A stretch of 64,000 bases of DNA from a virus. Shown here piece after piece: positions 1 to 64,000 of this stretch. A program made the translations under genes and the position numbers. Under the pieces are notes generated by a model. That model was not told the origin of the DNA. It did not search any database and was given only the letters and a program-made list of their open reading frames with translations. The stretch is from IMG/VR virus record IMGVR_UViG_3300025545_000003, positions 42,831 to 106,830 of that record; one strand, 5' to 3'. Each line of letters starts with the position of its first letter. Within the stretch, counting starts at the first letter, position 1.

Positions 1-1
1 G

Positions 2-193
2 GTCGGTGTTCCCCTCTGGATGTACCGCTCAGAGAAGAAGAAGGTGGAGGCCGGGTGTTGCGGGAAGCCGTGGATCTCCTACTGCCGTGACTCACAGGGC
101 GGCATCGGCTTGAACTGTCAGGAGTGCGACAACGGCACTTGGGTATCCTACTACCGCAAGGGCTTCGTTGAGGGCGAACAGCAACCATTCTAG
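2..193 (+). CDS. 3' end of a Cys-rich hypothetical protein (partial)
   Basis: Open frame from the window edge (VGVPLWMYR...CQECDNG...QQPF*) ending in TAG at 191-193. Confidence 0.5.
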   Translation, partial: VGVPLWMYRSEKKKVEAGCCGKPWISYCRDSQGGIGLNCQECDNGTWVSYYRKGFVEGEQQPF

Positions 194-263
194 GCTCGTA
201 GCTCAGTGGGAGAGCGCCTGCTTCACACGCAGGAAGTCCCCGGTTCAAAACCGGGCGGGCCTA
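192..263 (+). tRNA. tRNA-Val(CAC)
   Basis: AGGCTCG/CGGGCCT acceptor; anticodon arm CCTGC-TTCACAC-GCAGG; T loop TTCAAAA; no encoded CCA. Confidence 0.93.
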
Positions 264-281
264 CTTTGAAGGAGGGCTAAC

Positions 282-809
282 ATGGAAAGCACACGCAGAG
301 GGTTCCTTGCAGGAGCCGCTGGAGTCACAGGTTGGCTCCTGTTCGGCAAGGGTGCCGAAGCCGCAGCGAAGGCCGAGGGCAACCGTGTCCTGCGGGAGTT
401 CGATGAGGACGTTGAGGGGTTTCCGCATCACGTCATCGAGATGCAGTTGACCTACGACAACCCGATGCTCCAGTTCGACGTGCCACTGCCGGACTCGGAC
501 TTCGATGGCCTACAGATCAGCATCCCAAGGCGTCAGACGGTGGGCCGCCACACGGCGACGGAGCTTGTGGACTACCACAAGCGGAGCCAACCCGACGGTG
601 ACATCTGGGGGATCATCCGCCAGCGTGTACCCCAGATGGCACAGGCGAGGGTGAAGAATCCCGCCTACGGCGACCACAAGATGCACATCGCCACGGTGGT
701 GTGCCACTGCCCGAGCGGGATCGAGGTGGGCATGACGGTGTTGCCCGTAGGCGTGACCGTCGAGGACATGCACCTGACCATCCCGGCAACGCTGTTGCCG
801 CAGTCCTGA
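282..809 (+). CDS. Hypothetical protein with twin-arginine (Tat) signal peptide
   Basis: N-terminus STRRGFL, hydrophobic stretch, AEA/AAA cleavage-like site; GGAGGG RBS. Confidence 0.7.
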   Translation: MESTRRGFLAGAAGVTGWLLFGKGAEAAAKAEGNRVLREFDEDVEGFPHHVIEMQLTYDNPMLQFDVPLPDSDFDGLQISIPRRQTVGRHTATELVDYHKRSQPDGDIWGIIRQRVPQMAQARVKNPAYGDHKMHIATVVCHCPSGIEVGMTVLPVGVTVEDMHLTIPATLLPQS

Positions 810-827
810 CAACGCACAAGGCTCCAA

Positions 828-903
828 GGGCGAGTAGCGCAGTGGAAGTAGCACCGGCTTTACAAGCCGTAGGTCGTGGGTTCAATCCCCACCTCGCCCA
901 CCA
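828..903 (+). tRNA. tRNA-Val(TAC)
   Basis: GGGCGAG/CTCGCCC-A-CCA; loop TT-TAC-AA. Confidence 0.9.
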
Positions 904-907
904 TTCA

Positions 908-935
908 GGCTTAGCCGGACGCCCGTCCGTGTAGA
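908..935 (+). promoter_or_regulatory. Phage promoter motif GGCTTAG-N15-TGTAGA
   Basis: One of 12 copies with identical spacing found just upstream of genes. Confidence 0.7.
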
Positions 936-942
936 GAACCTC

Positions 943-1248
943 ATGAAGCAGGAAACCCAAGAGTGCCCCCTGTGCCACCGTGACTGCCCACAGGCGATCA
1001 TGACGGAGCACCACTTGAAGACCCGCAGGGTGGACAAGGACGACACGGCGATGCTGTGCCGGGAGTGCCACAAGACGGTACACGGGCTCTTTGACAACAA
1101 GGAACTACGGGACTCGTCCAGAGGGCTGGACACGGTCGAGGGGCTGCTTGCAGACCCCTTGATCCGAAAGGCCCTCTCCCACATCAGGAAGCTCCCGCCC
1201 GGTCAGTTCATGCGGATGTATCGGGCCGGACGCCGCAAGAAGCGCTAG
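943..1248 (+). CDS. Small HNH-family protein
   Basis: CPLC...EHHL...CRECHKTVH. Confidence 0.75.
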   Translation: MKQETQECPLCHRDCPQAIMTEHHLKTRRVDKDDTAMLCRECHKTVHGLFDNKELRDSSRGLDTVEGLLADPLIRKALSHIRKLPPGQFMRMYRAGRRKKR

Positions 1249-1264
1249 ACACCAATCCAAACAT

Positions 1265-1338
1265 GCCCCGGTAGCTCAGTGGATTAGAGCACACCCCTGC
1301 GGAGGGTGGGGTCGGAGGTTCGAATCCTCTCCGGGGTA
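1265..1338 (+). tRNA. tRNA-Arg(GCG)
   Basis: GCCCCGG/CCGGGGT; CACCC-CTGCGGA-GGGTG; GGAGG-TTCGAAT-CCTCT. Confidence 0.9.
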
Positions 1339-1398
1339 CTTGTGCGCCCGTAGCTTTATGGTTTCTCCTCCGGTATTATCCGGGCAACAGGAGGAACC

Positions 1399-1911
1399 AT
1401 GCCAACCTGCAAGAAATGTGGTGTCTCATTCCCCAACAGGATAACGGTTGAGGGGGGCAGGCGAAACATCTCCAGACGGAAATTCTGCCTGACATGTTCC
1501 CCTTGGGGGTCTCGAAACCGAAAAGACCTGAGTGCCCCCTCGATTACCAGCGGAGTGAAAACCTGCCCTCGGTGTGGGGACGTGAAGGAACTCACTGAGT
1601 TCTACACCAGACGGAGAGGTAAGGAGTCCGAGCCTTCCTCCTACTGTAAGGCATGCGCCGCAGAGGAAGCACGGGGACGTATGCGGGCATTGAAAGCCCG
1701 TTGCGTTGAGTACAAGGGAGGCGGGTGCCGGGTTTGTGGGTACTCGAAAAGCCTCGCTGCGTTGGATTTCCATCACAGGGATCCCAAGGAGAAAGGTTAC
1801 GGGATTTCGCAGATCCGAGGTTGGAAATTCGAACGGGTAAAGGAAGAATTAGATAAATGTGACCTTCTGTGTCGGAATTGCCACTCAGAGGTTCATGACG
1901 AGGCCCTGTAA
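1399..1911 (+). CDS. HNH homing endonuclease with N-terminal Zn fingers
   Basis: CKKC, CPRC, CRVCG...LDFHH...LCRNCHSEVH; lower GC than flanks. Confidence 0.88.
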   Translation: MPTCKKCGVSFPNRITVEGGRRNISRRKFCLTCSPWGSRNRKDLSAPSITSGVKTCPRCGDVKELTEFYTRRRGKESEPSSYCKACAAEEARGRMRALKARCVEYKGGGCRVCGYSKSLAALDFHHRDPKEKGYGISQIRGWKFERVKEELDKCDLLCRNCHSEVHDEAL

Positions 1912-1974
1912 CCCAGTGGATAGGGTGCCTGACTTCGAATCAGGTTGTCGCAGGTTCGAGTCCTGCCAGGGCCA
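1902..1974 (+). tRNA. tRNA-Arg(TCG)
   Basis: GGCCCTG/CAGGGCC; CCTGA-CTTCGAA-TCAGG; overlaps the HNH stop codon. Confidence 0.92.
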
Positions 1975-2011
1975 TCAGGTTGGGAGTTCGAATCTCCCCG
2001 GGCGTTCTTTT

Positions 2012-2088
2012 CAGGGGGTAGCTCAGTCTGGCAGAGTCCCGGCCTTGGACGCCGGTTGTCGCGGGTTCGAATCCCGCCTCCCTGACCA
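2012..2088 (+). tRNA. tRNA-Pro(TGG)
   Basis: CAGGGGG/CTCCCTG-A-CCA; CCGGC-CTTGGAC-GCCGG. Confidence 0.93.
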
Positions 2089-2188
2089 GCCGTAGGAAAA
2101 GCGTTGATCACGTATTGTTCAGATAGGAGTATGAGGGGGAGTGCCATGACCGGCATGTCGTAATCAACAACCCTCCGAGGAGGCGGAG

Positions 2189-2734
2189 ATGGAAACCTTG
2201 GTTTTGAGTCAGAGTTACACGCCGATAAGCCGAGTCCCGTGGCAGAAGGCCATCACATGGGTCGTGCTGGATCGTGCCGAAGTCGTAGAAGAGTACGACG
2301 AGGCCCAGATCCGCTCCGCCTACAAGGTCTTCCCGATGCCGTCGGTTATCCGTCTGCTCCACAACGTGACTGGCTTGTTCCGCAAGGGTGCGAAGTTCAA
2401 CCGCAAGAACGTATGGCTCCGTGACAAGGGGAAGTGCCAGTACTGCGGGACCAAGGTCTCCATGTCTGACTTCACGTTCGACCACGTCGTGCCCCAGTCC
2501 AAGGGCGGGCGCACCAAGTGGGAGAACATCGTCGTGGCCTGCTACAAGTGCAACCAGCGGAAGGGTGACCTCACCTTGGAGAAGGCACGGATGCGCCTGC
2601 GTGTCCCGCCGGTAAAGCCGAGGTCGCTGCCCGGTATGGCGTTCCCGACGTTGACGTGGGGAGACAAGATGCCGGAGACGTGGAAGGACTACCTCGGCTC
2701 CTACAGCTACTGGAACCAGTCCCTCAAGGAATGA
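2189..2734 (+). CDS. HNH endonuclease (McrA-like family)
   Basis: RKNVWLRDKGKCQYCG...TFDHVVPQSKGG...WENIVVACYKCNQRKG. Confidence 0.9.
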   Translation: METLVLSQSYTPISRVPWQKAITWVVLDRAEVVEEYDEAQIRSAYKVFPMPSVIRLLHNVTGLFRKGAKFNRKNVWLRDKGKCQYCGTKVSMSDFTFDHVVPQSKGGRTKWENIVVACYKCNQRKGDLTLEKARMRLRVPPVKPRSLPGMAFPTLTWGDKMPETWKDYLGSYSYWNQSLKE

Positions 2735-2738
2735 CCTG

Positions 2739-2772
2739 GCCGGGGTCGGATTCGTCCGACCCCGGTTTCTTT
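2739..2772 (+). terminator. Intrinsic terminator
   Basis: GCCGGGGTCGGA-TTCG-TCCGACCCCGGT followed by TTCTTT. Confidence 0.8.
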
Positions 2773-2786
2773 CCTCTACTACCATC

Positions 2787-2814
2787 GGCTTAGCCGCCCT
2801 ACTTCTAGGGTAGA
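2787..2814 (+). promoter_or_regulatory. Phage promoter motif GGCTTAG-N15-GGTAGA
   Basis: Conserved bipartite motif upstream of the Nudix gene. Confidence 0.7.
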
Positions 2815-2834
2815 GTCCCATGAGGAGGTGCTGC

Positions 2835-3410
2835 ATGGCCGGACACGATCAACTAGAACTCGACGTCGCCTATCACGGCGGACAGATCATCAACCTGACC
2901 CCCGACGCTGATTGGGTTTCTCTTCGCAAGATCGAGATCCCCTCCAAGAACATCGGATACGACTACGCCCACGAGGAGAAGTCCCGTGGACACATCATCG
3001 CCGTGCTCCCCTTCAGGGTGTCCTACGTGAGTGGGAACCGTGAGTATCTCATCCGCTCCGAAGTGATCCCGCCGTGGGGCCTCGCTCCGCAAACGTGTGC
3101 CGTCACAGGCTCATGGGACAAGGAAGGCGAAACCTTCGATGAGGTAGCCGTTCGGGAGATGCTGGAGGAGACCGGGTTCACCGTGACCCTCGGCGAACTG
3201 ATCGACTTGGGAACCTGCCGGGGCACCAAGGCGCTGGACACCGTCTACCACCTCTACGCCGTGGACACGTCCGGGAAGATCCCGGAGGAACCGACAGGTG
3301 ATGGTTCAGAGATGGAAGCCCTCGCCGGGATGCTTTGGGTAGAGTCGTTGGTGGACGTGGAGGATCCCCTGGTCCCCACGATGTTCCTTCGTCTTCAGTC
3401 CAAGGGGTAG
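2835..3410 (+). CDS. Nudix hydrolase
   Basis: Nudix box G-x-E-x7-REMLEETG; GAGGAGG RBS before ATG 2835. Confidence 0.85.
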   Translation: MAGHDQLELDVAYHGGQIINLTPDADWVSLRKIEIPSKNIGYDYAHEEKSRGHIIAVLPFRVSYVSGNREYLIRSEVIPPWGLAPQTCAVTGSWDKEGETFDEVAVREMLEETGFTVTLGELIDLGTCRGTKALDTVYHLYAVDTSGKIPEEPTGDGSEMEALAGMLWVESLVDVEDPLVPTMFLRLQSKG

Positions 3411-3413
3411 CGG

Positions 3414-4040
3414 ATGGCTCACAAGATCAAGCCCACAGATATCACCCTCGCCCACAGACGCCCTCCAACGTGGAAGGGCTGGATCCCAACCTTCACCGGA
3501 GACGGGTTCAACGTCCTGAAACCCGAGGTAGACCAGATCCGATTGGAGGACCTGGCCCACGGCCTCGCCTTCAAGTTCCGGTACGCTGGACAGACGACGC
3601 CCGTGACGGTCGCCGAGCACTCCATCATGGTTTCAAGGGTGATCGGGATTCTGTGGCCCGAGTCCAAAGAGATGGCGGGCGGCCTACTCCATGACTCCTG
3701 CCAAGCGTACCTGCACGACATCCAGAGTCCCGTCCGGCGATACGCCCGCATGGATCTCCCCCACGGAGAGAGCATCCCGTGGGACAAGCTAGAGGCCAAG
3801 GTCAACGGGATCATCGCCAAGGCGTTGGGGCTGGAGCCCCGATTCTGGGCCACCGCTACGGTGAAGGCTGCGAACCTGCTGGCAGTAGTGATCGAACGCA
3901 GGGACTGTGCGGTCCTCTCAAGGCAGACCCGCAAGGGCCTCCCCAAGCTGCCGGAGGAGATCGACCACCTGCATCTGTCCTACTTGTCGCCGGAGGATGC
4001 ACAGGAAGCGTTCTTGGCCGAGTACAGCAGCCTGACCTAG
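3414..4040 (+). CDS. HD-domain phosphohydrolase (YfdR/YfbR-like), degenerate active site
   Basis: EDLAHGL...RYAG...VAEHS...LLHD. Confidence 0.8.
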   Translation: MAHKIKPTDITLAHRRPPTWKGWIPTFTGDGFNVLKPEVDQIRLEDLAHGLAFKFRYAGQTTPVTVAEHSIMVSRVIGILWPESKEMAGGLLHDSCQAYLHDIQSPVRRYARMDLPHGESIPWDKLEAKVNGIIAKALGLEPRFWATATVKAANLLAVVIERRDCAVLSRQTRKGLPKLPEEIDHLHLSYLSPEDAQEAFLAEYSSLT

Positions 4041-4249
4041 TCCTCTTCCTCTGCCACGTCGACGGTGATCTCCTTCTCAGGGACCAACTCCAACAGGTCT
4101 TCCGCAATATCGCCGATCAGGTCAGCGTTCTCTGCCAGTTGTACCCGCTGAACCACGACGGTCTCTTCCGTCCCTGCGGTAGCGGCCTTCAACAAGGCCG
4201 AGAACTCTTTGAGGAGTGAGATCCTCTTGGCAAGCGCACGCTGGTTCAT
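4037..4249 (-). CDS. Hypothetical protein
   Basis: ORF coupled to upstream gene; acidic tail. Confidence 0.55.
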   Translation of the reverse strand: MNQRALAKRISLLKEFSALLKAATAGTEETVVVQRVQLAENADLIGDIAEDLLELVPEKEITVDVAEEED

Positions 4250-4704
4250 GGTTCCCCCGTAATGGCTCTGCACGCCGCCCTGAGTGCCCCCTGGAGCGTT
4301 TGCTCTGCGATGTGGGCATCGTCGGGCAGGAACGGCCCCTTGCAGCCCCAGCAGTCATTCTCGGGGCAATCAGGGTCCGTGTAGAACACAGGCTCGAGAC
4401 TGAAGGCGTTGGCGTTGTCCAACAGGGCCTCTGCGTCGTTCGCCTCTACGAACAGGTCGGCGTAGGACTGGAGGAGCGTGGCCTTCAGGACAGGGTCCAT
4501 GGTGAAGCCCGTCTCACAACACCCCGTGCGGAGGATGCCGAGGCGGCTGTCCCCGTTGTGCTTGCCGTGGATGTAGGAGTGCCGAGTGCAACGACCCCAC
4601 AGGGCGTGCAGGGACGGGAACTCTCCCCGCTTGCACAGGCCGCAGTGAGGCTTGATCTGGTAGCCTACATCCCGAAGGGTCTGGAACTTCATCTCGTCGG
4701 GCAT
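4246..4704 (-). CDS. Cys-rich hypothetical protein
   Basis: GAGGAGGAG RBS; CGLC, GCC motifs. Confidence 0.55.
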   Translation of the reverse strand: MPDEMKFQTLRDVGYQIKPHCGLCKRGEFPSLHALWGRCTRHSYIHGKHNGDSRLGILRTGCCETGFTMDPVLKATLLQSYADLFVEANDAEALLDNANAFSLEPVFYTDPDCPENDCWGCKGPFLPDDAHIAEQTLQGALRAACRAITGEP

Positions 4705-4714
4705 GTTCTCCTCC

Positions 4715-5200
4715 TCAGTACAGGGCGAGCACCACGATAGGCCAGAGGAAGGCCAGATGCCATAGTTGGTCAATGACCAGCACGAGGGACGGGCGGAACA
4801 GGAGCGGGGTCGTGATGAATTCATAGTTGGGGAATATGTCGGTCGGGACTTGGACATCAGTGCCCGTGAAGCTGCCGTCGTCCTCCGGTATCCGCATCGA
4901 AGTCATGCGGCGGAGGTACTTCGCCCACAGGAACACCACGAGGTAGGTGTCCCCGATGAAGTGGCTGACGTACAGGAGCAGGAAGCCCAACACCATCTCC
5001 CACGACTCCAGCCCGTACAGGTAGAAAGCCGGGATGAACATCACGGAGTAAATCAGGCAGTGGAGCGCCAGAATCCCGAACTTGTGGGACTTGGCCTCCG
5101 CCATCTTCTCGGTCTGGGTCAGCCAGTCGGCCACGAAATGCCAGAACACGAGGGGGACGAACAGGCCACCCGCTAGTGCGATGGTTTCAAGGGTGATCAT
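4715..5200 (-). CDS. DUF3307-family membrane protein
   Basis: HFVADW..Q, LH..IY, SHF..D, DQLWH pattern with hydrophobic segments. Confidence 0.75.
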   Translation of the reverse strand: MITLETIALAGGLFVPLVFWHFVADWLTQTEKMAEAKSHKFGILALHCLIYSVMFIPAFYLYGLESWEMVLGFLLLYVSHFIGDTYLVVFLWAKYLRRMTSMRIPEDDGSFTGTDVQVPTDIFPNYEFITTPLLFRPSLVLVIDQLWHLAFLWPIVVLALY

Positions 5201-5541
5201 GGTTTCTCCCTTGGGTGTTCCTCAACGACCACCCCGATGACAGACCCGCAGTAGGATGAGAACACACGCTTGACGTCGCCGTTCCCGAACTGCATCAGGC
5301 CGTCCTTCAGGAAGATGGCAGGGCCCTGGTAGTGGGTGTCTTGGACGTAGCAGACGGAGGATTGCTCGAACCAGTCTACCCGAGGGTGGCTGGCGAACCG
5401 GACACGCAGGGTCTCCCCGGTGTTCGGGTGTTGGATAGTGGCCCACACATCCTCATCTGCCCGGAGCGCTCGTACCTTGTCCTGCGGCAGGGGGAAACAC
5501 TGAGGTTTCTTGTGTCTCTTGTCGTGTCCGGGTTTGGGCAT
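5197..5541 (-). CDS. Hypothetical protein
   Basis: ORF in operon with overlapping stop/start. Confidence 0.5.
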   Translation of the reverse strand: MPKPGHDKRHKKPQCFPLPQDKVRALRADEDVWATIQHPNTGETLRVRFASHPRVDWFEQSSVCYVQDTHYQGPAIFLKDGLMQFGNGDVKRVFSSYCGSVIGVVVEEHPREKP

Positions 5542-5542
5542 G

Positions 5543-6271
5543 TCAGCCTCGTAGCTTGGCGAGGATGCCTGGTAGGTCACTCATGGGTCGGAAAGAGGGC
5601 TTCCCCATGCGGTGAGCCATGTAGTTGCAGCCGGGGTGGATCGGATTCGGCCCCACGGCAGGCTTGTCGTCCACGAACTGCCCCGTCCACCCGCACTTGG
5701 TGCAGATGTACACGTCCAGGTCGGGACAGGCCAACAGGTCGCCCCTGTGGATGAAGTTCTCCGGGGTCTCTCCGTTCTCGAACAGCTTGGTCGCTGCCAG
5801 CACGGCCCAAGCCTTGTCGCTGGAGTGGATCTCCCCGTAGAAGGTCAGGAGGACGTCGGGCCGCACGACCTTCGAACCGTCAGGCAACTCCAGCGTGGGG
5901 TAGTCCCCGACGAAGAAGTCGATGGTCAGGCGGTACTCCGGGTGCTTCTTGTCGTCCACGACCCGCTCGTACCGGCGGAAGTCCTCTGCGCTGGGCAGGC
6001 GGTCGTACTTCGTATTGACCTTCTTGTACCCCAGGACGCTCAGGAGGCCCATGACGGTGCCTACTGCCTCCTTCGGGCAGTGTATGTCCACGTCCTTGTG
6101 ATCGTGGGCGTGCTTGCGTTCAGCGTGGCCTGGGGGCGAGAGCAGGTGCCAAGCCCAACCGCCAGAGAACACGACGAAGGGCTTGAGAGGTTCCATGTCC
6201 GTTGCATAGGCGTCGATCTTGTACTGGTGCCAGCACTCGCCGTACCGCTCAGGGTTGTGTGGATCAGCCAT
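5543..6271 (-). CDS. Pol-beta-superfamily nucleotidyltransferase-like protein with C-terminal Zn finger
   Basis: GGWA...H-x-DVD motif; CTKC. Confidence 0.65.
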   Translation of the reverse strand: MADPHNPERYGECWHQYKIDAYATDMEPLKPFVVFSGGWAWHLLSPPGHAERKHAHDHKDVDIHCPKEAVGTVMGLLSVLGYKKVNTKYDRLPSAEDFRRYERVVDDKKHPEYRLTIDFFVGDYPTLELPDGSKVVRPDVLLTFYGEIHSSDKAWAVLAATKLFENGETPENFIHRGDLLACPDLDVYICTKCGWTGQFVDDKPAVGPNPIHPGCNYMAHRMGKPSFRPMSDLPGILAKLRG

Positions 6272-6274
6272 CTG

Positions 6275-6535
6275 TCAATCCTTATCAAACATGCGGTCGA
6301 GCGACCGGCTCATTGAATCCAAGGACTTCGACATCTCCGCCATGGACTCGTCGAACGCTGCGAGGGCCTTCTTGCCCTCCGGGCTCTCCGGGTCGATGTC
6401 CTTGCCGTTGACACGCAGGACAGTCACCTCGCCGTTCTCTCGAACGACCTTGGTGGAGGTGGACTCGAAAACCTCCCGGTCGATGGGGTTTATGACCCTC
6501 TTCAGGCGGCGGAAGGCTCGTCCAAGGGCACTCAT
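6275..6535 (-). CDS. Hypothetical protein
   Basis: Coupled ORF in operon. Confidence 0.55.
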   Translation of the reverse strand: MSALGRAFRRLKRVINPIDREVFESTSTKVVRENGEVTVLRVNGKDIDPESPEGKKALAAFDESMAEMSKSLDSMSRSLDRMFDKD

Positions 6536-7467
6536 TTCAGGGCATCTCCGATCTCTTCCCAAAGGCCGTCGTCGTCCATCGAGGTGCCCGAAAGGGCGTC
6601 CCTCGTGTCCGAGATGACCTCAAGGTCGTCAATGACGGACACGTCTACGAGGTTGTCCACCGTGGTGTCGAGCAGCTTGCTGGACACGTCGGCCATACCC
6701 GCCGACCGAACCTGCTGGTTCACCTTCTCGATGTGGTGGGCGATGCCTTCGGCCTGTGCCACGGCCAGCCCCTCACGGCGTTCCAGCTTGGGGATCGACT
6801 CCACCTTGGACTTCAGGGTACGGAGGCGCTCGCTGATCACGATCCGGGTGCTGGGGTCGGCCTCTGCGGCCTGTTCCCGTAGACGCCCGAACTCCGTCCG
6901 CAGGCTGTCCTTGTCCATACGGAGGAGGGCGGCCTTGGCATCCTTGGCCGTGTTGTGCAGGGCCAGCCAGTTGTTGATCATCTCGTCCAGCTTCCTGATC
7001 TGGCTGGTGGAGATCGAACTCTTGCGAACGTCATGCAGCTTGCGGAGTTCGTGGACGACCTCGCACATCCGCAGGAACGTCCGCTTGTGCTCCATCGTGC
7101 TGTCTTGGTTACGGACTCGCCGGTAACCGCTGTCCGGGTTCAGGTCTAGCTGGTGCCATGCCACGTCTACACCGAACACGGCACCGAGGAACCCAAGGGA
7201 TTGATCAGGCTCCAACCCCCACAGGGAGCGGAGGTAGTACCAGCGCTGCTCATCCACGTCCTCGGTCTTGGCGGTCACCGTGAGGAACCGCTGGACGAGG
7301 GCTAGGTCGGGAAGGATCCACAGGAAGGCGACCTCAATCCCGAGCACCACGAACAACCCCGTCATGCCACCCGAGGCGAGTCCGATGACAATGCCTCCTG
7401 CGAGGAATGACAGGTTGAGCCAATGCGTCAGGAAGGCCATCCGGTAGTTGGGGGTTTTATCGGACAC
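6532..7467 (-). CDS. Membrane protein with two TM helices and a coiled coil
   Basis: Hydrophobic N-terminus, helical charged C-terminus, GGAGG RBS. Confidence 0.7.
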   Translation of the reverse strand: MSDKTPNYRMAFLTHWLNLSFLAGGIVIGLASGGMTGLFVVLGIEVAFLWILPDLALVQRFLTVTAKTEDVDEQRWYYLRSLWGLEPDQSLGFLGAVFGVDVAWHQLDLNPDSGYRRVRNQDSTMEHKRTFLRMCEVVHELRKLHDVRKSSISTSQIRKLDEMINNWLALHNTAKDAKAALLRMDKDSLRTEFGRLREQAAEADPSTRIVISERLRTLKSKVESIPKLERREGLAVAQAEGIAHHIEKVNQQVRSAGMADVSSKLLDTTVDNLVDVSVIDDLEVISDTRDALSGTSMDDDGLWEEIGDALK

Positions 7468-7476
7468 GGGGGCCTC

Positions 7477-8508
7477 CTAAACGCTGATGGTCAACTCACC
7501 GCCACTGTCAGAAGCCTCTGAGGCGTCACTGATCAGGTGCAGGATCTTGGCTTCCAGACCGGCATACTCCGGCGTGTGCTTCCAGTCCTCCGGCCTGTTC
7601 GCAGGCAGTCGGATGTCGCCAGCGATGGTAGCCGGTCGGGTGGAGAGCACGATGATGCGGTCGGCCAGATCGAGGGCACGGCGCACGTTGTGCGTCACGA
7701 ACAGGATAAGGCAGGGGTACTTGTCCCGCAAGCGCACGATGATCTCTTGCATCGCCTTGCTGGACGTCGGGTCGAGGGCGCTGAACGGCTCGTCCATGCA
7801 CAGGATCTTGGGCTCAACGACCAGCGAGGTAGCGAGGCTACACCGCTGCTTCATCCCACCCGAAAGCTGATGCGGGAACTGGTGAAGGGAGTCACCCAAC
7901 CCGACCTCTTTCAGCAGGGTGATGGCCTTGGCCTCGATCTCCTTGTAGGGATCCGAACACGGGATCTTCAGGCGGGTGGCCTCAAAGCGGTCACCGATGG
8001 CCGCTACGAAGTCCTGCGCCACCTCCCAGGGCCAACGGGGCCGGGGGCCGAACAGGAACGGCTTGAAGGAGAGCATGACGTTGCCCAACACGGACAGCCA
8101 CGGGACCAGCACAGGGCTCTGGAACACCGTGACGACGTCGTCGTGCGGGGTCAGCACGGCCTCTCCGTTGATGCAGCACTCGCCCACCGTCGGCATCCGA
8201 ATGCCTCTGGGGTGCATGCCGGACACCATCCGCAGGAGGGTGGACTTGCCGCAGCCGGACGGCCCGAGGATGGCGATGGTCTGGTTGCCCTCCACCGTGA
8301 AGGTGATGTCCTTGACCACCTCGACCAGTTCGCCGTCGTTCCTGAAGGTCTGCCCGCAGCCCTTGAAGTCCAGCTTCAGGTCGCTGCCCTTGGCCGCCAC
8401 GGGGGCGGGAACGGGAGCCGGGGTAGCCGCCACAGGGGCAGCGGGTGCGGCGAAAGCCTCGTCGATGGAGACGTGTCCGTCTCCGGTGTTGTCCGCTGTG
8501 CCGCTCAT
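7477..8508 (-). CDS. ABC transporter ATP-binding subunit (NitT/TauT family)
   Basis: GPSGCGKS, LSGGMKQR, MDEPFSALD, VTHN. Confidence 0.93.
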   Translation of the reverse strand: MSGTADNTGDGHVSIDEAFAAPAAPVAATPAPVPAPVAAKGSDLKLDFKGCGQTFRNDGELVEVVKDITFTVEGNQTIAILGPSGCGKSTLLRMVSGMHPRGIRMPTVGECCINGEAVLTPHDDVVTVFQSPVLVPWLSVLGNVMLSFKPFLFGPRPRWPWEVAQDFVAAIGDRFEATRLKIPCSDPYKEIEAKAITLLKEVGLGDSLHQFPHQLSGGMKQRCSLATSLVVEPKILCMDEPFSALDPTSSKAMQEIIVRLRDKYPCLILFVTHNVRRALDLADRIIVLSTRPATIAGDIRLPANRPEDWKHTPEYAGLEAKILHLISDASEASDSGGELTISV

Positions 8509-9383
8509 GCTTCGCTCCCTTGGTTCAACATCGGGACGACCTTCTTGATGACCCGGAACAGGTAGTCGGAAAGCACCCCGAGGATCAGGATAATGAGGAT
8601 CGCAGCGTAGACCCTCGGTGTATTTTGGAACCGCTGTGCGTTGGCTTCCATAGCCCCGAGGCCGGTGGTGACGTTCATCACCTCCGCTGCTACGAGGTAC
8701 GTCCACGCTACGCCCGTACACAGGCGGATGCCGTCCCACAGACGGGGCAGCGCTGACGGCAGGACGTAGTACCAGAGCGTTCCCATGGGGCGGAACCCCA
8801 TGTCGACCGCCTTGTCGATGATCAGGGGCGGCACGTTCCTCACGGCGTCAAACGCCGCAGGGATAATGAACACGATGGTGCCGAAGGCGAGGAAGCTGAT
8901 CTTCATCTGCTCCTCGATCCCGTAGATCAGGATGAACAGCGGGGCGAAGGCCATGATCGGGGCGTTCCGCATGGGCATCACGAGGGCCTGTAGCAGACTC
9001 TCAAACCACCCGAAGGCCCCCATGAAGATCCCGATGGGGATCCCGAACAGGCACGCCCAAAACAACGCCAAGAAGATGCGCTTCAAGCTGAAGCCCGCCC
9101 CTTGGATTGCGCTGGAGTGGACGAAGGTGTCCCACCCCGGCTGGATGTCCCGCCATTCGCCCTTGGTCCCCTCCACGAGTGTCTGCGGGGGTGCGTCCAC
9201 GAACGCTTCCGCCAGCGCCCCGAAGGTTGCCTTGGGGGAAGGGAGGAAGTTGGGATTCACCAGTTCAAGCTTGGTCACGGCTACCCATGCCAGCAGGAAC
9301 AGGACAAGCCCCGCGACCGGGAGCACATAGCGCATGCTCCCGGTCGTAGGCGTGCAGATGTACTTCGCAGAGTGGGCCGACAT
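8505..9383 (-). CDS. ABC transporter permease (TauC/SsuC-like)
   Basis: LPSP, multiple TMs, LPSALP..W, LVAAE. Confidence 0.9.
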   Translation of the reverse strand: MSAHSAKYICTPTTGSMRYVLPVAGLVLFLLAWVAVTKLELVNPNFLPSPKATFGALAEAFVDAPPQTLVEGTKGEWRDIQPGWDTFVHSSAIQGAGFSLKRIFLALFWACLFGIPIGIFMGAFGWFESLLQALVMPMRNAPIMAFAPLFILIYGIEEQMKISFLAFGTIVFIIPAAFDAVRNVPPLIIDKAVDMGFRPMGTLWYYVLPSALPRLWDGIRLCTGVAWTYLVAAEVMNVTTGLGAMEANAQRFQNTPRVYAAILIILILGVLSDYLFRVIKKVVPMLNQGSEA

Positions 9384-9393
9384 GATCGCCCTC

Positions 9394-11079
9394 CTAGTTG
9401 GCCGAAACGAACAGGATCTCGGTGCGGCGGTTCCGTGAACGGCAGTCGGGGGTCTTCAGGTCGCAGAGCGGGTTGTCCTCGCCGTTGCCCTGTGCCGCAA
9501 TACGGGCCGGGTCGATGCCCTGCGAGATCAGGTAGTCAACGACCGCCTGCGCCCGCTTGCCCGAGAGGGTCTTGTTGCCGCTGTCACTGCCCACGTCGTC
9601 GGTGTTGCCCTCGACACGGATGCTCATGGCCGTCGCCAGCATCAACTGCGGCAACACCTGACGCTTCAGGATCGAGCGGGACTGCGTGTCGATGGCGTAG
9701 GCACCCGTGTCGAAGTGGATGCTCACCGGCTTGACCAGCTTGGGTGCCGCCGTCTTGGCGACCTGCGGGTTGTAGACCGGCTTCGCCGCTGCCACGGGAA
9801 CCGCTGCCACACCGGACGAGGCGGCGACCTGCTGGCGTCGGGCCATCTCAGCGTCGTACAGGGGCTTCACGATGGCTGCGGTACGCAGACCGTGGGCGCT
9901 GAAGCGCTGCGAGAGGACCGGGGTGCCGTCAGGCTCCGTGTACTCCGACCAGATGCTGTCCGCCTGCTTGTAGACCGTGTCGAAGAGGGGCGCAGTCCCG
10001 CCGAGGCCGAAGAAGGACGTGTTGTCGCCGAGATCGTTCCAGCGGACCCAGTTGAGCGCCTTGAGGGTGCCCTCGTACTTGAGTTCGTCACGGAAACGGG
10101 GCACGACCGTCGAGATCAGGCGGGCCGCTGCGGGCTTGTCCGCCGTACCTAGCTTGGCACCTTCCATGAAGATCTTCGCCACCTTGCGGGCGATCTCGGG
10201 CTGCTGCTGGAGGAAGTCCTTCTTACCGAGCAGCACGTCGGCGACCAGCGTGTCGGCGTCCTTGGTGCTGAACACACGGTGGGCACCGGGGCGGCACTCA
10301 AGGGCGAGCGTCACGTCAGGCTCCCACAGGCATGCCACGTCGACCTGCTTCTGACAGAACAGGTTGCGCCCGAACTCCCATGAGTCCATCGAGAACTTGG
10401 TCTGCTGGCGAAGCTGCCGCACTTCCTGCGGGTTCAGGTCGCTGTTGTTGATCCAGAACTCGTAGACCGTGTGGTCGGGGCTGAACTTCATCATGGCTGC
10501 GCCACGGCTGGCCAGCAGATCACGGGGCGTCTTCACGTTGGCCGCTGCCACACAGGCGTCACCGCCACGGGACCAGTCGATCTGGACGAACGCCTGCGCT
10601 TCGACGCCGGAGCGTGCGTAACCGGGCATGTTCAGGGGCATCTCGTCGACCACCTGCCAAGTGAAGTCGACCTCGCCGGACTGGAGGGCAGCGTTCTTCT
10701 TGTCCGGCTCCTCGATGAAGACGAACTCAAGCTGGATCCCCTCCTTGGCACAGATGGAACCCGGCTGCGTCGTCAGGCCGCCGCAGGCGATGATGCCCGC
10801 CATGTGACCGGGCCACTGCGACAGGGCCACCTTGTAGTGGGTCTTGGGCTGGACGCCGGTCGGCTTGATCGCCGCAGGGGCCTGGACACCCGCCACCGCA
10901 CCGGGGGTCGTCGTGGGGGTCACAGCCGCAGGCTGCGTCGTGGTGGCGGTCGCCGTCGCCGGAGCGGTGGCGGTCGCCGTCTCGGTCGTGGACTCGTGGA
11001 AGAACCCGAAGTACGCACCCGCCGCCGCTCCCGCGACGACTAGGACGAGCAGGATCTTTCCCATCGGCTTGAGCTTCAT
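9394..11079 (-). CDS. ABC substrate-binding protein (SsuA/THI5-like) fused to an OmpA-like peptidoglycan-binding domain
   Basis: N-terminal anchor, Thr/Ala linker, WPGH, DWSRGGD, WEP; C-terminal FD-x-G...EGNTD...LSGKRA...NRRTE. Confidence 0.88.
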   Translation of the reverse strand: MKLKPMGKILLVLVVAGAAAGAYFGFFHESTTETATATAPATATATTTQPAAVTPTTTPGAVAGVQAPAAIKPTGVQPKTHYKVALSQWPGHMAGIIACGGLTTQPGSICAKEGIQLEFVFIEEPDKKNAALQSGEVDFTWQVVDEMPLNMPGYARSGVEAQAFVQIDWSRGGDACVAAANVKTPRDLLASRGAAMMKFSPDHTVYEFWINNSDLNPQEVRQLRQQTKFSMDSWEFGRNLFCQKQVDVACLWEPDVTLALECRPGAHRVFSTKDADTLVADVLLGKKDFLQQQPEIARKVAKIFMEGAKLGTADKPAAARLISTVVPRFRDELKYEGTLKALNWVRWNDLGDNTSFFGLGGTAPLFDTVYKQADSIWSEYTEPDGTPVLSQRFSAHGLRTAAIVKPLYDAEMARRQQVAASSGVAAVPVAAAKPVYNPQVAKTAAPKLVKPVSIHFDTGAYAIDTQSRSILKRQVLPQLMLATAMSIRVEGNTDDVGSDSGNKTLSGKRAQAVVDYLISQGIDPARIAAQGNGEDNPLCDLKTPDCRSRNRRTEILFVSAN

Positions 11080-11145
11080 CTCGAACCTCCCTTGCGAATT
11101 GTCTGTCTCACCGTACCGGGGTCATTCCCGGCAGGCACCTTCGGC

Positions 11146-11862
11146 CTAGCCCTTCTGCTGGCCGAAGAAAGTCACGAGCTTGGTGTAACGGACGCCTTCC
11201 TTGGCCGCTGCGGCCTTGGCATCCTCGCCACGCTTGGTCACCGCTGCCGCCCTGTCCTTGGCCGAAACCTGAGACTCGGAGATGTCCTGCATCACCTGCT
11301 CACGTTCGGACTGGAGGGCGGCGATCTGCGCCTCAAGCGCCTTGATGCGGTCATCGCTGCTGGTCTTCAGGCCCTCGAACTGGCTCTGGATCGCCGTACA
11401 GCGGGTGGCTACGTCCTTGTCGATGAAGGATCCGTACTGGCGCAGGACGTTGACACGCTTCTCAGCGTCCGCCTTGACCGTGGGCTCGTCCCATGCGTCG
11501 TCGGCGGCGTCCATCGCCCGGATCATGGCGAGGCGCTGCGGTTCGGGGAACTGTGCGAGGTTGTCCAGCAGGGTGAGGACGGTGTGGGCCGAGTTCGCCC
11601 CGGTGCCTACCTTGCCTGCGGCGAAGACCTCGTCGAGCGTCCAGTCCAACGCTGTCCGCTTGGGGGCCGGAGGCGCTGCCGGGGCGGCGGGTGCCGCCTC
11701 TACGGGTGCCGTTGGGGTAGCCGTGAAGGCTGCCAGCGGGTCATCGGACACCGCAGGAGCGGCGACCTCGGTCACGTCGGTCGCATCGTCGGGGGTCTCT
11801 TCCGTGTCGTAGTCCACGAACATGGACAGGAACCCGCCCTTCTTTTTCTCTTCACCGGCCAT
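11146..11862 (-). CDS. Coiled-coil hypothetical protein, first gene of ABC operon
   Basis: AGGAGGT RBS; Pro/Ala linker plus coiled coil. Confidence 0.7.
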   Translation of the reverse strand: MAGEEKKKGGFLSMFVDYDTEETPDDATDVTEVAAPAVSDDPLAAFTATPTAPVEAAPAAPAAPPAPKRTALDWTLDEVFAAGKVGTGANSAHTVLTLLDNLAQFPEPQRLAMIRAMDAADDAWDEPTVKADAEKRVNVLRQYGSFIDKDVATRCTAIQSQFEGLKTSSDDRIKALEAQIAALQSEREQVMQDISESQVSAKDRAAAVTKRGEDAKAAAAKEGVRYTKLVTFFGQQKG

Positions 11863-11885
11863 CAGGCACCTCCTCTTGCTCTATC

Positions 11886-11913
11886 TCTACCCGAACCACG
11901 AAAGGGCTAAGCC
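11886..11913 (-). promoter_or_regulatory. Phage promoter motif GGCTTAG-N15-GGTAGA
   Basis: Upstream of the ABC operon. Confidence 0.7.
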
Positions 11914-11922
11914 CCCCGAGGG

Positions 11923-12924
11923 TCAGGCATCTTCACTTTTGTCTTCATCAGGGGTGCTCTCGTGCCACCCCATGACATACCCACACGTCTTGCAGAACCC
12001 GTCCCCGTCGTCCTCACAGGCCGAGATCCAGTCCCCATTCATGGCATCATCGTTCTCGAAGGAGCCCTCGCACTTCTCGGGGGCCTCTGCCCTCTCGGTG
12101 CCGTCGTCGTGGTAGAAGAACCGGACGAGGCGGGCGAGTTCCATCAGAGCCGTTTCCCAGTCCGGGCCGCCACAGTCGAGGCGGATGTCGTGACAGGACT
12201 GCCAGCGGTTGTACTTGTTCCACCCCTCCTCCGGGATCATCTCGTTGTCGTCCTCGGAGCGGTCGTACCAGCCTCCGGCTTCGACCCAGACACGGGACGC
12301 ATTGTTGCGGGGGTCGTCCACGCCGTCGGAAAGCTCGTCGTGGATGCGCTCCGCCAGCGGGTCGACGTGGTGGAAGGTGGTCTCAACGGACTCGTAGAAC
12401 CCGCCGCCGATCCGGTGTACCTCGTCCTGCCAGTCCGGGCCGTCGAACAGCATGGGGACGGCCTTGAGCACGCCCTCCGAGTCCGGCTCCGCCGAAACGA
12501 CCTTGTGGCCGGACTTGTCGACGTCCCCGATCTCAATGGGGTCCCCGAAGTAGCTGCCTCCCTCGGGCGGGCAGCGCATCTCGACAGGGTACGTCCACAG
12601 GGGGTGCTCCATCAGCCACTCGACCTCTGCCTTGCGGAGAGGGGCGTCCACGGGGAGCGGGGGAGCCGTCCGGTGGAACGGGAGTTCCTTGAACTGGAGG
12701 TGGGACAGGATGGTCTTCGCCAGACGTTCGGCGTCGTCCGACCGGAGGCCGAACCCCCGAACGGACTCGTCGAAGGACACCATGACGGAGCCCAACGCAG
12801 GGTTCCATCCAATGGTCAGGTTGAACTGTTGCGGGGCGGCCTGTTTCGGAGCGCCGCCCATCTCAGGGAACAGGGTGATGATCTTGCCGTTCCCGTTCCC
12901 GTTCCCGTTACCCTTGTCCGTCAT
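11923..12924 (-). CDS. Acidic hypothetical protein
   Basis: 333-aa ORF, GGAG RBS. Confidence 0.65.
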   Translation of the reverse strand: MTDKGNGNGNGNGKIITLFPEMGGAPKQAAPQQFNLTIGWNPALGSVMVSFDESVRGFGLRSDDAERLAKTILSHLQFKELPFHRTAPPLPVDAPLRKAEVEWLMEHPLWTYPVEMRCPPEGGSYFGDPIEIGDVDKSGHKVVSAEPDSEGVLKAVPMLFDGPDWQDEVHRIGGGFYESVETTFHHVDPLAERIHDELSDGVDDPRNNASRVWVEAGGWYDRSEDDNEMIPEEGWNKYNRWQSCHDIRLDCGGPDWETALMELARLVRFFYHDDGTERAEAPEKCEGSFENDDAMNGDWISACEDDGDGFCKTCGYVMGWHESTPDEDKSEDA

Positions 12925-12925
12925 G

Positions 12926-13186
12926 CTAGTCTCCGTTTCGGATCCATCTCAGGAGCCGGGGTTCCACTAAACGCCACCAGAGGGTCATGGCTACGATACC
13001 GAACAGGATGCCTCGGGCGTAATAGTACCGGGCCTCAAGGTTCTCGGACGCCATGTTGGTGTTCATGGTGATCTCGATCCCGGCCTCCGCACCAGCCATG
13101 AAGCCGGTGACGATCATGGCCAGCACCACACCGCACACAACTAGCCCGAACAGACAGGCGCAGGCCGTCCTTTGGAGTTTCGTCAT
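12926..13186 (-). CDS. Small membrane protein
   Basis: Two hydrophobic segments. Confidence 0.55.
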   Translation of the reverse strand: MTKLQRTACACLFGLVVCGVVLAMIVTGFMAGAEAGIEITMNTNMASENLEARYYYARGILFGIVAMTLWWRLVEPRLLRWIRNGD

Positions 13187-13189
13187 CCG

Positions 13190-13390
13190 TCACCTCTGCT
13201 TGAAGGCTCTGCCCTTACCGCACAGGAACAGGAAGGTGTCCCCGTCCCGTTCTTGGATCATCAGGTCGAAGTGCAGAGCCAACTCCTCGATCTCGTGGTA
13301 CTCAAAGCTCACGTACCCCTCACGGGGCGGAGCCTTCGGGTGGCCCTTCACCTCGGGCCACATCACGACTTTCAGACTGATGTCGTTCAT
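13190..13390 (-). CDS. Hypothetical protein
   Basis: TAATG coupling to rtcB. Confidence 0.5.
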   Translation of the reverse strand: MNDISLKVVMWPEVKGHPKAPPREGYVSFEYHEIEELALHFDLMIQERDGDTFLFLCGKGRAFKQR

Positions 13391-14802
13391 TACTCCAGCC
13401 CCTTGAGGTTGGCGACCGGGAACAGGCGCAGGGTCATCTTGGCGATGCCCTCGTCCTCCAACACCCGGAGCACAGCGTTGAGATCCTTGTAGGCGTGGCC
13501 GCACTCGTCCAGCGGCGTCCGCTCCGAGTTCATGACGATGCCCTCGACGATGGTTCCGTCCGCGCAGACGACACGGGCGTCCCGCATCTCCTCGTCGATC
13601 TCATCGTGGATTGCCCGAAGCTCACGCTTGGCCTCCCCACGTCCCATGAGCCGTCCGGCCCCGTGGTTGACGGAGCAGCCCGTCTTCCTCGTCCCGGAGA
13701 GCGGGAACAGGATCGCAGCCCCGTCCTTCATGGAACCGGGGATCAAGCACGGGTGGCCCGTCTCAGCCCACTTCGTGCGGGCGAGATCCGGGTGTCCAGC
13801 CGGGAAGGCACGGGTCGCCCCCTTGCGGTGAACGAAGCCCTCCGTCAGCGAACCGTCCGGCAGGTAGATGCGCTCCTGCTGGATCAGGTTGTGGCTGATC
13901 TCGTACAGGGTCTCAGACTCAGCCCCTCCGAACACCGTCGCCGTGGCGTCCGCCAGCCCTCTGGCTATGACGTGCCTGTTGGCGATGGCGTAGTTGGCCG
14001 CCGAGTTGTGGTGCGCCCAATACTCCTTCCCGAGATCCTCGTCCATGCGGAGGTAGGACTCCTCCCGTCGCTTGGACTGGAGGCACCGCAATCGGGCACC
14101 CTCGTAGAAGTAGTGGTTGGCCGTGTGCCACCCGTACCCACGGGAGCCGCAGTGCAGCATCAGCCAGACAGAGGAGTCCGTCGGGTCTACCTGCATCTCG
14201 ATGAAGTGGTTCCCACCACCGAGGGATCCCATCTGCGGGACGGCCTTCGGCCACGCCCGGTCGATGCGGTTGGCCTTGAAGTGCGCCGTGTCCACACGCA
14301 TGAAGACACGCTCGCACTCGTCCGCCGTGACACCCACCGGCTCTCCGCCGTGGGCAAGCATCTCCTGCACGTCCGTCCACCCGTAGGTCGGCATCTTGAC
14401 CGGACGGTGCGAACCGAGGCCCGTGGCTACACGCTCCTCAACCGCATGAATCCACTCCAGCCGCTTGGCCGGATCGACGATGTCCGCCGCCTTGAGGCTC
14501 GTCTTCATGTAGAGGACGCCGCACGAGATGTCGTAGCCGGAGCCTGACTGGACCAGCGTGTCGTCGGTCACGATGACGCTGCCGATGGGAACCCCGAACC
14601 CGAAGTGGGTGTCCGGCATCAGGAAGGCGTGAGTCACACCCTTGTAGGATGCGGCCTGTACAGCCTGTGCCCAGAGCCCCTCTTCGGTGGCCTCCCATAG
14701 TTCCTTGGTGAGGAAAGCTGTGACGTCGCACCGCATCCCGGCCCGTGCGGGCAGGACACAGCAGTTGTCAGTCAGCCAGTGGATGTCGTACTTGTGAGAC
14801 AT
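13390..14802 (-). CDS. rtcB: RtcB RNA ligase
   Basis: PDTHFG, GYDISCG, SLGGGNHFIE, HCGSRG, HRKGAT, PGSM, HGAGR, YKD. Confidence 0.96.
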   Translation of the reverse strand: MSHKYDIHWLTDNCCVLPARAGMRCDVTAFLTKELWEATEEGLWAQAVQAASYKGVTHAFLMPDTHFGFGVPIGSVIVTDDTLVQSGSGYDISCGVLYMKTSLKAADIVDPAKRLEWIHAVEERVATGLGSHRPVKMPTYGWTDVQEMLAHGGEPVGVTADECERVFMRVDTAHFKANRIDRAWPKAVPQMGSLGGGNHFIEMQVDPTDSSVWLMLHCGSRGYGWHTANHYFYEGARLRCLQSKRREESYLRMDEDLGKEYWAHHNSAANYAIANRHVIARGLADATATVFGGAESETLYEISHNLIQQERIYLPDGSLTEGFVHRKGATRAFPAGHPDLARTKWAETGHPCLIPGSMKDGAAILFPLSGTRKTGCSVNHGAGRLMGRGEAKRELRAIHDEIDEEMRDARVVCADGTIVEGIVMNSERTPLDECGHAYKDLNAVLRVLEDEGIAKMTLRLFPVANLKGLE

Positions 14803-14820
14803 GAGTCCCTCCTCGGGTCA

Positions 14821-14848
14821 TCTACACGGAAGCGGAGGGCACTAAGCC
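14821..14848 (-). promoter_or_regulatory. Phage promoter motif GGCTTAG-N15-TGTAGA
   Basis: Directly upstream of rtcB. Confidence 0.7.
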
Positions 14849-14851
14849 CGC

Positions 14852-15862
14852 TCAGGGCTCGACAGGCAAGAACTCAAGGGCAGCGAGGAGGTATTCGATC
14901 AGCTTGTCACGGCCCCATGCGTGGATCGTCATGGACTTGGCGTGGTCTTCGGGGCCCTGCCAGCGACCACTGGATTCGTAGGTCACCTTGTCCCGCTTCC
15001 CGAGATCCCGGAGGTGGTCCACGGCGAACAGGCGTTCCGACTTCATGGACAGGCTGATTACCCGCTTGCGGGGGCCGACCGTGAACTCGGTCTCGGCGTA
15101 GACGAACGTGTACCACGGCTCCGACTTCGTGCTGTCCCCGTAGTACTGGTTGGGGATCACGGTGGGTTCGAAGGTGCGGCCCGACTTGTCCTGCACCTCC
15201 TTGAACACCCCGGCCCAGAACTCGTCGTGGTTGCGGCGGATCGGGTCAATGATCTCTTCGGTGCGGGCCTCTTCTCGGGGGACGTGCTTCCAGCCGCCCT
15301 CCGTCCCGAGGTAGACACGGAAGATCATTTCCGGCCAGAGCGGCGGGTTCTCGGGGGCGAGGAGCGTCCGGGGGTTGTACTGGACGTACCCGGCACGGAA
15401 CGCTTCGATCAGGGCCTTGCCGTCCACGGGGAGGCGGTTCCCCTCGTCGTCCTCGTACCACTCGCCCACCAGCTTGTGGTCGTCGTTGTACTCGGACTTG
15501 TAGTGGTAGCCCTTGGCCGGGTCGAGGCCGAATGTCCCAGCGATGGCGTCGGCGTCTTCGTTCTCCTTGGCCTTCTTGAGGGGCATCCAGCCGTCCATCT
15601 CGTAGGCACGGGAAGCGGTGGCCAGCTTGGTGTTGAACCAATCGAACACCGGCTGGAGGAACGTCTCGGTAAAGTCGTCGGGGACGCCCTTCGGACCATC
15701 CGGGAAGATGGAGAACGTGCTGTAGCCGTTGTTGCTGATCTCCAAGGCACGGAGGCCGCAGGGGCAGAAGTGATGGGCCGAGTAACCGGCTCCCATCGTG
15801 CAGCCACCTTGTCGCCACTCGTTGCGGCCACAGGTGCAGTTGGGGAGTACTCGTTCAGTCAT
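14852..15862 (-). CDS. Hypothetical protein with N-terminal Cys motifs
   Basis: AGGAGGAG RBS; preceded by the GGCTTAG motif at 15884-15911. Confidence 0.65.
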   Translation of the reverse strand: MTERVLPNCTCGRNEWRQGGCTMGAGYSAHHFCPCGLRALEISNNGYSTFSIFPDGPKGVPDDFTETFLQPVFDWFNTKLATASRAYEMDGWMPLKKAKENEDADAIAGTFGLDPAKGYHYKSEYNDDHKLVGEWYEDDEGNRLPVDGKALIEAFRAGYVQYNPRTLLAPENPPLWPEMIFRVYLGTEGGWKHVPREEARTEEIIDPIRRNHDEFWAGVFKEVQDKSGRTFEPTVIPNQYYGDSTKSEPWYTFVYAETEFTVGPRKRVISLSMKSERLFAVDHLRDLGKRDKVTYESSGRWQGPEDHAKSMTIHAWGRDKLIEYLLAALEFLPVEP

Positions 15863-15918
15863 GGGCTCCTCCTATTCAGGGATCCCACACGGAACAGGAA
15901 GGGGCTAAGCCGGATCCG

Positions 15919-16401
15919 CTACTTGAAGTACACCCGAGGGGTGCCCTCTTTCACGTCCACCGCTTCAAGGACGGCATCCCGCTTGGCTTGATCAGCCCCG
16001 GCGACACGGGTAGCGAGGGTATCACGGGCCTTGTAGGTCACGACCGTGTCGAAGAAGCGGTCGAAGTCATCTCCCAGAATCCCCTTCAAGCCGTCCATGT
16101 CGGCGTCCTTGCGAACGACCGTGTTGGGCTTGGGGATCGAGACCGTACAGCGGGAGCCGTCGTTCCCATCGAAGTGCTCTGCGCCGGGATCTCCCGCACG
16201 GGCCTGTACGGCCAGTTCACGCAGCTTGCCCTTGATGGGTTCCAAGGCTTCCCCGGCCTCTTTGGAGATGCCCGCCAGCTTGTGCCCCAAGGCCACAGCC
16301 TCCTCGTCCGGCATGGCGGTGAGGAGGCTGGGCAGGGCACGGCGGAGGTCTTCGATGGTACGGATAACCGTGATCAGGTCGGCAGTTTTCGGCGTGGGCA
16401 T
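15919..16401 (-). CDS. Hypothetical phage protein
   Basis: Coupled ORF. Confidence 0.6.
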   Translation of the reverse strand: MPTPKTADLITVIRTIEDLRRALPSLLTAMPDEEAVALGHKLAGISKEAGEALEPIKGKLRELAVQARAGDPGAEHFDGNDGSRCTVSIPKPNTVVRKDADMDGLKGILGDDFDRFFDTVVTYKARDTLATRVAGADQAKRDAVLEAVDVKEGTPRVYFK

Positions 16402-17243
16402 CAATCTTCCTCGTAGCAGTGAACGTGGTAGATGCCGGGTGGGCCTTGTGACGCATTCGCCGAGCGAATCCAGACAGCATCCTCACCCTTCGACACCACG
16501 TTACCGCACTTCTTGCAGATGGCCTTCTGCTGACAGGTGATTCGTTGCGTTTCACCCGACATGCTCGTGGCACCACTCGTCGCCGGTCGGGCGGCGGGCT
16601 TTGAGGGCTTCACGGCAGGCCCCACGACGGTCGAGGGCTGTACCTGCTTGGCGGCAGCGGCGTCGATGTCCTCTTTGGCCAACAGGGTGGACAGCCGGGA
16701 CAGGTGAGCCGCCATGGCGTTGAGGCAGCGGTTCTTCACCGCACAGTCGGTGCATACGTCCGACTTGTCCGAGTACGCCCCGTAACAGGGCGTCTGCTCG
16801 ATGGCCAGCCCCCGAATGTAGGCGTCGTCGTGGTAATCGTTGCCCTCGTCGTGTCCGGGGGACACCGGCAAGGGCATCGAGGCTACCTGAGTTTTGTCAC
16901 CGTCCACGCTGTCCTCCGAGGACTTGGCATCCCGTAGGGACTGTGCCTTGATTACTCCATCCGGGGTCAGCTTCCACGTACCCCGGCCTTCACGGGCGGC
17001 CCAACCCTCTGCGATGAGGGTCTTGAACGCCGCCTGCATCCAACGCACGGTGCTGAAAGCGTTGACCCCTGCGGGCTTTCCGAACTGGTCGATGGTGATG
17101 CCCATGTCCACACAGGTCGGATCGTAGGTGGCCTCGCTTTGGACGGGGACGTCCGGCTTGAACCCGGAGAGCTTCCCCAGAGTCAGGAGCAGCGGGCTAA
17201 CGAAGCTCTTGGCGCTAACGGTGTGCTTGGGTGTGCCTCTCAT
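16401..17243 (-). CDS. Protein with Mrr N-terminal-like winged helix and Zn-binding motifs
   Basis: PLLLTL...VRW...L...GRGTWKLT-x-G; CTDC, CKKC, HVHC. Confidence 0.6.
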   Translation of the reverse strand: MRGTPKHTVSAKSFVSPLLLTLGKLSGFKPDVPVQSEATYDPTCVDMGITIDQFGKPAGVNAFSTVRWMQAAFKTLIAEGWAAREGRGTWKLTPDGVIKAQSLRDAKSSEDSVDGDKTQVASMPLPVSPGHDEGNDYHDDAYIRGLAIEQTPCYGAYSDKSDVCTDCAVKNRCLNAMAAHLSRLSTLLAKEDIDAAAAKQVQPSTVVGPAVKPSKPAARPATSGATSMSGETQRITCQQKAICKKCGNVVSKGEDAVWIRSANASQGPPGIYHVHCYEED

Positions 17244-17244
17244 C

Positions 17245-18483
17245 CTATCGGCCCCCCTTGAACCCGCCGACAGTGGATCCCGGAGGAGCCTTGCCAACGT
17301 CCAGCATGGAGATGTGGGGATCCATGATCTTGATCGCCGATTCCCGGTTCTCCTCGTCGGGTAGCCGGTCGAGCCACGAACGGGAGGCCAGCTTCAACAG
17401 GTTCTTCGGCACCTTGGCAGAGCCGTTGCACTCCAGCATGTCCTCTGCGTGCATCAGGATCGAGCACAGGCCACGGTGGGAGAACTCGCCGTACAGTTCG
17501 CCGTCGAGGATGGCCTCACGGAGCGACTTCGTCACCTTGCCCATCTTCTCGAACAGGGTGTCTCCGACCCGCTGTGCCAGCACCGGGAACTTGGCCCGGA
17601 CAATGGACTCCTCGTCCCGCCAGTCCATCCAGCGGAACTGGAAGACCTTCTCAAAGCGGTCGAGCAGGGAGGCGTCGATGGGGTTGGCCGAGATCATACG
17701 CCCACGTTCGTCGCCCGAACCCGCCGTGTTGCCTGTAGCGGCGACCAGCGTGCCGGGGAGTACCGGGTAGACCTTGCCAGCGGGGCCGTCGATGCGGCCT
17801 TGGATGGAGTCCGTGATGAGGCGGAGGTGTTCGGCCTGTTCCCGGTCGGCCCGGTCGAAGTCAGTGACCAGCATCATGTAAGGGATGCGTCGTCCGGTAG
17901 GGGTGACGAACCCGTCACGCAGGGCCTTGAGGGCCTCGCCCTCTTCCCAATGCGTGCCCGCCTCTGTGAACCCACGGCTGAAGAACCACGCCTCGATGTC
18001 CGTGCCCGGTTTCACCTGCCGGATCATCGCCGGGGTGCGGGTCAGGTTGCTCCAAGCGTGGAACAGGGCGTCCTTCCCGCTACCGGGAAGCCCCCACACG
18101 TAGATCGACCGCTTGAAGAACAGGGACACGACAGCGTGCTCCACGTCCTCCCCGAGCAGTCCGTACCGGGGGATCCGGTAATGGTCCGGCATGGGGAGGC
18201 AGTTTTCCACTGGCACGTCCACGTTAACCGGGAACTCGATCCGCCCAAACTTCACCTTCAGGGAGGTGGGCTTGGGCGGGTGCGCCCGCTTGCGGGGGTT
18301 CACAGTCTGCTGGAAGCGGGCATGGAGCCGCTGGCTGACGGTGCCCGCATCCGGGTACGTGTCGAGGTACTTTGATGCTGTCATGCCGTGGGCTTCCAAG
18401 AGGTGGTCCCCCAGGAAGTCCTGCTCTACGTGACCGCAGATCCGGCACTTGAGCCCATCAGGCTTGGTCTTGCTATCCGTCAC
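17245..18483 (-). CDS. CobS/MoxR-like AAA+ ATPase with N-terminal C2H2 finger
   Basis: GLPGSGK, ATGNTAGSGD, DASLLDRF. Confidence 0.85.
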   Translation of the reverse strand: MTDSKTKPDGLKCRICGHVEQDFLGDHLLEAHGMTASKYLDTYPDAGTVSQRLHARFQQTVNPRKRAHPPKPTSLKVKFGRIEFPVNVDVPVENCLPMPDHYRIPRYGLLGEDVEHAVVSLFFKRSIYVWGLPGSGKDALFHAWSNLTRTPAMIRQVKPGTDIEAWFFSRGFTEAGTHWEEGEALKALRDGFVTPTGRRIPYMMLVTDFDRADREQAEHLRLITDSIQGRIDGPAGKVYPVLPGTLVAATGNTAGSGDERGRMISANPIDASLLDRFEKVFQFRWMDWRDEESIVRAKFPVLAQRVGDTLFEKMGKVTKSLREAILDGELYGEFSHRGLCSILMHAEDMLECNGSAKVPKNLLKLASRSWLDRLPDEENRESAIKIMDPHISMLDVGKAPPGSTVGGFKGGR

Positions 18484-18525
18484 TTGCCCCTCTCGGTGAG
18501 TAGGGTTTCTCGTCCGTCTGCCCCT

Positions 18526-18593
18526 TCTACCCGTTGCCCCCTTTCGCTAAGCCCCCCGAAGCGTGGGCTTAGGCTTTTCTCGTTCCGGGTAGA
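18526..18593. promoter_or_regulatory. Back-to-back pair of GGCTTAG-N15-GGTAGA promoters
   Basis: Minus copy 18526-18553 and plus copy 18566-18593 between divergent AAA+ and vWA genes. Confidence 0.75.
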
Positions 18594-18631
18594 ATGGTCA
18601 CCGGGTGGTAACTTGCGCCCCGTGAGGTGAC

Positions 18632-21295
18632 ATGGCCAAGCCAGCAGCGAAACAGGAACTCACCCCCGTTGTAAGGGGAGACCGCTACCGACGAACCCAC
18701 AGGGCCTCCGTGATCGGTGTCCTGGGCCGTCAGGCTCCTCCCGTTCTCAGCCGGGGATCCATGTTCTACAACCTTGACCGCTGGACTGCACGGGCGCTCG
18801 TGTCCGAGATGTGCCAGTGGGCCGGGAAGAACAGGGGCTGCACCCCCACAGCGAAGGACGTAGCCGACTGGGTCTCCAAGGCCAACAACATGACCGCCCC
18901 GGAGCGGTGCATCGTCATTGCCAACACACCCGACAAGCTGCCCCTCAAGGTAGCCCTTGGCCTGACCGGCGGGGCGTACCACGAGGCGTTCCACACGAAG
19001 TACTCCTGCCGCAGACCACTACAGGTGAAGGAGTGCGTGAACTTCATCCTGCCCCGTTGGGCGCTGGTGAAGGACTGGAGTGGGCTCCACAAGGCCCTCC
19101 AAGAGTGGAACAACATCATCGAGGACATACGCATCGAGCGCCGGGGCCGTGAGGACTACGAGGGTTCGCACACGAAGCTGGCCGACTTGCAGGACTTCAT
19201 CCTCGACAAGGAGGCCGCAGGCGTCGAACAGGTGCGCTCCCACGGGGGCAAGCCGGGAGCCTTGTCTGTGATCGTCCGGGCGTTCCGTGACGTGGGTCTT
19301 GGGTACAACACCGAGCGCCAGCGTGAAGCCTTCGCCGAGTACAAGACGGACAACCCGGATGCCGTCGACCTTGTGATGACCGGCCCGCTGACCCCGATGC
19401 TTCAGGACACCATCGATCTGTCCGCCAAGGACGATCTCGGGTGCATCCGACTGGCGATGGACGTCGTTGCCAAGATCGGGGAGTTGGGCGGTATGGACGA
19501 GTCCGACGACAAGGCCCAGGACGGGCAGCACGGCGACGGGATGCAAACGTGCCCCGGTTGTGGCGCACCCGCCTCCAAGATCGTTGTACGGCCCCTCTCA
19601 GACGGCAAGGGAGGCAAGGTTCGGGGCAAGGGCCTCGCTACCTGCACGGCCTGTGGCCATCAGGAAGAGGTCGACGTCAAGAAGAAGTCTGCCGCCGATA
19701 AGGCCAAGGACAAGAAGGACAAGCAGGCGGGCAAGAAGTCCGCACCCGGCCCCAAGTTCGAAGGCTTCGACGAGGACGACTTCGACGATGAAGGCGACGG
19801 TGGGGGCGAAGGTGAGGCCGGTGACGGTCAGGGTGGCTCCGGTTCGTCCGGTGGCAAGTCTGACGGGGACGAGGACGGCGACGGTTCGTCCGGCTCCGGT
19901 GGAGACGAAGACGGCGATGACGACGGGGACGGCTCCGGGTCTGGGAAAGACGGCGATGAGGGTGACGAAGACGGCGACGGTTCCAAGGACGGCAGCGACA
20001 AGGATGGCGATGCTGCCGGTGGCGATGGTGGTGACGGAGACGGGGACGGGGACGACGAGGGCAAGGACGGCAAGGCCGGACAGGGAGCCAATCAGGGAAG
20101 CGCCAGCCAGCACCAAGGCATCGACCAGCCGGACATAGGCCCGGACGGGAGCGACCAGTCGGGCGGGGCCGGGGGGCACCACCACGCCCAAGGCCCCCAC
20201 GCAGGCAACGATCACAAGTGGGAGGACGTCGCCGAGCAGGCGTTGAACGACGCACAGTCCGGCAAGGACACCCACGCCCTCGACAACAACAAGGCGCTGG
20301 AGAATGCGGTCAACGCTGCCGAGGACAAGGAAGACTCGGACACGGAGACCGGCGAGGCCCCGTGGAAGCCCTACAATCCGGGCCTCGATGAAGCGCTGCT
20401 GGTTCCTCATTCGGGCCGGGGCCGGGAACACGACATGGCCGAAGCCACGAAGCTGGTCAAGTCCGTTACGTCCGAGTCCGCCTACACGAGAGCCCGCCTG
20501 CGGAACATCGTCCGGGCACTGGAGATGACCAGCACTGTTCATGGCGTACAGCACGGGCGCAACCTGTCCACCCGCTACCTCGTGGACTCCAAGGCGTGCC
20601 TGCGGGGCGGGGAGATGCCGAAGCGTCCCTACTACCGCAAGGGCTTGCAGACGGACATGTCGATGGCGGCAGCGGTTGTCGTGGACGAGTCCGGTTCGAT
20701 GAGCGGGTGGCTGGCCGACGCCGCCCGGATCATGATCGCCATCACGGAGCCTCTGGACGCCCTCAACTGCCCGACACTGGCCTTGGGATTCAGGGACGGG
20801 CGTCGGGGAGGGCGGTACAACGACTACCGGACTGACCCGGACGAGGACGTCAAGAACCGCCTGTACCACCGCCATGAGGGCGTCATCTACGACATCTTCA
20901 AGCAGTGGCACGAAGGATTCCGCACCGTGAAGTGGCGCTTCGCCAACACGAGGGCCACTGGCGGCACCCCGATGTCCGACGGGATCCAGTACGCCCTCAA
21001 CGCCATCTCCCTGCGGAGCGAAGCTCACCGCTTCGTGTTCGTAGTCACGGACGGTTGCCCCAACTACGGGCACGAGGCCGTGATCAAGCGGCAGATCCGC
21101 CTCGCCAAGCAGGCCAACATCCACGTCGTCGGGGTTGGGATGGGCTACGGAGCCAAGTACGTCGAGGCCCTGTTCGTGGACTCGGTCTACTCCGACAAGA
21201 TCCCCGAGATCCCCAAGGGGCTCGTCGCCAAGATGAACGAACTGGTCGATGCCCGCACGGGACGCCGGGGCATGGTCTACAAAGACAAGGGCTAG
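18632..21295 (+). CDS. CobT-like vWA protein with HExxH domain, Zn ribbon and Asp/Gly-rich linker
   Basis: HEAFH, EDIRIE, CPGC/CTAC, DESGSM MIDAS, GGTP, VTDG. Confidence 0.85.
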   Translation: MAKPAAKQELTPVVRGDRYRRTHRASVIGVLGRQAPPVLSRGSMFYNLDRWTARALVSEMCQWAGKNRGCTPTAKDVADWVSKANNMTAPERCIVIANTPDKLPLKVALGLTGGAYHEAFHTKYSCRRPLQVKECVNFILPRWALVKDWSGLHKALQEWNNIIEDIRIERRGREDYEGSHTKLADLQDFILDKEAAGVEQVRSHGGKPGALSVIVRAFRDVGLGYNTERQREAFAEYKTDNPDAVDLVMTGPLTPMLQDTIDLSAKDDLGCIRLAMDVVAKIGELGGMDESDDKAQDGQHGDGMQTCPGCGAPASKIVVRPLSDGKGGKVRGKGLATCTACGHQEEVDVKKKSAADKAKDKKDKQAGKKSAPGPKFEGFDEDDFDDEGDGGGEGEAGDGQGGSGSSGGKSDGDEDGDGSSGSGGDEDGDDDGDGSGSGKDGDEGDEDGDGSKDGSDKDGDAAGGDGGDGDGDGDDEGKDGKAGQGANQGSASQHQGIDQPDIGPDGSDQSGGAGGHHHAQGPHAGNDHKWEDVAEQALNDAQSGKDTHALDNNKALENAVNAAEDKEDSDTETGEAPWKPYNPGLDEALLVPHSGRGREHDMAEATKLVKSVTSESAYTRARLRNIVRALEMTSTVHGVQHGRNLSTRYLVDSKACLRGGEMPKRPYYRKGLQTDMSMAAAVVVDESGSMSGWLADAARIMIAITEPLDALNCPTLALGFRDGRRGGRYNDYRTDPDEDVKNRLYHRHEGVIYDIFKQWHEGFRTVKWRFANTRATGGTPMSDGIQYALNAISLRSEAHRFVFVVTDGCPNYGHEAVIKRQIRLAKQANIHVVGVGMGYGAKYVEALFVDSVYSDKIPEIPKGLVAKMNELVDARTGRRGMVYKDKG

Positions 21296-21329
21296 GGCTT
21301 AGCCCTTCTTCCAGACGGGTTGGGTATGT

Positions 21330-22550
21330 ATGGAAGCTGACACCCACATCCTGATCCAGTCCGTCTCCAAGGACCCAGTCGTACAGGCCCTGATCCGGGA
21401 GCACCTTGCCAAGAAGGTGAAGTCCCTCATGGGGATCCGTGAGAACTCGGACGACTTCGTTCGGGATCTCAAGGTGTACCTCGGCCCGCAAACCCTCGTG
21501 ACGAAGGGCAAGGGTCGCTGGTGGGTATGGGAACTGGAGGGCCTCCGTGTCCGTGCCCGCAAGCAGGCGTGTGAGTTCCTCGTCCCCAAGGGTTCCAGCG
21601 TAGAGGAAGCCTTCAAGGCTTTGGAGGACATCCCTGTCCTCTGGCCCGACCACGACAAGGAACTGCTGACGTGGGATGAGAAGCTGGCCCTCCGCAAGTT
21701 AGGCCACAAGGCTCTCGGACGGTTCCGCCTGCGGATCGGATCTTACCCACAGGACGAACTGAAAGCGTTTGTCATGGGAGTCTGCAACCGGCAGATCTGG
21801 ACGGACAAGGACGTCCGTTCCGCACAGGACATGAGCCTCTGCTTCCCCCTGCTTGCGATGGGGGCACTCAGCATCTCCGACAAGAAGCGGGCGAAGATTG
21901 AGGCCCGTGGATTCCTGCCGCCCGAACCGGGCAAGGAGCCGGAGGAGCCTGAGAGTGACCCGCCCAAGATGCCAAAGCTGCCGACCGACCCTCCGAAGCC
22001 CGAACCACCGGAGCTTCAGGAAGAGGTGATCCTCGACCCGGAGGCCATGTCCGACATCGAACAGCGGATCGGCTGGCAACAGGCCCCGGACAACGCACGG
22101 GCCGAGTACGAGGGCAAGATCAAGCGGCAGAACGAGGTCATCCGGCACGCCAACGACAAGCTGATGCAGGCGTACAAGGAAGAGACCCTCGCTGCTTGGG
22201 AGGCGGCTTGTGCGGGTGTGTTCGACCAGATCAAACAGATCACGGCGGACCACGATAAAGCGGTCGCCGACTACCACACCAGCCGGGAACCTTTGATGGC
22301 CGAGTACAAGGCCAAGCTGGCCAAGTGGGAACTGGTCAACGCCCGCAGGAGCGAGGCCGAGGGTGCCGCAAACATGCGGTACGCCGAGGACATCGGCTGC
22401 GTCTGGGATTGGTTCGACAAGTGCGCTCCCCGCTCCGTGAACGGGATGCCCATGTTCTTTTCCTTGCGGCTGATGAACCGGGCGGATTGGGAACGGGCAC
22501 ACAAGGCAATCATGGCTGAAATCAAGAGGCGGCAGTCGTTTACCGTTTGA
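21330..22550 (+). CDS. Hypothetical protein
   Basis: 406-aa ORF after a GGCTTAG motif (21296-21323). Confidence 0.65.
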   Translation: MEADTHILIQSVSKDPVVQALIREHLAKKVKSLMGIRENSDDFVRDLKVYLGPQTLVTKGKGRWWVWELEGLRVRARKQACEFLVPKGSSVEEAFKALEDIPVLWPDHDKELLTWDEKLALRKLGHKALGRFRLRIGSYPQDELKAFVMGVCNRQIWTDKDVRSAQDMSLCFPLLAMGALSISDKKRAKIEARGFLPPEPGKEPEEPESDPPKMPKLPTDPPKPEPPELQEEVILDPEAMSDIEQRIGWQQAPDNARAEYEGKIKRQNEVIRHANDKLMQAYKEETLAAWEAACAGVFDQIKQITADHDKAVADYHTSREPLMAEYKAKLAKWELVNARRSEAEGAANMRYAEDIGCVWDWFDKCAPRSVNGMPMFFSLRLMNRADWERAHKAIMAEIKRRQSFTV

Positions 22551-22633
22551 GGTGGGCTTAGGGCTGGCCGTTCTTGTGTAGAGAAGGTGAACGGGCCGAA
22601 AGGCCCCTGAAGGACGCTTACAAGGAGCACGAA

Positions 22634-23113
22634 ATGGACACCATCCTCACCCCCGAAGTTCGGCTGGCCATCGAGACCGGCATCAAGGACGGCCTCAAGC
22701 AGGTCGCCAAGGCCCAGGGCGACGCCAAGGACTCGGCCTCCCCCGACACGAAGACGAAGGGTCTCGTGATCAACCTCACGCTGGAAGTGGACGAGTTGGC
22801 CGTGGGCCACGACACCGACCGAGCGCCGACGTGCTCGATCCCCCTCCTGCCGACGCTGGCCCTCCTGACCAAGCGCATGGGTGCGACCCGCAAGGACGCC
22901 CTCGCCATGATCAAGGACGCCATGACCGAGGCCCTCACGCTGGACAAGCCCGCCGCCGCCATCCTGCTCGAAGAGTTCGGCGTGGCCGAGGCCGAGGAAG
23001 CCATCAAGACGCAGGTCATCAACGAACTGCCCCGCACCCCGGTCAAGAAGACCGCCAAGGCCAAGGGCGTGACGATGACCGTGACCGGCGTGGCAACCCG
23101 CCCGACGGAGTAG
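22634..23113 (+). CDS. Hypothetical protein
   Basis: AAGGAG RBS; GGCTTAG motif at 22555-22582. Confidence 0.7.
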   Translation: MDTILTPEVRLAIETGIKDGLKQVAKAQGDAKDSASPDTKTKGLVINLTLEVDELAVGHDTDRAPTCSIPLLPTLALLTKRMGATRKDALAMIKDAMTEALTLDKPAAAILLEEFGVAEAEEAIKTQVINELPRTPVKKTAKAKGVTMTVTGVATRPTE

Positions 23114-23116
23114 TTG

Positions 23117-23392
23117 ATGCGAGCCACCTACGAACGGGCGGCAGACAAGCGACGACTGATCCGGGTCATGTTCGAACGCCAGACGCCTGATGCCAGTGCG
23201 CCCGTCATCGAGGCGGTGTACGAGGTAAAGTACCCGGAGGACAACTTCATCTGTGATGACACGGCGGTCTTGATCCCCTTGTCCGTCACCCGGACGGACA
23301 CGAAGGAAACCGTTGTGCTCACCGACGAAGAACGGGACGATTGCCATCAGGCGGCAACCGAGAAGGCCGCAGCGATGGCCAACGAGGGGTAA
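23117..23392 (+). CDS. Hypothetical protein
   Basis: Operon ORF. Confidence 0.55.
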   Translation: MRATYERAADKRRLIRVMFERQTPDASAPVIEAVYEVKYPEDNFICDDTAVLIPLSVTRTDTKETVVLTDEERDDCHQAATEKAAAMANEG

Positions 23393-23877
23393 TGGGCGAC
23401 GGGCTCAAAAGGGTAGCCAAGAACTGCGGCGGCCTCATCGTGAACGACCCGGACGGCAACGTCACCCGGTACGACGCCCAAGGCCGTCTCTACGTGCGGG
23501 GATCCAAGCTCCGCCACATGATGGACAAACCCTCGACCCCCCTCTGGAACCTCACCTCTTACAGCACCGAACTACTGGCCTGCATGGACATTGTGATGAG
23601 GGCACGGCACGCCTCCGGGCTGTCCAGCGTAGCCTTCCACAAGGAGCGCCTCGGCAAGCAGGACTTCTGTTGGACAAGCTCCAAGCGCCTGTACGTGTGG
23701 GAGTACATCGCCGCCGACGGGACGTTCCTCGGGCGTGTGTTCGCCTCCAAGGAGGGCACCTCACCGGAGGCCGCTACCGTACAGGGTGTGCCTTGGCCGT
23801 CCTTCACCCTTGAACGGGGCAGGCAATTCATGAGAGTCTACATGACCGCCCTTGGGCTGGAGTACCCTGATGCTTGA
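23392..23877 (+). CDS. Hypothetical protein
   Basis: TAATG coupling. Confidence 0.55.
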   Translation: MGDGLKRVAKNCGGLIVNDPDGNVTRYDAQGRLYVRGSKLRHMMDKPSTPLWNLTSYSTELLACMDIVMRARHASGLSSVAFHKERLGKQDFCWTSSKRLYVWEYIAADGTFLGRVFASKEGTSPEAATVQGVPWPSFTLERGRQFMRVYMTALGLEYPDA

Positions 23878-24148
23878 GTTCCCGATGAACAAGTTCCCCA
23901 AGCTCTCTCAGGCCGAACTGATGATGGGGCTGCGGAACTGGGAGGATCTGGACGGGGCCGCCTACCTGTTGGGCAGGTCGATGGGGATGTTTGATCCCGA
24001 CGCCAGCTTCCAGACCGACCTGAAGTGGGTCTTCTGGTCCGCCAACCCGACCGGCGACTTCCTGTACCACATGATCTGTGGCCTTGTTGCGATGGGGATC
24101 TGGGAGCAGGACGAGGAAGGGGACAAGGTACGGTGGCACCATGACTGA
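23870..24148 (+). CDS. Hypothetical protein
   Basis: Overlapping operon ORF. Confidence 0.55.
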   Translation: MLEFPMNKFPKLSQAELMMGLRNWEDLDGAAYLLGRSMGMFDPDASFQTDLKWVFWSANPTGDFLYHMICGLVAMGIWEQDEEGDKVRWHHD

Positions 24149-24554
24149 TCGAGGCTGGCCGAAACAGATCATCATCCTCCGCACCGACCTCGGCATGCGG
24201 AAGGGCAAGATGGTCGCACAGGGAGCGCACGCCTCCTTGGGCGGGATTCTGGATCACTGCACAGAGGTCGGGGACGGCACCTTCGTGATCGGCCCCGGAC
24301 ACACAGGGTGGAATTGGGAAGCCGTCAAGCTGTGGCTCTCCGGCAAGTTCACCAAGATCGTGGTCGGGGTGGAGACCGAGCAGGAACTCCTCGACCTATA
24401 CGGTACGGCCCTGCGGGCCGGGATCGCCTGTTTCCTCTGCACCGACGCCGGGGACACTGAGTTCCACGGCGTACCTACGAACACTGCGGTCTGCATCGGG
24501 CCGGATTTTCCAGACGTGATCGACCCTATCACCGGCCACTTGAGGCTCCTCTAA
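24141..24554 (+). CDS. pth2: Peptidyl-tRNA hydrolase, Pth2 type
   Basis: RTDLGMRKGKMVAQGAHAS, KIVV, DAGDTE, IGP, ITGHLRLL. Confidence 0.93.
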   Translation: MTDRGWPKQIIILRTDLGMRKGKMVAQGAHASLGGILDHCTEVGDGTFVIGPGHTGWNWEAVKLWLSGKFTKIVVGVETEQELLDLYGTALRAGIACFLCTDAGDTEFHGVPTNTAVCIGPDFPDVIDPITGHLRLL

Positions 24555-24558
24555 CGAG

Positions 24559-24586
24559 GAAAGCCGGACATCGCTGTCCGGCTTTC
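24559..24586. terminator. Hairpin between convergent pth2 and ssrA
   Basis: GAAAGCCGGACA-TCGC-TGTCCGGCTTTC. Confidence 0.7.
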
Positions 24587-24593
24587 AAGCACT

Positions 24594-24959
24594 TGGTGGA
24601 GGTGCGGGGAATCGAACCCCGGTCCTAAGATGCCTACGCCAACGCACTACGCTCATTTCCCGTGTTTATCCCGCACGGGCAAGGTGCTTCGATCCTCAAC
24701 GCACATGCTGCTGTTAGTCATCGCCTTCAGGTAGCCGCCTGCCCGCTATCCTGAACGCCAACCCGTTTCTGCTGTAACCTCACGCCCCGAATCGGGTGCT
24801 CTGACGTGAGAATGAAGCACCAGCACAGTCTTTCGACTACGCTGCCGCCTGCATCGGAAGGGTCTCGTTGGCAATTAAGCCTTTGCCGTCTGTAACGCCC
24901 GACAGCACTCGGAACGAACGTTTAGCCTCGTACACCCCAGTCGAAACCAGTACACCCCC
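24594..24959 (-). ncRNA. ssrA: tmRNA; tag peptide (A)ANETLPMQAAA
   Basis: 5' GGGGGTGTACTGGTTTCGAC; 3' GGTTCGATTCCCCGCACCTCCACCA with G3-U pair; tag frame 24872-24837 after TTAATT. Confidence 0.95.
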
Positions 24960-24993
24960 AAGTTTTCAAAGAACAGCGTGTCCTTCTATACCA

Positions 24994-25021
24994 TCAACCC
25001 AATAGAAGGATCCTCTAAGCC
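24994..25021 (-). promoter_or_regulatory. GGCTTAG-N15-GGTTGA promoter of ssrA; boxA-like GTTCTTTGAAAA lies downstream at 24963-24974
   Basis: Motif match. Confidence 0.65.
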
Positions 25022-25079
25022 TACTTCGTGTAGGTGCATGGCGTAGGCTCACGGGGTAGAGTGGATGAGGAGGACGCAC

Positions 25080-26078
25080 ATGAAGATCACATGCTTCGGT
25101 TCCCGAGGTTCGCTTCCGGCCCCGTCCCGTAAGGACTTCAGCACCGTGGAGTTTGGCGGCAACACCAACTGCTTCTTCATCGAGGCAGGGCCTTTCAAGA
25201 TCATCGTCGGGTGCGGTTCTGGGGTTTCCATCCTGGGGGACGAACTGATGAAGCGTTGGGTGGAACAGGAGTTCCCCCATCAGCACTTCATCGTCCTGTT
25301 GACGCACTACCACTGGGACCACATCCAAGGGCTCCCGTTCTGCACCCCGTTCTACTTGGCCCACAACACGTTCCACTTCCACGGTCTCCGGCCTTCCGGT
25401 CACGAGGGCGGGGAACGGCTGGCGGACGGCTCGCACCCCAAGACGGTCGTGGAGACGATGCTGTCCCATCAGCAGTCCAACCCGCACTTCCCGGTGGCCC
25501 ACGAGTCTCTCCCGGCCCACAAGGAGTACCAGAGCCATGACCGCCAGTTCAGCGAGGCGTTCTGGTACGCCCACGAATGGCACAGGGGTCAGGAGCAAGA
25601 CGAGGCCACCCTGTTCCCCCACGGCCCCAGTACGGTGGGCGACAGGCCCGTTGGCGGCCCGGAGAACTGGATCAAGATCACGACCGTCCCGCTGGAGCAC
25701 CCGAACGGCTGCCTCGGCTGGGTCATCGAGTACGAGGGCAAGAAGGCGGCGTTCTGCTACGACATGGAACCCTTGCGGTTCCCGAACCAGAAGGTCTCCA
25801 AGCTGGGCCACAACGCCGACCTGATGGTTCTGGACGGTGCCTACACGGAGCAGCAGCTTCAGGGCATGCAGCAAGGCTTCGGCCACGGTTCCCCTGAATC
25901 CTGCATCGAACAGGCCAAGGACTCCGACGCCAAGTTCTGCCTCATCCACCACCACGACCCCAAGCACGACGACGACAAGCTCCGGGAGATGGAAGCCCAC
26001 GCACAGGACTATGCCCTTGGGGCGATGTTCCGGGGCCGGGTCGACTTCGCCCGTGAAGGCAACGTCTACGATCTCTGA
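25080..26078 (+). CDS. Metallo-beta-lactamase-fold hydrolase (RNase Z/PhnP-like)
   Basis: GSRGS, GGNT, THYHWDHIQG, HP, GHG, HHDP. Confidence 0.88.
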   Translation: MKITCFGSRGSLPAPSRKDFSTVEFGGNTNCFFIEAGPFKIIVGCGSGVSILGDELMKRWVEQEFPHQHFIVLLTHYHWDHIQGLPFCTPFYLAHNTFHFHGLRPSGHEGGERLADGSHPKTVVETMLSHQQSNPHFPVAHESLPAHKEYQSHDRQFSEAFWYAHEWHRGQEQDEATLFPHGPSTVGDRPVGGPENWIKITTVPLEHPNGCLGWVIEYEGKKAAFCYDMEPLRFPNQKVSKLGHNADLMVLDGAYTEQQLQGMQQGFGHGSPESCIEQAKDSDAKFCLIHHHDPKHDDDKLREMEAHAQDYALGAMFRGRVDFAREGNVYDL

Positions 26079-26615
26079 TCCCCTCACTTTTTAGAGGTTC
26101 ACCACCATCACCACCACAACTACGGCAACACCTACGGCAACCCGTGGGGCACCCGCAGCCTCCTGGGTAGTAACAACACCCTCAGTAGCCACAGCCGCAG
26201 CCGTAGCGCCTCCAAGGGCATCGGCAGCGCCACGAAGGGTGCAGGCGGCCAGTCCGTAGACTACGGGTGTAACACCATCGGTGAGAGGAGCATGGACTTC
26301 GTCGAGGACAGCCTCTGCTCCACCGAGTGTTCGGTGGCAGCGGCGTCGGCCAGCTTCGAGGACGAGGCACCCAGCAGGGGCATCCTCCGGGACGTCGGCA
26401 CGAAGTACGGCCACGAGGTCTCTTTCCACACGACCGAGACCACGTTCACCAAGGCCACGGACGCCCCGGTACTCGTCTGCACGCTGCGCTACGCCACCCG
26501 TGAGCGGCTGGAGACGTGGGGCGTGCCCCTCAAGCCCAAGTCGGGACCGGAAGCGCCCCAGGCGTTCCCTGCGTCCATGGACGGTTGCCCCGCCCCGAGC
26601 GGCTGGAACGGATAA
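26079..26615 (+). pseudogene. Open frame with His6 run and no upstream start; probable 5'-truncated gene (internal ATG 26292)
   Basis: Frame continues directly from the MBL TGA: SPHFLEVHHHHHHNYG... Confidence 0.5.
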
Positions 26616-26668
26616 TCCCATCCTTCTCCCTCTTGCCCCCGGTACAATGGGGGTAGGAGGGAGCCCAC

Positions 26669-26992
26669 ATGTCCAAGTTCACCGTCGACTGTTTCACCGA
26701 GAAGTCACTCCCGGAGCCGGGGTTCCCTGAGAACACCTACGAGGCGGCCACCGTGCTGGAGGCTGCGGCTGTTGTCCATAACTGCACCCGCAAGCAGGCC
26801 GGGATCAGGATGGTTCAGATCTGGATCGAAGAGCCGGACGACCGAGAGGCCGTCGACACGCTCAAGACGTGCCGGTGTGGGACGAAGGGATGCGATACAA
26901 AGCGCATTGACCCTGACGAGGTAGCGAAGGCGCTGGGGGCGGAGAAGGCCGTGAAGCCGAAGAACCTGCCCCGCAGGCCGGGGACACGGTAG
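26669..26992 (+). CDS. Hypothetical protein
   Basis: AGGAGG RBS. Confidence 0.6.
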   Translation: MSKFTVDCFTEKSLPEPGFPENTYEAATVLEAAAVVHNCTRKQAGIRMVQIWIEEPDDREAVDTLKTCRCGTKGCDTKRIDPDEVAKALGAEKAVKPKNLPRRPGTR

Positions 26993-27079
26993 GCGGAAGC
27001 GGAGGGAGTCGAACCCTCAAGGCCGTAAAGCTCGCCTGTTTTCAAGACAGGTGCCGTCGCCACGTCGGCTGGCGCTTCC
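26992..27079 (-). tRNA. tRNA-Ser(TGA)
   Basis: CCTGT-CTTGAAA-ACAGG; long variable arm; G73. Confidence 0.92.
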
Positions 27080-27101
27080 AAGTTGAACAGTAGGTCTTCG
27101 T

Positions 27102-27192
27102 TGGCGGAAGGAGGGGGAGTCGAACCCCCAAGGCGCTCATCACGCTCGACCACTTTCCAAGCGGCTGCCATCACCAATTGGCTTGCCCTTCC
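27102..27192 (-). tRNA. tRNA-Ser(GGA)
   Basis: GCCGC-TTGGAAA-GTGGT; GCCA end. Confidence 0.92.
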
Positions 27193-27196
27193 AAAG

Positions 27197-27283
27197 TGCG
27201 ACCGGAGGGATTCGAACCCTCACGCCAGTCATTGTTGACACTGGCCCCTCAAGCCAGCGCGTCTACCATTCCGCCACGGTCGC
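27197..27283 (-). tRNA. tRNA-Leu(GAG)
   Basis: CTGGC-TTGAGGG-GCCAG. Confidence 0.92.
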
Positions 27284-27288
27284 ATGAG

Positions 27289-27370
27289 TGCTGCCGGTGG
27301 GACTCGAACCCACACACCTCAAGGGCACGGGCCTCTCAGACCCGCATGTCTACCATTCCATCACGACAGC
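27289..27370 (-). tRNA. tRNA-Leu(GAG), second copy
   Basis: CGGGT-CTGAGAG-GCCCG. Confidence 0.9.
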
Positions 27371-27377
27371 ATAGAAA

Positions 27378-27492
27378 GCACCCCAGCACGTAGGGAACCA
27401 CGGGTTGGTTACCGCTGGCCGCCCACTCCTCCCAGAAGTGCTGCTTCTCTGTGGTCTTGGACACCCCTGATCTACAGCCCCGGCTGGGGTGC
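27378..27492. ncRNA. Unidentified structured RNA (~115 nt)
   Basis: Perfect 10-bp terminal helix GCACCCCAGC/GCTGGGGTGC filling the gap between two tRNAs. Confidence 0.5.
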
Positions 27493-27495
27493 CTT

Positions 27496-27585
27496 TGGCG
27501 GAAGGACGGGGAGTCGAACCCCGAAGGCCGGTTAAGGCTCGCTGGTTTTCGAAACCAGTGCAGTCGCCCATCTGCTTGCCCTTCC
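27496..27585 (-). tRNA. tRNA-Ser(CGA)
   Basis: CTGGT-TTCGAAA-ACCAG; GCCA end. Confidence 0.92.
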
Positions 27586-27586
27586 A

Positions 27587-27662
27587 TGGAGCGCTCGCCC
27601 GGACTTGAACCGGGGACCACCGGCTTCGGAGGCCGGGACTCTATCCACTGAGCTACGAGCGC
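27587..27662 (-). tRNA. tRNA-Arg(CCG)
   Basis: CCGGC-CTCCGAA-GCCGG; CCA end. Confidence 0.93.
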
Positions 27663-27665
27663 AAA

Positions 27666-27818
27666 GGTGGGGGAGGTAGGAATCGAACCTACAATGCCCT
27701 CTCGGGCGGTCTGCTTTACAGGCAGATGTCTATACCTTGCTGAAGTCGCAACAGAGTTCCCGACCGGGGTCAGGATAAGGTCGTCACAACGAGTAGCGTG
27801 ACTTTTGACCACTCCCCC
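27666..27818 (-). tRNA. tRNA-Tyr(GTA) with ~65-nt insertion in the D-loop
   Basis: GGGGGAG/CTCCCCC-A; TCTGC-CTGTAAA-GCAGA; 76 nt between D-stem strands GTC/GAC. Confidence 0.8.
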
Positions 27819-27822
27819 ATAG

Positions 27823-27895
27823 AGCCAACGACGGGAATCGAACCCGTAACCCCTTGCTTACCATGCAAGTGCTCTACCGTTGGAGCTACGTTGGC
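27823..27895 (-). tRNA. tRNA-Thr(GGT)
   Basis: CTTGC-ATGGTAA-GCAAG. Confidence 0.92.
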
Positions 27896-27913
27896 ATGCT
27901 TGAATCAGACAAG

Positions 27914-27985
27914 AGCCCAGTACCGGAGTCGAACCGATGTCAGCGGGTTACAAATCCGCTGCTCTGCCACTTGAGCTAACTGGGC
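27914..27985 (-). tRNA. tRNA-Thr(TGT)
   Basis: GCGGA-TTTGTAA-CCCGC. Confidence 0.9.
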
Positions 27986-28018
27986 AAATCAGGTGCTCTA
28001 CCGTTGAGCCACGCTAGC
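27986..28018 (-). pseudogene. 5' half of a tRNA (Thr-like) truncated in the anticodon loop
   Basis: GCTAGCGTGGCTCAACGGTAGAGCACCTGATTT abuts the next tRNA. Confidence 0.75.
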
Positions 28019-28022
28019 AAAG

Positions 28023-28094
28023 AGCCGAAGGTCGGAATCGAACCGACAACCTGCCGCTTACGAAACGGCTGCTCTACCATTGAGCTACATCGGC
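28023..28094 (-). tRNA. tRNA-Thr(CGT)
   Basis: GCCGT-TTCGTAA-GCGGC. Confidence 0.92.
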
Positions 28095-28149
28095 AAAGTG
28101 CGACCGGGGGGAGTCGAACCCCCACGCCTCAAAGGCACCGGATTCTAAG

Positions 28150-28229
28150 TGGCTGAGGTGGGAGTCGAACCCACACGCCCTAAGCGCCCGCCTCTAAAAC
28201 GGGTGCGTCTACCGTTCCGCCACTCAGCC
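28150..28229 (-). tRNA. tRNA-Leu(TAG), nested replacement copy
   Basis: GGCTGAG/CTCAGCC; CCCGT-TTTAGAG-GCGGG. Confidence 0.92.
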
Positions 28230-28724
28230 TTTTTCTTGTTTGGTCACGGAGGTCAACCCTTTGCTATTACACCACCCAGGTTGTTGGGAGTGGCAGTTAG
28301 GGCACAGGAATCGTAAGTTTTCAGGGCGGTTGTCTAACCAGTCTCGGTTGATGTGGTCCACCTGTAGCATGAGGGGTTTCCCGACCCACACTCCCTCGAT
28401 CCCACAAGATTCGCACGCATAGGGCCGCCCACTGTCAAGGAGAGCCCTCCGTAAGCGGTACGCTGCGGTACGCCTCCCTGTGTCCTTCTTTGACAGGGTA
28501 GTTAGCCACGGAGTCTTTCCCGGGCCTCCCTTATGGGCTGTTCCCTTGTTGGATCCTTGACCGTGGAAATGGACTGTGTCGAGTCCGTATTCCCGTACCT
28601 TACGGGTGATGTGCGTTTGTGTCCCGCCCGCCTGTTTCACCCCCAAATCTCGAAGCACGCCCGCCATGGAAGTGTTCTGTTGAACAAGTGGGGCTAGGAT
28701 CTCTTTTGTGTAACGTCGTCCCAT
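28224..28724 (-). CDS. HNH homing endonuclease
   Basis: CESCG...LQVDHIN...DNRPENLRFLCPNCHS. Confidence 0.92.
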   Translation of the reverse strand: MGRRYTKEILAPLVQQNTSMAGVLRDLGVKQAGGTQTHITRKVREYGLDTVHFHGQGSNKGTAHKGGPGKTPWLTTLSKKDTGRRTAAYRLRRALLDSGRPYACESCGIEGVWVGKPLMLQVDHINRDWLDNRPENLRFLCPNCHSQQPGWCNSKGLTSVTKQEKG

Positions 28725-28791
28725 ACACAGCTTACGGTATAGGCTAGCAACCGGAACCGGCGTGTCTACCGTTTCACCACGGTCGCAAAGG

Positions 28792-29635
28792 ATGACCACC
28801 CGTAGCCGGGATCCTGTTTTATGGACACATTCATCTAGTGGCCCCTACCCGTCCGCATAGCGCTGCTCACCCGCTCTTGGCCCAACCCCGATGCCGAGAG
28901 CGTTGCCCTGAAAAGAGCTTCTGCATTCCTTGGCGTGTAAGGCCGTGACGTTGGCAGAACAGATTGAGGGACGGGGTCACTTCGTGTTCAGCCCCGTCAG
29001 GAGAACGGACTTTGGGGTAGGGCTGCTTCTTCTTAGTGCGGCTGATCGCCGCCTTTTCCGCTTCCGTTGGGGAAGCCTTCCGACCACCCGATCCCACAGC
29101 GTTCTTATTGCCCCGCTGCAAAAGTGACAGGGCTTGCTTCGTTTCTTCTGTATGCTTGTAACCCAGGCTGTTGCCTGCTTCTGGGAGGATGTTGTACTTC
29201 TTGGCTTTCGGGGTCTTGTCCAACCACTCCTGTTCCTTCTCCAAGAGCTTGTCGTGGGCCGCCTGAACAAGCACAAAGAAGCAAATGTCCTCTTCACCCC
29301 TCTTGGCAAAGGCTCGTTGTAAGGGGGTGTTATGGTGGGTGCCTTTTCGAAGAAGCCTCCCATGTGCTGAGAACCTCTTGTAGAGATCCACTGCGGACCC
29401 GATGTAGAGCTTCCCCGAAGCCCTACTTCTGATGGCATAGACACCGCTCTTACCGTGTAGCGCAGAATAAGGGGTACCTTTCATGGAAGGGTCCAATTTC
29501 ATAGGCCAAAGATACCACGTTCCTGTTTGGGTTGCACCCTCGGAAGTGCGAACGGCCTACGGCCTCCTTCCTTCAGCAGTGGTGTCCCGAGCTTCCTCAC
29601 ATCCCTTGCGGGGTAGTGCGTGCCCTCAGTGGTCA
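28792..29635 (-). ncRNA. rnpB: Minimal RNase P RNA (~210 nt) interrupted by a GIY-YIG ORF
   Basis: GAGGAAGCTCGGGA (CR-I) pairs with ACAGGATCCCGGCTA (CR-V) as P4 with bulged U; P1 TGACCAC/GTGGTCA; P2 GGGCACG/TGTGTCC; AGATGAATG; GGGTAGG L15. Confidence 0.85.
28867..29502 (-). CDS. GIY-YIG homing endonuclease with NUMOD3-like motif (start may be 29484)
   Basis: SGVYAI...LYIGSA...R...E...YN; SLGYKHTEETK. Confidence 0.92.
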   Translation of the reverse strand: MKLDPSMKGTPYSALHGKSGVYAIRSRASGKLYIGSAVDLYKRFSAHGRLLRKGTHHNTPLQRAFAKRGEEDICFFVLVQAAHDKLLEKEQEWLDKTPKAKKYNILPEAGNSLGYKHTEETKQALSLLQRGNKNAVGSGGRKASPTEAEKAAISRTKKKQPYPKVRSPDGAEHEVTPSLNLFCQRHGLTRQGMQKLFSGQRSRHRGWAKSG

Positions 29636-29720
29636 TGGTGCCAGAGGGGGGACTCGAACCCCCACGCCTCAAGGACAGACGGTTTTGAACCGACCGCGTC
29701 TACCATTCCGCCACTCTGGC
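29636..29720 (-). tRNA. tRNA-Leu(CAA)
   Basis: GTCGG-TTCAAAA-CCGTC; ACCA end. Confidence 0.92.
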
Positions 29721-29728
29721 AAGTAAGT

Positions 29729-29817
29729 TGGTGGAGGAGGTGGGATTCGAACCCACTCACCGCAACGCGGACCAGATTTACAGTCTGGCGTGACTCTCCA
29801 ACTTCAACCGCTCCTCC
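29729..29817 (-). tRNA. tRNA-Tyr(GTA)
   Basis: CCAGA-CTGTAAA-TCTGG; ACCA end; atypical D arm. Confidence 0.88.
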
Positions 29818-29821
29818 AAAG

Positions 29822-29893
29822 TGGAAAGGGGTGGAATCGAACCACCGACACGGGGATTTTCAGTCCCCTGCTCTACCTCTGAGCTACCCCTCC
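29822..29893 (-). tRNA. tRNA-Phe(GAA)
   Basis: GGGGA-CTGAAAA-TCCCC. Confidence 0.93.
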
Positions 29894-30294
29894 ATGCGTT
29901 TCCAGTCCCCGAACTCCTCCTTGCCGCCCCTGCACCCCCAGTCCGAGTCGATGACCAGGCGGGACGAGATCCCGCCACGGGGCCGGAGGTCCGCTACGAG
30001 GCGCAACCGGGCCGGTTCATAGACCGCCACGAGATCCTCGTAGATGACGTTGATGAGGCGTTCGTAGGAGATCACCTTGGACCTGAAGGCCACCACGTAC
30101 TCCTTGAGTGCCTTCAGTTCGATGATCCAGTCCGCCGGGTAGAAGACCAACGTCAGGTGACCGAAGTCCGGTTGCTGTTTGACGCCCATGAACGTCAACT
30201 CCGGGATCTCCATCCTGATCTCGTACCCGTCTGGGTCGGGGTTCGGCAGCCTCTTCAGCTTGTCCTTCTCCGACCACTTGTCATGCTTGCCCAT
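29884..30294 (-). CDS. QueF-like T-fold protein lacking the catalytic Cys
   Basis: PELT...QPDF...ELKALK-x-Y...FR...SYE...PRGGI; no Cys at the EFTSLCP position. Confidence 0.85.
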   Translation of the reverse strand: MGKHDKWSEKDKLKRLPNPDPDGYEIRMEIPELTFMGVKQQPDFGHLTLVFYPADWIIELKALKEYVVAFRSKVISYERLINVIYEDLVAVYEPARLRLVADLRPRGGISSRLVIDSDWGCRGGKEEFGDWKRMEG

Positions 30295-30333
30295 GTCGTT
30301 CCCCCTTGTTGTCCGGGGAACTATACCGATCAG

Positions 30334-30407
30334 TGCCAAGGGGCGGGATCGAACCGCCGACACCCCGGATTTCACCCGAGTGCTCTACCTACCTGAGCTA
30401 CCTTGGC
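30334..30407 (-). tRNA. tRNA-Phe(GAA), second copy
   Basis: CTCGG-GTGAAAT-CCGGG. Confidence 0.88.
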
Positions 30408-30411
30408 AGAA

Positions 30412-30485
30412 GGCAGAGGTAGTGGGAATCGAACCCACCCGACGGTCGGTTTTGGAGACCAACCCGCTTACCCAGAGCCACCTCT
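30412..30485 (-). tRNA. tRNA-Trp(CCA)
   Basis: TTGGT-CTCCAAA-ACCGA; G73; short D arm. Confidence 0.85.
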
Positions 30486-30519
30486 ACAAGAATGTGCGGG
30501 GAATCGAACCGGGGCTTTG

Positions 30520-30975
30520 CTAGCGAATGAACTTGAGGGCTTGGGCGTTGACCATCTTCAGGATGTCACGGGGGGACATGGAGGCGAAGGAGGTCATCGA
30601 CATGGAGTGCGTGCTGGTTTCCTCGTCCTCGATCCCCTTTTCCTCTACATAGACGAACACCCACCACTGTACCTGGTTGCGTTGGAAGTCGGGGGTGAAG
30701 TACGCGATGACGTGGTCCTCACCCGGAGTCGAGGACTGGCTGGGGGAGGGGAGATTCGGGAAAGCGATCTCCACAGTCATCCCCTTCCTGTAAATCTCGC
30801 CCACATGGTCGGCCTGCGTGGCCTTGCCGACCTTCTTCATCCACTGGAAGAATGCCTTGTGGAACAGACCGATAAGGTCACCCGTTGCCGCCTCTTTCCG
30901 CAGAAGGGGCAGGATGTGCTTGCGGGTTTCAGGTACTTCATGGGCCAGTCTGACCAGTTCGCTTTTAAGATCCAT
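30520..30975 (-). CDS. Hypothetical, possibly virion-internal protein
   Basis: AGGAGG RBS; N-terminus LKSELVRLAHEVPETRKHILPLLRKEA. Confidence 0.65.
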   Translation of the reverse strand: MDLKSELVRLAHEVPETRKHILPLLRKEAATGDLIGLFHKAFFQWMKKVGKATQADHVGEIYRKGMTVEIAFPNLPSPSQSSTPGEDHVIAYFTPDFQRNQVQWWVFVYVEEKGIEDEETSTHSMSMTSFASMSPRDILKMVNAQALKFIR

Positions 30976-31017
30976 GGGGTCCTCCTGTGTCCCTAATGGA
31001 ACCTTATAGCCCAAGTA

Positions 31018-31102
31018 GGTGCCAGAGGGGGGACTCGAACCCCCACGCCTCAAGGATATCCGGGCTTAAACCGGATGCGGCTACCAGTTACGCCATCCCG
31101 GC
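31018..31102 (-). tRNA. tRNA-Leu(TAA)
   Basis: TCCGG-TTTAAGC-CCGGA; 3' half identical to that of Leu(CAA). Confidence 0.85.
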
Positions 31103-31111
31103 GTATGAAAG

Positions 31112-31197
31112 TGGATGATCAAGGAATCGAACCTTGCTGCCGCGTCAGCGGACCGGGGTTACAGCCCAGCGCAAGCACCAGCTTGACCGTATCATCC
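31112..31197 (-). tRNA. tRNA-Tyr(GTA) with atypical D arm
   Basis: GGATGAT/ATCATCC-A; CTGGG-CTGTAAC-CCCGG; D arm CAAGC-TGGT-GCTTG. Confidence 0.8.
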
Positions 31198-31200
31198 AGA

Positions 31201-31289
31201 GGCGGAGGGAGAGGGAGTCGAACCCTCAAGGCCGATTAAGGCTCGTCCGGTTAGCAACCGGGTGCAGTCACCGATCTGCTTGCCCCTCC
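31201..31289 (-). tRNA. tRNA-Ser(GCT)
   Basis: CCCGG-TTGCTAA-CCGGA. Confidence 0.92.
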
Positions 31290-31301
31290 GTGAATTGGAC
31301 C

Positions 31302-31410
31302 GGGTCGCTCTTATCGTCTTCCTGGGGCGTTGCCACCCCGCAGACGTTTATCCACGACCAACCGCTGTACAAGCGGCTGCGCTATCCCCCGAGGGGGAGC
31401 CCAACGACCC
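31302..31410 (-). ncRNA. Unidentified four-arm structured RNA (~110 nt)
   Basis: GGGTCGTT/AGCGACCC closing helix with three internal hairpins, one GNRA-capped. Confidence 0.55.
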
Positions 31411-31414
31411 AAAG

Positions 31415-31497
31415 TGCTGCTGAAAGGAGTCGAACCTTCACGCCCCGAAGGACACTTGGACCTGAACCAAGCGCGTCTACCATTCCGCCACAGCAGC
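31415..31497 (-). tRNA. tRNA-Leu(CAG)
   Basis: CTTGG-TTCAGGT-CCAAG. Confidence 0.93.
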
Positions 31498-31551
31498 AAA
31501 GAACGGTGCTGGAAGCTGGGCAACTCCCAGCACCGAAGACCTACTATTCAA

Positions 31552-31590
31552 TTGTCAAAGACCCTCTGGCCGCCGCCCTGTGGCAGAGGC
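31552..31590 (-). promoter_or_regulatory. boxB-like hairpin plus boxA-like GTCTTTGACAA
   Basis: Resembles rrn-leader Nus antitermination signals; lies between the terminator and the first tRNA. Confidence 0.6.
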
Positions 31591-31599
31591 CCTAAACGC

Positions 31600-31633
31600 A
31601 AAAAGCCCGCTCCGGGTGTGTCCGGGCGGGCTT
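31600..31633 (-). terminator. Attenuator (intrinsic terminator) of the tRNA operon leader
   Basis: AAGCCCGC-CCGG-loop-CCGG-A-GCGGGC-TTTTT. Confidence 0.85.
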
Positions 31634-31655
31634 CCAAGGTCAGCAGATGTTGTGC

Positions 31656-31754
31656 TTACCCCGTTACACCCTCCGGCGCACTCGTGGACAGATACGACCA
31701 GCCGGTAAGGCTGACGTGCGTCCGCAAGCTGAAGGTTGTAAATAAGGTCTGCAT
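31656..31754 (-). CDS. Leader peptide MQTLFTTFSLRTHVSLTGWSYLSTSAPEGVTG
   Basis: AGGAGAG RBS, 32 codons, stop 22 nt before the terminator; too short for the ORF track. Confidence 0.8.
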   Translation of the reverse strand: MQTLFTTFSLRTHVSLTGWSYLSTSAPEGVTG

Positions 31755-31778
31755 CTCGGTCTCTCCTGTTCGCCCCTG

Positions 31779-31807
31779 ACGCTAGAGGCCCTTTGGGCTC
31801 CTGTCAA
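31779..31807 (-). promoter_or_regulatory. Sigma70-type promoter TTGACA-N17-TAGCGT; a GGCTTAG motif lies upstream at 31850-31877
   Basis: Consensus -35, 17-bp spacer. Confidence 0.75.
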
Positions 31808-31929
31808 GGCTTTTCTCACGAAGATCCCCACAGGGGGGCTTCACGTCCGTCCACACAGAACAGGAAGGGCCTAAGCCCCTTGCCGGTAGATTCGTTATGA
31901 GGCTACTCCAGTAGGACATGGAGGCCCGC

Positions 31930-32529
31930 ATGAGCAAGCACACGAACCGGGTAGCAGCCCGGTATATTAAGAGAGCCGCCAGCGAAGACCGCAAACAGTT
32001 CGACATGGGCGTCAAGGCCATCGGGACATCGCTCCTGCGGATGAAGGACGTGGTCTTCCTCTGGACAGGGAGGGGAACACCCCCTCCGGGACACGGGGCA
32101 GAGGGCTACGAGTCCCTGGCTGACGTGTACGGCCCTGTGCAGCATGTCGTGAACAAGATCGAGGACCTTGAGAAAGCCTACATCAGCCTCAAGCGTGTTC
32201 GTGTGGCCTCCAAGCGGATGGACCCCAAGTTCAAGCGGGCCGTCATTCCGTTGTTCAAGCGGGCAGGCCTGGATGGCAACGGGCGGTTCAGGAAGCCCCA
32301 ACACGGGTACTCCAAGGCGTTGGACATCCTCGCCAAGTTCGAGATCGAACTGGACGACGTCGTGTCGTCCCACCTGTTCAACGGGGACAGCGGGACGATC
32401 CGGGCGGACCTGGCCTATTCGAACTCAGAGGACCCGTTCTCCCCTGAGTCGATTTCCAACTCGGTGCTGGTCATTTCGTTCACTAAGATGGCCAAGGACA
32501 GCTATGAGGTGCTGGCGTATCTGTCATGA
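31930..32529 (+). CDS. Hypothetical, possibly virion protein
   Basis: GGAGG RBS; N-terminal RVAARY motif. Confidence 0.65.
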   Translation: MSKHTNRVAARYIKRAASEDRKQFDMGVKAIGTSLLRMKDVVFLWTGRGTPPPGHGAEGYESLADVYGPVQHVVNKIEDLEKAYISLKRVRVASKRMDPKFKRAVIPLFKRAGLDGNGRFRKPQHGYSKALDILAKFEIELDDVVSSHLFNGDSGTIRADLAYSNSEDPFSPESISNSVLVISFTKMAKDSYEVLAYLS

Positions 32530-32714
32530 AACGACTGGCCCCGAGGGTACTGGCCGCTATGAAGCAACACCCGGAGTTCAGAGAGTACAAGAAAGCCCTC
32601 ATGGGTTGCTGTAGGGCACCGCAAGACAAGGTGATGCGCCGACGGCTGGTCGCCTTCAGTCTCCAGAATCCCAAGTTCCAGCCCATCATCACGGGGATCC
32701 TGGTCAATGCCTGA
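32526..32714 (+). CDS. Hypothetical protein
   Basis: ATGA coupling. Confidence 0.5.
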   Translation: MKRLAPRVLAAMKQHPEFREYKKALMGCCRAPQDKVMRRRLVAFSLQNPKFQPIITGILVNA

Positions 32715-32880
32715 GCTTCACCTCTATGACTTCGACGGCACCCTGTTCCGGTCCCCAGAGGAACCGAAGTGGTGGAGCGACGTGTCGAAGAAGAACTGGT
32801 GGACCTCCGCACCCTCCCTCGATGAGCCCTGTGTCCCCCGGCAGCCAAAGTTCAAGTACACGGGCAAGAACAAGCCCTAG
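32707..32880 (+). pseudogene. Truncated HAD-family (RNA-repair HAD_SAK-like) fragment
   Basis: MPELHLYDFDGTLFRSP...WW, stops after 57 aa. Confidence 0.6.
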
Positions 32881-32914
32881 CCCTCATGTCCCACGCTATC
32901 GGGTAGAATGAGGC

Positions 32915-34483
32915 ATGAAGAGCACGCCGAAACATATCAGGCACGGACTCACCGCCCGCAACCCCCTCCTCGAAGGAGCCCTCGCACTGGCCCGTGCGGT
33001 TGCCGTCACCTACGGTCCACATGGGCGTATCGCCTTGTTAGATAGATTCGCAGGGCTTCTCCCCACGAAAGATGGGGTCACAGTGGCGAGGGAGATCCAG
33101 TTGGAAGGCCCGAGGGCTCTCGGGGCGGACATCCTTAAGTACTCCTGCATAGCCCTGAATGATAAGTGCGGGGACGGAACAACCACCGCCGCCATCGTCA
33201 GCGCCGCCCTCCTTCGGGAAGGCCACAAGCGGATCGTGGCCGGGGTGGAACCGAGGACGGTTTGCAACGAGTTGCAAACCGCCTCCGAGAGAGCCATCGA
33301 GGCCATCCGTGAGATGTCCGTCCGGGCCGACAACCAGAAGGACCTGGATCACGTAGCCCGCATCGCCAGCAACGGAGACGATGACGTGGCCCGGTGCCTC
33401 GCTGAAGGTGCCATGGCCGTCGGCAAGGACGGGACGATCTCCATCGAGGACGGCTATGGCACGGAGACCGTGTTGGAGTACAAGGACGGCTTCGAGTGTG
33501 ACGCCCGCCTAGCCTCCCACCACTTCCAAGGCCCAGAGGGTGCCCTCAAGTTGGAAGGTGCCCTCGTGGCGGTGGTCAACCAGCCCATCCACCAGGTGAC
33601 AGACGTGGTCTCCCTGTTGGAGGAAGCCTCCCAGTGGCCCAACAACCCGCTGCTGATCTTCGCCCCCTCGTTCAGCGGGATGGTCAACATGACCATCGGC
33701 ATGAACATCAAGGCGTCGAACGTCACGGCTTACCCGGTGCTGGCTCCGGGCGTCCACGTCCAGAAGGTCGAGTACCTGAAGGACATCGCCGCCATGGCTG
33801 GGGCCGTGTTCATTGACCCGGAGGCGGGCCAGAGCGTTAGGAAGTGGCAGCCGGAGTGGTTCGGCTCCTTGCGCCGTGCGACCGTCGGCATGAAGTCCTC
33901 CCTGTTGGAAGGCTATGATGAGCCGGACAAGCAGGCAGCCCGTGACGCACGCATCCGGGAACTGGAGGGCTTGGAGCGCACTACCACCTCTGAGTTCGAC
34001 CTGGACAGGATCAAGGAGCGCAAGGCCAAGCTCGCCGACGGCTTCGTGATCCTACGGGTGGGCGGCATCACCGAGTCCGCTATGAAGGAACGCCGTGCCC
34101 GTGTGGAAGACGCCTTTGGAGCCGTCAGGGCGGCCCTCAGAGAGGGCCTGGTTCCCGGTGGCGGCACAGTGTACCTCCGGGCCGCCGAAGCGCTCACAGG
34201 GGAAGCACGGGGCACAGGGGGCGACATTCTCCGCAAAGCCCTCCAGGCCCCCGCACTGATGTTAGCTGGTAACGCGGGCCTCGACCCTCACGCTGTCCTG
34301 CACCAGATCGCTGAACACGATTCTCCGTGGGGCGGACTAGACGCCCGCACCGGACAAGTAAGGGACCTGTCACAGGACCCCAAGATAGTAGACCCCACAG
34401 CAGTAGCGGTTGAGGTGGTACGTGCCGCCGTGTCCGTTGCTGTAACTCTGCTGACGGTCGAGTGCTCCGTTGGCAAGGCTTAG
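32915..34483 (+). CDS. groEL: Divergent GroEL-like chaperonin
   Basis: TYGPHGR, TKDGVTVA, GDGTTT, RVGG, VPGGG, IVDP. Confidence 0.93.
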   Translation: MKSTPKHIRHGLTARNPLLEGALALARAVAVTYGPHGRIALLDRFAGLLPTKDGVTVAREIQLEGPRALGADILKYSCIALNDKCGDGTTTAAIVSAALLREGHKRIVAGVEPRTVCNELQTASERAIEAIREMSVRADNQKDLDHVARIASNGDDDVARCLAEGAMAVGKDGTISIEDGYGTETVLEYKDGFECDARLASHHFQGPEGALKLEGALVAVVNQPIHQVTDVVSLLEEASQWPNNPLLIFAPSFSGMVNMTIGMNIKASNVTAYPVLAPGVHVQKVEYLKDIAAMAGAVFIDPEAGQSVRKWQPEWFGSLRRATVGMKSSLLEGYDEPDKQAARDARIRELEGLERTTTSEFDLDRIKERKAKLADGFVILRVGGITESAMKERRARVEDAFGAVRAALREGLVPGGGTVYLRAAEALTGEARGTGGDILRKALQAPALMLAGNAGLDPHAVLHQIAEHDSPWGGLDARTGQVRDLSQDPKIVDPTAVAVEVVRAAVSVAVTLLTVECSVGKA

Positions 34484-34522
34484 CCCAGTGTTTTCACGGG
34501 TTGAAGAAGTAGGAGGTGGGAA

Positions 34523-34696
34523 ATGGAAGCACTTGGTTTGACACTCGGAGCCCTTGTCATATTCGGCAAGGCTATCGGCCTGTTCCTGCTCATCTTCCTC
34601 CCCTGTTGGGTGCTGGCACGCCTCGGGAAGGGTTACAAGAGGTGGGAGCGCCGACAGAGGGAGAGCGAATGGTCGATCAAGCTGATCCCGGACTGA
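34523..34696 (+). CDS. Small membrane protein (57 aa)
   Basis: GGCTTAG promoter 34477-34504; AGGAGGT RBS; MEALGLTLGALVIFGKAIGLFLLIFLPCWVL. Confidence 0.6.
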   Translation: MEALGLTLGALVIFGKAIGLFLLIFLPCWVLARLGKGYKRWERRQRESEWSIKLIPD

Positions 34697-35109
34697 CACC
34701 GCCCGCAGAACTGAAGCTCAAGGGCACGAACAACGAACACAAAACCATCGTGGTTGAGGTACGGATCTGCCAGAACCCGAACGGGATGATCTACTCCTCC
34801 CACAACCTACAGGACGCCGGGGACGAACGGGTGTCGAAGGGCATGCTGGGGCATGGCACACAGGCCATCGCTTACGGACTGCTGATCGAAGCCCTGCGCC
34901 GTGAGGCGTACCTGTCCACGCTGGCACAGTTGACCGGGGACAAGGATTTCCTCACCAAGTACAAGGATGGGGACGAGAAAACCCGTGAGGCGTTGGAGCG
35001 CAAGGTGGCCGAAACCCTCCGTCATGTCGTCAACTCCATCATCGAGAAGAACGGCACGGACATGTCGAAGGAAGTCCTGCACATGGCCCTGAAACAGATC
35101 GGTCGCTAG
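34669..35109 (+). CDS. Hypothetical protein
   Basis: GGAG RBS before MVDQ. Confidence 0.6.
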   Translation: MVDQADPGLTPPAELKLKGTNNEHKTIVVEVRICQNPNGMIYSSHNLQDAGDERVSKGMLGHGTQAIAYGLLIEALRREAYLSTLAQLTGDKDFLTKYKDGDEKTREALERKVAETLRHVVNSIIEKNGTDMSKEVLHMALKQIGR

Positions 35110-35157
35110 GTGCTCGCCCGTCAAGTTTCGGGTATCCTATGCAGGAGAGGTGATGTG

Positions 35158-35406
35158 ATGACCAAGTCGAGTGCTGCACTGGCGATCAAACGCCCGGTCC
35201 TGTTCAGGAAGTTCCGGGGCCTCAACGATGAGGATCCGCCTGACGTAGAGACCCCCACAGACCCGCAGGAGGCCATGGAGTTGGGCTACAAGCTCGGACT
35301 CAAGCGTGGGTGGGGCGAGGGACTAGCGGACGGCGTGGACGTTGGGTTGGATGTTGGCGTCGAGGTAGCAGCGGAAGCCGCAGAAGAACCCTTCGACGTC
35401 AATTAG
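35158..35406 (+). CDS. Hypothetical protein
   Basis: GAGGTG RBS; GxxxG repeats. Confidence 0.5.
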   Translation: MTKSSAALAIKRPVLFRKFRGLNDEDPPDVETPTDPQEAMELGYKLGLKRGWGEGLADGVDVGLDVGVEVAAEAAEEPFDVN

Positions 35407-35669
35407 CCTTTCCTCAACCGTACTCCCCCCTTCAAACGAATAACCAACGACGACGGCACGACGACTCCGTCTTCCGGTCGGCCCATCGGCGGGACAACTA
35501 CTCGAGACTTCGTGCGGTGTGTTCGGAACACGCCCAAGGGGGTTCGGACGGAATCATCCTCTTCCAAGGACAGGAGTGCGTCTGGCAGGCAGAACATGAC
35601 TGCCCGTACCTGTTCAGCGGGGACACCCGAAAACCGGGCGATCTTCTGTATCAAAAAATCGTATCTCAT
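35403..35669 (-). CDS. HU/IHF-like DNA-binding protein
   Basis: LIQKIA..SGV, V..LGVF..., size ~88 aa. Confidence 0.7.
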   Translation of the reverse strand: MRYDFLIQKIARFSGVPAEQVRAVMFCLPDALLSLEEDDSVRTPLGVFRTHRTKSRVVVPPMGRPEDGVVVPSSLVIRLKGGVRLRKG

Positions 35670-35780
35670 CTGCACCCTTCCGTAGAGCCCGAGGGACTCT
35701 CCTACCATACCCTTGGGTTCAATGATCGTCCTATGACGAGGCATAGGTAGAGCGCTCTACGGGACTCTCTGGAGGTCACT

Positions 35781-36230
35781 ATGCCCCAAGGCAAACTGTT
35801 CAAGATGGCGAGTACGCTCGACGACGCCGTTCTTCGGACTGCCGCACAGGACGAAGATGCACGACGTTTCCTGCTTGCTCTCCACCGGCAGGCCAAGGGC
35901 TGGGACAAGCTCCCGAAGGGCTGGACGCAGGAGAGCGTCAAGAAGTTCTGGTCGTCCCTGACCGGGGACGTGAAGCACAAGGTTACGAAGTGCATCAAGG
36001 AGATGGACGGGAAGTTCGACGACCCTGGTGCCTTCTGCGCTTCCCTGGCCGACATGGTGACCCCCGGCTGGCGCACCAAGAAGACCGCCTTCAACAAGTA
36101 CAACGCCCCCGAGGTGCTGGCCCAACTGTTCAAGGCCCTTTCCGCCGCCGGGTTGGATGACGCTGTGGCGAACCTCCGGCAACGGAAGGTCCCGCAGATC
36201 GTGGACAAGGCATGGAGGGATCGAGGGTGA
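35781..36230 (+). CDS. Hypothetical, possibly virion protein
   Basis: GGAGGT RBS; K/R-x-A motifs. Confidence 0.65.
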   Translation: MPQGKLFKMASTLDDAVLRTAAQDEDARRFLLALHRQAKGWDKLPKGWTQESVKKFWSSLTGDVKHKVTKCIKEMDGKFDDPGAFCASLADMVTPGWRTKKTAFNKYNAPEVLAQLFKALSAAGLDDAVANLRQRKVPQIVDKAWRDRG

Positions 36231-37150
36231 ACAAGCAAGCCGCAGCAGCCGTAGACCCCGTCCGCCAGCGGACTCAGTACACCTGCACTAAAGGGATCAA
36301 CTGGGACGATGCCCCTTTGGGCAAATTGTCTGATGGTGATGTGGCTCGCATGTATAAGGTCGCCCGTCCTGTGGTCTGTAATGCCCGCAATCGAAGAGGC
36401 ATCCCGCCCTTCACGTCACGGTATGTAAATGTGGTGTGGGATGATGTTCCTCTTGGTGGTTTTCCAGATGCTGTGCTGGCAAAGGAGCTTGGAGTGTCCG
36501 AGCCCACGGTTTCACGGCATCGTAACCAGAAAGGCATATGCCCCTTCCAGTCAAGGTTCATCACCACTGAGGGGGAGGCTGCACAAAGCTACCCAGAAGC
36601 CCTCATCGATCTTTTTTGGCATGAACAGGACATTGCACATCAATTCCAAGTCCCAATCGGCCCCTACGTGGCTGATTGGGTGGTGGGAAACACCGTAGTT
36701 GAGTACGCAGGGTTCATCGAAAGCCGAACTTTTGGGGACAGGTACCGGGAGAGGCTCGCTGTCAAGGTCTCCTTCTACAAGTCGCAGGGGTGGCATGTGC
36801 AGGTCATCTACCCCAATGACCTGGAATCTTTCAAGCCCAAAGGTTCGCCTGAAATGACACGGGACATCATCTCAGGAGGTGTTAATTGGTCAGGACAACC
36901 TCTCGGGAAAATGACGGACATGGATCTTGCATCTCGTCTGGGTGTCGGACAGACGACGGTGTCCCGATGGAGAAACATCTTTGGGATTGCCCCCTACAAG
37001 AAAAAGAAGCGGGACTGGACTCATGAGCCTCTCGGAAAGATGCCCGACCCGGCACTTGCAGCTCGTTTAGGGGTGAGCAAAGAAACTGTCCGACGTGCTC
37101 GTGTCATGTTCGGGATCCCGTCTTACAGGAGTGTCTGTCATGCAGCGTGA
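36227..37150 (+). mobile_element. Putative homing endonuclease (PD-(D/E)xK/Vsr-like core flanked by four HTH repeats) fused to the old peptidase N-terminus
   Basis: YVADW...VVEYAG core; repeats W-x3-PLG-x2-D-x2-LA-x2-LGV; low GC; starts with a copy of the peptidase N-terminus. Confidence 0.7.
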
Positions 37151-38738
37151 GGCCAAAGCAAACGTGACCCCTGTAAGGCAACGCACTCAATTTTCGTGCA
37201 TGAGTTGCTCCATGATGATGTGCCTCAAGGCCAACGGGGTCGACACGAACGAGGACGAGGTGAACCGGGTCATGGGTGCCAAGCCCATGCAGGGTGCCGC
37301 CTGGGAGGAAGCCCTGGCCGCGGCCCAGCACTACGGCATGCGGGCTACCCTCACCGTTCCAGCTACCGTCCAGCAGTTGAAGAAGTGGACTGACCGGGGC
37401 GTCCCCGTGATGATCGCTTGGAACCCCGAAGGCCGGGACTGGTCCCACGCCTCTGTGGTGTTCGACGTGGACGAGGACCTCAACGTCTACGTGGCCGACC
37501 CCAACATCCCGGACCCCGATGAGACCGTCCGCATCGTTCCCAAGGCCGAGTTCTACGGCAAGTGGTACGAGAAGTGGCCGAACTACCTCGTGCGTCGGCC
37601 CGCGATGGCCGTCGAGCGTGAGGTGTCCCCCGAGGGTCGCCAGATGGTCGCCAGCAAGGTGCCCGCCGACGCTGAGCCCGTGAAGGGCACCAAGTTCTTC
37701 GTCTCGAAGAAGCCCTCGAAGAGCCCCTACCGTGGCCAGCCTGAGCAGTTCAAAATCTTCAACGAGCACGGCGGCGTGGTCGGGGGATATCCCGACCGGG
37801 GTGAAGCCATCGCCAAGGCCAAGAAGATGAAGACGGCCAAGACCCTCATGCAGGTCAAAGTGAAAAACAAGGCCCCTCGTGACCCCGGCGCTGCACGCCA
37901 CGGGAAGCCGGGCGGAGCCGCAGGCGCTCACCACAACCGCGACCGCGACGTGTCCAAAGGGCGGAGCCGCAAGCCCAAGCACAAGAAGCCGATGGTGGAG
38001 CGTGAGGCGTCCCTGTTGGAGAAGCTGGCCCGGATCGACGAGAAGGACATGAACCGGGCCGCCCAACTCCTCCAGTACATGACTGAGAAGGAAGCGATGA
38101 AGCACCTCGTGAAGCAGGGGATGCATCGTCAAAACGCTTTCTTGGCGCTTAAGGCGGGCAAGATCCTCAACAAGGACCATAAGGGGCGCCTCGCCGCTTC
38201 CAAAGAGGCAGGCTACAAGGGGAACCCAGATGGCAAGGACATCTACCCAAACGAGATCGAACACGGGTACGGTGAGCCCATCGCTGGAGGAACTGACGTG
38301 ATGCGACAACTACAGAACAAGCTCATCCATGAACAGGGTGATGCAGTACCACAGCGGCCCGAGAGCCCCCGGATGGCCAGTCAGCTTTCCCTCTCCTCTG
38401 GTAAACCAGACCCCAAGATGACGGCTGCATTGAAGCAACGAGCCGAAAGGAAATTGCTCCGTTCCCGTAGCAAAGGTGATTTTGAGGGGGCATTGATGTC
38501 GGCTGGTTTCCACGCGAGGAAACACAGCACGACCGCCTTCGTCTATGCAGGCAACAGCTACGGGGCCGGTGTGTGGCGTGTCTCTTTCAAGGCAGGGGAA
38601 TACCTGAACCCCATCAACAACACAGGGGTCCGGGTACTGTCAGTGACCCCAGACCTCGACGTGACGGTCTTCCAAATCAAACAACGCCCCAGGATGGCCG
38701 CCCGTGTGGCCCACCTGTACCTCAAGAGGAGCCAGTAA
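37140..38738 (+). CDS. C39-like cysteine peptidase with long C-terminal extension
   Basis: Q-x5-C, WSHASVV, ADPN catalytic pattern. Confidence 0.75.
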   Translation: MQREAKANVTPVRQRTQFSCMSCSMMMCLKANGVDTNEDEVNRVMGAKPMQGAAWEEALAAAQHYGMRATLTVPATVQQLKKWTDRGVPVMIAWNPEGRDWSHASVVFDVDEDLNVYVADPNIPDPDETVRIVPKAEFYGKWYEKWPNYLVRRPAMAVEREVSPEGRQMVASKVPADAEPVKGTKFFVSKKPSKSPYRGQPEQFKIFNEHGGVVGGYPDRGEAIAKAKKMKTAKTLMQVKVKNKAPRDPGAARHGKPGGAAGAHHNRDRDVSKGRSRKPKHKKPMVEREASLLEKLARIDEKDMNRAAQLLQYMTEKEAMKHLVKQGMHRQNAFLALKAGKILNKDHKGRLAASKEAGYKGNPDGKDIYPNEIEHGYGEPIAGGTDVMRQLQNKLIHEQGDAVPQRPESPRMASQLSLSSGKPDPKMTAALKQRAERKLLRSRSKGDFEGALMSAGFHARKHSTTAFVYAGNSYGAGVWRVSFKAGEYLNPINNTGVRVLSVTPDLDVTVFQIKQRPRMAARVAHLYLKRSQ

Positions 38739-41005
38739 TGGCCGTCAAGCCCCTCACATGGTCCGTAAGCTGGCGGGAGATCGCCGAACGCATCCTGCTC
38801 ACCTACGACCTGACCCCCACAGGGAACGGATTGTACCGGGTGAACCTTGATGGCCATTGTTACGGGTCAGCCACCAAAGACAAGGCGGTGGCATGGGCGC
38901 TGGCCGATTTCACGAAGAAGTTGGAGACGGTGATGAAGTCCGTCGCCAAGTCTGCAAGGAGTGATCAGATGAAGAACGCGATGCAGGAACTCCGGGATCT
39001 CGCCGCCAGGTTCACTGAGGGCGAGTCTGTAGACGTGGCCAAGTACCTCCGTGACCACGGCAACCCCGAGGCCGCCGACAAGTGGGAAGCCATGAACGAA
39101 GAGTACGGCGACCTGCTCAAGAAGGCCGCTAAGAAGCCCCGCCCGGAAGAATACGGCATCGACCCCAGGAAGCATTACGTCTGGGCTGTGGATGAGGGCG
39201 ATGCATATGGCCCCTTCAACCCGAAGGATGCCCGGACATTTTTGGACAAGGTCCAGTCGCTGGGGTACAGCGTCCTGATCAAGACCGGCAAGGAACTCTT
39301 CGACTCCCTGGTGTTCCACAACCGCCTCGACCAAACGACGATCTACCCTCTCCGGGAAGCCCTGAAGAAGTACCGCATCAGGCTCGCTACCGCCTCTCTA
39401 GAGAAGATGGCCTCCTCGATGGAAGAGGGTAAGCTCTACCACTCCACGAAGGTGTCCAGTGACATCGAGGGGTCGTGGTTCTACGCCATCGAGCGGATGA
39501 AGAACGGCAAAATGAAAGGCGTCGTTGTCCACCAAGATGCGGGCCGCAAAGTACCCAACAAGGCGAAGAGCTACATCATCGACAGCCAGTGGGCGAGCAC
39601 CGCATGGAAAGAGACCGCCTCCTCCAAGGTCCCTTCCAATGTCATATCCAAGCTCAAGGGTTCGGGCAAGATGGCCTCCGACGTCACCGTCATGTTAGCG
39701 GAGAAGGACGGCAAGCATGTGATGCACAACCTTGCGATGGAAACCCTGGGGAAAATGGCTGCTCTGCTCACAGCCGCCAAGAACACCGAGGGTGAGTACT
39801 GGGGCCGCCGTGCGAAGGACAGTAAGCACGTCAAGATGAAGCCCGCAGAGGCCAAGAAGGTCATCAAGCAGAAGAAAGGGGACGGGAAAGACTGGCTCGC
39901 CGTTTGGTTGGTGCCTCCCGAGTACGTAGACGCCAAGGAGCAGGATTACCGTATCAAGCAGGGTTGGATCAATCCTGTCTGGGAATGGAACCTCGGTCCT
40001 CAGAAGGGTGGGGTCAAGGGACGCACAGCAGCAGCGTCCAACCCACTTCGATGGTCCGTAGACTGGCAAGAGATCGTTGACCGCATCATGGACACGTATC
40101 CCATTCATCTCACAGGACCGCGTTCCTACGCTGTAGAGAGCCCGTTTGGGTCCGGTGTTCATACACCAGACCTGAATGGAGCTAAGATGTGGGCCGTAGA
40201 AGACTTCGTGAAGCACCTGATGCAAGTGGCCAAGCGAACTCGTGTCAAGCTGGGTAGCACGGCGATGAAGGAACTGGAGAGGATGGCCGACTGGAAGCCC
40301 GGTGAGGTCGACCCTGAAGGTTCGTGGACCGAAGGCGAAGTGTTCACCGACGAAGAGGAGCCCAAACCCGAAGGTTCTATGATCCCCGGTCTGGAAGAGC
40401 GCATGGCCGCCCTGGTCAAGACAGCAGCGGCCCCGTCTGGCCTTTACGGCTACACCAAGCGGGTTCAGGCCGACTGTGAGTCCGCAACCCGCAAGATCGC
40501 CAAGCGTGCCCTCCTCATCGCCAAGAACGCCTACCGCAAGGATGAGAGGGTGGCGCAGTTCCTGGCCATGCACGCCAAGCGGGCCAAAAGCTCCTCCGCC
40601 CGCATCATCCTGACCGCCCTCAAGGAAATGGCCCCCAAGGTCGCCTCCTACAACGACGACGAAGCCTCGTGGCCCCACATCGCAACGGACAGCCGGGACG
40701 TGATCCTTCAGGCCAAGCGGGCCGGGGTGAGGTCCTACGGGCTGTACGGGTTCCCCACGAAGACTGCCAGCCTCGGCCTGTCCGCCTGCACGCAACTCCG
40801 TGAGGCCGCAGGGCACGTAGCCTCCGACATGCACGTCCGCCGTGCGGCCAAGCACGCCCTCTACACGGGCTTCCTCAAGCAGCACAGCAAGGAGGCCAAG
40901 TGTCATTACGCACGGCTCCTCCACGCCAGCTACCCGGAGGCCAACACGAAGGTCGCCGCAACCGCACCTTCGACCGTGGCCGGTTGGCTGTCCCACGACG
41001 AGTAG
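38738..41005 (+). CDS. Large multi-segment protein with internal repeats, possibly virion-internal
   Basis: Duplicated PL-x-WSV-x-W-x-EI and GLYG segments. Confidence 0.7.
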   Translation: MAVKPLTWSVSWREIAERILLTYDLTPTGNGLYRVNLDGHCYGSATKDKAVAWALADFTKKLETVMKSVAKSARSDQMKNAMQELRDLAARFTEGESVDVAKYLRDHGNPEAADKWEAMNEEYGDLLKKAAKKPRPEEYGIDPRKHYVWAVDEGDAYGPFNPKDARTFLDKVQSLGYSVLIKTGKELFDSLVFHNRLDQTTIYPLREALKKYRIRLATASLEKMASSMEEGKLYHSTKVSSDIEGSWFYAIERMKNGKMKGVVVHQDAGRKVPNKAKSYIIDSQWASTAWKETASSKVPSNVISKLKGSGKMASDVTVMLAEKDGKHVMHNLAMETLGKMAALLTAAKNTEGEYWGRRAKDSKHVKMKPAEAKKVIKQKKGDGKDWLAVWLVPPEYVDAKEQDYRIKQGWINPVWEWNLGPQKGGVKGRTAAASNPLRWSVDWQEIVDRIMDTYPIHLTGPRSYAVESPFGSGVHTPDLNGAKMWAVEDFVKHLMQVAKRTRVKLGSTAMKELERMADWKPGEVDPEGSWTEGEVFTDEEEPKPEGSMIPGLEERMAALVKTAAAPSGLYGYTKRVQADCESATRKIAKRALLIAKNAYRKDERVAQFLAMHAKRAKSSSARIILTALKEMAPKVASYNDDEASWPHIATDSRDVILQAKRAGVRSYGLYGFPTKTASLGLSACTQLREAAGHVASDMHVRRAAKHALYTGFLKQHSKEAKCHYARLLHASYPEANTKVAATAPSTVAGWLSHDE

Positions 41006-41013
41006 GAGGTGCC

Positions 41014-44000
41014 GTGACAGCGACAGATCAGATCCTCCGGCGGGCGGTTGAAGAAGCCGTTGACCTGGAGAAAGAACTCAAGAAAGCGGAGTCCCTGGTC
41101 CCTCAGTCCGTGTGGCTGAAGCTCCGCAAGGCGTTTACCCCCAGGGGTTTGCCGTTCTTCGAGTTCTACATCCTCCTCAAGAGGATCGAGATGGGCGAAG
41201 ATGTCCCGGACGACATCCGCAGGATGTTCATGCGGGCCGCCAACCGGCTCCTTCAGATCACCTCCCCCGTAGACGGACGCAACGTCTCTCCGGCCATCGC
41301 CAATCAGATCGCTGAGATCCGCCCGGAGATGAACATGCTCCTCGGGCGGCTCCTAATGGGCCGGACAGAGGACAACACGACCTGGCGCAAGATCACGGAG
41401 TTGTTCGTCCCGCTGTTCGTCGCCGTGGCACGGGACAAAGAGGTCTACATCAAGGCCCGCCCCTACGGCCCGAGGCGTTGGGGGATCATCCGCAGGATGA
41501 CAGGGAAGCAGGAGAGCGTAGAGAAGCTGCGGGACAACGATCCCGAAGCCTACGCCCTAACCAAAAAGTACAATGCCACGCTGGCCGAGATCGATGAGGG
41601 CGTCAAAGTACTCATCACCCGTCAGGGCCTGGAACCTGAGACGGGCTTCATCATGGGCCGCCCCGTCCAGTACGGGATCAACCAGGAGACTGGCGAGAAG
41701 CTCATATTCGACCGGGATGGCGACGTCCTGACTCAGGATGAGTATGTCACCAAGCGCCGGGAGAACGCAGAGGCCCGCAAGAAGATGGCGCTCATCCCCA
41801 CCCGCACGGAGGTCCCTGTTCGGGATCTCCTCCGGTTGGACCCCAACGACACTGACCAGCTTCTGGGTGAGATGGAGTGGGTGTCCCTTACAGATGACAA
41901 GGCCAAACAGGGACGTCTAACCCGCATCTTCCCGGTCAAGCAGAAGCCCACCTTCATCGTGGACGAGGACGGTGACACAGAGGCTCAGTACCACCCGGTC
42001 ATCGTGTCCGGGCGGTTCAAGGGCGTCTACCTCGACGACATGGTGAACTCACAGGGCCGCCTCATTGAAGGCACGGCCTACACGTACAGCGCCACCACGG
42101 GGCACGGCGGTAAGGTCCCCGTCCGCATCGATCCCGCTGACAGGGAGCCCTACGTGACTGTGGCCGACGTGACCACGGTGCGGACGTTCAAAGGCCGCAA
42201 GCTCCGCCAGAAGTCACAGAAGCTCTTCTTGAAGGTGCCCGGGTCCAAGGACTACACGGTGCTCAGGAACGCCCTCAAGGAACTGGCCTGCAACGTGGGC
42301 CGCAAGCGAGGGTGCATCCCAAGCATCACCCACGAGAAGGTGGAGGGCAGCCGTGCGGCAGCCTTCTACCTCGACCCCAAGGACTTCGGCGTCGTCATGG
42401 AGACCCTCCAAGGGATGTCGCTGTCAGCGTCCGCCCTGGAACTGGTCAAGTCCTACTACAAGGACCTCTCCAACGCAGAGGCGGCCACGGCGGAGGATAA
42501 CCTTACCAATTACACTGCGGGCAACCTTGGCGGCTTCGTGACCCGCAAGACGGACAGGGAGACGGGCCTCATCAAGCCCTTCGACCTGAACGTGATCCAG
42601 AAGCAGGCACTGGCCTGGATGGACGCCAACGGCGGGAACGGGGTTCTGGCACCGGAGACGGGCGTGGGTAAGACCCTCATCGCCATCGCAGGGATGCAGA
42701 AGCTCATCCGGGACGGGCTGGCCGACGAGGATGCCTCCTACACCCGGCCCGACGGCAAAGAGATCCAGACTAACGGACGGTTCCTCTTCGTGTGCCCGCC
42801 TGCCCTCAAGGGCAACCTCCCGAAAGAGATCCGGGCGTTCATCTCGGACTCCAAGGAACTCCGGGCACGGGTAGACATCATCTCGTACTCAGAGTTCTCC
42901 GGGTCGTCCAAGACAGGCAAGCCGCCCTCCCACATCGCTAAGTACTGGAAGCGTCGTCGGTGGAACACGGCCCTCTACGTGGCCATCTACTTCGACGAGG
43001 CCCACAAGATGCGGAACAGGGAGGCAGGCGCTGCGTCGGCAGCCCTGGACCTGTGGCACCCCCGCAAGATCTGCCTGACCGCCAGCCCTATGGACAAGCG
43101 CCCCATGGACGCCTACGTCCTGACAGCGATCACGAACAACACGCCCCTGAACGGCCCCTCCATTGAGGCCAAGGACAACCGCAAGGAGATGCGGCGGTTC
43201 AAGGAGCGGTTCTGTGAGACCATCGGTGGCCGCATCGTTGGGGTGAAGACCGACCCCCTCGTCCGCAGGGACCTGCACACATGGGTAAAGCGGAACATCT
43301 ACTACGCCGATAAGCGGAACACAGGGGACGAGCTACCCCCCCTCCAGGCTGAGAACATGGTCGCCGTGATGCCGCCCCAGGTGGAAGACGCCTACAGGGC
43401 GGTCACCGACCAGTTCGCCTACATGATGAAAGGGCTCGCCACCAGGTTCAAAGACAGGGAGAAAGCGGGGATCTCAGGCCGCCATCCCGACGTAGAGCGC
43501 ATCTTCGGCAAGGCGTTCAAGCCCGTCGTCAAGCTGCTCAACGACCTGGCGAACCACCCCGAGATCGCCCTGACGGACATCGCCCACATGATGCGGACGG
43601 AGACGCTCCCCTACCCGGACAAGTTGGGGGACCCGATCCCGCTCCCGCACCAGTTCAAGAGGGCACTCAAGGTCTGGGCTACCAGGTTCTCCCCGGAGGA
43701 GTTGGAGGCGGAGGCCGAACACATCCAGAGTCCGAAGCTCCTGGTGGCCGAAGAGGTCATCCGGGACAAGGTCGATGCCACGGACGGAGCCAGCCGTGCC
43801 CTCCTGTTCACGGACGACACCAGGCTCATCTGGTCGGCGGCCCGTCACATGGCGAAGAAGATCACCGGCTGGCACGCTGTAGCCCTCAAAGACGAGATCC
43901 ACTTCATGGACGGGGACGCCCCTATCCAGAAGATCACGTTTGAGATGCCGAGGGACCTCCTGGCCAAGATGAAGCCGGAGAAGCGTGACCAGGTACTCGC

Positions 44001-44574
44001 CGAGACAGGGGGCGTAACAACGCACACGCTGCCTTTCCATAAGAAGACGTACCGTAGGCACCCCCTGCTCCCTGCGGGCCCCGACAACGTCCATTACAAG
44101 GCCGACAACTGGCAACAGTTCGTCCTCAAGGAGATCATCACGCCCGACAGGCGGATCAGGACGTTGGCGTTGTACGGCCCGACCTATCAGTACGGGCACA
44201 ACCTCCAGGCCTTCGACACGGTCATTCACCTCGACCGGGACGGTTGGAACTCTGAGTCCATGAAGCAGCGGACAGCGAGGGCGTGGCGTCAGGGGCAAGA
44301 CCAGCCGGTCGACGAGATCACCATCGACGCAGTCTACGACCCGAACACCCCGGAGGCTCAGACGGAACTTGATGGCACGCTGGACGAGATCCGCAGGTAC
44401 TTCCAGGAGATGGACGCTGACGTGTTCAACGCCATCATGCGGGAGGCACAGGGACTGGACCTGGGCGGTGAGTGGGAGGGCCTTGCCCGTCACGAGTCCT
44501 CCAAGACCAGGCTGAACCAGGACATCATGGAACTCATGACTTCGCCCTACGTGGGCCGGGTGAGGGGAGTCTAA
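41014..44574 (+). CDS. SNF2-like superfamily 2 helicase
   Basis: ETGVGKT, FDEAH, LTASP, QRTARAWRQGQ; AGGAGGT RBS before GTG. Confidence 0.88.
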   Translation: MTATDQILRRAVEEAVDLEKELKKAESLVPQSVWLKLRKAFTPRGLPFFEFYILLKRIEMGEDVPDDIRRMFMRAANRLLQITSPVDGRNVSPAIANQIAEIRPEMNMLLGRLLMGRTEDNTTWRKITELFVPLFVAVARDKEVYIKARPYGPRRWGIIRRMTGKQESVEKLRDNDPEAYALTKKYNATLAEIDEGVKVLITRQGLEPETGFIMGRPVQYGINQETGEKLIFDRDGDVLTQDEYVTKRRENAEARKKMALIPTRTEVPVRDLLRLDPNDTDQLLGEMEWVSLTDDKAKQGRLTRIFPVKQKPTFIVDEDGDTEAQYHPVIVSGRFKGVYLDDMVNSQGRLIEGTAYTYSATTGHGGKVPVRIDPADREPYVTVADVTTVRTFKGRKLRQKSQKLFLKVPGSKDYTVLRNALKELACNVGRKRGCIPSITHEKVEGSRAAAFYLDPKDFGVVMETLQGMSLSASALELVKSYYKDLSNAEAATAEDNLTNYTAGNLGGFVTRKTDRETGLIKPFDLNVIQKQALAWMDANGGNGVLAPETGVGKTLIAIAGMQKLIRDGLADEDASYTRPDGKEIQTNGRFLFVCPPALKGNLPKEIRAFISDSKELRARVDIISYSEFSGSSKTGKPPSHIAKYWKRRRWNTALYVAIYFDEAHKMRNREAGAASAALDLWHPRKICLTASPMDKRPMDAYVLTAITNNTPLNGPSIEAKDNRKEMRRFKERFCETIGGRIVGVKTDPLVRRDLHTWVKRNIYYADKRNTGDELPPLQAENMVAVMPPQVEDAYRAVTDQFAYMMKGLATRFKDREKAGISGRHPDVERIFGKAFKPVVKLLNDLANHPEIALTDIAHMMRTETLPYPDKLGDPIPLPHQFKRALKVWATRFSPEELEAEAEHIQSPKLLVAEEVIRDKVDATDGASRALLFTDDTRLIWSAARHMAKKITGWHAVALKDEIHFMDGDAPIQKITFEMPRDLLAKMKPEKRDQVLAETGGVTTHTLPFHKKTYRRHPLLPAGPDNVHYKADNWQQFVLKEIITPDRRIRTLALYGPTYQYGHNLQAFDTVIHLDRDGWNSESMKQRTARAWRQGQDQPVDEITIDAVYDPNTPEAQTELDGTLDEIRRYFQEMDADVFNAIMREAQGLDLGGEWEGLARHESSKTRLNQDIMELMTSPYVGRVRGV

Positions 44575-44816
44575 TGGGCGACCGCTTACCCGAAACCATG
44601 GCCGAGTGGCAGGAATACATCGATGGGCTACGGGGAGCCGCCTTGTGGTCCAAGGCGGTCAACGCCAACACGCAACTCTTCGCCGACATCTTGCTGGCGG
44701 AAGGTTTCAAGATGGATGACGTGAGGGGCATCGTCACGATGTTCGCCGAACGTCTACTGGTCGATGACCAGCGCCTCCCCGAACACGGGGCCTACGACAT
44801 GCGGTCCCTCGTCTAG
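44574..44816 (+). CDS. Hypothetical protein
   Basis: TAATG coupling. Confidence 0.55.
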   Translation: MGDRLPETMAEWQEYIDGLRGAALWSKAVNANTQLFADILLAEGFKMDDVRGIVTMFAERLLVDDQRLPEHGAYDMRSLV

Positions 44817-46177
44817 CACATCAACAGGGAATCCGAACCAGCCTCTTTCACACAGCGGCGGGCCTCCGCCACGATAGAAGCCGCACGGTGGGGGCTGACG
44901 CCCTCCTCGTGAGCGATCTCCTTGACGGTGAACCCACAGACCCGCATGCGGATGATGCCGACGTAGCGCATCCACGCCTTCGGCTTCTTCTCCCGCACGA
45001 TGTCCTCGATCCGCTCCATGATCCCTTCGAACTGGATCCAGTCGTCTACGGCGTTGGGGGCGTCCAAGGGTTCAGAGGCGATGTCCATCATTTCGCCTGC
45101 GTGCCCGTCATCGCCACGCTGCCACACGATCCGGGGGTCGGACATGGGAGCCGTAACGACGCCGTGCTGACGCTCCGACTGAGTCCGTGCCCCGTACAGT
45201 TCCCGTGCGACGGGGTCTTTCCCCTCGTCCCGGATGTCCGTGTAACCGGCCCGGACAGCGTAGGTGGACAGCAGGGAGTCGGGGATCTTCTTGCCTGCCA
45301 GAATCCGCTCTCTCAGGCTGTCACGCTGGATCAACCGCAGGAGACAGTTCTGGACGTGGTCCTCGACCCGGTTCGTGCGGGCTGAGATAGGGAGCTTCTT
45401 CGCCACGGCACCGGCCATCATCTTCATCAGGTCGCCCTGGTGGCCGCCGGTCTCCTTGATCCGCTGACCCAGGAACTCGCCCGTGAGGTTGGCCTTCTTG
45501 GCTCCGGTGAGGCGGCGGGCCTCCTCGATCCCTGCGGTGGTCAGCCGCCACTTGCCGTGTCCGGCCTTTTCCACGTAGGGGATGGCCCGGTCACAGAGGT
45601 TCTTCATGGCCCAACGGGCACGCTCCGGGGCCAGCAGGGTGCCATTGGAAGTCTTCACGTCCCAGCCACGAGGGAGGGCCGCCAAGTCGTACCCCAGAAC
45701 CTGGAACACGTCCGGGAGAATCTCCTTGAAACTCAAGGGGTCAGGCTCGTAGTCGGTGGCCTGACCCAGCGCCTTGAGGATGGGTTCGTGGAATAGGGCG
45801 GGGGACGGAGCGGGGAGGGGACGGGGGCACAGCTTCTCGGCGAGGGCTACCCCTGCATCGGTGAGTCCCCACTTGCCACGGTGGCCGGTCAAGACCATCG
45901 GATTCTGGGAACGCCAGTGGAGGCGACGGTACGAGTACCAGATGCGCCGGTCGAAGCCGTTGGGCTTGTCCCGACCGGGGCGCTGCCAGCCGTCCTTCGG
46001 GTCGCCGTACTGACTGAGGTTGTCCGGGTCGTACCCGGCGTCACGGATCACGTCGGGGAGGATGTCCGCACTAGAGACCAGAATCCCGCTTTTGAAGTCG
46101 GTGGCCTTGCCTAGCTGCTTGATCAGGTGGGGCGTGAACTGTTGGGGAGACGGGAGACAGGGATTCACATTGGTCAT
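44813..46177 (-). CDS. Sigma-factor-like protein with two N-terminal Mrr_N-like winged-helix repeats
   Basis: Two (R/H)GKW-x-LT-x-AG repeats; VEDHVQNCLLRL (region 2-like); GFTVKEIAHEEGVS HTH (region 4-like). Confidence 0.65.
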   Translation of the reverse strand: MTNVNPCLPSPQQFTPHLIKQLGKATDFKSGILVSSADILPDVIRDAGYDPDNLSQYGDPKDGWQRPGRDKPNGFDRRIWYSYRRLHWRSQNPMVLTGHRGKWGLTDAGVALAEKLCPRPLPAPSPALFHEPILKALGQATDYEPDPLSFKEILPDVFQVLGYDLAALPRGWDVKTSNGTLLAPERARWAMKNLCDRAIPYVEKAGHGKWRLTTAGIEEARRLTGAKKANLTGEFLGQRIKETGGHQGDLMKMMAGAVAKKLPISARTNRVEDHVQNCLLRLIQRDSLRERILAGKKIPDSLLSTYAVRAGYTDIRDEGKDPVARELYGARTQSERQHGVVTAPMSDPRIVWQRGDDGHAGEMMDIASEPLDAPNAVDDWIQFEGIMERIEDIVREKKPKAWMRYVGIIRMRVCGFTVKEIAHEEGVSPHRAASIVAEARRCVKEAGSDSLLMC

Positions 46178-46290
46178 CCGGGGTTCCTCCTTAGGCAATC
46201 GCTCTTTCGAGCATGAGCCTTGGCTGGGTTTCGACCACCAACTTGAACGGGCTTTCTTACGAGCAGGTTGCGGTGGTGGCCTGTGCCTTG

Positions 46291-46318
46291 AATGTACCAC
46301 GCTCCTGTTGCCTGTCAA
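46291..46318 (-). promoter_or_regulatory. Sigma70-type promoter TTGACA-N16-TACATT
   Basis: Upstream of the sigma-like gene. Confidence 0.6.
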
Positions 46319-46422
46319 GGAAAACGCCATCCTAGATTCTGGAATGATAACAAGAACTTGCACGTCGCTCGGTGTTCGTTCTATACTGGTGTCGTGGTAG
46401 ACAGTGCTGAAAGGAAGCCAGC

Positions 46423-47607
46423 ATGACGCTGAACACATTGAAAAGAGACCTGGTGGCCCTCAACCGTGTTGCCCGGGATCTAGCATCCCGTGAGGCCGCT
46501 GCGGTCACCGATACGGACAAGCTGACACACAGGGTGGCCTCCCGCTGGGTGTCCGGTGCGTCCGGTGCCATGCGCCGTGAGTACGACATCATGCTTCGCC
46601 TCCAGACGCTAGAGGGTGCGGCCAACGTCAAGGACGGCATCTGGTGGAAGAAGGGCAAGCGCGGCCTTCCTCTGGCACAGGCGGCGTTTGAGAAGGCCAC
46701 AGTAGACCCCGAGTGGTTCTCCACCGGCTACACCCGCATGTATGAGGCGGTCGAGGCCAACGTGGCCCGTACCATCTCGTCGATGGGCCTGCCGGTCGAG
46801 GCGGACGAACTCATCAATCTGACCCTGATGGGCCAGTCGTTGACGAAGGAGGACAAGGCGGCCACGCCGATCCCCCGGTCAGCAGGCAAGACCTTGAAGA
46901 GCGGGATCCTGTCCGGCAAGGAGTCCCCTGTCATGGTCGGCAAGGGTGTCATCGCCTCGTGGATCAAGCAGAAGCTCATTACCCTCAAGCGTGACGCCCC
47001 TCCCGAACAGGAGATGCCCACGGACGAGGACGGCAAGGACTACGAGTTCGCTGCCCCGAGTGATGAGCCGGAGCCCGAATACAGCACCCCGCATGAGTTC
47101 CTGTCAGCCATCACCTACCGTAAGATGGGTGACCCGTTGGGCAAGAAGTTCCGTGCCTTGATGAAGAAGGCGTTTACCAACAACCGGGACTGGTCCCCCG
47201 CCATGCTGTACTGGCTGGAGCAGGCCGAGAAGGGCCGCTTCGTGCAGAGGAACCAGATGGCCGATTGGGCGAACATCTCACCCGGCAGCTTCTCCGTGAA
47301 CTACTGGAAGGCCGCTTGGGCGGCGTTCTTCAAGGAACTGTGGGCCGACAAGAGCCTCCTCAAGGAGATCAAGAAGCGCCTACAGGCCGAGGAATTGTTC
47401 GACGAGATCGTCAAGCCCGACCTGACCAAGCTCAAGGACGGCAACCCGCTGTCCATCATCCTCCCCCGCAACCGGAACCGTAAAAAGAAGAAGGCCGACA
47501 GGGACATGGTCGAGCACGTCACCACCCGGTGGATGGACGGCAGCATCATCGAGAAAGTCGTCCACCGTCATGTCGCCGAAAGGCCCGACAGCGTCCCGGT
47601 TTCCTGA
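46423..47607 (+). CDS. Hypothetical protein with possible HTH
   Basis: RVASRW motif; RNQMADWANISPGSFS. Confidence 0.65.
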   Translation: MTLNTLKRDLVALNRVARDLASREAAAVTDTDKLTHRVASRWVSGASGAMRREYDIMLRLQTLEGAANVKDGIWWKKGKRGLPLAQAAFEKATVDPEWFSTGYTRMYEAVEANVARTISSMGLPVEADELINLTLMGQSLTKEDKAATPIPRSAGKTLKSGILSGKESPVMVGKGVIASWIKQKLITLKRDAPPEQEMPTDEDGKDYEFAAPSDEPEPEYSTPHEFLSAITYRKMGDPLGKKFRALMKKAFTNNRDWSPAMLYWLEQAEKGRFVQRNQMADWANISPGSFSVNYWKAAWAAFFKELWADKSLLKEIKKRLQAEELFDEIVKPDLTKLKDGNPLSIILPRNRNRKKKKADRDMVEHVTTRWMDGSIIEKVVHRHVAERPDSVPVS

Positions 47608-47647
47608 ACCCCACTCATCCTGCCCCCTTACAGCCCCCTCTGTTTCC

Positions 47648-48240
47648 TTGACGTCGTGCCCTAACGGCGACTACCCTTTGTACTTGGTTCGACCGACCGA
47701 CCTGATCTCTGAAAATGAGACGTACTGTTGCCGCTCCGGTGCCGTTGAGTACTGGTCCCCTTGGGGATCGTGGAAAGCCACTGGAGGCAGAGAGTCATAG
47801 TCCTAATGACTTGGCAGGTATCCGGGTAACCGGAGGGGAAGCCATTGAGCTTTGAGAGCGCCCCCACAGGACGGTCTGTTCTTTGAACATGTCGAACCTC
47901 GTCATCTGCGGGACTCCTTGGTCCCCTCGATGGTGAAGGTGATTTGAGGTTTGCCCTTTCCGTATGGGAGAGGGCCTGGATGGGAGCCTTCAGGTGTAAC
48001 GAGGAACGCACCTGACCCCGGGTAGCCCATCACGGACTGCGGTAGAATGACCCTGACTCTCAGGACCATGATGAGAGAAAAGGGCGTCCGTAGGACGACC
48101 GGATGATGAGTAGGGATAGCGGTTAAGATTCCAGTGCTTGTTCTCGTCAACGTAGTAGCGACTGCAACGGCAGCCGGAAAATCCAGCGCAGGTTACCCCT
48201 AGTGGGGCTTGGGCGACGTGTATTAAAAACTCCCAAGTTT
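47648..48240 (+). ncRNA. Candidate large structured RNA or leader
   Basis: TTGACG-N18-TACCCT promoter, more than 12 hairpins, long-range helices, no credible ORF. Confidence 0.55.
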
Positions 48241-48330
48241 GCCTCTCCGCCAAAGTTCCACCCCAATAGTTTCAAGTTTAGACCCCGGCCTCGGTATTCT
48301 GTGTCTACGGGACCTCTGTAGGAGGGTGCT

Positions 48331-48888
48331 GTGACGATCAGGACATCAGAGTACGAACGCTTCGACACCCGCAAGATGGCTGTGGGCTGCCTGCATATCC
48401 TGTTAAGCCGTGCTCATGCGGACTTCCCTGGGACTACAAGGGCTGCTCCTGCACGTTGGGTGGTTGTTCAGTTGGCCCCTGGAGGGCCTCTAGCTCCCGC
48501 CTACAAGGGCTACTTCCCCTACAAGGTCATCTGGTACGTCTGGCAAAACGTGGTCGTTCCTGTGCTGGAAGACCCGACCTACCAGATCGTGACAGAGGAC
48601 ACGACGTCCCTGCGTGTGTCGTTGAACCAAGCCCTGATTGAGGAGGGTGACTACAAGGGGGTGACCGACAAGATCGAAGCAGCCCTGATCGTCCGTCTCA
48701 AGGAACAGGGTATGGTACAACCGGATGCAGAACCGGAGTCGTCCAGCACGCTGGTTGATCCTGTTGCACCCGGGGAGCCTATCGTCCTGCCTGACACAGA
48801 CCCCATGGACACGGGGGACTCCCTTGTGTGGCCGGAGGGGCACCCCAAGTTGACGTACCCCGAAGTGGATGGAGGCCCCAATGGCTGA
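48331..48888 (+). CDS. Hypothetical protein
   Basis: AGGAGG RBS. Confidence 0.6.
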   Translation: MTIRTSEYERFDTRKMAVGCLHILLSRAHADFPGTTRAAPARWVVVQLAPGGPLAPAYKGYFPYKVIWYVWQNVVVPVLEDPTYQIVTEDTTSLRVSLNQALIEEGDYKGVTDKIEAALIVRLKEQGMVQPDAEPESSSTLVDPVAPGEPIVLPDTDPMDTGDSLVWPEGHPKLTYPEVDGGPNG

Positions 48889-49099
48889 CGAGAAGAAAAA
48901 GGTTCCTGTCCCCAAGACGCTCTGGATCAAGTGCCGTGCGAGTGAGAAGTGTGAGGGCAACCAGGCCGAGATCATCATGCAGCGGGCACAGAAGCCCATG
49001 GGTCGTGCTGGGGGAGCCTTCAACCTGGCGGAGCGGGCCGGAAAGCTCATCAGATATCGCTGTACGACCTGCAAGGGCATCTTCCAGATCGGTCAGTAG
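48881..49099 (+). CDS. Small Zn-ribbon protein
   Basis: C-x5-C...CTTC. Confidence 0.55.
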   Translation: MADEKKKVPVPKTLWIKCRASEKCEGNQAEIIMQRAQKPMGRAGGAFNLAERAGKLIRYRCTTCKGIFQIGQ

Positions 49100-49147
49100 G
49101 CTCCTCGCCCGCTTTCCTCGGGTAAGATTCCCTTACAGGAGGTAAGC

Positions 49148-49810
49148 GTGGCATCCTGCATATTGCTCCACGGGCCTGGTGCCCGACAAGCCGCATACAG
49201 CAAGGCCATCGAGGTCGGTCACCTGTCAGGTGATTTCGGAGACACAGAGGAGAAGCGGGCCAAGCCCAAGAAGGACCAGACCCTCTTCTCCCTGAATGTC
49301 GCCGAAGCCCGTGAAGCGATGGCCCTACTGTTGGACACCCCCCTCTATGACTCCGTCGGTTGCGTCGTCATAGGCCCCGTGGACGAGGCACAAGCCAAGG
49401 CGACCGACGTCCTGCTCAAAGGGATCGAGGAGTTCGCTGAAGGCGTCGTGCAGCCGATCCTGTGGGCCTACGACTATGGCTCAGTGTCCGCTACCGTGCG
49501 CTCCCGGTGCATGGAACAGTGGGTGCCGGGAGCGGGCGAGTCCGACGAGGATGAAGACCTTGTGGCCACGGCGTGGGTCGCGGTGGACAACGCCCTGTCC
49601 GGTGACGTCCACCTAATCCCGTCTGATGTCCAGAAGTTCGCCAAGAAGACCCGGGATGTGCTGTCCTTCTTGAAGGCGTCGGCTGATGCGGTCAGTACAG
49701 ACCTGGACTGCCCCAAGAGACGGGCGCTGTGGGAACGGCTACGCAAGGTGGCCTCGCACTACAACCCGACGCCGACGGAGTTGATCTCCGCCTTGATGGG
49801 GGTGGGCTGA
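49148..49810 (+). CDS. DNA polymerase III delta'-like clamp-loader subunit
   Basis: LLHGPG, LLK-x-IEE, TVRSRC. Confidence 0.65.
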   Translation: MASCILLHGPGARQAAYSKAIEVGHLSGDFGDTEEKRAKPKKDQTLFSLNVAEAREAMALLLDTPLYDSVGCVVIGPVDEAQAKATDVLLKGIEEFAEGVVQPILWAYDYGSVSATVRSRCMEQWVPGAGESDEDEDLVATAWVAVDNALSGDVHLIPSDVQKFAKKTRDVLSFLKASADAVSTDLDCPKRRALWERLRKVASHYNPTPTELISALMGVG

Positions 49811-50805
49811 TGGCCAAAGAGAAGAAGGCACCCCCGAAGCTGGTTGCCATCGCAGGCACTGACGGGTTCAACCGTCGCCGTGCCCTCCGTAAGACCATCC
49901 TCGATCAGGAGAAGGTCGGGTGGCGTGTGTCCTACGCTGACGCCACCGACCCTATGTCCATTTGGGACGCCGCTGCGGCGGACGTGATGTTCGAAGCCCC
50001 GGTGCTGGTGGTCGTAGAGAAGCCCCACAAGGGGAAGCTCGATCTGTACCGTGAGTTCATGAAGCGGGATGAGGGCGAGTCCGTCCTGTTGCTGTACGTG
50101 GACGGGAAGCTGGACACACGGACCAAGGCGGGCAAAGCGTTCGCCGAGTTCCTGAAGAAAGAGGTGAAGGCCAAACAGATATACGACGAGGCCGAGTCCC
50201 CGTGGAAGCGTGAGGAACTGGCCGTCGAGTTCGTGATCATGGAGGCCAAGGACACCTTCGATAAGAAGATCTCGTTCCCCCTCGCCAGTGGGATCGTCCA
50301 GAGGGTCGGGACAGACAAGGGGCTCATCCACTACGAGTTGCTCAAGATGGCCGAACTGGCCTCCCTGGACGGGTCCACCACCATAGACGGCACGCACGTC
50401 AAAGGTGGCCTCGCACCTCTAGGGGTGGCCCTCACTACGCCCCTGACGAACGCCCTGTCCCGCAAGGATGGCGTGAAGGTGGCCAAGGTCCTGGACCGCA
50501 TCAAGAAGACGAACAAGGGTGACCCCACGATCTACATCTGCCGGTTGCTGGCCTCCACAGTCTACAGGTGGCTGGGTCCGCTCAGGATGAAGGCGGAGGG
50601 GATCGGGTTCAAGGAGGCCGCCCTCCGGCTGAACATCAACGAGTGGTACTACAAGAACAAGCTCGCCCCACAATCCGCCATGTGGACTCAAGGCGACGTG
50701 CAGGCTCTGATCGGCAAGCTGGCCCTCACCGAAAGAGACCTTTTGACCGGTGCCTTGAACCCCTGGATGAGTCTGACTGCTCGGCTTCTGGCCTTCTGTG
50801 GGTAG
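49810..50805 (+). CDS. holA: DNA polymerase III delta-like subunit
   Basis: MF...LVVVE, KLD-x-R-x-K, VG-x-D...EL-x-K. Confidence 0.7.
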   Translation: MAKEKKAPPKLVAIAGTDGFNRRRALRKTILDQEKVGWRVSYADATDPMSIWDAAAADVMFEAPVLVVVEKPHKGKLDLYREFMKRDEGESVLLLYVDGKLDTRTKAGKAFAEFLKKEVKAKQIYDEAESPWKREELAVEFVIMEAKDTFDKKISFPLASGIVQRVGTDKGLIHYELLKMAELASLDGSTTIDGTHVKGGLAPLGVALTTPLTNALSRKDGVKVAKVLDRIKKTNKGDPTIYICRLLASTVYRWLGPLRMKAEGIGFKEAALRLNINEWYYKNKLAPQSAMWTQGDVQALIGKLALTERDLLTGALNPWMSLTARLLAFCG

Positions 50806-50943
50806 GGTGATGCGGAGGGGGTTCGTTTTCCCTTCTATGAGCCCTACTCTGATGGAGTCCATGATGAAAACCCACCCCTCTAATACAGGGTGGTGCTCGT
50901 GCCACCCCCTTGCCCGAGGCGTCTTCGTAGGAGTAGTCACACA

Positions 50944-53900
50944 ATGATTTTCAGTCAGGCTGCCGGTGACCGAAAGGTCCGTGCTTTTTCCTTGTCCAGT
51001 TCGTTCCTTGAGGAGTTCCACGGCAAGCAGCCCAACTGGGGTCCGGTAGGCTATTTCACGTTCAAGCGAACCTACGCCCGTGAGCTACCCGAGGGTGGCA
51101 CGGAGGAGTTCTGGCAGACGTGTAAGCGGGTCGTCGAGGGTTGCTTCCAGATCCAGAAGATCCACTGCCGCCGGATGGCCCTCCCGTGGAATGAGGCCAA
51201 GGGCCAGAACTCGGCGCAGGAGATGTTCCGCCGCATGTTCGATTTCAAGTTCACGCCACCGGGGCGTGGCCTGTGGATGATGGGCACGGACGTCGTGTAT
51301 AGCCGGGGCTCCGCCGCCCTCCAGAACTGCGCCTTCGTGTCCACGGACAAGCTCGCTGAAGATTTCTCCGGCCCGTTCACCTTCCTGATGGACCTCTCGA
51401 TGCTCGGCGTGGGTGTCGGTGGAGACACCAGAGGGAAAGGGGCTGTCCGTATCCAGCGCCCCGACATGTCCGTCACGCCCTACGTGGTGGATGACAGCCG
51501 GGAGGGCTGGGTGGACCTGGTCCGTACCTTGCTGGAGTCGTTCGTGGGCAAGGCCCAGTACCCGAGGGTCATCGACTACTCGCCGGTGCGGGGCCGTGGG
51601 GCAGCCATCAGCACTTTCGGGGGCGTAGCCTCCGGGCCACTCCCACTCCAGAAACTGGTCGAGGGCATCACGAAGATCCTGCTCCCCAAGGGCGTCCGGG
51701 CTGAGTTCGACGTGGACTACGACGAGGCCACGGGCAAGATCGGGAACGTGATCGTGACGTTCAAGGGCAAGAAGGCTCCCACGCCGTACCGTATCGGGTC
51801 AGCCCAGATCGTCGATGTGTTCAACTACATCGGCAAGTGCGTCGTGGCCGGTGGCGTCCGCCGGACGGCAGAGATCATGTTCGGAGAGCCCGACGACGAG
51901 GATTTCGTGACCCTCAAGCAGGACGAGGAGGCCCTCAACGACCGCCGTTGGGCGTCCAACAACTCCGTGTTCGGGTACGTGGGCATGGACTACACGGACA
52001 TCGTGGATTCCATCGCCAAGAACGGGGAGCCTGGTATCTGCTGGCTGGAGAATGCCCGTGCATACAGCCGCATGGGACACCCTGCGGACAACAAGGACTG
52101 GCGGGTCGTGGGTACGAACCCCTGCGGTGAGCAATCCCTTGAGTCCTTTGAGCTTTGCAACCTCGTGGAGACCTACCCGGCCCACCACGATGACTACGAC
52201 GACTACGAGCGCACCCTCAAGATGGCGTACCTCTACGCCAAGACCGTGACCCTCGTTCCTACACACATCCCAAGGGCCAACGCTGTCATGCAGCGCAACC
52301 GCCGCATCGGCTGTTCCATGTCTGGGATCACACAGGCGATGGCCAAGCTGGGGAGACGCTCGTTCCTGAACTGGTGCGATGAGGGCTATGACTACGTGCA
52401 GCGCCTCGACCGCATCTACTCTGAGTGGCTGGGCTGTGGCCTCTCGGTCAAGACGACGACCGTGAAGCCTTCTGGGTGCCAAGTACAGGGCACTCTCATA
52501 AACACAGAAAAGGGTATTTTCAGGCTGTCCGAGTTGGGGGATGTGCAAGGAGAGATGTGGCAGGATATTTCTGGGTGGACTTCCCTTGGGAAAAACATCA
52601 CTAAGTTCTTTGTGAATGGGGATGGTCCTACTAAGCAGTTACGGACAGAGGATGGAAATCTTCTTGAGGGCTCTTTGCCTCATCAGTACCAGGTGGTGGT
52701 TGATGGCGATGTTGTTTGGAAGAAGGTTGCTGATATTGTGGTAGGTGACCAACTTTTGGTTTCTTTGGGGGACTACCAGAACAAGACAGAGCCTTCTCTT
52801 TTTCAGGTCCCTGCCCCATACCACAATACCAAGAGCATTCTGCAACCGAAGGAGATGAGTCCTGCGTTAGCATGGTTTCTCGGGATGTTGTATGGGGATG
52901 GTTCTGTCCATAAGAAGGGGTTGCGGATATCTTTCAATCGGAAAGAGGCTTCCCTTGTCCATTTCATTTCCCAGACGGTGAAGAGTTTGTTTGGGTTGGA
53001 TGCTCTTGTGGACGATGATCACAGTATATACATCAACTCGACCCACCTTTTGGCTTACCTAGAAGCCAACCATATGCTGAAGGACTTTTCACACTCCTTG
53101 GAGATGCCTTTGGCCATACGCAGCGCAGGGGTAGACAGCATCAAAGCGTTCATCACGGGTTTGTGGCGGGCTGATGGAGCGATCTATAACCGTTCTACTT
53201 GGGGCATCTGTACGGTGTCTGAAGGTTTCGCTAGAGACCTTTTGGTCCTTTGCCGAGCTGTGGGTTTCAATGTCAAGCTGAAAAATGCGGGTCCGGGTGG
53301 TTGGGGCTCTCGGGATAGGTGGCTCATTACTTCGCGGATGGGGGAACCTGATTTGCTCCGGTATGTGTCCCGTGAATTACGGGAGCGAGTCTTTGGGGAG
53401 GGTTTGTGGTTGGATCCTGTGGTAGATGTCACGGATTCCTATAGCCCGACCTTTGATATCGAGGTTCCTGACACGAAAGAATATGTGGCGAATGGGGTGT
53501 TGTCCCACAACACCGTCAGCCTCTTGTGTGGGGCGACACCCGGTATCCACTACCCCCACTCGGAGTTCTACATCCGGCACATTCGGGTGCAGAACACGTC
53601 CCCGCTGGTCCAGGCCGCACGGGACGCAGGATTCGACGTCCACCCCGACCCCTACGCCGACGACACGTCCGTGGTGGCGTTCCCCGTCCGGGAGAACCAC
53701 TTCACGAAGGGCAAGGCGGAGGTGACGGTCTGGGAGCAGTACCTGAACGCCGAGGACTTGCAGAAGCACTGGGCCGACAACCAGGTCTCCGTCACGATCA
53801 CCTTCACGAAGGACGAGGTGCGGGATCTCAAGCCCGCACTCGAGGCTTTTGAGGATCGGCTCAAGGGTATCTCGATGTTGCCCCTGGCGGACGAGGATCA

Positions 53901-54063
53901 CGGTTACCAGTTCGCTCCGTACCAGGAGATCGATGAGGAGCAGTACGCCTCGATGGTAGCCCGCACAAAGGCCATCGACTTCGGCGGGGCCGACACCCAC
54001 GACAAGGATTCGGAAGACAAGTTCTGCACGGGTGAAGCCTGCACCATTCTCCCCCCCAAGTAG
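50944..54063 (+). CDS. nrdJ: Class II (adenosylcobalamin-dependent) ribonucleotide reductase with intein
   Basis: PPGRGLW, LQNC, GGVRRTA, TNPCGEQSL..ELCNL, VKPSG|TVS, C-terminal C-x4-C. Confidence 0.95.
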   Translation: MIFSQAAGDRKVRAFSLSSSFLEEFHGKQPNWGPVGYFTFKRTYARELPEGGTEEFWQTCKRVVEGCFQIQKIHCRRMALPWNEAKGQNSAQEMFRRMFDFKFTPPGRGLWMMGTDVVYSRGSAALQNCAFVSTDKLAEDFSGPFTFLMDLSMLGVGVGGDTRGKGAVRIQRPDMSVTPYVVDDSREGWVDLVRTLLESFVGKAQYPRVIDYSPVRGRGAAISTFGGVASGPLPLQKLVEGITKILLPKGVRAEFDVDYDEATGKIGNVIVTFKGKKAPTPYRIGSAQIVDVFNYIGKCVVAGGVRRTAEIMFGEPDDEDFVTLKQDEEALNDRRWASNNSVFGYVGMDYTDIVDSIAKNGEPGICWLENARAYSRMGHPADNKDWRVVGTNPCGEQSLESFELCNLVETYPAHHDDYDDYERTLKMAYLYAKTVTLVPTHIPRANAVMQRNRRIGCSMSGITQAMAKLGRRSFLNWCDEGYDYVQRLDRIYSEWLGCGLSVKTTTVKPSGCQVQGTLINTEKGIFRLSELGDVQGEMWQDISGWTSLGKNITKFFVNGDGPTKQLRTEDGNLLEGSLPHQYQVVVDGDVVWKKVADIVVGDQLLVSLGDYQNKTEPSLFQVPAPYHNTKSILQPKEMSPALAWFLGMLYGDGSVHKKGLRISFNRKEASLVHFISQTVKSLFGLDALVDDDHSIYINSTHLLAYLEANHMLKDFSHSLEMPLAIRSAGVDSIKAFITGLWRADGAIYNRSTWGICTVSEGFARDLLVLCRAVGFNVKLKNAGPGGWGSRDRWLITSRMGEPDLLRYVSRELRERVFGEGLWLDPVVDVTDSYSPTFDIEVPDTKEYVANGVLSHNTVSLLCGATPGIHYPHSEFYIRHIRVQNTSPLVQAARDAGFDVHPDPYADDTSVVAFPVRENHFTKGKAEVTVWEQYLNAEDLQKHWADNQVSVTITFTKDEVRDLKPALEAFEDRLKGISMLPLADEDHGYQFAPYQEIDEEQYASMVARTKAIDFGGADTHDKDSEDKFCTGEACTILPPK
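52477..53511 (+). mobile_element. Intein with LAGLIDADG homing endonuclease (345 aa)
   Basis: Starts CQV, ends SHN before Thr; LGMLYGDG and GLWRADG; low GC. Confidence 0.95.
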
Positions 54064-54111
54064 CCCCACAACACAGCGCTCTCGGGTATTCTCCATGACA
54101 AGGAGGGACTC

Positions 54112-54645
54112 ATGGACGGGTTCAATGCGATTCTGTTAGAGGGCAAGTTCTATGCGAAGGATGACACGCTCTGGATGACGGAGCAGGGCAACGTCCATGA
54201 CGTTGACGACGCCTTGCGTCCGTTTGAGGGCATCCTCGTTCACGTAGCCGTTCACATGGTCCCCCCAATGCCCCCAGACCCTACGAAACGGGGCGGCGGG
54301 TGCTGTTACTGGCCCGAGGGCATGGAATGTCCCGCAGGTCACCACGAGCACCCTGAACGCCTGTTGAACGTCCACGGTGATGGGACCCTCATCTACAAGG
54401 AGGGCGACTGGACACAGGAAGCGACGTGGTGGCTCAAGCAGTTCGACGGAACGGAACTGCGGCTGCCTTTGATGTACCTGCCCGGGCATGACGCCCGGAT
54501 CGCCTGCGCCACGAAGTTCGACGCCGAACGGATGCAGGAGTTGCTGTCCAAGGAGGGACTCGGCCAAGTTGAGGCCCTGGGGACACAGGCGCAGAGCCTT
54601 CAGGACATCCTCCGCCAGATCCAGGACGCCACCAAGGAGAAGTAG
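54112..54645 (+). CDS. Hypothetical protein
   Basis: AGGAGG RBS. Confidence 0.65.
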   Translation: MDGFNAILLEGKFYAKDDTLWMTEQGNVHDVDDALRPFEGILVHVAVHMVPPMPPDPTKRGGGCCYWPEGMECPAGHHEHPERLLNVHGDGTLIYKEGDWTQEATWWLKQFDGTELRLPLMYLPGHDARIACATKFDAERMQELLSKEGLGQVEALGTQAQSLQDILRQIQDATKEK

Positions 54646-54647
54646 CG

Positions 54648-57002
54648 TTGCCTTTGTACTTTTCAGGCCGGGTCCACTCCGTCATCTACGATGACCCGGC
54701 CCAGGCTTTCTACATTCTGAAGATGAGTCTGGACGCTCCCGAAACCCCGGAAGGGCAGATCGGGATCGTCAAGGGCGTGCAGGCCACGGTCAAGGGGCAC
54801 GTCCCCGGTATCCCCATCAAGGTGGGGACGTGGTTCGGGTTTGAGGGCAACTGGAAGACCCACAAGACGCACGGGAAGCAACTGGCGATCACGAAGGCCC
54901 CCATCCTGAAGAACGGGTGGGACGCGGACACCGCTGAGAAGATGCTCTCCGCCAACGGGGTCGGCCCACGCCTTCTCCTGCTTGCACGGCAGTACTTGGG
55001 CGAGGATTTCGTTGCCGCCTTGTCCGACCCCAAGCAGTTGGAGGTCGTTCCGGGCATCGACGAGTTCACTGCCCTGCACATCTCCCAGCGGTGGACGTCG
55101 ACGCAGGCGTACTTCAAGACCCTCACTTTCCTCAATGATCTCGGCGTCCCCAACAGCAAGGTGCGGGAGGTGTGGGCCAAGTTCGGTGGTGAGGCAGAGG
55201 AGGTGCTGGCGAAGAACCCGTGGGCGCTGGTGCGTCTGGAGGGCTTTGAGTTCAGCGCCGCCGACGAGATCGCCATCCGTCTGGGCCTTCCCATGGACGG
55301 GGAGAACCGGGTGTACGGGGCCGTCCTGTACTGTGCCCGCACACAGCGGGGCATGGGTCACCTCTACATGCGAACGGGGCAAGTCATGGGGACTGTCCAA
55401 GCCCTGATCCCCGGTGTCACGACCAGGCAGGTAGCGTCGGCCCTCAAGGAGTGCCATCTCAACAAGGATCTCGTGGTGGACAGGGAAACCCTGCCGGGGG
55501 CCGTCGCGGTCTACGAGCCTTGGTCCTGGGAGATGGAGTCTGAGTCCGCCAAGCTGTTGCACAGCCGACGGAAGACCGCCGCCTACGGGAAGGGCGGGCT
55601 GGAGTTGAAGACCTACTTCAAGCGGCTCCGGGGTGTGGGGCCGGACACGAAGGCCAAGGCTGAGATGAAGCGCCCCAGGCTGGCGACGGTCATCAAGACC
55701 GCCATCGAGGAGTGGGGCCTGTCCTCCAAGATGGTCCTCTCAGACACACAGAAGAAGGGCATCTTCAACGCCCTTACAGAGCCCGTGTCCGTCCTGACCG
55801 GGCTGCCCGGAACAGGTAAGACGACCAGCCTGCGGGCCGCCGTTCGCATCCTTCAGGATTCCGACGTGCCCTTCCTCCTGTGCGCTCCTACTGGGATCGC
55901 AGCCAAGAACCTTTCCGCCCTGTCCGGGGCACCCGCCCACACGATCCACCGGGCGTTCTCCGCCCGAGGGAAGTCTGACGACAAGCGGGAGTCCACGTAC
56001 ACGGGCATCGTGGGTGAGGCGGACGGTGAGAAGGGGGACATGGGGCAGGGTTCGCAGTGGGGGTTCAGCGTAGAGCGCCCGCACCCGGCGGAGGTTGTGT
56101 TCGTGGACGAGTCCTCGATGGTGGACCAGCACCTTATGTACCGGCTGCTCACCTGTACGTCCCCGCAGTGCCGTCTGGTGTTCGTGGGCGACCCCGCACA
56201 GCTTCCCTCTGTGGGACCGGGCAACGTGTTGCGGGATCTGGTGTCCAGTGACGTGTACCCCGTTGTTCACCTGGTCGAGATCTTCCGTCAGGAGGAGACC
56301 AGCGACATCGTGTTCGCCGCCCACGACATCTACAAGGGCGAGGTGCCCTCCTACACTCAGGGGTCGGAGTTCTCGCTGTTGATCCTCAAGTCAGAGGAGA
56401 TGGTGCTGGAGGCGATCCTGAAGATGGCCTCCAAGCTGTACGATCAGCGCCGTAACTTCCAGGTTCTGTCACCCCGTCACGGGGGGACCGTGGGGGTCAC
56501 GAATCTGAATGACAGGATTCGGATGATCCTCAACCCACAGGGGATCGGGTTGCAGGAGGTTCGTCTGGGCGGTGACGTGATCCGGGAGGGCGACCGGATC
56601 ATGGTCGTCAAGAACGACTACGAGAAGGGCGTGTTCAACGGTGACGTGGGCAAGGTGTCCCGCATTAACCGCAAGGACAAAGAGGTGGAACTCAAGATCT
56701 TCGGCCAGCCTCCGGTGTTCGTGAAGGTGGCGTTCAAGGATCTCCCCCGCCTCATCCGTCTGGCCTATGCCTGTACCGTACACAAGGCACAGGGCCTGGA
56801 GTACGACGTCATCGTGATGCCGCTCATCGACGGGTTCAGGCACCAGCTACAGCGGAACCTCTTGTATACGGCGGTCACGAGGGCCAAGAAGCGGGTCGTG
56901 CTAGTGGGCACGCACACAGCACTGGCCTCCGCCGTGTTCAACGACAAGGAAGACCTCCGCAACACGCTTTTCAAGCAGCGACTCCAAGCTCTCGCTTCCT
57001 AG
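54648..57002 (+). CDS. recD: RecD2/TraA-family helicase
   Basis: GLPGTGKT, APTG, VDESSM, GDPAQLPSVG, TVHKAQGLE, YTAVTRAK. Confidence 0.93.
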   Translation: MPLYFSGRVHSVIYDDPAQAFYILKMSLDAPETPEGQIGIVKGVQATVKGHVPGIPIKVGTWFGFEGNWKTHKTHGKQLAITKAPILKNGWDADTAEKMLSANGVGPRLLLLARQYLGEDFVAALSDPKQLEVVPGIDEFTALHISQRWTSTQAYFKTLTFLNDLGVPNSKVREVWAKFGGEAEEVLAKNPWALVRLEGFEFSAADEIAIRLGLPMDGENRVYGAVLYCARTQRGMGHLYMRTGQVMGTVQALIPGVTTRQVASALKECHLNKDLVVDRETLPGAVAVYEPWSWEMESESAKLLHSRRKTAAYGKGGLELKTYFKRLRGVGPDTKAKAEMKRPRLATVIKTAIEEWGLSSKMVLSDTQKKGIFNALTEPVSVLTGLPGTGKTTSLRAAVRILQDSDVPFLLCAPTGIAAKNLSALSGAPAHTIHRAFSARGKSDDKRESTYTGIVGEADGEKGDMGQGSQWGFSVERPHPAEVVFVDESSMVDQHLMYRLLTCTSPQCRLVFVGDPAQLPSVGPGNVLRDLVSSDVYPVVHLVEIFRQEETSDIVFAAHDIYKGEVPSYTQGSEFSLLILKSEEMVLEAILKMASKLYDQRRNFQVLSPRHGGTVGVTNLNDRIRMILNPQGIGLQEVRLGGDVIREGDRIMVVKNDYEKGVFNGDVGKVSRINRKDKEVELKIFGQPPVFVKVAFKDLPRLIRLAYACTVHKAQGLEYDVIVMPLIDGFRHQLQRNLLYTAVTRAKKRVVLVGTHTALASAVFNDKEDLRNTLFKQRLQALAS

Positions 57003-57073
57003 TGGGTACGTTCCGGGTTCCCCCCGAGTAGATGGGGTGTGAACAGAACACGACCCTCGAAAGGGAGGACAAC

Positions 57074-57499
57074 ATGGCTGACGAAACGAAAGACAAGGCA
57101 CGAGCGGAACTCAGGGCTGAACTGGCCCGCATCAAGAAGGGCCTCCGGGTCACGAAGGTGGTCTGTACCCGTTCCATCAAGGGACGGTACGGAGATGCCT
57201 ACGTGGGCTTTTCGGCGGCCTGGGACACGATCCAGGACGATGCCGGGGGCGGGGCGGATCTCGTGTCCGCACAGGACGGTGACGTGGCAGAGGCCAACCG
57301 TGCCAGCGGGATGACCCTCAAGGAGTCCCGGATGGCGGCCCTCGTACTGGGGCTTCAGGCGGACCTGGCCGCAACGGACAACGCCATGGCGGGATCGACG
57401 ATCACGTCGGAGCAGCGTCTGGGCGCACAGAAGGCCATCAAGCACAACTACGCTTCGCTGATGAGCGAGGCGTTGTCGAACGGTAACGGAGGCAACTGA
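57074..57499 (+). CDS. Hypothetical protein
   Basis: GGAGG RBS. Confidence 0.65.
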   Translation: MADETKDKARAELRAELARIKKGLRVTKVVCTRSIKGRYGDAYVGFSAAWDTIQDDAGGGADLVSAQDGDVAEANRASGMTLKESRMAALVLGLQADLAATDNAMAGSTITSEQRLGAQKAIKHNYASLMSEALSNGNGGN

Positions 57500-58557
57500 T
57501 GACTACGGCGGCGTCCGACTTCCTGACGTTCACGGTTGAGGACGCCGAGGAAGTCTTTGGGGAACTCAAGGAACTGCACGTCGACCTGGACGCAGATCCG
57601 TTGGCCTACGGGCCGAAGCGGCTGAATAACAAGATGGCCGAGTGCCGTGGGGTGATGCACCGGGTGGAGCGGATCTTCCTCCGGGTGTCCAAGAAGCTGC
57701 ACGGGGTTACCCGTGCCAAGCGGCGGGCGGAACTGGACATCGAACTGGCCAAAATGCAGCTTCTGGCGGAGGACCCTCATGTCCGGGCCGGTCGCAGCGT
57801 GGCCGACCGTGATGCCGAAGCCTCGATGAAGCTCCGGGACGAGATCCTGGCTTTCGACGAACTGGAACTGACCGAGATCAGTCTGGCGCAGACGATGGCT
57901 GTGGTGAAAGCCAAGCGGGCCGACCTGAAGTCCACCGTTTCGATGCTCAAGGATCAGATCCGCCTCTGCAACGAGGAGATCGGGTTGGGGGCACAGTGGG
58001 GATCTAAGAAGGTGTCGGCCCCGGACTTCAAGCCCGTGGACGCCACGGCGGAGTTGGCCGACATCGACGGCATGTTGGGGGATATGGAAGGCGAGATCCC
58101 GCTCCGTGTGTTGGGATCCGATGACGAGGATGCCGAGGGGGCGGAGGTTGAGGTGCCTGTCCCGGTAGAGGACGAGGATGCCGTAGAGGATCTGGCGGAC
58201 GTGATCGCCACGGTAGGTGGGCTCACAGAGGAGCCTGAGCCTGTAGCCCCGGTGGTGGTGCAGCCTGTGCCAGAGGCCCCCACGCCGCCCGTGGAGCCGA
58301 CAGTAGAGGAAGCCCCCAAGGATGCCCCTGTGGAGCCGGAGGACGAATCTGGGGGGCTTGTGGAGCCAGAGGAGGCCCCTTCGGCGGCGGAAGCGTTGCC
58401 CGATAACACGCCCGCAGACCTGGCCGAATCCTTCCTTGACGCCATGCCCGAAGATGCCGTTTCGGACCCCTCCTTCAAGGATCCTCTCACGGGCAAGACC
58501 GCCGACGATCTGTTGGACGTGGACTCCATCCTCGATTCTTTTGAGGACATTGATTGA
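57499..58557 (+). CDS. Coiled-coil protein with acidic tail (possible recombination mediator)
   Basis: Helical N-terminus, E/D/P-rich tail; context. Confidence 0.55.
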   Translation: MTTAASDFLTFTVEDAEEVFGELKELHVDLDADPLAYGPKRLNNKMAECRGVMHRVERIFLRVSKKLHGVTRAKRRAELDIELAKMQLLAEDPHVRAGRSVADRDAEASMKLRDEILAFDELELTEISLAQTMAVVKAKRADLKSTVSMLKDQIRLCNEEIGLGAQWGSKKVSAPDFKPVDATAELADIDGMLGDMEGEIPLRVLGSDDEDAEGAEVEVPVPVEDEDAVEDLADVIATVGGLTEEPEPVAPVVVQPVPEAPTPPVEPTVEEAPKDAPVEPEDESGGLVEPEEAPSAAEALPDNTPADLAESFLDAMPEDAVSDPSFKDPLTGKTADDLLDVDSILDSFEDID

Positions 58558-58657
58558 GGGGGGGTTTCAACCCTTCCCCCGTGGAGTAGAACCAGTCGAC
58601 AAGGACCTGTCCGGTAGATGACCCGTCCTGTCCAGACTACTTTAGGAGGTGCGTATC

Positions 58658-59383
58658 ATGAGCGGTTACCAGGACTTCAGTTTCGGCGAGAATGACTCCG
58701 GCATCGGCGAGAAGACCAAGCGCTTCAAGGCCGAGGGGGGTCACACCTACAGGGTGTCCTTCGGGTGGTGGAAGAAGACCGACGAGAACGGTCTGGCCAT
58801 CATGGACGGAGCGCCCCAGTTCACGGGTGCTCAGGTGAACTACATCCCGAACGCGGGCTACATCGTGAACAGCGGTCCCGAGTTCACCAAGCTCGCCGGA
58901 GAGCCCGCCCGTACCCGCATCGGCACGGTGCTGGTCGTGTGGCCGACCCTCAAGGACGGCACCATCGACAAGACCCGGCTGGCGGCTGGCGACGTGGAAG
59001 TGATCCCGTGGATCTTCAGCGGCGACAAGTACAAGCGCCTGAACCACATCCACAAGGAGTTCCCGTTCGGCCAGCACGACGTGACGCTCTCCTGCACGGA
59101 TACCCAGTTCCAGAAGATCGACTTCAGCCCGTGCAAGGACAGCCTGCTCGCCAAGATGATGGGCAACGACAAGGCCAAGGGGCTGGTCGACAGCATCTTC
59201 GCCGACGTGGCCCGCATCGTTGAGGGCATCCGGGGCGAGGTCGGGCGTGAGATGACCATCGAGCAGGTTCGTGAGAAGCTGGCCGGTGGTGGCGGCGGCG
59301 GTGGCGGAAGCGCCCCGGTCGCACAGGCCGCAGCGGTAGCGTCCGAGGACATCGACTCCATGGTCGATGACATGCTCGACTAG
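58658..59383 (+). CDS. Probable single-stranded DNA-binding protein
   Basis: Aromatic beta-rich core, Gly linker, acidic C-tail; next to ruvC and recA. Confidence 0.65.
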   Translation: MSGYQDFSFGENDSGIGEKTKRFKAEGGHTYRVSFGWWKKTDENGLAIMDGAPQFTGAQVNYIPNAGYIVNSGPEFTKLAGEPARTRIGTVLVVWPTLKDGTIDKTRLAAGDVEVIPWIFSGDKYKRLNHIHKEFPFGQHDVTLSCTDTQFQKIDFSPCKDSLLAKMMGNDKAKGLVDSIFADVARIVEGIRGEVGREMTIEQVREKLAGGGGGGGGSAPVAQAAAVASEDIDSMVDDMLD

Positions 59384-59407
59384 ACACCTCCCGTCACCGG
59401 GGGTGGC

Positions 59408-60079
59408 ATGCGTGTTCTCGGTATCGACCCTTCCCTGACAAACTACGGGTGGGCACTCCACGACAGCGATGCCGTGGGTGCCCACCGTTGTTTGGCCCGT
59501 GGGCGCTTCCAAACGTCCGCAAAAACACTCTTCATTGACCGCTACATCGCCATGCGGGACGCTCTGCGTGCTCACATTGAGCAGATCGGCGTGGACTACG
59601 GTGTCACTCGTGTAGGGCTTGAGTACCCGGTGTTCAACGATCTCTACAGCGAGGGGATGTACGGTCTGTTCCTGTATACCTGTGAGGCCCTCCGGCTGGC
59701 ACAGGTGGACGTGGTCTTCTTCTCCCCGATGCAGATCAAGGCGCACGCCCGAGAGTCCCTGCAACGCCCGAAGGGCTGGAAGATGATGAAGCCCGACATG
59801 GTGGAGGCCGCCAAGACGGACTGCGGGGGCAAGGGGCGGTGGAACCACAACGAGGCGGACGGTTATTGGGCTGCTTGGACCGCTGCTAGGTTCTGGAAGC
59901 TGCATGACGGAGTAATAGGGGTGGACGACTTGAACCCCGTGGAGAGGAAGCAGTTCACGCAGATCCACACGTTCACACGGGGCAAGAAGGCCGGGGACAC
60001 CGTTTTCAAAGGGATACTCCACCGGGAGGACGAGCGTTTCTTCCGATGGTCACAGGAGGGACTACAAGATGGCGACTAG
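59408..60079 (+). CDS. ruvC: RuvC-like Holliday junction resolvase
   Basis: VLGIDPSL, E, P-x-x-IK, NEAD. Confidence 0.8.
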   Translation: MRVLGIDPSLTNYGWALHDSDAVGAHRCLARGRFQTSAKTLFIDRYIAMRDALRAHIEQIGVDYGVTRVGLEYPVFNDLYSEGMYGLFLYTCEALRLAQVDVVFFSPMQIKAHARESLQRPKGWKMMKPDMVEAAKTDCGGKGRWNHNEADGYWAAWTAARFWKLHDGVIGVDDLNPVERKQFTQIHTFTRGKKAGDTVFKGILHREDERFFRWSQEGLQDGD

Positions 60080-61280
60080 AAAGAAGACTGAAGTGGGCAC
60101 CAAGCGGAAGCGCAGCCCTTTGAGTGCAGCCCGTGGGGCTGTCAGCGGCATCCTCAAGGATGACGACTCCTACGTGGAGGTGGACGAAAGCAAGCTCAAG
60201 GAGTCCCTCCCGCACCTCCCCTCCGGCTCCATCGTGATCGACTGGCTCATCGGAGGCCGTGCGAACCGCTGGGGCGTCATGCCCTGTCCTGGGTTCCCCA
60301 GGGGGAAGATCGTCAACCTGTACGGTCAGGAAGCGGCGGGTAAGACGACGATGGCCCTGGAAGTCGCCAACAAGACCATCGAGAACGGTGGCTACGTGGG
60401 CTTCGTAGACTGGGAGCACGCCGTCGACCTGTCCTACGCCAGTGCCCTCGGCATCCCCGTCCAGAACGAGGACGTGTTCAACCTGGTGCAGCCGGTCTCC
60501 TTGGAGCGTGGCCTCACCGTCATCACGGCGATGGCACGGGCCGGGGTCGACCTGATCGTCATCGACTCGGTCGGTGCGGGTGTCCCCCAGGCCATCCTGA
60601 ACCAGACCCTCGACGAGAAGGGCAACGTGGGCCGTGTTGGCCTCATCGCACAGATCTGGTCGCACTTCCTCCGGGAGTTGCAGTCCACCATCTCCCGTTC
60701 CGGCTCCTGCGTCATCGGGATCTCCCAGCTTCGCAAGGCCATCAACACGACGGGGTACGGCGGCCCGACCAACACGCAGCAGGGTGGAGAGGCGTGGAAG
60801 TTCTACAGCAGCCTTCGGTTCGGCCTCCGCCGCATCAAGTACGAGAAGGGGAAGATCTACGATCCCCTCACCCACAAGAAGATCGATGCCGTCATCGCCT
60901 CCACCATCCGGGCCAAGATCGACAAGTGCAAGATCTCGGCGTCACAGGGCCACGAGGCCGACTTCTTCGTCCGGTTCGGCGAGGGCATCGACGACATGAA
61001 GTCGGTCATTGAGATCGCCAAGGCCCACGGGATCATCAAGGGTTCCAGTTGGCTGTCCTGGGAGCGGGGCTCCGGTGAGACCCTCAAGATCCAGGGCATG
61101 GAACGCTTCAAGGAAGCTCTCCGGGCCGCTGACGGGGCCGTCGACGAGTTGTCCCGGCAGGTGATGGACGCCCTCACGGTGGCTGGTCCCGGCACGATTG
61201 TGGCCGCAGAGGACGAGGACCTGGACGTCGATAGCATCCTGACCGGCGTGCGGGAAGCGGCGGACGACGAGGCTAACTAG
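60069..61280 (+). CDS. recA: RecA/UvsX recombinase
   Basis: YGQEAAGKTT, VIDSV, SQLR, GGEAWKFYSSLR. Confidence 0.95.
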   Translation: MATRKKTEVGTKRKRSPLSAARGAVSGILKDDDSYVEVDESKLKESLPHLPSGSIVIDWLIGGRANRWGVMPCPGFPRGKIVNLYGQEAAGKTTMALEVANKTIENGGYVGFVDWEHAVDLSYASALGIPVQNEDVFNLVQPVSLERGLTVITAMARAGVDLIVIDSVGAGVPQAILNQTLDEKGNVGRVGLIAQIWSHFLRELQSTISRSGSCVIGISQLRKAINTTGYGGPTNTQQGGEAWKFYSSLRFGLRRIKYEKGKIYDPLTHKKIDAVIASTIRAKIDKCKISASQGHEADFFVRFGEGIDDMKSVIEIAKAHGIIKGSSWLSWERGSGETLKIQGMERFKEALRAADGAVDELSRQVMDALTVAGPGTIVAAEDEDLDVDSILTGVREAADDEAN

Positions 61281-61317
61281 CGGTCTCCTTCGGGTAGAGT
61301 GACCGGAGGGAGGCTCT

Positions 61318-62415
61318 ATGCTCACCGTAAACGTACAGAATTTCCAATCCATCGCGGCGGTGAAGCTCCTCATCAAGGGCTTCACCGTCGTGACGGGTCA
61401 GAACAACTCCGGCAAGTCCGCCTTGATCCGGGCCATCCGTGGGGCACTCCAGAACACACGGGGCACGTCCTTTATCCGGCACGGGTCCAAGACCACGACG
61501 GTCAAGCTGGAGATGGACGACGGGCACACGCTGGAATGGTCGAAGGGTACGGCCAAAGGGGCCAAGCCCACCTACCATATCGATGGGGGTGACGCTATCC
61601 ATCCGGGGCAGTCCGTCCCGGATGAGGTGCGGGATCTGGGGATCGTCCCGATCACCGCTGGTGGCCGTGAGGTGTGGCCCCAGGTTGCCCCGCAGTTCAC
61701 GGGTCAGGTATTCCTGCTGGACCAGCCCGGTAGCGTCCTCGCCGAAGCCGTGGCGGACGTGGAGCGGGTAGGCCAGTTGAACGGCGCTCTCCGGTTGGCG
61801 GAGTCCGACAAGCGGGCCGCCTCGTCCGAGTTGAAGGTGCGGAAAGCGGACATCGGCGGCTTAGAGGCCAAGCTGGACGGGTTTAAGGGTCTGGAGGACG
61901 TGGAGGCCACGCTCGTACAGATTGAACAGGCCCAAGGGAAGGCCCTGACCATCGAGCGGGCCGTTTCGGGTTTGACGGATCTGCACGACAGGCACACAGG
62001 AGCCAAGGAGGCGGTAGGCCGCCTATCAGGGATCGAAGACGTGAATCTGCCGGGTGACGAGCCTTTTGAGGCCGTCCGGGTACTGCTGGGGGAGAAGGCT
62101 GGTCTGGAAGGGCTGGCCGCCAAGCATTCCCGCCTTGACTCGGAAGTTACTAGGTTGAGTGGCGTGGAGGAAGTCGGTGTAGACATCGACTTCACGCAGA
62201 CAGAACGCCGGTTGGCCGCCTTGGACGTGATGCGGGGCATGCAGTCCCGCTACCTCAAGGCGACCAAGAAGGTGACGGACACGGAGCAGGAGTTGGCGGA
62301 CGCTGAGTCCGCCTTGGACGCTGTGACCCAGGAGTTTACGGAAACCCTGGGTGGGTTGGGTGAATGTCCGGTCTGCGGCTCGACGCTGGCACATGAGCAC
62401 GGAGGTGCAGTATGA
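61318..62415 (+). CDS. SbcC/Rad50-like ATPase, N-terminal half only
   Basis: NFQS, GQNNSGKS, coiled coil, ends at CPVCG hook. Confidence 0.8.
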   Translation: MLTVNVQNFQSIAAVKLLIKGFTVVTGQNNSGKSALIRAIRGALQNTRGTSFIRHGSKTTTVKLEMDDGHTLEWSKGTAKGAKPTYHIDGGDAIHPGQSVPDEVRDLGIVPITAGGREVWPQVAPQFTGQVFLLDQPGSVLAEAVADVERVGQLNGALRLAESDKRAASSELKVRKADIGGLEAKLDGFKGLEDVEATLVQIEQAQGKALTIERAVSGLTDLHDRHTGAKEAVGRLSGIEDVNLPGDEPFEAVRVLLGEKAGLEGLAAKHSRLDSEVTRLSGVEEVGVDIDFTQTERRLAALDVMRGMQSRYLKATKKVTDTEQELADAESALDAVTQEFTETLGGLGECPVCGSTLAHEHGGAV

Positions 62416-63062
62416 GGTACGGCATCGTTGCGGTGGTACTACTGGGCATCGGCTTCCTGGCCGGGGCTACCATTCCAGGTCTCTTCGCACTGGAGGAGAG
62501 GCACGAGAACATTCAACCGTTCCCCGACTGTGGGGACGTTGCGATGACCTGTTTGGAGTGCCCGTCCTGTCCGACGTTGAGCGACCTGTTCTCCGTTGAC
62601 CGGGACGCACAGATCGACCAGATCGTGAAGGCCATGGAGGCCATCGCCTCTACGGCCTATCCGCACGACCTGGGCAAGCTGATCGAGGGTTGGGAGCAGT
62701 CCTACACGGCGAGGGACATCGCCCGGATCATCTTGGACCACGCTGAGTCCAACGACATTGACCCGCTGGTACTCACCGCCATCGTGTGGAAGGAGTCTAA
62801 GTTCCGGGTGCGGACGTTCGGCGACTACAAGAACGGCAAGCCCCGCAGTTGCGGGATGACACAGGTGATGACGACCTTCCGGGGCCGCCCTGAGTGCAAG
62901 GAACTCCTCGACCCCTACTTCGCCATCGGGTGGACGGCAGAGCATCTGGCCAAGTTCCCCGGCTGGTGTAAGGGGTGGATGTGCCTTCGCAAGTACAACG
63001 GGGGCGACTACGAGGTGAAGGTCTGGCGCATCGCCGATAGGATGCGGAGGGCTACGCTGTGA
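62412..63062 (+). CDS. SLT-type lytic transglycosylase with N-terminal anchor
   Basis: AIVWKESKF, GMTQV, YNGG. Confidence 0.75.
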   Translation: MRYGIVAVVLLGIGFLAGATIPGLFALEERHENIQPFPDCGDVAMTCLECPSCPTLSDLFSVDRDAQIDQIVKAMEAIASTAYPHDLGKLIEGWEQSYTARDIARIILDHAESNDIDPLVLTAIVWKESKFRVRTFGDYKNGKPRSCGMTQVMTTFRGRPECKELLDPYFAIGWTAEHLAKFPGWCKGWMCLRKYNGGDYEVKVWRIADRMRRATL

Positions 63063-64000
63063 AGGACACCACCCTCGTTTTCAGGACAGACGCCCACATC
63101 GCCGACACAGCCCCGCAGGCCCGTGTTGACGACTGGACGGCAACCATCCTCGACAAGATCGCACAGGTGAATGACATCGCCCGTGCGGAGGGGGCGGAGG
63201 CGATTCTGGACGGGGGCGATCTCTTTCACATCAAGAGCCCGACCCGGAACAGTCACCGCCTCGTTGAACGTGTGGCCGCCGTGCTGGCACAAGGGCCGCC
63301 GACCTTCTGTTGCGTGGGTAACCACGACGTGAAGTACGGCAACATGGAGTTCCTGCCGGAGAGCCCGCTGGGCGTCCTGTACGCCTCTGAGGCTGTCCAC
63401 AGGTTGTATGACACCCACGAGGCCGTCTTCGGTGGCGACGGGCGTCCTGTGGTGCGTGTGGTGGGCATCCCCTACCACGGCGTTGAGTACGACTGGAACC
63501 GCCTTACGTCATTGGTCAAAGGCGACGAGGACTACCTCGTAGCCGTGGCCCACTGCCTTGCCAGCCCGCGGGGCGGCGAGATGTTCGGGACGGAGGACAT
63601 CCTCCAGTACGGGGAACTAGCCAACCTTGCCCCGGACGTGTGGTGCTTCGGCCACTGGCACAAGGATCAAGGCGTCCAGCAGATCGGGGAGACTCGGTTC
63701 ATCAATCCCGGCAGTCTGTCCCGTGGGGCCTTGAACGAGGATGACGTGAAGCGCACCCCGAAGTGCGTCGTCATGCGGTTTGAGAAGTCTGGGGTCGTGA
63801 TCGAGGAGCGCAAGCTCAAGGTCGCCCCGGCCATGGAAGTGTTCGACATCGAGGGCCGTGCCCGACAGGAGGGTCGGGATCTCACGATGGAGACGTTCGT
63901 GGGTAACTTGAAGGACGTCCTTCTCGGCCAGTCCGATAGATCCATCGAGGACATCGTGCGGGCCGACGATGATCTCCCCGACGTTGTGAAGGAACGGGTG
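63059..64000 (+). CDS. sbcD: SbcD/Mre11-like nuclease (3' partial)
   Basis: TDAH, GGDLFH, VGNHD, GHWH, NPGS. Confidence 0.88.
   Translation, partial: MKDTTLVFRTDAHIADTAPQARVDDWTATILDKIAQVNDIARAEGAEAILDGGDLFHIKSPTRNSHRLVERVAAVLAQGPPTFCCVGNHDVKYGNMEFLPESPLGVLYASEAVHRLYDTHEAVFGGDGRPVVRVVGIPYHGVEYDWNRLTSLVKGDEDYLVAVAHCLASPRGGEMFGTEDILQYGELANLAPDVWCFGHWHKDQGVQQIGETRFINPGSLSRGALNEDDVKRTPKCVVMRFEKSGVVIEERKLKVAPAMEVFDIEGRARQEGRDLTMETFVGNLKDVLLGQSDRSIEDIVRADDDLPDVVKERV

Follow-up and report, generated by a model that had tools for sequence, protein, structure and literature searches.

Introns in archaeal tRNA genes can lie in the D loop. Protein-spliced introns at non-canonical positions are described for these genes (PMC3241643). 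In bacteria and their phages, tRNA-Tyr is the object of a documented conflict, where the retron-Eco7 degrades tRNA-Tyr and phage T5 counters with a tRNA-Tyr of its own (PMC11555353). In the literature that we searched, no tRNA gene of a bacterium or phage was described whose D loop is interrupted by, or extended with, a further domain. We describe here a phage tRNA-Tyr gene whose D region is interrupted, and we evaluate its layout, its predicted folding, its genomic neighborhood and its relatives in order to weigh the possible explanations for it.

The gene lies in a window of 64,000 nt, by which we mean the whole stretch of DNA that was analyzed, corresponding to bases 42831-106830 of an IMG/VR metagenome assembly record of 106,830 nt. 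CheckV places the completeness of this record at about 20%, and its source is therefore a huge phage of roughly 0.5 Mb. The record has a GC content of about 62% and contains 52 tRNAs and one tmRNA, as called by ARAGORN. Genes in the window encode RtcB, a Pth2 peptidyl-tRNA hydrolase, a GroEL-type chaperonin, an RNase Z-like metallo-beta-lactamase (MBL) hydrolase and a QueF-like protein, and HNH and GIY-YIG endonuclease genes are found between its tRNA genes. The tmRNA, an OmpA domain and GroEL are features of bacterial type. Long open reading frames on the wrong strand are frequent in this high-GC phage (window 24966-26087 and nearby); there, the GC content by codon position identifies the RNase Z-like MBL hydrolase at 25065-26078 (plus strand) as the true gene, and not a 373-aa open reading frame on the minus strand.

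We confirm that window positions 27666-27818, on the minus strand, are a single interrupted tRNA-Tyr(GUA) gene of 153 nt, including the discriminator A73 and a terminal CC, in which RNA position i corresponds to window base 27819-i. This long tRNA-Tyr gene exactly occupies the gap in the huge-phage tRNA array between tRNA-Thr(GGU) upstream (27822-27895, minus strand, 4-nt spacer) and tRNA-Arg(CCG) downstream (27587-27662, minus strand, 5-nt spacer), and its 3′ trailer, a C followed by a U-rich stretch, resembles those of its neighbors. Its acceptor stem is formed by GGGGGAG (RNA 1-7; 27812-27818, minus strand; pair probability about 1.0) and CUCCCCC (RNA 144-150; 27669-27675, minus strand), with Watson-Crick pairing at 7 of 7 positions, and is followed by A73, the discriminator of bacterial class II tRNA-Tyr, and CC. 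U8, G9 and the 5′ strand of the D stem, GUC (RNA 10-12), occupy 27807-27811 (minus strand) and precede A13 and A14. The 3′ side of the D region, at 27728-27736 (minus strand), consists of GG (RNA 83-84), the candidate G18 and G19, then UAUA and the 3′ strand of the D stem, GAC (RNA 89-91), before A26.

The remaining arms are those of a class II tRNA-Tyr. The anticodon arm at 27710-27726 (minus strand) is composed of UCUGC, the loop CUGUAAA and GCAGA; it has a 5-bp stem, a 7-nt loop, U33, a purine at position 37 and the anticodon GUA at 27717-27719. A long variable arm (GCCC, loop GAGA, GGGC; 27693-27709, minus strand) and a T arm with a UUCRANY-type loop (GUAGG, UUCGAUU, CCUAC; 27676-27692, minus strand), both expected in this class, complete the body. 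An initial annotation of this DNA had described the acceptor, anticodon, variable and T arms as intact, and all four are located at these positions on the minus strand.

The intact gene receives no ARAGORN call, and Rfam's tRNA model gives a partial match of 20 bits against a cut-off of 29. When the insert is deleted in silico, with its ends set anywhere within a wide span around nt 17-81, ARAGORN calls a normal tRNA-Tyr; therefore, the tRNA body is intact and the insertion is its sole abnormality. Across the body, 21 of 21 helix pairs are Watson-Crick, U8, A14, the GG, U33, A37 and the T loop are preserved, and a search for the signs of a decayed pseudogene (broken helices, lost conserved bases) revealed none. 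A perfect 7-mer complement would arise by chance within the 85 nt upstream of an anticodon arm with a probability of about 0.005. The same pairing bears on whether the element arose only in the assembly of the metagenomic contig. In favor of an artefact, repeats abound in tRNA arrays and the record was assembled from a metagenome, but the insert is unique sequence, and its flanking halves fit each other perfectly and have no match among the other tRNAs of the record, which a chimera would not give. An artefact is thus barely credible.

In a tRNA of normal proportions, the D arm has a stem of 3-4 bp and a loop of about 8-11 nt that carries G18 and G19. In the long tRNA-Tyr, 76 nt separate GUC from GAC, as had been reported at the outset, and the three hairpins assigned to this D-loop are all present and predicted. 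We refer to RNA nt 17-81 (27738-27802, minus strand), about 65 nt, as the orphan insert; its exact ends are ambiguous because UCA..AAG microrepeats occur at both junctions. Hairpin 1 (GUCAC, a 10-nt loop, GUGAC; 27783-27802) and hairpin 2 (UCCUGAC, loop CCCG, GUCGGGA; 27758-27775) each have a pair probability of about 1.0, and hairpin 3 (UGUUG, a 6-nt loop, CAGCA; 27738-27753) has one of about 0.55; all are on the minus strand. The whole RNA folds better than its shuffled sequences (z = -3.5). The insert by itself folds no better than shuffled sequence (z = -0.77), and neither a promoter nor a terminator was found within it.

The predicted folding sets the insert in competition with the D stem. 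According to the partition function, GGUC (RNA 9-12) pairs with GACC (RNA 37-40; 27779-27782) with a probability of 0.99, and the long-range D stem GUC:GAC forms with a probability of 0.001. In the energy model, forcing the canonical D stem costs 4.1 kcal/mol, and the candidate G18 and G19 are paired in part of the predicted ensemble. Because the local GGUC:GACC helix is favored, the region can alternatively be read as an elongated D arm and two hairpins ahead of the anticodon arm. These predictions weigh on the possibility that the 150-nt RNA is aminoacylated and enters the ribosome unspliced, as a working decoder with an enlarged elbow. Such a decoder would have all of the charging and decoding parts, and its anticodon, variable, T and acceptor arms are unaffected by the insert. 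However, the predicted fold loses the D stem and pairs the GG, and a 65-nt elbow domain should clash with the ribosome's contacts to the elbow, judging from known ribosome structures. We know of no precedent for a decoding tRNA with an elbow enlarged in this way, and we regard this explanation as very improbable.

We also considered whether the insert is removed from the RNA. It is too short for a self-splicing intron, as the initial annotation had remarked: it comprises about 65 nt in the D region and matches no intron or ribozyme family in Rfam at E-values up to 10. Group I introns possess a catalytic core of roughly at least 200 nt (P3-P9) and usually reside in the anticodon loop. Removal by proteins would require an endonuclease to cut at both junctions and RtcB or another ligase to join the halves, yielding a tRNA-Tyr of 85-88 nt. 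In silico removal does produce a clean tRNA-Tyr, the phage encodes RtcB, and protein-spliced introns at non-canonical positions exist in archaea (PMC3241643). Against this, an exhaustive search, both strict and relaxed, found no bulge-helix-bulge at exon-compatible junctions, which upholds the original impression that no clear one is present. The tRNA-intron endonuclease domain (PF01974) has no match in the records of three phages, the present one (G000), G001 and G002, which are incomplete at only 20-25% each.

RtcB had been described as encoded nearby. Its gene does lie on the same contig (13390-14802, minus strand), but 13 kb from the long tRNA-Tyr gene, and it is common in tRNA-rich phages; we treat it as context only. 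The MBL-fold enzyme that neighbors the long tRNA-Tyr gene is of RNase Z type, and cleavage by such enzymes leaves ends that RtcB does not join. No second clean case was found among about 200 tRNAs of the clade, and to our knowledge no protein-spliced tRNA has been described from a bacterium or a phage. We therefore consider a protein-removed intervening sequence to be quite improbable.

Two other classes of element were tried and rejected. The RNA is not a Y RNA-like (YrlA) mimic, because its ends form a tRNA acceptor stem and not a Ro-binding stem; the sole YrlA match touching the gene scores 20.6 bits against a cut-off of 69 and spans the gene's 3′ end and the next tRNA, and no Ro/TROVE domain was found in G000, G001 or G005. 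A MITE-like element with AGUC/GACU ends was rejected as well, there being no second copy.

We then asked where else the insert occurs. Blastn searches of all of the relatives' loci and of the phage record, with the complete gene, its 5′ part and the insert as queries, returned no match to the insert. Exact and gapped patterns for the 3′ end, the 5′ end, the whole architecture and hairpin 2 returned nothing or chance hits from 2.9 million viral contigs. BLAST against 50,697 phage records returned ordinary tRNAs only, and BLAST against 401 alphaproteobacterial genomes returned no significant match to the insert; the lone hit, of 33 nt, falls within a gene for a membrane protein and agrees roughly with chance expectation.

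Relatives of the phage were found by alignments of GroEL and the RNase Z-like protein, at 42-55% identity. We compared five related huge phages, G001, G003, the one represented by the L205 contig, G004 (381 kb) and G005 (536 kb, complete); nearer relatives, whose RNase Z-like proteins have 61-75% identity (closest 71-75%), lie outside this comparison. Single-protein scans with GroEL and with a spurious open reading frame yielded no relatives, and a metagenome scan yielded mostly bacterial MBL hydrolases at about 30% identity and only one short related contig.

The five relatives have a common layout, in which the RNase Z-like gene converges on Thr(CGU), Thr(UGU) and Thr(GGU), followed by a slot and then by Arg(CCG) and Ser(CGA). 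None of the five carries the long tRNA-Tyr gene. The slot's contents differ in the relatives examined (G001, G003 and G004), among which we found an HTH/PD-(D/E)XK endonuclease together with a tRNA-Arg-like fragment, a C5 cytosine methylase together with a cytidylyltransferase, and a multi-HTH protein with four HTH domains (slots at L041:2511-3468, L206:12049-14228 and L204:12231-13350). The Thr(GGU)-Arg(CCG) slot is a hot spot for cargo in the relatives. A purpose-written scan across about 150 of their tRNAs detected no other true tRNA with a long D region, its other hits being ordinary tRNAs with a chance upstream 7-mer. The initial annotation had named an unconserved insert, together with an unexpressed RNA, as the marks of a decaying pseudogene; the first half of this description applies, in that the insert was not found in the five related phages.

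Over its first 9 nt and its last 27 nt (T arm, acceptor 3′ strand, A73 and CC), the tRNA body does not differ at all from the tRNA-Tyr of an uncultured alphaproteobacterium (L218:6974-7058), and an exact 25-mer was present in 1 of 185,579 species genomes, which was that alphaproteobacterium. The remainder of the body shares only 62-69% identity with this alphaproteobacterial gene or with any phage tRNA-Tyr, and the helix differences between it and those genes are compensatory. Given a host-like acceptor stem and T arm and these compensatory changes, the body thus evolved as a functioning tRNA-Tyr that bears host-like charging marks. As the acceptor stem and T arm are identical to those of a bacterial tRNA-Tyr, the body retains the features that TyrRS recognizes.

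The phage has three tRNA-Tyr(GUA) genes in total, and a hairpin with a UUGUACA loop. One is a canonical tRNA-Tyr(GUA) at 29729-29817 (minus strand), which lies between Phe and Leu(CAA), as in relatives, and is therefore the orthologous copy. In the three relatives' array loci that contain a tRNA-Tyr (G001, L205 and G004), there is one canonical copy each, at the Phe/Leu(CAA) position in two of the three. ARAGORN places the 5′ end of the phage's canonical copy at 29814, 3 nt too far in; the GGAGGAG/CUCCUCC pairing begins at 29817.

ARAGORN missed the third tRNA-Tyr(GUA)-like gene, at window 31112-31197 (minus strand), which scores 40.8 bits with the Rfam tRNA-Sec model. It has the acceptor stem GGAUGAU/AUCAUCC, the anticodon loop CUGUAAC, a long variable arm and an odd D arm, and it shares with the long tRNA-Tyr both the UUCGAUU T loop and a D region that starts with GGUCAA. 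A tRNA-Trp(CCA) with an unusual D arm, at window 30414-30485 (minus strand), was likewise missed and reaches 40.4 bits with the tRNA-Sec model; with it, the phage's set of amino acids is complete, and a stray fragment composed of a T arm and acceptor strand lies just upstream of it, at about 30490-30520.

The 150-nt RNA could be a functional mimic that does not decode, acting as a decoy, a sponge or a special carrier of tyrosine in a phage-host conflict over tRNA-Tyr. Its marks for TyrRS and for nucleases that target tRNA-Tyr would be kept, and its three-hairpin domain would bar it from the ribosome or bind a partner. The intact body (A73, G1:C72, GUA in a canonical loop and a long variable arm), the identity of its acceptor stem and T arm to an alphaproteobacterial tRNA-Tyr, the phage's two further tRNA-Tyr(GUA) genes and UUGUACA-loop hairpin, the placement of the insertion in the least harmful pocket and the documented tRNA-Tyr conflict between retron-Eco7 and T5 (PMC11555353) are all consistent with such a role. 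Opposing it, the insert alone is no more structured than chance, and no homologue of it was found, so that it offers neither conservation nor covariation. A TyrRS gene was sought in this phage clade, including one complete 536-kb genome, and none was found. A mimic of this kind is a possibility that we take seriously, though it is unlikely. A more specific proposal, that this mimic works, can be charged with tyrosine and owes its elbow domain of three hairpins to selection, is likewise unlikely.

The array contains other interrupted tRNA genes and remnants of tRNAs. The halves of a split tRNA-Leu, at window 28090-28155 and 28735-28800 (minus strand), are separated by about 590 nt, and their acceptor strands still match perfectly (GCGACCG/CGGUCGC); between them lie an HNH endonuclease gene and a second tRNA-Leu(UAG). 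Stray 3′ halves of tRNAs occur in the same record. Outside the window, at G000:C1:35004, 38021 and 38735 (plus strand), tRNA genes are directly trailed by an extra 3′ half consisting of a T arm and acceptor strand, and such extra halves are duplications of the sort that an element creates on integrating into a tRNA gene. A region at G000:C1:35846-35967 (plus strand), also outside the window, was considered as a second tRNA with a D-loop insert and rejected, as its anticodon arm is not tRNA-like. This region directly precedes tRNA-Gly(GCC) and has an 8-bp acceptor stem, a T arm and a canonical D arm (GCUC AGUG ... GGGA GAGC) into which a hairpin of about 50 nt intrudes. The 125-nt gap between tRNA-Ser(CGA) and tRNA-Leu(GAG), at window 27371-27495 (minus strand), is a single long closed hairpin domain with a 13-bp outer stem and a folding energy of -55 kcal/mol, and a U-rich tail comes after it. 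This domain may terminate the unit to which the long tRNA-Tyr belongs, or it may be a small RNA.

We tentatively favor the explanation that the long tRNA-Tyr is a young, lineage-specific, interrupted extra copy, processed to a 150-nt tRNA-shaped RNA that would not be used for decoding. On this reading, it is an extra, phage-lineage-specific tRNA-Tyr(GUA) in a variable array slot, its D region broken by an orphan insert of about 65 nt. The gene would be transcribed together with the tRNA array, and RNase P and RNase Z would excise a tRNA-shaped RNA of about 150 nt, as they would for its neighbors. The insert would be retained and would draw a D-stem strand into a local helix, with the consequence that the RNA would not be an ordinary decoder. 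The copy would then be a relic, whose young age we assume, tolerated because the orthologous canonical tRNA-Tyr at 29729-29817 would carry out the decoding.

Several observations argue for a relic. The gene occurs only once, in a slot of variable content, its orphan insert has no excess structure and competes with the D stem, and the canonical orthologous tRNA-Tyr is retained at a position conserved in relatives. In addition, the same array holds other tRNA genes that are interrupted and undecayed (the split tRNA-Leu) and stray 3′ halves. Other observations argue against it. The tRNA body is free of decay, the insert sits in the D-loop pocket, where it should disturb the L-shape least, the 3′ trailer fits the array's usual processing context, and the acceptor stem and T arm are, base for base, those of a bacterial tRNA-Tyr and so retain the TyrRS marks. 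Because the insert has no match in the relatives or bacteria searched, sequence alone cannot separate a relic from a decoy or a spliced precursor.

The distinction matters for what the gene would represent. Should the RNA prove to be produced and retained, then either a tRNA mimic of a new kind or the first case of protein-spliced tRNA beyond archaea and eukaryotes would be at hand, with implications for the ways in which giant phages safeguard or manipulate translation. If the gene is a young relic, it records how often the tRNA genes of such arrays suffer insertions. The long tRNA-Tyr is a single case so far.

The phage's relatives possess tRNA-shaped RNAs with an extra domain of their own. 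In G001, G003, G005 and locus L205, RNAs of about 130-150 nt have a variable arm that contains a conserved module of about 65 nt (G001 L121:636-776 and 1636-1766; L205:7890-7953; in G005, L209:919-1067, 1189-1328, 2243-2384 and 2564-2703). The module is composed of an outer stem, an ACUCGU-like internal loop, an inner hairpin, ACAAU and ACACGC, in this order, and its outer stem covaries, with compensatory changes in 8 of 13 pairs. Several copies of these RNAs have odd anticodon loops, for example with A at position 33, and their Rfam matches include no family beyond tRNA. The ACUCGU motif is common to the module RNAs and to hairpin 1 of the insert, and we considered whether the insert is the same module. 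A covariance model of the module, R1, with 11 copies in the relatives, had no hit to the insert with filters off and E-values up to 10, and none anywhere in the 107 kb of G000; the identification was rejected. The module RNAs resemble the long tRNA-Tyr in belonging to the same phage clade, in their similar size and in being tRNA-shaped with a structured extra domain. They differ in that the extra domain lies in the variable arm, whereas that of the long tRNA-Tyr lies in the D region.

Compared with the archaeal bulge-helix-bulge introns at non-canonical positions (PMC3241643), the long tRNA-Tyr is alike in having a short intervening sequence in the D loop whose removal restores a standard tRNA, and in an encoded RtcB-type ligase. 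It is unlike them in its bacterial-type context, in the lack of a bulge-helix-bulge and in that no EndA-type endonuclease was found in G000-G002. With T5 and retron-Eco7, the locus shares the presence of extra phage tRNA-Tyr genes inside a tRNA-rich region; the tRNAs of T5 have an ordinary shape and act through abundance (PMC11555353), and for the locus described here a link to defence would be hypothetical. Compared with class II tRNA-Tyr(GUA) genes, both the phage's own (29729-29817) and the alphaproteobacterial one (L218:6974-7058), the long gene has the same acceptor and A73, the same CUGUAAA anticodon loop, a variable arm of the same kind and the same UUCGAUU T loop. Its D region, in contrast, extends over 85 nt, where the bacterial and phage class II tRNA-Tyr(GUA) genes have about 20.

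Follow-up and report, generated by a model that had tools for sequence, protein, structure and literature searches.

The split tRNA gene described here lies in a 64,000 nt stretch of viral DNA (hereafter the window), taken from a linear record of 106.8 kb with a G+C content of 62% that holds 52 tRNA genes and a tmRNA gene. As this record is estimated to be about 20% complete, the genome carrying the locus is that of a very large phage. On the minus strand of the window, a tRNA-Leu(TAG) gene is present as two separate pieces. In brief, the 5' piece (28757-28786, nt 1-30 of the tRNA) holds the 5' strand of the acceptor stem, the D arm and four bases of the anticodon stem. The 3' piece (28099-28150, nt 31-82), recognised by direct reading from its orphan T arm, is 52 nt long and holds the last base of that stem strand, the loop CTTAGAA, the 3' stem strand, the variable arm and the T arm, and ends with the 3' strand of the acceptor stem, complementary to 28786-28780 at all seven positions, and the discriminator. 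The 5' piece on its own is part of no ARAGORN or Rfam tRNA call. When 28786-28757 and 28150-28099 are joined, ARAGORN reports a class II tRNA-Leu(TAG) of 82-83 nt with seven of seven Watson-Crick pairs in the acceptor stem and complete D (3/3), anticodon (5/5) and T (5/5) stems. No base is lost or duplicated; the 5' strand of the anticodon stem is interrupted between nt 30 and nt 31. When pieces of 30 and 52 nt were drawn at random from the window and joined, a tRNA was called for one join in 20,000. ARAGORN, it should be noted, becomes permissive as soon as either partner is a genuine tRNA half, and we therefore place the weight on the exact complementarity of the acceptor and anticodon stems across the break.

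The whole stretch between the two pieces is a cassette of 606 nt (28151-28756, minus strand) consisting of a 32 nt leader, an HNH endonuclease gene and a second, complete tRNA-Leu(TAG), and nothing else. The HNH gene (28224-28724, minus strand) encodes 166 amino acids, starting with ATG at 28724 and ending with TGA at 28226-28224. The inner tRNA (28150-28229, minus strand) is called by ARAGORN and scores 53.7 bits against the Rfam tRNA model. The TGA of the nuclease gene forms nt 4-6 of this tRNA (GGC TGA G), so the original prediction of a stop codon within the first bases of the inner tRNA was correct. The same holds for its description of the locus as two rejoinable halves broken in the anticodon stem with an HNH gene and a second tRNA between them, which was confirmed by direct reading, ARAGORN and Pfam. 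The outer 3' piece begins immediately at the 3' end of the inner tRNA. A28150 is ambiguous, as it serves both as discriminator of the inner tRNA and as nt 31 of the outer tRNA, and the borders of the cassette can be shifted by one base. The left junction (28741-28760, minus strand) reads as a tandem CCGGTT-CCGGTT. We saw no homology at either junction of the cassette, nor, on reading the junctions, a helix closing its ends. The tandem is followed by CCGGTTGC, which resembles the 3' acceptor strand of the outer tRNA and which the minimum-energy fold pairs with the 5' acceptor strand; this is absent from the other nested loci described below and may be due to chance.

At 76% identity, the inner and outer tRNAs have nearly the same loops and differ in every stem by paired substitutions. 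Similarity was uninformative as to the origin of the two tRNAs, as all comparisons gave 68-76% identity. The inner tRNA is the sole tRNA-Leu(TAG) found by ARAGORN in the 106.8 kb record, and with the record about 20% complete the genome may carry others elsewhere. We found no promoter-like or terminator-like sites in 27900-29700, which fits read-through transcription of the tRNA array. A search of 26500-32000 against the Rfam intron families gave no match at E<=1.

The HNH protein matches Pfam PF01844 (E 3.6e-7) and PHROG 10822 (E 4.9e-48). In the family alignment C104, C107, H124, N136, C141, C144 and H145 are invariant, among them the CxxC pairs, the DH and the N, and all are kept in the window enzyme. 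The protein thus has the traits of an HNH enzyme (a catalytic His, a conserved Asn and zinc-binding Cys pairs) and belongs to the beta-beta-alpha-metal group. An AlphaFold model of the 166 amino acids (pLDDT 76.7) places strands followed by a helix at residues 119-146. The predicted build is an N-terminal three-helix domain resembling DNA-binding domains, a disordered linker (residues 56-68) and a C-terminal HNH domain. Fold searches gave weak matches (E >= 0.007) to the HNH domains of McrA, Cap5 and Gme and to helix-turn-helix domains, and a sequence search of solved structures gave weak matches to McrA only. A longer, GTG-started ORF running through the 5' tRNA piece was rejected as the gene, as the homologues share the ATG methionine. 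In the minimum-energy fold of 28786-28715 a predicted hairpin (28720-28743, minus strand) pairs the start codon of the HNH gene (CCUAUAC with GUAUGGG), although the fold of this region as a whole is not better than that of shuffled sequences (z -1.2). Stronger hairpins are predicted at the start regions of the related loci L035 (z -3.95), L107 (z -3.57) and L032 (z -2.6). Hairpins that bury the start are a known means of control of phage homing endonucleases (PMC2330249).

Relatives of the nuclease at 30-55% identity were found in 26 viral contigs and in at least 558 metagenome stretches. We analysed 88 loci, which form 70 clusters at 80% identity. In 53 of the 70 clusters a tRNA lies at most 100 nt downstream of the ORF or overlaps it, and in 43 of these 53 it is a tRNA-Leu (26 TAG, 10 GAG, 4 CAG and single others). 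Counting tRNA-Leu genes nearby on either side or strand raises the number to 54 of 70. The nuclease gene usually abuts or overlaps the 5' end of the tRNA-Leu; a few family members adjoin tRNAs for Val, Asp, Glu or Pro instead. A survey for nuclease stops overlapping tRNAs, as called for in the original prediction, found that, of the 43 clusters with tRNA-Leu downstream, 17 have an ORF running into the tRNA; these ORFs stop either at nt 8-10, where U8-A9-G10 is read as TAG, or in the anticodon loop. No introns were found at gathering score in the 17 related loci scanned. The best reading of these sequence associations is that the enzyme is a homing endonuclease of the free-standing type that dwells at tRNA-Leu genes. 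Its ORF stands alone, outside any intron or intein. Free-standing genes lie between genes and leave their neighbours intact; the cassette in the window, in contrast, splits a tRNA gene. At five loci of the family (L062, L069, L073, L075 and L102) a tRNA of 73-83 nt is encoded on the opposite strand. It follows or overlaps the end of the HNH gene directly in L069, L075 and L102, and lies farther downstream in L073 (about 280 nt from the homology match) and L062 (about 1,500 nt).

The family is also found in isolated phages of Escherichia, Salmonella, Citrobacter, Pseudomonas, Vibrio, Agrobacterium, Staphylococcus, Enterococcus, Gordonia and others; in Enterococcus phage EFDG1, for example, an annotated HNH gene overlaps a tRNA-Leu-TAG. 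In the Felix O1-like phages, hundreds of genomes have a tRNA array in common. Among those fetched, which are nearly identical, seven carry the gene (mistaenkt, EcSzw-2, PC79-13, Michonne, SP22, ECML-1 and pSJ21) and four aligned close relatives do not (Mijalis, Sf14, Sf17 and ESCO49). In all seven the gene is placed at the exact 5' edge of tRNA-Leu(TAG), bordered by the 9 nt repeat GATTTAATG, as in the comparison of the HNH site of E. coli phage mistaenkt (L108, 1489-2018) with L110 and L111. To judge by these alignments, presence and absence follow the pattern expected of a free-standing homing endonuclease.

The tRNA-Leu(TAG) itself is the same in Felix O1-like phages with and without the HNH gene. 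The adjoining tRNA can thus be a resident of the genome, and immunity needs no altered tRNA. This bears on two claims of the original prediction. The first was that recombination cannot separate the nuclease gene from its tRNA. Physically this is so at our locus, where the stop codon lies inside the tRNA, and in the 17 of 43 clusters with overlapping ORFs, but nuclease and tRNA do not always travel together, the Felix O1-like tRNA being resident and not cargo. The second was that the inner tRNA is a cleavage-resistant isoacceptor. Judged from the sequences compared, cleavage resistance of the tRNA is not a general trait of the family. A signature of an immune inner tRNA was sought by comparing the anticodon arms of tRNA-Leu genes linked and not linked to the nuclease, and these showed no consistent difference. 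A C-to-T change first noticed in mistaenkt was confined to one genus and was likewise rejected as a signature of immunity.

We did not find an empty allele of the window phage in cultured phages, viral contigs, metagenomes or genomes. A megablast search of 27600-29700 against cultured phages gave no matches, and neither did exact searches with the outer 3' piece against viral contigs or with the outer 5' piece against metagenomes and genomes. No related viral contig was found with the neighbouring QueF-like protein, and the outer 5' pieces of L107 and L035 had no matches in viral contigs. One locus with an intact junction, L001, was considered as a relative and rejected, as it shares the conserved anticodon arm only. 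The term homing element, as used in the original prediction, is supported for the enzyme family by its link to tRNA-Leu and by the Felix O1-like polymorphism, and not for the window phage, of which these searches found no relative.

Brute-force scans for junctions with ARAGORN were too permissive to define junctions and were dropped. Nested loci were instead sought by motif, as orphan D-arm pieces upstream and orphan T-arm-plus-acceptor pieces downstream of family loci, together with complementarity of the acceptor strands. Among the best 80 of at least 558 family loci surveyed in this way, five loci besides the window are nested, in various stages of decay. Both orphan pieces, with acceptor strands complementary at seven of seven positions, are present in the window, L035, L107 and L067, and the 5' piece only in L032 and L040. 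In the window the halves are complete and the nuclease is intact. L107 retains both halves, but its nuclease gene has an in-frame stop; in L067 part of the outer gene is missing, and in L040 the 3' piece is gone. The acceptor strands differ and covary between loci (GCGACCG, GCGTCCG, GCGAAGG and GGGCCTG), indicating hits on different tRNA-Leu genes. Each of the six orphan 5' pieces retains nt 1-26, and its likeness to tRNA is lost within nt 27-38. That all six breaks fall after the D arm, in this short interval, gives indirect support to the suggestion that the anticodon arm is the target. L035 carries an extra ORF of 64 codons (2553-2787), placed after the inner tRNA-Leu(gag) and before the outer 3' piece.

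Based on these observations, we suggest that a unit of an HNH gene and an overlapped tRNA-Leu(TAG) was inserted between nt 30 and 31 of a resident tRNA-Leu(TAG), that the resident halves are dead, that the inner tRNA does the decoding, and that the nuclease belongs to a family that is normally free-standing. We put the probability of this reading at roughly 0.7. The cassette is then best read as a homing nuclease gene and its own tRNA, captured together at a break in the resident gene, and the halves of the latter as dead remnants. Decay of the outer pieces in related loci indicates that they are not maintained, and hence not spliced; the intact halves in the window fit a recent insertion, and would fit selection on the halves too.

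The positions of the breaks and the two-domain build of the enzyme suggest how such a cassette may arise. In the predicted structure, the helix-turn-helix-like domain may bind a tRNA-Leu gene in its 5' part, and the HNH domain tethered to it would then cut some 30 bp downstream, in the anticodon stem. Between close relatives, homologous copying would repair the break and place the gene at the 5' edge of the tRNA. In a genome without matching flanks, the break might instead capture the nuclease gene together with a tRNA, the ends being joined without homology. A locus occupied in this way would be immune through disruption of the site, with no difference in the inner tRNA required, and we consider immunity of this kind more likely than immunity from a changed inner tRNA. 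The whole array is probably transcribed as one RNA. If RNase P cleaves where the inner tRNA begins, the nuclease message would lose its stop codon, which could keep the enzyme scarce. Stop-less messages are acted on by tmRNA, and the phage encodes one. The limit on expression by RNase P is suggested by analogy with segB of phage T4 (PMC2330249).

Homology is absent at both junctions and tRNA arrays are rich in short shared blocks. These facts would also suit a nuclease that is merely a bystander, the nesting being due to illegitimate recombination in a repetitive tRNA array and the HNH protein neither having made the break nor moving now. We regard this as unlikely. Other split tRNA-Leu genes, all broken within one short stretch, also enclose nucleases of this family, the family is site-specifically present or absent in cultured phages, and the window enzyme retains every catalytic residue. 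The layout also occurs six times in this genome, and the one other nuclease compared is of a different family.

The undamaged and fully complementary halves could be taken to form a tRNA that still works. Its pieces would be freed when the inner tRNA is processed, and would then pair or be ligated, for instance by RtcB, so that the phage has two species of tRNA-Leu(TAG). An RtcB is indeed encoded in the window (13399-14667), and the 3' piece would obtain its 5' end when the inner tRNA is processed at its 3' side. At the other side of the cassette, however, no cut is defined after nt 30, and the 5' piece stays joined to some 570 nt of nuclease mRNA. RtcB needs a 5' hydroxyl and cleavage of the RNase Z type yields a 5' phosphate, which counts against rejoining by RtcB. 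Split and intron-containing tRNAs of the archaeal type are marked by a bulge-helix-bulge or by complementary leader and trailer sequences, by a splicing endonuclease and by an RtcB ligase. At our locus RtcB is present, but no complementary leader-trailer helix was seen on reading the junctions, and a search for the splicing endonuclease (PF01974) in the 106.8 kb record, about 20% of the genome, gave no hits. As relatives moreover lose one or both halves, we consider a working outer tRNA very improbable.

Bacterial and phage tRNA genes, including those for tRNA-Leu, host group I introns in the anticodon loop (PMC3984707), and the insert could in principle be a degenerate self-splicing intron with a homing endonuclease, the outer tRNA being made by splicing. 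This is scarcely tenable, as no intron family was found at the thresholds given above in the region around the cassette or in the 17 related loci, the insert has only 32 nt that are neither ORF nor tRNA, and it sits in the stem and not in the loop. The original prediction that the element is non-splicing is thus upheld by the lack of intron matches, the little spare sequence and the decaying halves of the relatives. Least probable of all is a chimeric contig of two tRNA-Leu loci, which could be feared in a metagenome assembly with repeats shared between tRNA genes, as the halves fit to the base and the layout recurs five more times in the contig and in independent assemblies.

Free-standing homing endonucleases are known from phage tRNA clusters, as SegB of phage T4 (GIY-YIG) and F-TflI, F-TflII and F-TflIV of phage T5 (HNH) (PMC2330249; see also PMC13096335). 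SegB cuts inside tRNA genes and drives the inheritance of itself and of neighbouring tRNA genes. It recognises a T-loop motif and cuts at the 3' ends of tRNAs. Its gene has a stop codon placed where the following tRNA is processed, an arrangement proposed to restrict expression (PMC2330249). The window nuclease resembles SegB and the F-Tfl enzymes in being encoded by an intronless gene among tRNA genes, and the Felix O1-like members of the PHROG 10822 family are, like SegB, located between tRNA genes. Unlike SegB, the nuclease in the window is an HNH enzyme (PHROG 10822) and not a GIY-YIG enzyme, it is found together with a complete tRNA inside a tRNA gene with the same anticodon that is left in two pieces, and breaks of the window type fall in the anticodon stem and not at tRNA 3' ends.

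A parallel for the splitting itself is nrdA of Aeromonas phage Aeh1, which is split by mobE (PMC3045599), and the fractured genes with split inteins (PMC2677866). There, too, a free-standing endonuclease splits an essential gene without a surrounding intron or intein. These are protein genes, however, whose pieces reassemble, in the fractured genes by trans-splicing of the split intein. In our case an RNA gene is split, we see no sign of reassembly and a spare gene supplies the function; the loss of halves in relatives argues against pieces that reassemble as in nrdA-mobE. The tRNA genes with group I introns and homing endonucleases share with the cassette a selfish nuclease in the anticodon arm and retained decoding, but they are rescued by RNA splicing (PMC3984707), whereas the cassette would be rescued by a replacement gene, and a ribozyme core was not found. 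Finally, the conserved cyanobacterial HNH gene all8564, which resembles homing endonuclease genes, is linked to, and co-expressed with, a long, horizontally moving tRNA array (PMC8421152). It lies upstream of the whole array and is not fused to a single tRNA, and a split tRNA was not described. In the literature searched, outside of which most subscription journals fall, we came across no account of a cassette of nuclease and tRNA nested within a tRNA gene. The nested cassette is therefore new to the published record as searched, while free-standing homing endonucleases of tRNA clusters are already known.

Homing endonucleases are thought to persist in essential genes only by means of an intron or intein, or else to reside between genes. 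Here the damage is repaired by importing a spare copy of the gene and not by an intron or intein, a natural "cleave and rescue" design for an RNA gene. Selfish nucleases are thereby tied directly to how large phages gain, lose and exchange their tRNA genes. Among cultured phages of E. coli, Salmonella and Citrobacter some carry the gene and others lack it, so the target site, the cutting distance and biased inheritance can be measured with ordinary laboratory phages.

The tRNA-Leu cassette is one of six in the record. Five further nuclease-plus-tRNA cassettes were found, with tRNAs for Asn, Asp, Gln, Ile and Arg. All five were read directly. The Arg cassette lies at 1341-2006 of the window on the plus strand, and those for Asn, Asp, Gln and Ile lie at 32536-38734 of the genome, 10,300 to 4,100 bases before the window starts. 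In all five, the nuclease ORF ends within a complete tRNA at nt 8-10 (9-11 in Gln), and an orphan T-arm-plus-acceptor piece directly follows the inner tRNA. The right junction lies at the last base of the inner tRNA, as it does in the window cassette. Comparison with the Leu enzyme covered one of the five nucleases, that of the Arg cassette. It belongs to PHROG 2255 and has no similarity to the Leu nuclease beyond the HNH motif, showing that unrelated nucleases share the layout. We speculate, with less than even confidence, that such units form a general selfish class that breaks and replaces: the nuclease would destroy the tRNA gene of a rival or co-infecting phage and the linked tRNA would restore decoding, with convergent nucleases in the six cassettes, and the class might be a main driver of the turnover and spread of phage tRNAs. 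At the Arg nuclease gene, a hairpin pairs the ribosome-binding site.

Several other features were observed in the neighbourhood of the Leu cassette, all on the minus strand. An orphan 5' piece of 33 nt (27986-28018), comprising an acceptor strand GCTAGCG, a D arm, the stem strand CCTGA and a loop beginning with TTT, directly abuts a complete tRNA-Thr(tgt) at 27985-27913. No matching 3' piece was found within 26-32 kb, and the orphan may be a remnant of the nested design that is without a nuclease. A tRNA-like RNA of about 150 nt is found at 27665-27818. Its acceptor stem is GGGGGAG/CTCCCCC, it has a T arm, its anticodon arm carries GTA (Tyr), and its D region is longer by about 70 nt; it is missed by ARAGORN, and its only Rfam match is to tmRNA at 10.6 bits. 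Just upstream of the outer 5' piece, an ORF at 28867-29502 encodes an endonuclease with GIY-YIG and NUMOD3 domains. Farther upstream, 30414-30486 and 31113-31197 match the Rfam tRNA clan at about 40 bits and resemble tRNA-Sec; they are not called by ARAGORN and are probably further class II tRNAs of the array.

Follow-up and report, generated by a model that had tools for sequence, protein, structure and literature searches.

We report a phage-encoded homologue of RNase P RNA, apparently derived from the bacterial class A type, that lies within an array of tRNA genes, has little more than a stub in place of the specificity domain (S-domain) and is interrupted by a GIY-YIG homing endonuclease gene. 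RNase P RNA is seen as a ribozyme of cells and organelles, and we found no description of a phage-encoded one in the literature, including a 2024 RNase P review and RNA-discovery papers. The family to which this gene belongs is large and is carried by big phages inside tRNA arrays. The proposition as a whole, namely that large phages own an S-domain-less RNase P and that the copy described here would be functional despite an intron-less 639-nt endonuclease gene in its CCA-binding arm, as a combined mRNA and ribozyme or as a two-piece RNA, is one to which we give equal weight for and against.

The gene and its place in a phage tRNA array

The window, by which we mean the whole 64,000-nt stretch of DNA that was analysed (C1:42831-106830), is part of a linear IMG/VR fragment rated 20% complete by CheckV, so that a genome of several hundred kb is implied. 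The contig has a GC content of 61.7% and carries 52 tRNA genes, 15 of them with an encoded CCA, plus a tmRNA gene. ARAGORN finds 23 tRNA/tmRNA genes in the window, and the interrupted gene sits inside a run of tRNA genes on its own strand. All features of the locus given below lie on the minus strand, with coordinates of the window.

Upstream lies tRNA-Leu(CAA) with an encoded CCA (29636..29720; ARAGORN, Rfam tRNA and sequence). The CCA ends at 29636, a step of 1 nt between the end of the tRNA and P1 of the ribozyme gene. The 5' half of the RNase P-like RNA follows (114 nt, 29522..29635), delimited by our covariance model (CM R1), nhmmer and motif coordinates. It comprises the 5' strands of P1 and P2, P3, CR-I with the 5' strand of P4, the 5' strands of P5 and P6, the S-domain stub and the 3' strand of P5, and ends with J5/15 (CAA), the 5' strand of P15 (CCC, 29531-29) and the 5' side of the L15 loop (AAACAG). 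Next comes an insert of 639 nt (28883..29521) that is missing from uninterrupted relatives and consists of a 19-nt leader and most of the endonuclease open reading frame (ORF); the gene itself encodes 211 aa (28867..29502; Pfam and 1mk0). The 3' half (90 nt, 28793..28882; CM R1, nhmmer and identity to the relative L219) holds the 5' strand of P16, P17 with the 3' strand of P6 in its loop, the 3' strand of P16, GGU, the 3' strand of P15, CR-IV, the 3' strand of P2, CR-V and the 3' strands of P4 and P1. The gene thus spans 844 nt, its RNA parts together about 204 nt. Six bases separate the 3' half from the 5' half of an older tRNA-Leu(UAG), which is itself split by an HNH cassette (28099..28799; Pfam HNH 4.7e-7, ARAGORN).

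An earlier, sequence-only reading of this DNA had listed RNase P-like elements here, and by motif coordinates all of them are present on the minus strand. Its division into parts of 133 and 75 nt needs correction: homology to the RNA covers 114 nt (29635-29522) on the 5' side and 90 nt (28882-28793) on the 3' side. The insert includes the 19 nt ahead of the ATG, and the final 16 nt of the ORF double as RNA sequence (the 5' strands of P16 and P17 and part of the P17 loop).

A family of miniature RNase P RNAs

Homology of both parts to RNase P-like RNAs is established. A profile and CM R1, built from 38 uninterrupted members only, match both halves far beyond chance: in the 64-kb window CM R1 scores 57.3 bits (E 4e-13) against the 5' half and 29.9 bits (E 2.6e-6) against the 3' half, and nhmmer aligns profile positions 34-118 with the former (E 2.3e-18) and 122-199 with the latter (E 1.5e-11). 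BLAST places the two parts next to each other in relatives, 3 nt apart, and profile positions 119-121 alone stay unaligned. Because the gene is split, the window gives no Rfam match to RNase P at the gathering threshold, nor at E<=10 on 28200-29700. By BLAST, the 5' half matches the 642-kb uncultured phage LR756502.1, in which an uninterrupted 205-nt element is found that matches Rfam archaeal RNase P (E 7e-7).

Pattern scans located 7 loci in viral contigs and 87 stretches in metagenomes. Across 185,579 species genomes the same scans gave two real matches only, both on short contigs of metagenome-assembled genomes (MAGs), one of 5.6 kb assigned to Armatimonadetes (L231) and one of 45 kb assigned to Acidimicrobiia UBA5794 (L232). 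These sole species-genome members are probably phage DNA binned with hosts, and the binning may hint at host range. Altogether there are about 93 distinct family RNAs, with a median match length of 191 nt and a GC content of 34-60%. A tRNA gene lies within 500 nt of 57 of the 93, on the same strand every time, and within 60 nt of 43. The claim of a phage-borne S-domain-less RNase P RNA homologue within a tRNA array is supported.

Rfam 15 has no family for this miniature RNA. Uninterrupted relatives match the full RF00010 model at 52-71 bits (E 1e-13 to 1e-19), under its gathering cut-off of 100 bits, because their specificity domain is a stub of about 30 nt; some 110 specificity-domain model positions are deleted in these alignments. 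One such ORF-less allele, of the kind that the sequence-only reading had proposed looking for in relatives, is L219. Among uninterrupted relatives it is the closest to the window's 3' half (94% identity over 54 nt); it matches RF00010 at 56 bits and, through that alignment, supplied the helix names used here; the nearest relatives of the two halves differ. Against the type T model, RF02357, the window gave no meaningful match (14.3 bits, E 2.6, inside the ORF only).

Pairing is strongly maintained across the 38-sequence alignment. For the helices tested on it (P4, P5, the stub helices, P16, P17 and the P6 pseudoknot), standard pairs fill 96.3% of pair cells, as opposed to 25-41% in controls with the partners shifted by 1-3 columns, and compensatory changes occur in 21 of the 31 pairs, among them all five of the P6 pseudoknot. 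P15 (C-N-N with N-N-G) shows nine pair types, with full helices in 30% of a mismatched-partner control. P1 and P2 sequences vary from member to member in a best-helix search, which is noisy. As P4, P5, P6, P15, P16 and P17 covary within the family and the alignment to RF00010 covers the full model, on sequence grounds the family has the catalytic domain of class A, a stub of some 30 nt where P7-P14 would be, and an optional P18.

Structure of the interrupted copy

The structure can be followed through both halves of the window's copy. P1 joins UGACCACU (29635-28) to GGUGGUCA (28800-28793) in 8 bp, and P2 joins GGGCAC (29625-20) to GUGUCC (28828-23) in 6 bp; P3 occupies 29618-29598. In P4, AGC-U-CGGGA (29593-85) meets UCCCG-GCU (28811-04) with all eight pairs and the bulged U in place. 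P5 (CACC, 29584-81, with GGUG, 29538-35) has its four pairs, and the P6 pseudoknot (CUGCU, 29579-75, with AGCAG, 28867-63) its five. P15 pairs CCC (29531-29) with GGG (28845-43) in 3 bp, P17 (28875-72 with 28862-59) is intact, and P16 (GGCC, 28882-79, with GGAC, 28854-51) has three of its four pairs and one G.A. The L15 GGU is at 28849-47. Conserved region CR-I with the 5' strand of P4 reads GAGGAAGCUCGGGAC (29598-84); CR-IV reads CUAGAUGAAUG (28838-28) and contains AGAUGAAU at 28836-29; CR-V with the 3' strand of P4 reads ACAGGAUCCCGGCUA (28817-03), with ACAGGA at 28817-12. P7-P14 of the specificity domain are absent, only about 42 nt lying between the strands of P5 (29580-29539), of which the stub takes 29571-42.

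All family-invariant bases are kept in this copy, including those of CR-I, CR-IV and CR-V. Automatic alignment of the joined halves satisfies 27 of the 31 model pairs; by hand 30 are intact, the sole failure being the G.A in P16, a middle pair that is unbroken in all 38 aligned relatives. The five helices that bridge the halves (P1, P2, P4, P6 and P15) are all intact. Minimum-free-energy and cofold calculations on the window's RNA recovered P1 alone, and the gain from annealing the halves, -11.3 kcal/mol, did not differ significantly from that of shuffled sequences (-7.1 +/- 2.9). A candidate 9-bp helix that would close the ORF, UUUGGCCUA (29510-02) with UUGGGCCAAG (28884-76), was dropped because its partition-function probability is about 0 and its 5' strand is unconserved in L186, a relative with an insert at the same site.

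The insert and its endonuclease

The position of the insert is fixed by the alignment of relatives: within the P15-P17 arm it separates the 5' side of the L15 loop (AAACAG) from the 5' strand of P16, which bears out the placing of the ORF in the P16/P17 region by the sequence-only reading. GG microhomology at both junctions leaves the boundaries uncertain by 1-2 nt. The ORF (29502-28867) matches Pfam GIY-YIG (PF01541, 3.5e-11) and NUMOD3. Its N-terminal domain matches the catalytic domain of I-TevI (1mk0, 2e-11), its tail weakly resembles the DNA-binding part of I-HmuI (1u3e, 0.002), and the translation shows the GVY, YIG, Arg, Glu and Asn motifs. Read from a second in-frame ATG (29484) the product would be 205 aa long, and an identical 205-aa protein is recorded on 54 contigs of up to 148 kb. 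The stop codon (TGA, 28869-67) falls within the conserved GGUGAGCA loop of P17 and, as had been noticed earlier, touches the 3' strand of P6 (28867-63).

There is no detectable intron. An Rfam search of 28200-29700 yielded neither a group I nor a group II intron at E<=10. The ORF is preceded by 19 nt of insert and followed by 0 nt that are not already RNase P sequence, too little to accommodate an intron core; the earlier remark that no group I intron core is visible around the ORF holds. The enzyme is, by prediction, an I-TevI-like, free-standing, non-intron GIY-YIG homing endonuclease, and we infer that it homes into insert-free alleles such as one resembling that of L219. Relatives of the endonuclease at 50 viral loci lack flanking RNase P halves, and a junction-specific pattern found no match in viral contigs. 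We also considered a cassette in which the endonuclease brings its own spare copy of the RNA gene or of its 3' half; the 106.8-kb contig contains neither a second RNase P RNA copy nor a leftover fragment.

Other interrupted or expanded family members

Most family members are uninterrupted, and the exceptions are informative as to where inserts occur. L186 (660-1048, plus strand of a GC-rich metagenome contig) has a homologous GIY-YIG gene at the window's site. Its contig ends inside the ORF, so that the comparison covers the 5' half of the RNA, on one side of the insert. Between L186 and the window the endonuclease proteins are 53% and the ORF DNAs 55% identical, with third positions near saturation, and the 5' half of the RNA is conserved far better than the ORF. 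The leaders, too, are homologous (ACAGGA, four bases, GGUAU).

Genes of the LEM-3-type GIY-YIG/NUMOD3 kind interrupt two AT-rich members, L194 (134-784, minus strand) at the P18 position and L145 (938-1528, plus strand) in the loop of a small hairpin before CR-V. The L145 gene sits exactly in the hairpin loop with the stem retained, and its insert-free twin is L152/L158. In both members the TAA stop of the ORF overlaps the resuming RNA sequence, both sites are places where relatives bear optional hairpins, and neither protein has BLAST similarity to the window's endonuclease. Two further members are expanded without an ORF: L110 (10644-10979, plus strand) has a 128-nt inverted-repeat hairpin after the 5' strand of P16, in the same arm as the window's insert, and L052 (12726-12993, minus strand) has about 84 extra nt in the S-domain stub. 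Each expansion could be a mobile-element remnant or an ordinary expansion segment. Judging from the sites in L186, L194, L145 and L110, inserts are therefore seen only where relatives tolerate extra hairpins.

Does the interrupted RNA work?

The reading that we favour, with slightly more confidence than doubt, is that of a working ribozyme whose ORF is looped out or whose RNA is in two pieces. The locus would then be a miniature class A-derived RNase P RNA gene, with the catalytic domain kept and the specificity domain a stub, in which a free-standing I-TevI-like GIY-YIG gene landed in the P15-P16-P17 arm, beside the CCA-binding L15 loop. We infer that the gene is transcribed together with the tRNAs. 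On the minus strand within the array (31497-26992) promoter-like sites are absent and a single weak terminator-like hairpin (27395-27381) is present, an arrangement that fits co-transcription. Processing of the tRNAs at the flanks would probably release the RNA from the transcript, with P1, P2, P4, P6 and P15 holding the halves together. The 639-nt ORF would either hang from the peripheral arm or be cut away to leave a two-piece RNA, and one transcript would double as the mRNA of the endonuclease. There is no rnpA-like gene in the fragment (about 20% of the genome), so the ribozyme would have to rely on a protein of the host. CCA is encoded in only 15 of the 52 tRNAs, and hence the contact between the L15 GGU and CCA would concern a minority of primary transcripts.

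Tolerance of the insert is favoured by the intact bridging helices together with the homologous GIY-YIG gene at the same site in the diverged L186, and by the unrelated GIY-YIG genes that L194 and L145 carry at peripheral sites elsewhere in the RNA. It is also favoured by a contrast within this genome: the endonuclease cassette inside tRNA-Leu(UAG) comes with a replacement tRNA, whereas the RNase P insert has no spare copy in the 106.8-kb contig. Against a working ribozyme stand the G.A mismatch in P16, at a middle pair never broken in 38 relatives, the contact of the insert with the loop that binds the tRNA 3' CCA, and thermodynamic folding, which predicts no helix closing the ORF (probability about 0). 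The same three observations suit a history in which a recent endonuclease invasion broke a dispensable phage RNase P gene, host RNase P processes the phage tRNAs, and the halves look intact only because there has been too little time for decay. Such a dead allele, which we take seriously and consider unlikely, would also agree with the uninterrupted majority of the family and with the freedom with which homing endonucleases of this genome enter RNA genes. It accounts less well for L186, where a protein only 53% identical occupies the window's site and the RNA half is still well conserved, for the confinement of inserts to peripheral positions at which relatives have optional hairpins, for the survival of every invariant base and 30 of 31 pairs, and for the record of an identical endonuclease protein on 54 contigs. 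Repeated recent homing into intact alleles could be an alternative source of the well-kept flanks.

The insert might instead be removed from the RNA, by splicing or excision-ligation that escaped detection, to give a continuous ribozyme of about 204 nt. I-TevI-type enzymes are classically intron-encoded, and both the match to 1mk0 and the ending of the ORF exactly at re-entry into conserved RNA sequence would accord with removal. We hold this to be very improbable, given that Rfam shows neither group I nor group II introns in 28200-29700 at E<=10, that 19 nt upstream of the ORF and none to spare downstream leave no space for an intron core, and that the GIY-YIG-bearing insertions in rRNA genes of CPR bacteria are all likewise without intron similarity (PMC11270868). 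A change of role is somewhat easier to entertain, and still improbable: the RNA could descend from RNase P and serve the infection in another way, as a decoy for host RnpA or a tRNA-binding scaffold, in which case catalysis need not have survived the insert. The reduction of the S-domain to a stub, the scores of the family under the Rfam cut-off and the lack of a phage rnpA in the fragment would all be in keeping with that. Yet the entire catalytic core is conserved or covarying (CR-I, CR-IV, CR-V, the bulged U of P4, the L15 GGU and P6), cores without an S-domain are catalytic (PMC5839562, PMC3579882), and the tight same-strand linkage to tRNAs fits a role in processing. If the favoured reading of a working ribozyme is true, the peripheral loops of a trans-acting ribozyme would be a refuge for endonuclease genes, as those of group I introns are.

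Comparison with known systems

With bacterial class A RNase P RNA (RF00010; E. coli M1 RNA/rnpB) the phage RNAs share CR-I, CR-IV and CR-V, P1-P5, P15 with the L15 GGU, P16-P17 and a P6 pseudoknot formed by L17 with the strand that follows P5, and uninterrupted relatives align with RF00010 end to end. They differ from it in their length of about 200 nt, in the stub of about 30 nt that replaces P7-P14, in the optional P18 and in being phage-encoded, and the window's copy differs further in its interruption by a protein gene. The E. coli C-domain alone is catalytic, with a P6-like pairing required and P18 dispensable (PMC5839562), and the Thermoproteaceae have natural RNase P RNAs without an S-domain, known as type T (RF02357; PMC3579882). 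Type T and the engineered C-domain-only ribozymes resemble the phage RNAs in having little or no S-domain; unlike type T, the phage RNAs descend from bacterial class A and not from an archaeal type. A widespread phage version nearly devoid of a specificity domain would serve as a natural test of the minimal catalytic core, and a phage RNase P RNA would join tRNAs and tmRNA in the translation toolkit of large phages.

As for the insert, the window's enzyme has the catalytic domain and NUMOD3 motif of I-TevI and other intron-encoded GIY-YIG enzymes of T4-like phages, and its ORF, like theirs, is lodged in a structured RNA and ends at re-entry into conserved RNA. Unlike theirs, it is without a self-splicing intron, and the RNA that hosts it is RNase P, of the trans-acting class of ribozymes. 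The sequence-only reading called this an unusual refuge for a homing endonuclease, a fair description that has to be qualified by a published analogue, the non-intron GIY-YIG insertions at the tips or bases of stem-loops in 16S and 23S rRNA genes of CPR bacteria (PMC11270868). These are the closest published analogue of the window's insert: in both cases a GIY-YIG gene lies in a structured-RNA gene without intron similarity, here one for RNase P RNA in a phage. What becomes of the CPR insertions (removal, fragmented rRNA) is better understood than what becomes of the window's insert (PMC11270868).

The interrupted allele poses the question of whether a protein gene can sit in a peripheral arm of a trans-acting ribozyme or whether a natural two-piece ribozyme has arisen, and the further question of whether intron-less endonucleases persist in RNA genes through the survival of structure-compatible sites only. 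Since insert-bearing and insert-free relatives are both known, ribozyme activity and homing are each testable with synthetic genes. T4 SegB is a free-standing phage homing endonuclease in a tRNA cluster, sited between genes. Like SegB, the window's enzyme is a GIY-YIG protein encoded in a phage tRNA region and expected to spread by cutting alleles that lack it; unlike SegB, its gene is inside an RNA gene. Free-standing phage homing endonucleases in tRNA clusters are also treated elsewhere (PMC13096335).

Neighbouring genes

The split tRNA-Leu(UAG) downstream of the RNase P-like gene is preserved in two older halves (28786-28757 and 28150-28099) that, when joined, fold as a complete tRNA-Leu(tag) in ARAGORN; the replacement tRNA-Leu(UAG) carried by the HNH cassette lies at 28149-28229. 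For the HNH ORF, listed as 28799-28224, the internal ATG at 28724 is the probable start. Further along the minus strand, a few kb from the tRNA array, is the tmRNA gene (24594-24959; Rfam 121.5 bits), with the tag ANETLPMQAAA. Between tRNAs of the array there is a QueF-like ORF (29884-30375, minus strand; Pfam 7e-21), whose listed reading frame overlaps tRNA-Phe at each end. The first tRNA of the array is immediately preceded, also on the minus strand, by a strong terminator-like hairpin of 14 pairs followed by a T-rich tail (31504-31535).

Follow-up and report, generated by a model that had tools for sequence, protein, structure and literature searches.

The enterobacterial leader-peptide attenuators of amino-acid operons include those of ilvGMEDA (Ile/Val/Leu) and thr (Thr/Ile), along with trpL, hisL, leuL and pheL. 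The pheM leader of pheST and the T-box riboswitches of aminoacyl-tRNA synthetase genes belong to the same field of control; to our knowledge, neither governs tRNA genes. What phage tRNA genes are for, and how they are controlled, has been a matter of debate for some fifty years, with codon compensation and the replacement of tRNAs destroyed by host defences as the leading proposals (PMC10264068, PMC11464382, PMC11555353). Outside phages, the trn L-array of Anabaena sp. PCC 7120, composed of 26 tRNAs, is silent until translation is impaired (PMC8421152). It is repressed by TrcR, whose binding sites are direct repeats over the -10 box, and the paper describing TrcR mentions no attenuator, leader or terminator (PMC10272220). 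We found in the literature no published account of codon-matched leader attenuation acting on tRNA genes.

Here we describe such a candidate in a 107-kb contig of a giant marine phage. With a probability of about 0.7, we read it as a multivalent ribosome-mediated (leader-peptide) attenuator gating a tRNA operon of the phage, as a feedback on decoding capacity. This keeps the core of a preliminary description of the locus, which had proposed a trp/his-type attenuator sampling its own array, and it is now backed by a second leader in the same genome, a family of leaders in relatives, their covariation with array content and a covarying terminator.

All parts of the leader region lie on the minus strand of the window, i.e. 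the 64,000-nucleotide stretch that was analysed, and those listed in the preliminary description (promoter, ribosome-binding site, 32-codon ORF, terminator, hairpin, boxA and tRNA array) can be read directly in the sequence. The promoter (31779-31820) consists of an A-tract, GAGAAAAG, a -35 box TTGACA (31807-31802), a 17-nt spacer and a -10 box TAGCGT (31784-31779). Upstream of it stands a small GC hairpin, AGGGGCTTAGGCCCTT (31865-31880); the same hairpin, GGGCTTAGGCCC, also stands 5' of the promoter of the paralogous plus-strand array. A Shine-Dalgarno-like AGGAGAG (31761-31767) is followed 6 nt further by the ATG (31754) of the leader ORF (31656-31754), whose 32 codons plus stop encode the peptide MQTLFTTFSLRTHVSLTGWSYLSTSAPEGVTG. 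Codons 2-25 would constitute its sensing part and the last ~7 codons a G-rich antiterminator strand: the 3' end of the ORF, GCGCCGGAGGGTGTAACGGGG (31660-31680), putatively pairs with the 5' arm of the terminator.

The intrinsic terminator (31594-31633) has a stem AAGCCCGCCCGG / CCGGAGCGGGCUU (hairpin 31633-31603), a loop ACACAC and a U-tract TTTTTGCGTTT. Between it and an rrn-type boxA-like element, GGTCTTTGACAATTGAATAGTA (31542-31563), lies a hairpin GCCTCTGCC...GGCCAGAGG (31564-31590). Finally, a 14-bp hairpin (31504-31535), with analogues in relatives, directly precedes the first tRNA; it is possibly a processing element or a second terminator-like element. A consensus scanner called neither the promoter, whose -10 box matches at 3/6 positions, nor the bulged terminator; both are conserved in relatives, and the A-tract with TTGACA is kept upstream of all 17 leaders examined. 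No leader variants were found among contigs from four marine runs.

The array itself (26992-31497, minus strand) begins with tRNA-Leu(CAG) at position 31497 and holds 20 tRNA(-like) genes with 16 anticodons, the count given in the preliminary description, which we reproduced with ARAGORN, Rfam and, for one gene, inspection by eye. It contains Leu (seven), Ser (four), Thr (three), Phe (two), Tyr (three), Trp and Arg-CCG, and is interrupted by HNH, GIY-YIG and one unknown ORF. ARAGORN alone identifies 17 of the tRNAs; Trp(CCA) (30412-30486) and Tyr(GTA) (31113-31197) were added by Rfam and relaxed ARAGORN. A further tRNA-like gene (27666-27818) carries an insertion of ~60 nt, and its anticodon loop reads GUA by eye. 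We set aside as unreliable the calls that ARAGORN made in intron mode (Gly-GCC at 27666-27818; Ser-CGA in L001; Pyl-CTA in L069). Across the genomes compared, tRNA annotation is imperfect and contig ends cut some arrays.

Downstream of the array, on the same strand, lies a tmRNA gene (24594-24959), and in two relatives (G001 and G002) tmRNA is found inside the homologous array. The operon had been described as including RNase P, which we could not confirm: Rfam gives no match to RNase P RNA at E<=1 within 24000-32200. An RtcB gene is present elsewhere in the window (13399-14667, minus strand), and in the relative G003 an RtcB gene lies directly 5' of the array called B.

The leader is written largely in the amino acids of the array. 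As already listed in the preliminary description, 20 of the 23 codons from position 3 to 25 encode Leu, Ser, Thr, Phe, Tyr, Trp or Arg, and they cover 14 of the 16 anticodons by strict pairing, CTA and TCA being the missing ones; with wobble, coverage is 16/16. Codons served by the array make up 21 of 31 in the leader, versus 28% in phage genes. The match is confined to the frame of the ORF. The leader draws on a wider choice of synonymous codons than expected from codon usage (P=0.005 to 0.025; P=0.005 by synonymous resampling). The AT-rich codons TTA, TTT, ACA and TAT, rightly noted earlier as running against the genome trend, account together with AGT for 1-10% of their respective families in the long ORFs of the phage.

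Could a short ORF lie by chance between a promoter and a terminator, and be noticed only afterwards? The locus was indeed singled out post hoc from 64 kb of sequence, and Leu, Ser, Thr and Arg are frequent amino acids, each encoded by many codons. However, of 112,010 stop-free 31-codon windows in the six frames of the 107-kb contig, only 10 reach 14 anticodons and all of them overlap the leader. The arrangement is moreover repeated at a second array and in 16 further leaders, and leader content covaries with array content. Coincidence is already contradicted by these comparative data, and we regard it as extremely improbable.

The second array, on the plus strand, belongs to the same genome and lies left of the window. 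Upstream of it, where the preliminary description had advised to look, a paralogous leader (L001 4847-5005) is written in the amino acids of that array, with promoter, terminator and boxA blocks as in the window. The plus array serves 44 of its 51 codons, and the leader covers 23 of 28 anticodons strictly and 26 with wobble. A 2x2 test of leader by array separates the two leaders (P=2e-5). The same partition of codons by own array is seen in five genomes with two leaders each, with P from 0.017 to 1e-6. Leaders of the plus type (P-type) are mildly enriched for array codons (0.58-0.86, versus a gene background of 0.55-0.76); in the complete genome G008, the P-type leader covers 28 of 29 anticodons.

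The relatives with the 16 further homologous leaders were found by alignment-based queries, after single-protein searches with a divergent 203-aa gene, the chaperonin and a NadD-like gene had returned no relatives. The leader-start pattern TTGTTTACNACCTWYAGY gave more than 119 matches, mostly random, and lay near tRNAs only in the L004 record itself. In a phage database, DNA matches were at the level of tRNAs only, with one distant protein match (LR745208.1) that has no tRNAs nearby. Among the related giant-phage records, 11 have an M-type leader with terminator and boxA, and 4 have a P-type leader. The adjacent chaperonin is just 42-48% identical among these records, which are therefore deeply diverged.

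Looking upstream of the arrays of related phages had been proposed as a check, and there leader codons do covary with array content. In 6 of the 9 genomes with full arrays, the own array is covered completely, and M-type leaders fit their own array better than those of other genomes (permutation P=5e-5). For the non-core tRNAs (Glu, Cys, Gly and Arg), the strict cognate codon occurs in the body of the M-type leader in 14 of 15 cases if the tRNA is in the array, versus 11 of 57 if it is absent (permutation P=3e-4); as the leaders are homologous, combined P-values of this kind overstate independence. In G001, for example, Cys-GCA and Glu-TTC in the array go with TGC TGC GAA GAG in the leader. 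Likewise, G006 has Arg tRNAs TCG/CCG/ACG and the codons CGA/CGG/CGC, and G002 has Gly-CCC and GGG. Mismatches also exist: CGG is retained in the leaders of G001, G004 and G005, whose arrays are without Arg-CCG; the leader of G004 fits poorly (16/25); and G005 has Ile-TAT without an ATA codon in its leader.

These comparisons bear on another reading, in which the translated ORF controls the terminator and codon identity is irrelevant. The leader would then gauge ribosome availability or transcription-translation coupling, or the peptide would act by itself as an arrest peptide or a small protein, and its likeness to the array would be inherited composition. The leaders do share a peptide motif, LFTT..SLTSW..YLS, so that the peptide itself could be functional; an internal hairpin, AGCCTTACSRGCTGG, is conserved as well; and CGG is kept with or without Arg-CCG in the array, P-type leaders hardly exceed the background and each tRNA is sampled sparsely. 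Nevertheless, replacements between the leaders of the window and of L035 are often radical (L>T, V>T, G>S, Y>S) and yet remain within the set of the array. Inherited composition fits poorly with the co-occurrence of non-core tRNAs and their codons, or with the partition of codons between paired leaders in five genomes. In addition, the cultured Caulobacter phage CcrRogue, from an independent lineage, has a leader containing QFVQIQVV and a terminator before a Phe/Val/Ile/Gln array, the same match in an unrelated leader sequence. We therefore consider codon-independent control improbable, although it is the most serious of the alternatives.

The terminator covaries strongly. In the family alignment, 90% of the cells of the terminator helix are paired and 6 of its 10 pairs are compensatory (0/500 shuffles). 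The minimum free energy (MFE) structure of the leader RNA includes the terminator, at -77.2 kcal/mol (z=-3.0). In all 16 leaders compared, the final 30 nt of the ORF are predicted to pair with the 5' arm of the terminator (-12 to -27 kcal/mol), always more strongly than any window of the ORF body, with z of -1.3 or lower in 14 of them. The preliminary description had drawn an antiterminator from this region. The complementarity of ORF end and terminator arm holds family-wide, whereas the version drawn is weak in the window: 8 interrupted pairs, -13 kcal/mol and z=+0.1 against shuffles. In a fixed alignment register, the antiterminator helix of the family is 77% paired, versus 72.5% in shuffles.

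Folding with and without ribosome masking, as had been suggested, shows that a ribosome at the stop codon abolishes the antiterminator pairing, which persists when the ribosome is stalled no further than about codon 20. In a simple footprint model, a ribosome stalled at codons 22-25 would already cover the antiterminator strand, which makes read-through from such a stall doubtful. The earlier claim that a stall on any depleted tRNA induces the array is in doubt for these codons. As a candidate for a 1:2 pause or anti-antiterminator hairpin there is a conserved hairpin inside the ORF, and both halves of the ORF are paired with each other in the full-length MFE structure; the antiterminator, however, still forms when the leader is folded truncated and with no ribosome on it.

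Such pronounced structure would also suit an untranslated RNA in which the reading frame is incidental: a constitutive or factor-controlled terminator or insulator, a platform for tRNA-precursor processing, or a T-box-like binder of tRNA. The succession of terminator, hairpins and boxA agrees with this, as do the distant phages L112 and L058 and array B of G003, which have boxA or the promoter without a leader ORF. An incidental frame is hard to reconcile with the 17 of 17 leaders that keep an ATG or GTG start, a purine-rich Shine-Dalgarno sequence and a stop 14-34 nt before the terminator, despite lengths of 28 to 58 codons and deep divergence, or with a codon match found in that frame only. 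We reject a T-box or any other known cis-regulatory RNA, as no such Rfam family matches at E<=1 in 24000-32200. Altogether, an untranslated RNA seems to us slightly less probable still than codon-independent control.

The contig has just two copies of the boxA-like element, one behind each leader terminator. Of 123 bacterial matches to its 18-mer, 25 lie 52-474 nt upstream of the 16S 5' end. A third match to the boxA core (window 1088-1097) falls within an HNH-type ORF and was dismissed as a chance match. Across viral contigs, the exact boxA pattern gave 0 matches.

In the ribosome-mediated mechanism that we infer, the ORF would be translated, ribosomes would stall on it and the RNA would switch between two structures. 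Host RNA polymerase would start at the TTGACA promoter and transcribe the 32-codon leader, composed mostly of codons read by the downstream tRNAs. If translation ran smoothly to the stop, the ribosome would cover the G-rich last codons, the terminator 22 nt further on would form and the array would stay off. If a sampled tRNA were scarce, uncharged or damaged, an early stall would leave the end of the ORF free to pair with the 5' arm of the terminator; the polymerase reading through would then meet boxA and transcribe the array. The outcome would be an OR-gated negative feedback keeping ~16 tRNA species supplied at need. The paralogous leader would govern the other array in the same way, so that the two leaders would split the genetic code. 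Each tRNA is sampled by one to three codons, where classical attenuators have codon runs, and low sensitivity to a mild shortage is expected for this reason. As for the trigger, the preliminary description had named host anticodon nucleases that damage tRNAs, which is speculation. It is not shown by anything in the sequence, and the data fit a general feedback on decoding capacity just as well.

We lean slightly towards a general principle, by which each phage tRNA array has a leader ORF sampling nearly every tRNA encoded; its transcription would start when a ribosome stalls at any of the sampled codons and cease when the tRNA pool has recovered, with two leaders splitting the code in giant phages and the design recurring with unrelated sequences in phiCbK-like Caulobacter phages. 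Phages could then answer a loss of tRNAs on demand, whether from host shut-off or from a tRNA-cleaving defence. If the attenuator reading is true, these would be the first known tRNA genes under ribosome-mediated attenuation, controlled by the most multivalent attenuator known (14-28 inputs), and direct evidence that a phage monitors decoding capacity codon by codon. The question of how phage tRNAs are controlled becomes experimentally concrete, since cultured Caulobacter phages share the design. The leader would also offer synthetic biology a compact natural sensor of tRNA availability.

Compared with known systems, the boxA of the phage recalls rrn boxA and Nus antitermination (also the lambda nut boxA): GGTCTTTGACAAYTGAATAG, present after each terminator, matches boxA-type sequences 5' of 16S rRNA. 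It differs in that it precedes tRNA arrays, downstream of a regulated terminator, and binding of Nus factors is putative. With the Anabaena L-array, the phage locus would share an accessory tRNA array turned on when translation is in trouble, and an association with rtcB, whose gene is also in the window; the L-array, however, is a cellular plasmid array under promoter-level control by a repressor. The pheM leader samples a single amino acid, and T-boxes bind uncharged tRNA directly, without translation.

The enterobacterial attenuators resemble the phage leaders in their promoter-proximal short ORF, their intrinsic terminator and, as predicted for the phage, the alternative pairing of an ORF-distal strand with the terminator 5' arm. 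In both, the regulatory codons mirror what the operon supplies, and a stall would favour read-through. There is no sequence homology between them, and a 1:2 anti-antiterminator is not clear in the phage, where an rrn-type boxA follows the terminator. The enterobacterial leaders regulate biosynthetic enzymes through codon runs for one to three amino acids, whereas those of the phage stand before tRNAs and sample 14-28 tRNA species, with one to three codons for each.

We read the 32-codon ORF in front of the window's minus-strand tRNA array (31754-31656, minus strand; M leader and M array, names also used for their homologues) as part of a multivalent leader-peptide attenuator, which would exert negative feedback on the decoding capacity for the codons its array serves. 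We give this reading a probability of about 0.7. The source record, an IMG/VR virus of 106,830 bp with a GC content of ~60%, has the window as its right-hand 64 kb; its completeness is estimated at ~20%, so that it covers only part of a giant-phage genome of about half a megabase. The phage is present in seawater metagenomes of 17 studies.

A near-complete tRNA set is found on the contig, split over two arrays. The plus-strand array (P array), mostly left of the window, encodes tRNAs for His, Asn, Pro, Asp, Lys, Glu, Ile, Gly, Ala, Gln, Met, Cys, Arg and Val, and one Thr-CGT. Within it, left of the window, lies a GOLLD RNA (Rfam RF02032, 154 bits, above the gathering score) at 6497-6937 of this phage's locus L001 (genome 33496-33936), with a tRNA-Thr(CGT) embedded in it; a bacterial small SRP RNA match at L001:14538-14625 (+), in the same array, is sub-threshold (33.6 bits; gathering score 40). 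In the M array, 17 tRNAs are recognized by ARAGORN; Trp-CCA and a further Tyr-GTA come from Rfam and from ARAGORN at relaxed settings. The remaining gene is tRNA-like (27666-27818, minus strand): its acceptor and T arms are well formed and its variable arm is long, but ~60 nt are inserted after the D region. Its anticodon loop, read by eye, is CUGUAAA, i.e. Tyr-GUA; the Gly-GCC returned by ARAGORN in intron mode was judged unreliable. The total of 20 genes and 16 distinct anticodons agrees with the preliminary description.

A phage-encoded tmRNA (24594-24959, minus strand; tag ANETLPMQAAA) lies downstream of the M array, and inside the homologous array in two relatives, G001 and G002. The RNase P formerly assigned to this operon was not recovered: in 24000-32200, Rfam gives no match to an RNase P RNA at a cut-off as loose as E ≤ 1. 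Both arrays are interrupted by homing-endonuclease ORFs (HNH, GIY-YIG); among the tRNAs of the M array, 28224-29502 and 30520-30975 (minus strand) hold GIY-YIG + NUMOD3 and HNH endonuclease genes as well as a 151-aa ORF without a recognized family. An RtcB RNA ligase gene is found at 13399-14667 (minus strand; Pfam E = 1.7e-87). That RtcB and a tmRNA are encoded is consistent with a tRNA-damage setting, short of proving it.

All leader elements listed in the preliminary description are in the sequence where it placed them, and its codon list is correct: of the 23 codons from 3 to 25, 20 specify L, S, T, F, Y, W or R. Fourteen of the 16 anticodons have a cognate codon in the leader (strict pairing), and all 16 once U34 wobble is allowed; the rare codons TTA (1% of Leu), TTT, ACA, TAT and AGT do occur. 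Among 112,010 stop-free 31-codon windows, taken in six frames over the whole contig, 14 anticodons are reached only by ten windows overlapping the leader ORF, the next best reaching 13. Codons served by the M array make up 68% of the leader versus 28% of the phage's long ORFs. With the peptide fixed, codon choice is more diverse than phage usage predicts (synonymous resampling, P = 0.005 strict, 0.025 with wobble). A match of this kind by chance is extremely improbable.

A second leader is present upstream of the plus-strand array, as part of a paralogous unit at L001 4771-5139, outside the window. It consists of an A-tract with TTGACA, a GGAGG site, a 52-codon ORF (MLITTKNERRKRQAHGATLASKRDSLFAAVVNHQPAPAAIEGCDDPMGAPGE), a terminator and a box, GGTCTTTGACAACTGAATAGTA, which occurs only twice in the contig, once 3' of each leader. 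The promoter block and box of the two units align; the ORFs do not. This P leader is written in its own array's amino acids (K, N, E, R, Q, A, H, G, D, V, I, P, C, M), with 44 of 51 codons served by the P array and 23 of 28 anticodons covered under strict pairing, 26 with wobble. Array-exclusive codons divide 17:10 versus 7:42 between the two leaders (P = 2e-5).

Single-protein queries did not retrieve relatives. Syntenic loci were obtained from viral and metagenome contigs with two alignments, A2 for a divergent neighbour of 203 aa and A3 for the adjoining chaperonin; among these relatives, G003 (536 kb) and G008 (436 kb) are complete genomes. An L/S/T/F/Y/W-type array adjoins the chaperonin in 11 further records, each with a homologous leader ORF (for example MRTLFTTYSTRTDTSLTSWLSLSTCVPGVATG, MNRLFTTTSTTTLSLTWLSRSYLSERRPEVVSG and MFLFTTYSCCRIEELTWSLYLSERPGVS), terminator and boxA-like box. 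The His/Asn-type array and a P leader homologue are also found in four genomes. Chaperonin identity among the records is only 42-48%, so the design has been kept over deep divergence. The leader is not universal: array B of G003, a third and leaderless one, lies directly behind a co-oriented RtcB gene (L250:12774-14180, minus strand; E = 2.7e-89), and more distant phages retain the box and hairpin alone. In G008 an HNH ORF (L258:15667-15984, minus strand) sits exactly between the terminator and boxA of the His/Asn-type array, splitting attenuator from array. Unusual tRNAs also occur. ARAGORN in intron mode reports two intron-containing TTA tRNAs (ochre suppressor type) in the His/Asn-type array of G003 (L251:3741-3884 and 4063-4203, minus strand), of which Rfam backs a tRNA at one position. 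At L004:5229-5315 (minus strand), a tRNA of 87 nt combines the long variable arm of type II (Ser/Leu-like) with a GCA (Cys) anticodon and may be a recoding or mischarging tRNA; that phage's leader has a tandem TGC TGC.

Between 50 and 83% of M-leader codons can be decoded by the leader's own array (gene background, 27-37%), and in nine genomes M leaders cover 16/16, 14/16, 18/18, 16/16, 11/13, 14/15, 16/16, 14/14 and 17/17 anticodons. They rank in the top 0.01-0.2% of local six-frame windows, except in G004 (1.8%). P leaders are much less distinctive (58-86% versus 55-76%), with coverage still high, e.g. 28/29 in G008. In all five genomes holding both pairs, codons are partitioned between the two leaders according to their own arrays (P = 2e-5, 4e-5, 0.017, 1e-6 and 7e-6; pooled odds ratio 9.1), the values being non-independent as the leaders are homologous. 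What the values do show is a composition maintained while the leader sequences changed: the window's leader and that of locus L035, for instance, differ non-synonymously at 14 of 31 codons, and replacements such as L>T, V>T, G>S, S>L and Y>S remain in or enter the array's set.

Covariation with array content is the test that separates the attenuator reading from inherited composition. Each M leader is fitted better by its own array than by those of the other eight genomes (permutation P = 5e-5). We then restricted the comparison to non-core tRNAs (Arg-CCG/TCG/ACG, Glu-CTC/TTC, Cys-GCA, Gly-CCC, Ile-TAT) and strict codons, excluding the last seven leader codons. The covariation anticipated in the preliminary description holds: the codon is in the leader body in 14 of 15 cases when the tRNA is in the array, versus 11 of 57 when it is absent (Fisher P = 2e-7; arrays permuted among genomes, P = 3e-4). 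G001, with Cys-GCA and two Glu-TTC, has TGC TGC ... GAA GAG; G006, with Arg-TCG, Arg-CCG and Arg-ACG, has CGA, CGG and CGC; and G002, with Gly-CCC, has GGG where relatives have GGC. P leaders, too few for significance, go in the same direction (P = 0.12), with Thr-CGT/ACG ACG in the window's genome, Thr-TGT/ACA in G004 and Ser-TGA/two TCA in G007. Exceptions exist: CGG is kept in three leaders whose arrays lack Arg-CCG, the G004 leader fits poorly, and the Ile-TAT of G005 is unsampled. Regulation that ignores codon identity, or a role for the peptide as such, is an unlikely alternative; the retained CGG speaks for it and the covariation against it.

In the attenuator reading, the ORF end pairs with the terminator 5' arm and the ribosome's position decides between the two structures. 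The terminator is well supported: in a 12-sequence alignment 90% of cells are paired and 6 of 10 pairs show compensatory changes, values reached by no shuffle. In 16 of 16 leaders the terminator's 5' arm has a potential partner in the final 30 nt of the ORF (-12 to -27 kcal/mol), always a more stable one than any ORF-body window and with z ≤ -1.3 against shuffles in 14; the L069 duplex has 15 pairs at -27 kcal/mol. An ORF end pairs better with its own terminator than with those of other genomes, largely through a shared CCGGAGG/CCUCCGG motif, and with the alignment register fixed, 77% of the helix is paired versus 72.5% in shuffles (11/500). The antiterminator first proposed for the window is weak there: at -13 kcal/mol, with 8 interrupted pairs and z = +0.1, no other leader of the set has a weaker duplex.

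Ribosome-masked folds behave as the attenuator model requires. As long as the A site has not passed about codon 20, the 5' arm pairs upstream ahead of synthesis of the 3' arm; a ribosome at the stop codon, which in every leader is 14-34 nt away from the terminator, abolishes this upstream pairing and lets the terminator form. The earlier claim that a stall at any sampled codon frees the antiterminator would not extend to codons 22-25. Candidate causes of tRNA shortage in vivo are host tRNA decay after shut-off, tRNA-cleaving defence systems and the phage's own demand. An untranslated structured RNA is quite an unlikely alternative given the codon match. Folds point both ways on whether a leader left untranslated would terminate: the full-length MFE pairs the two ORF halves with the terminator formed, and truncated folds without a ribosome still form the antiterminator. 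A conserved ORF-internal hairpin around AGCCUUACCGGCU (31690-31712, minus strand, and homologous positions in relatives; consensus AGCCTTACSRGCTGG), which includes the Trp codon, could possibly be an RNA polymerase pause hairpin or 1:2 element.

Beyond the terminator, TCTTTGACAANTGAATAG occurs in >120 bacterial contigs from many phyla, and in 25 of 123 matches 16S rRNA begins 52-474 nt farther downstream; this placement identifies the post-terminator box as an rrn-type boxA. Once past the regulated terminator, the phage would probably use host Nus-dependent antitermination for the long structured array.

Full-text literature searches found no tRNA arrays or operons combined with leader peptides or attenuators; the one apparent match mentions a tRNA operon in passing only. 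Work on phage tRNAs as counter-defence gives a rationale and no regulation of this kind. The nearest published system is the Anabaena trn array, induced under translational stress (PMC8421152), which differs in being controlled by a promoter-bound repressor, TrcR (PMC10272220). The cultured Caulobacter phage CcrRogue (L381, NC_019408.1 49745-49882 and 51649-51744) carries two such units, each with a codon-matched leader ORF and a terminator in front of a tRNA block: a 31-codon ORF with QFVQIQVV precedes a terminator and a Phe/Val/Ile/Gln/Arg array, and gp349, of 45 aa, rich in L, S, T, K, A, P and H and annotated only as a hypothetical protein, stands with a terminator upstream of a Pro/Thr/Lys/Leu/His/Ala array. 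The attenuator reading of tRNA arrays is directly testable. Attenuators of this class are known; what appears to be new is their use on tRNA genes and the breadth of 14-28 sampled tRNAs.
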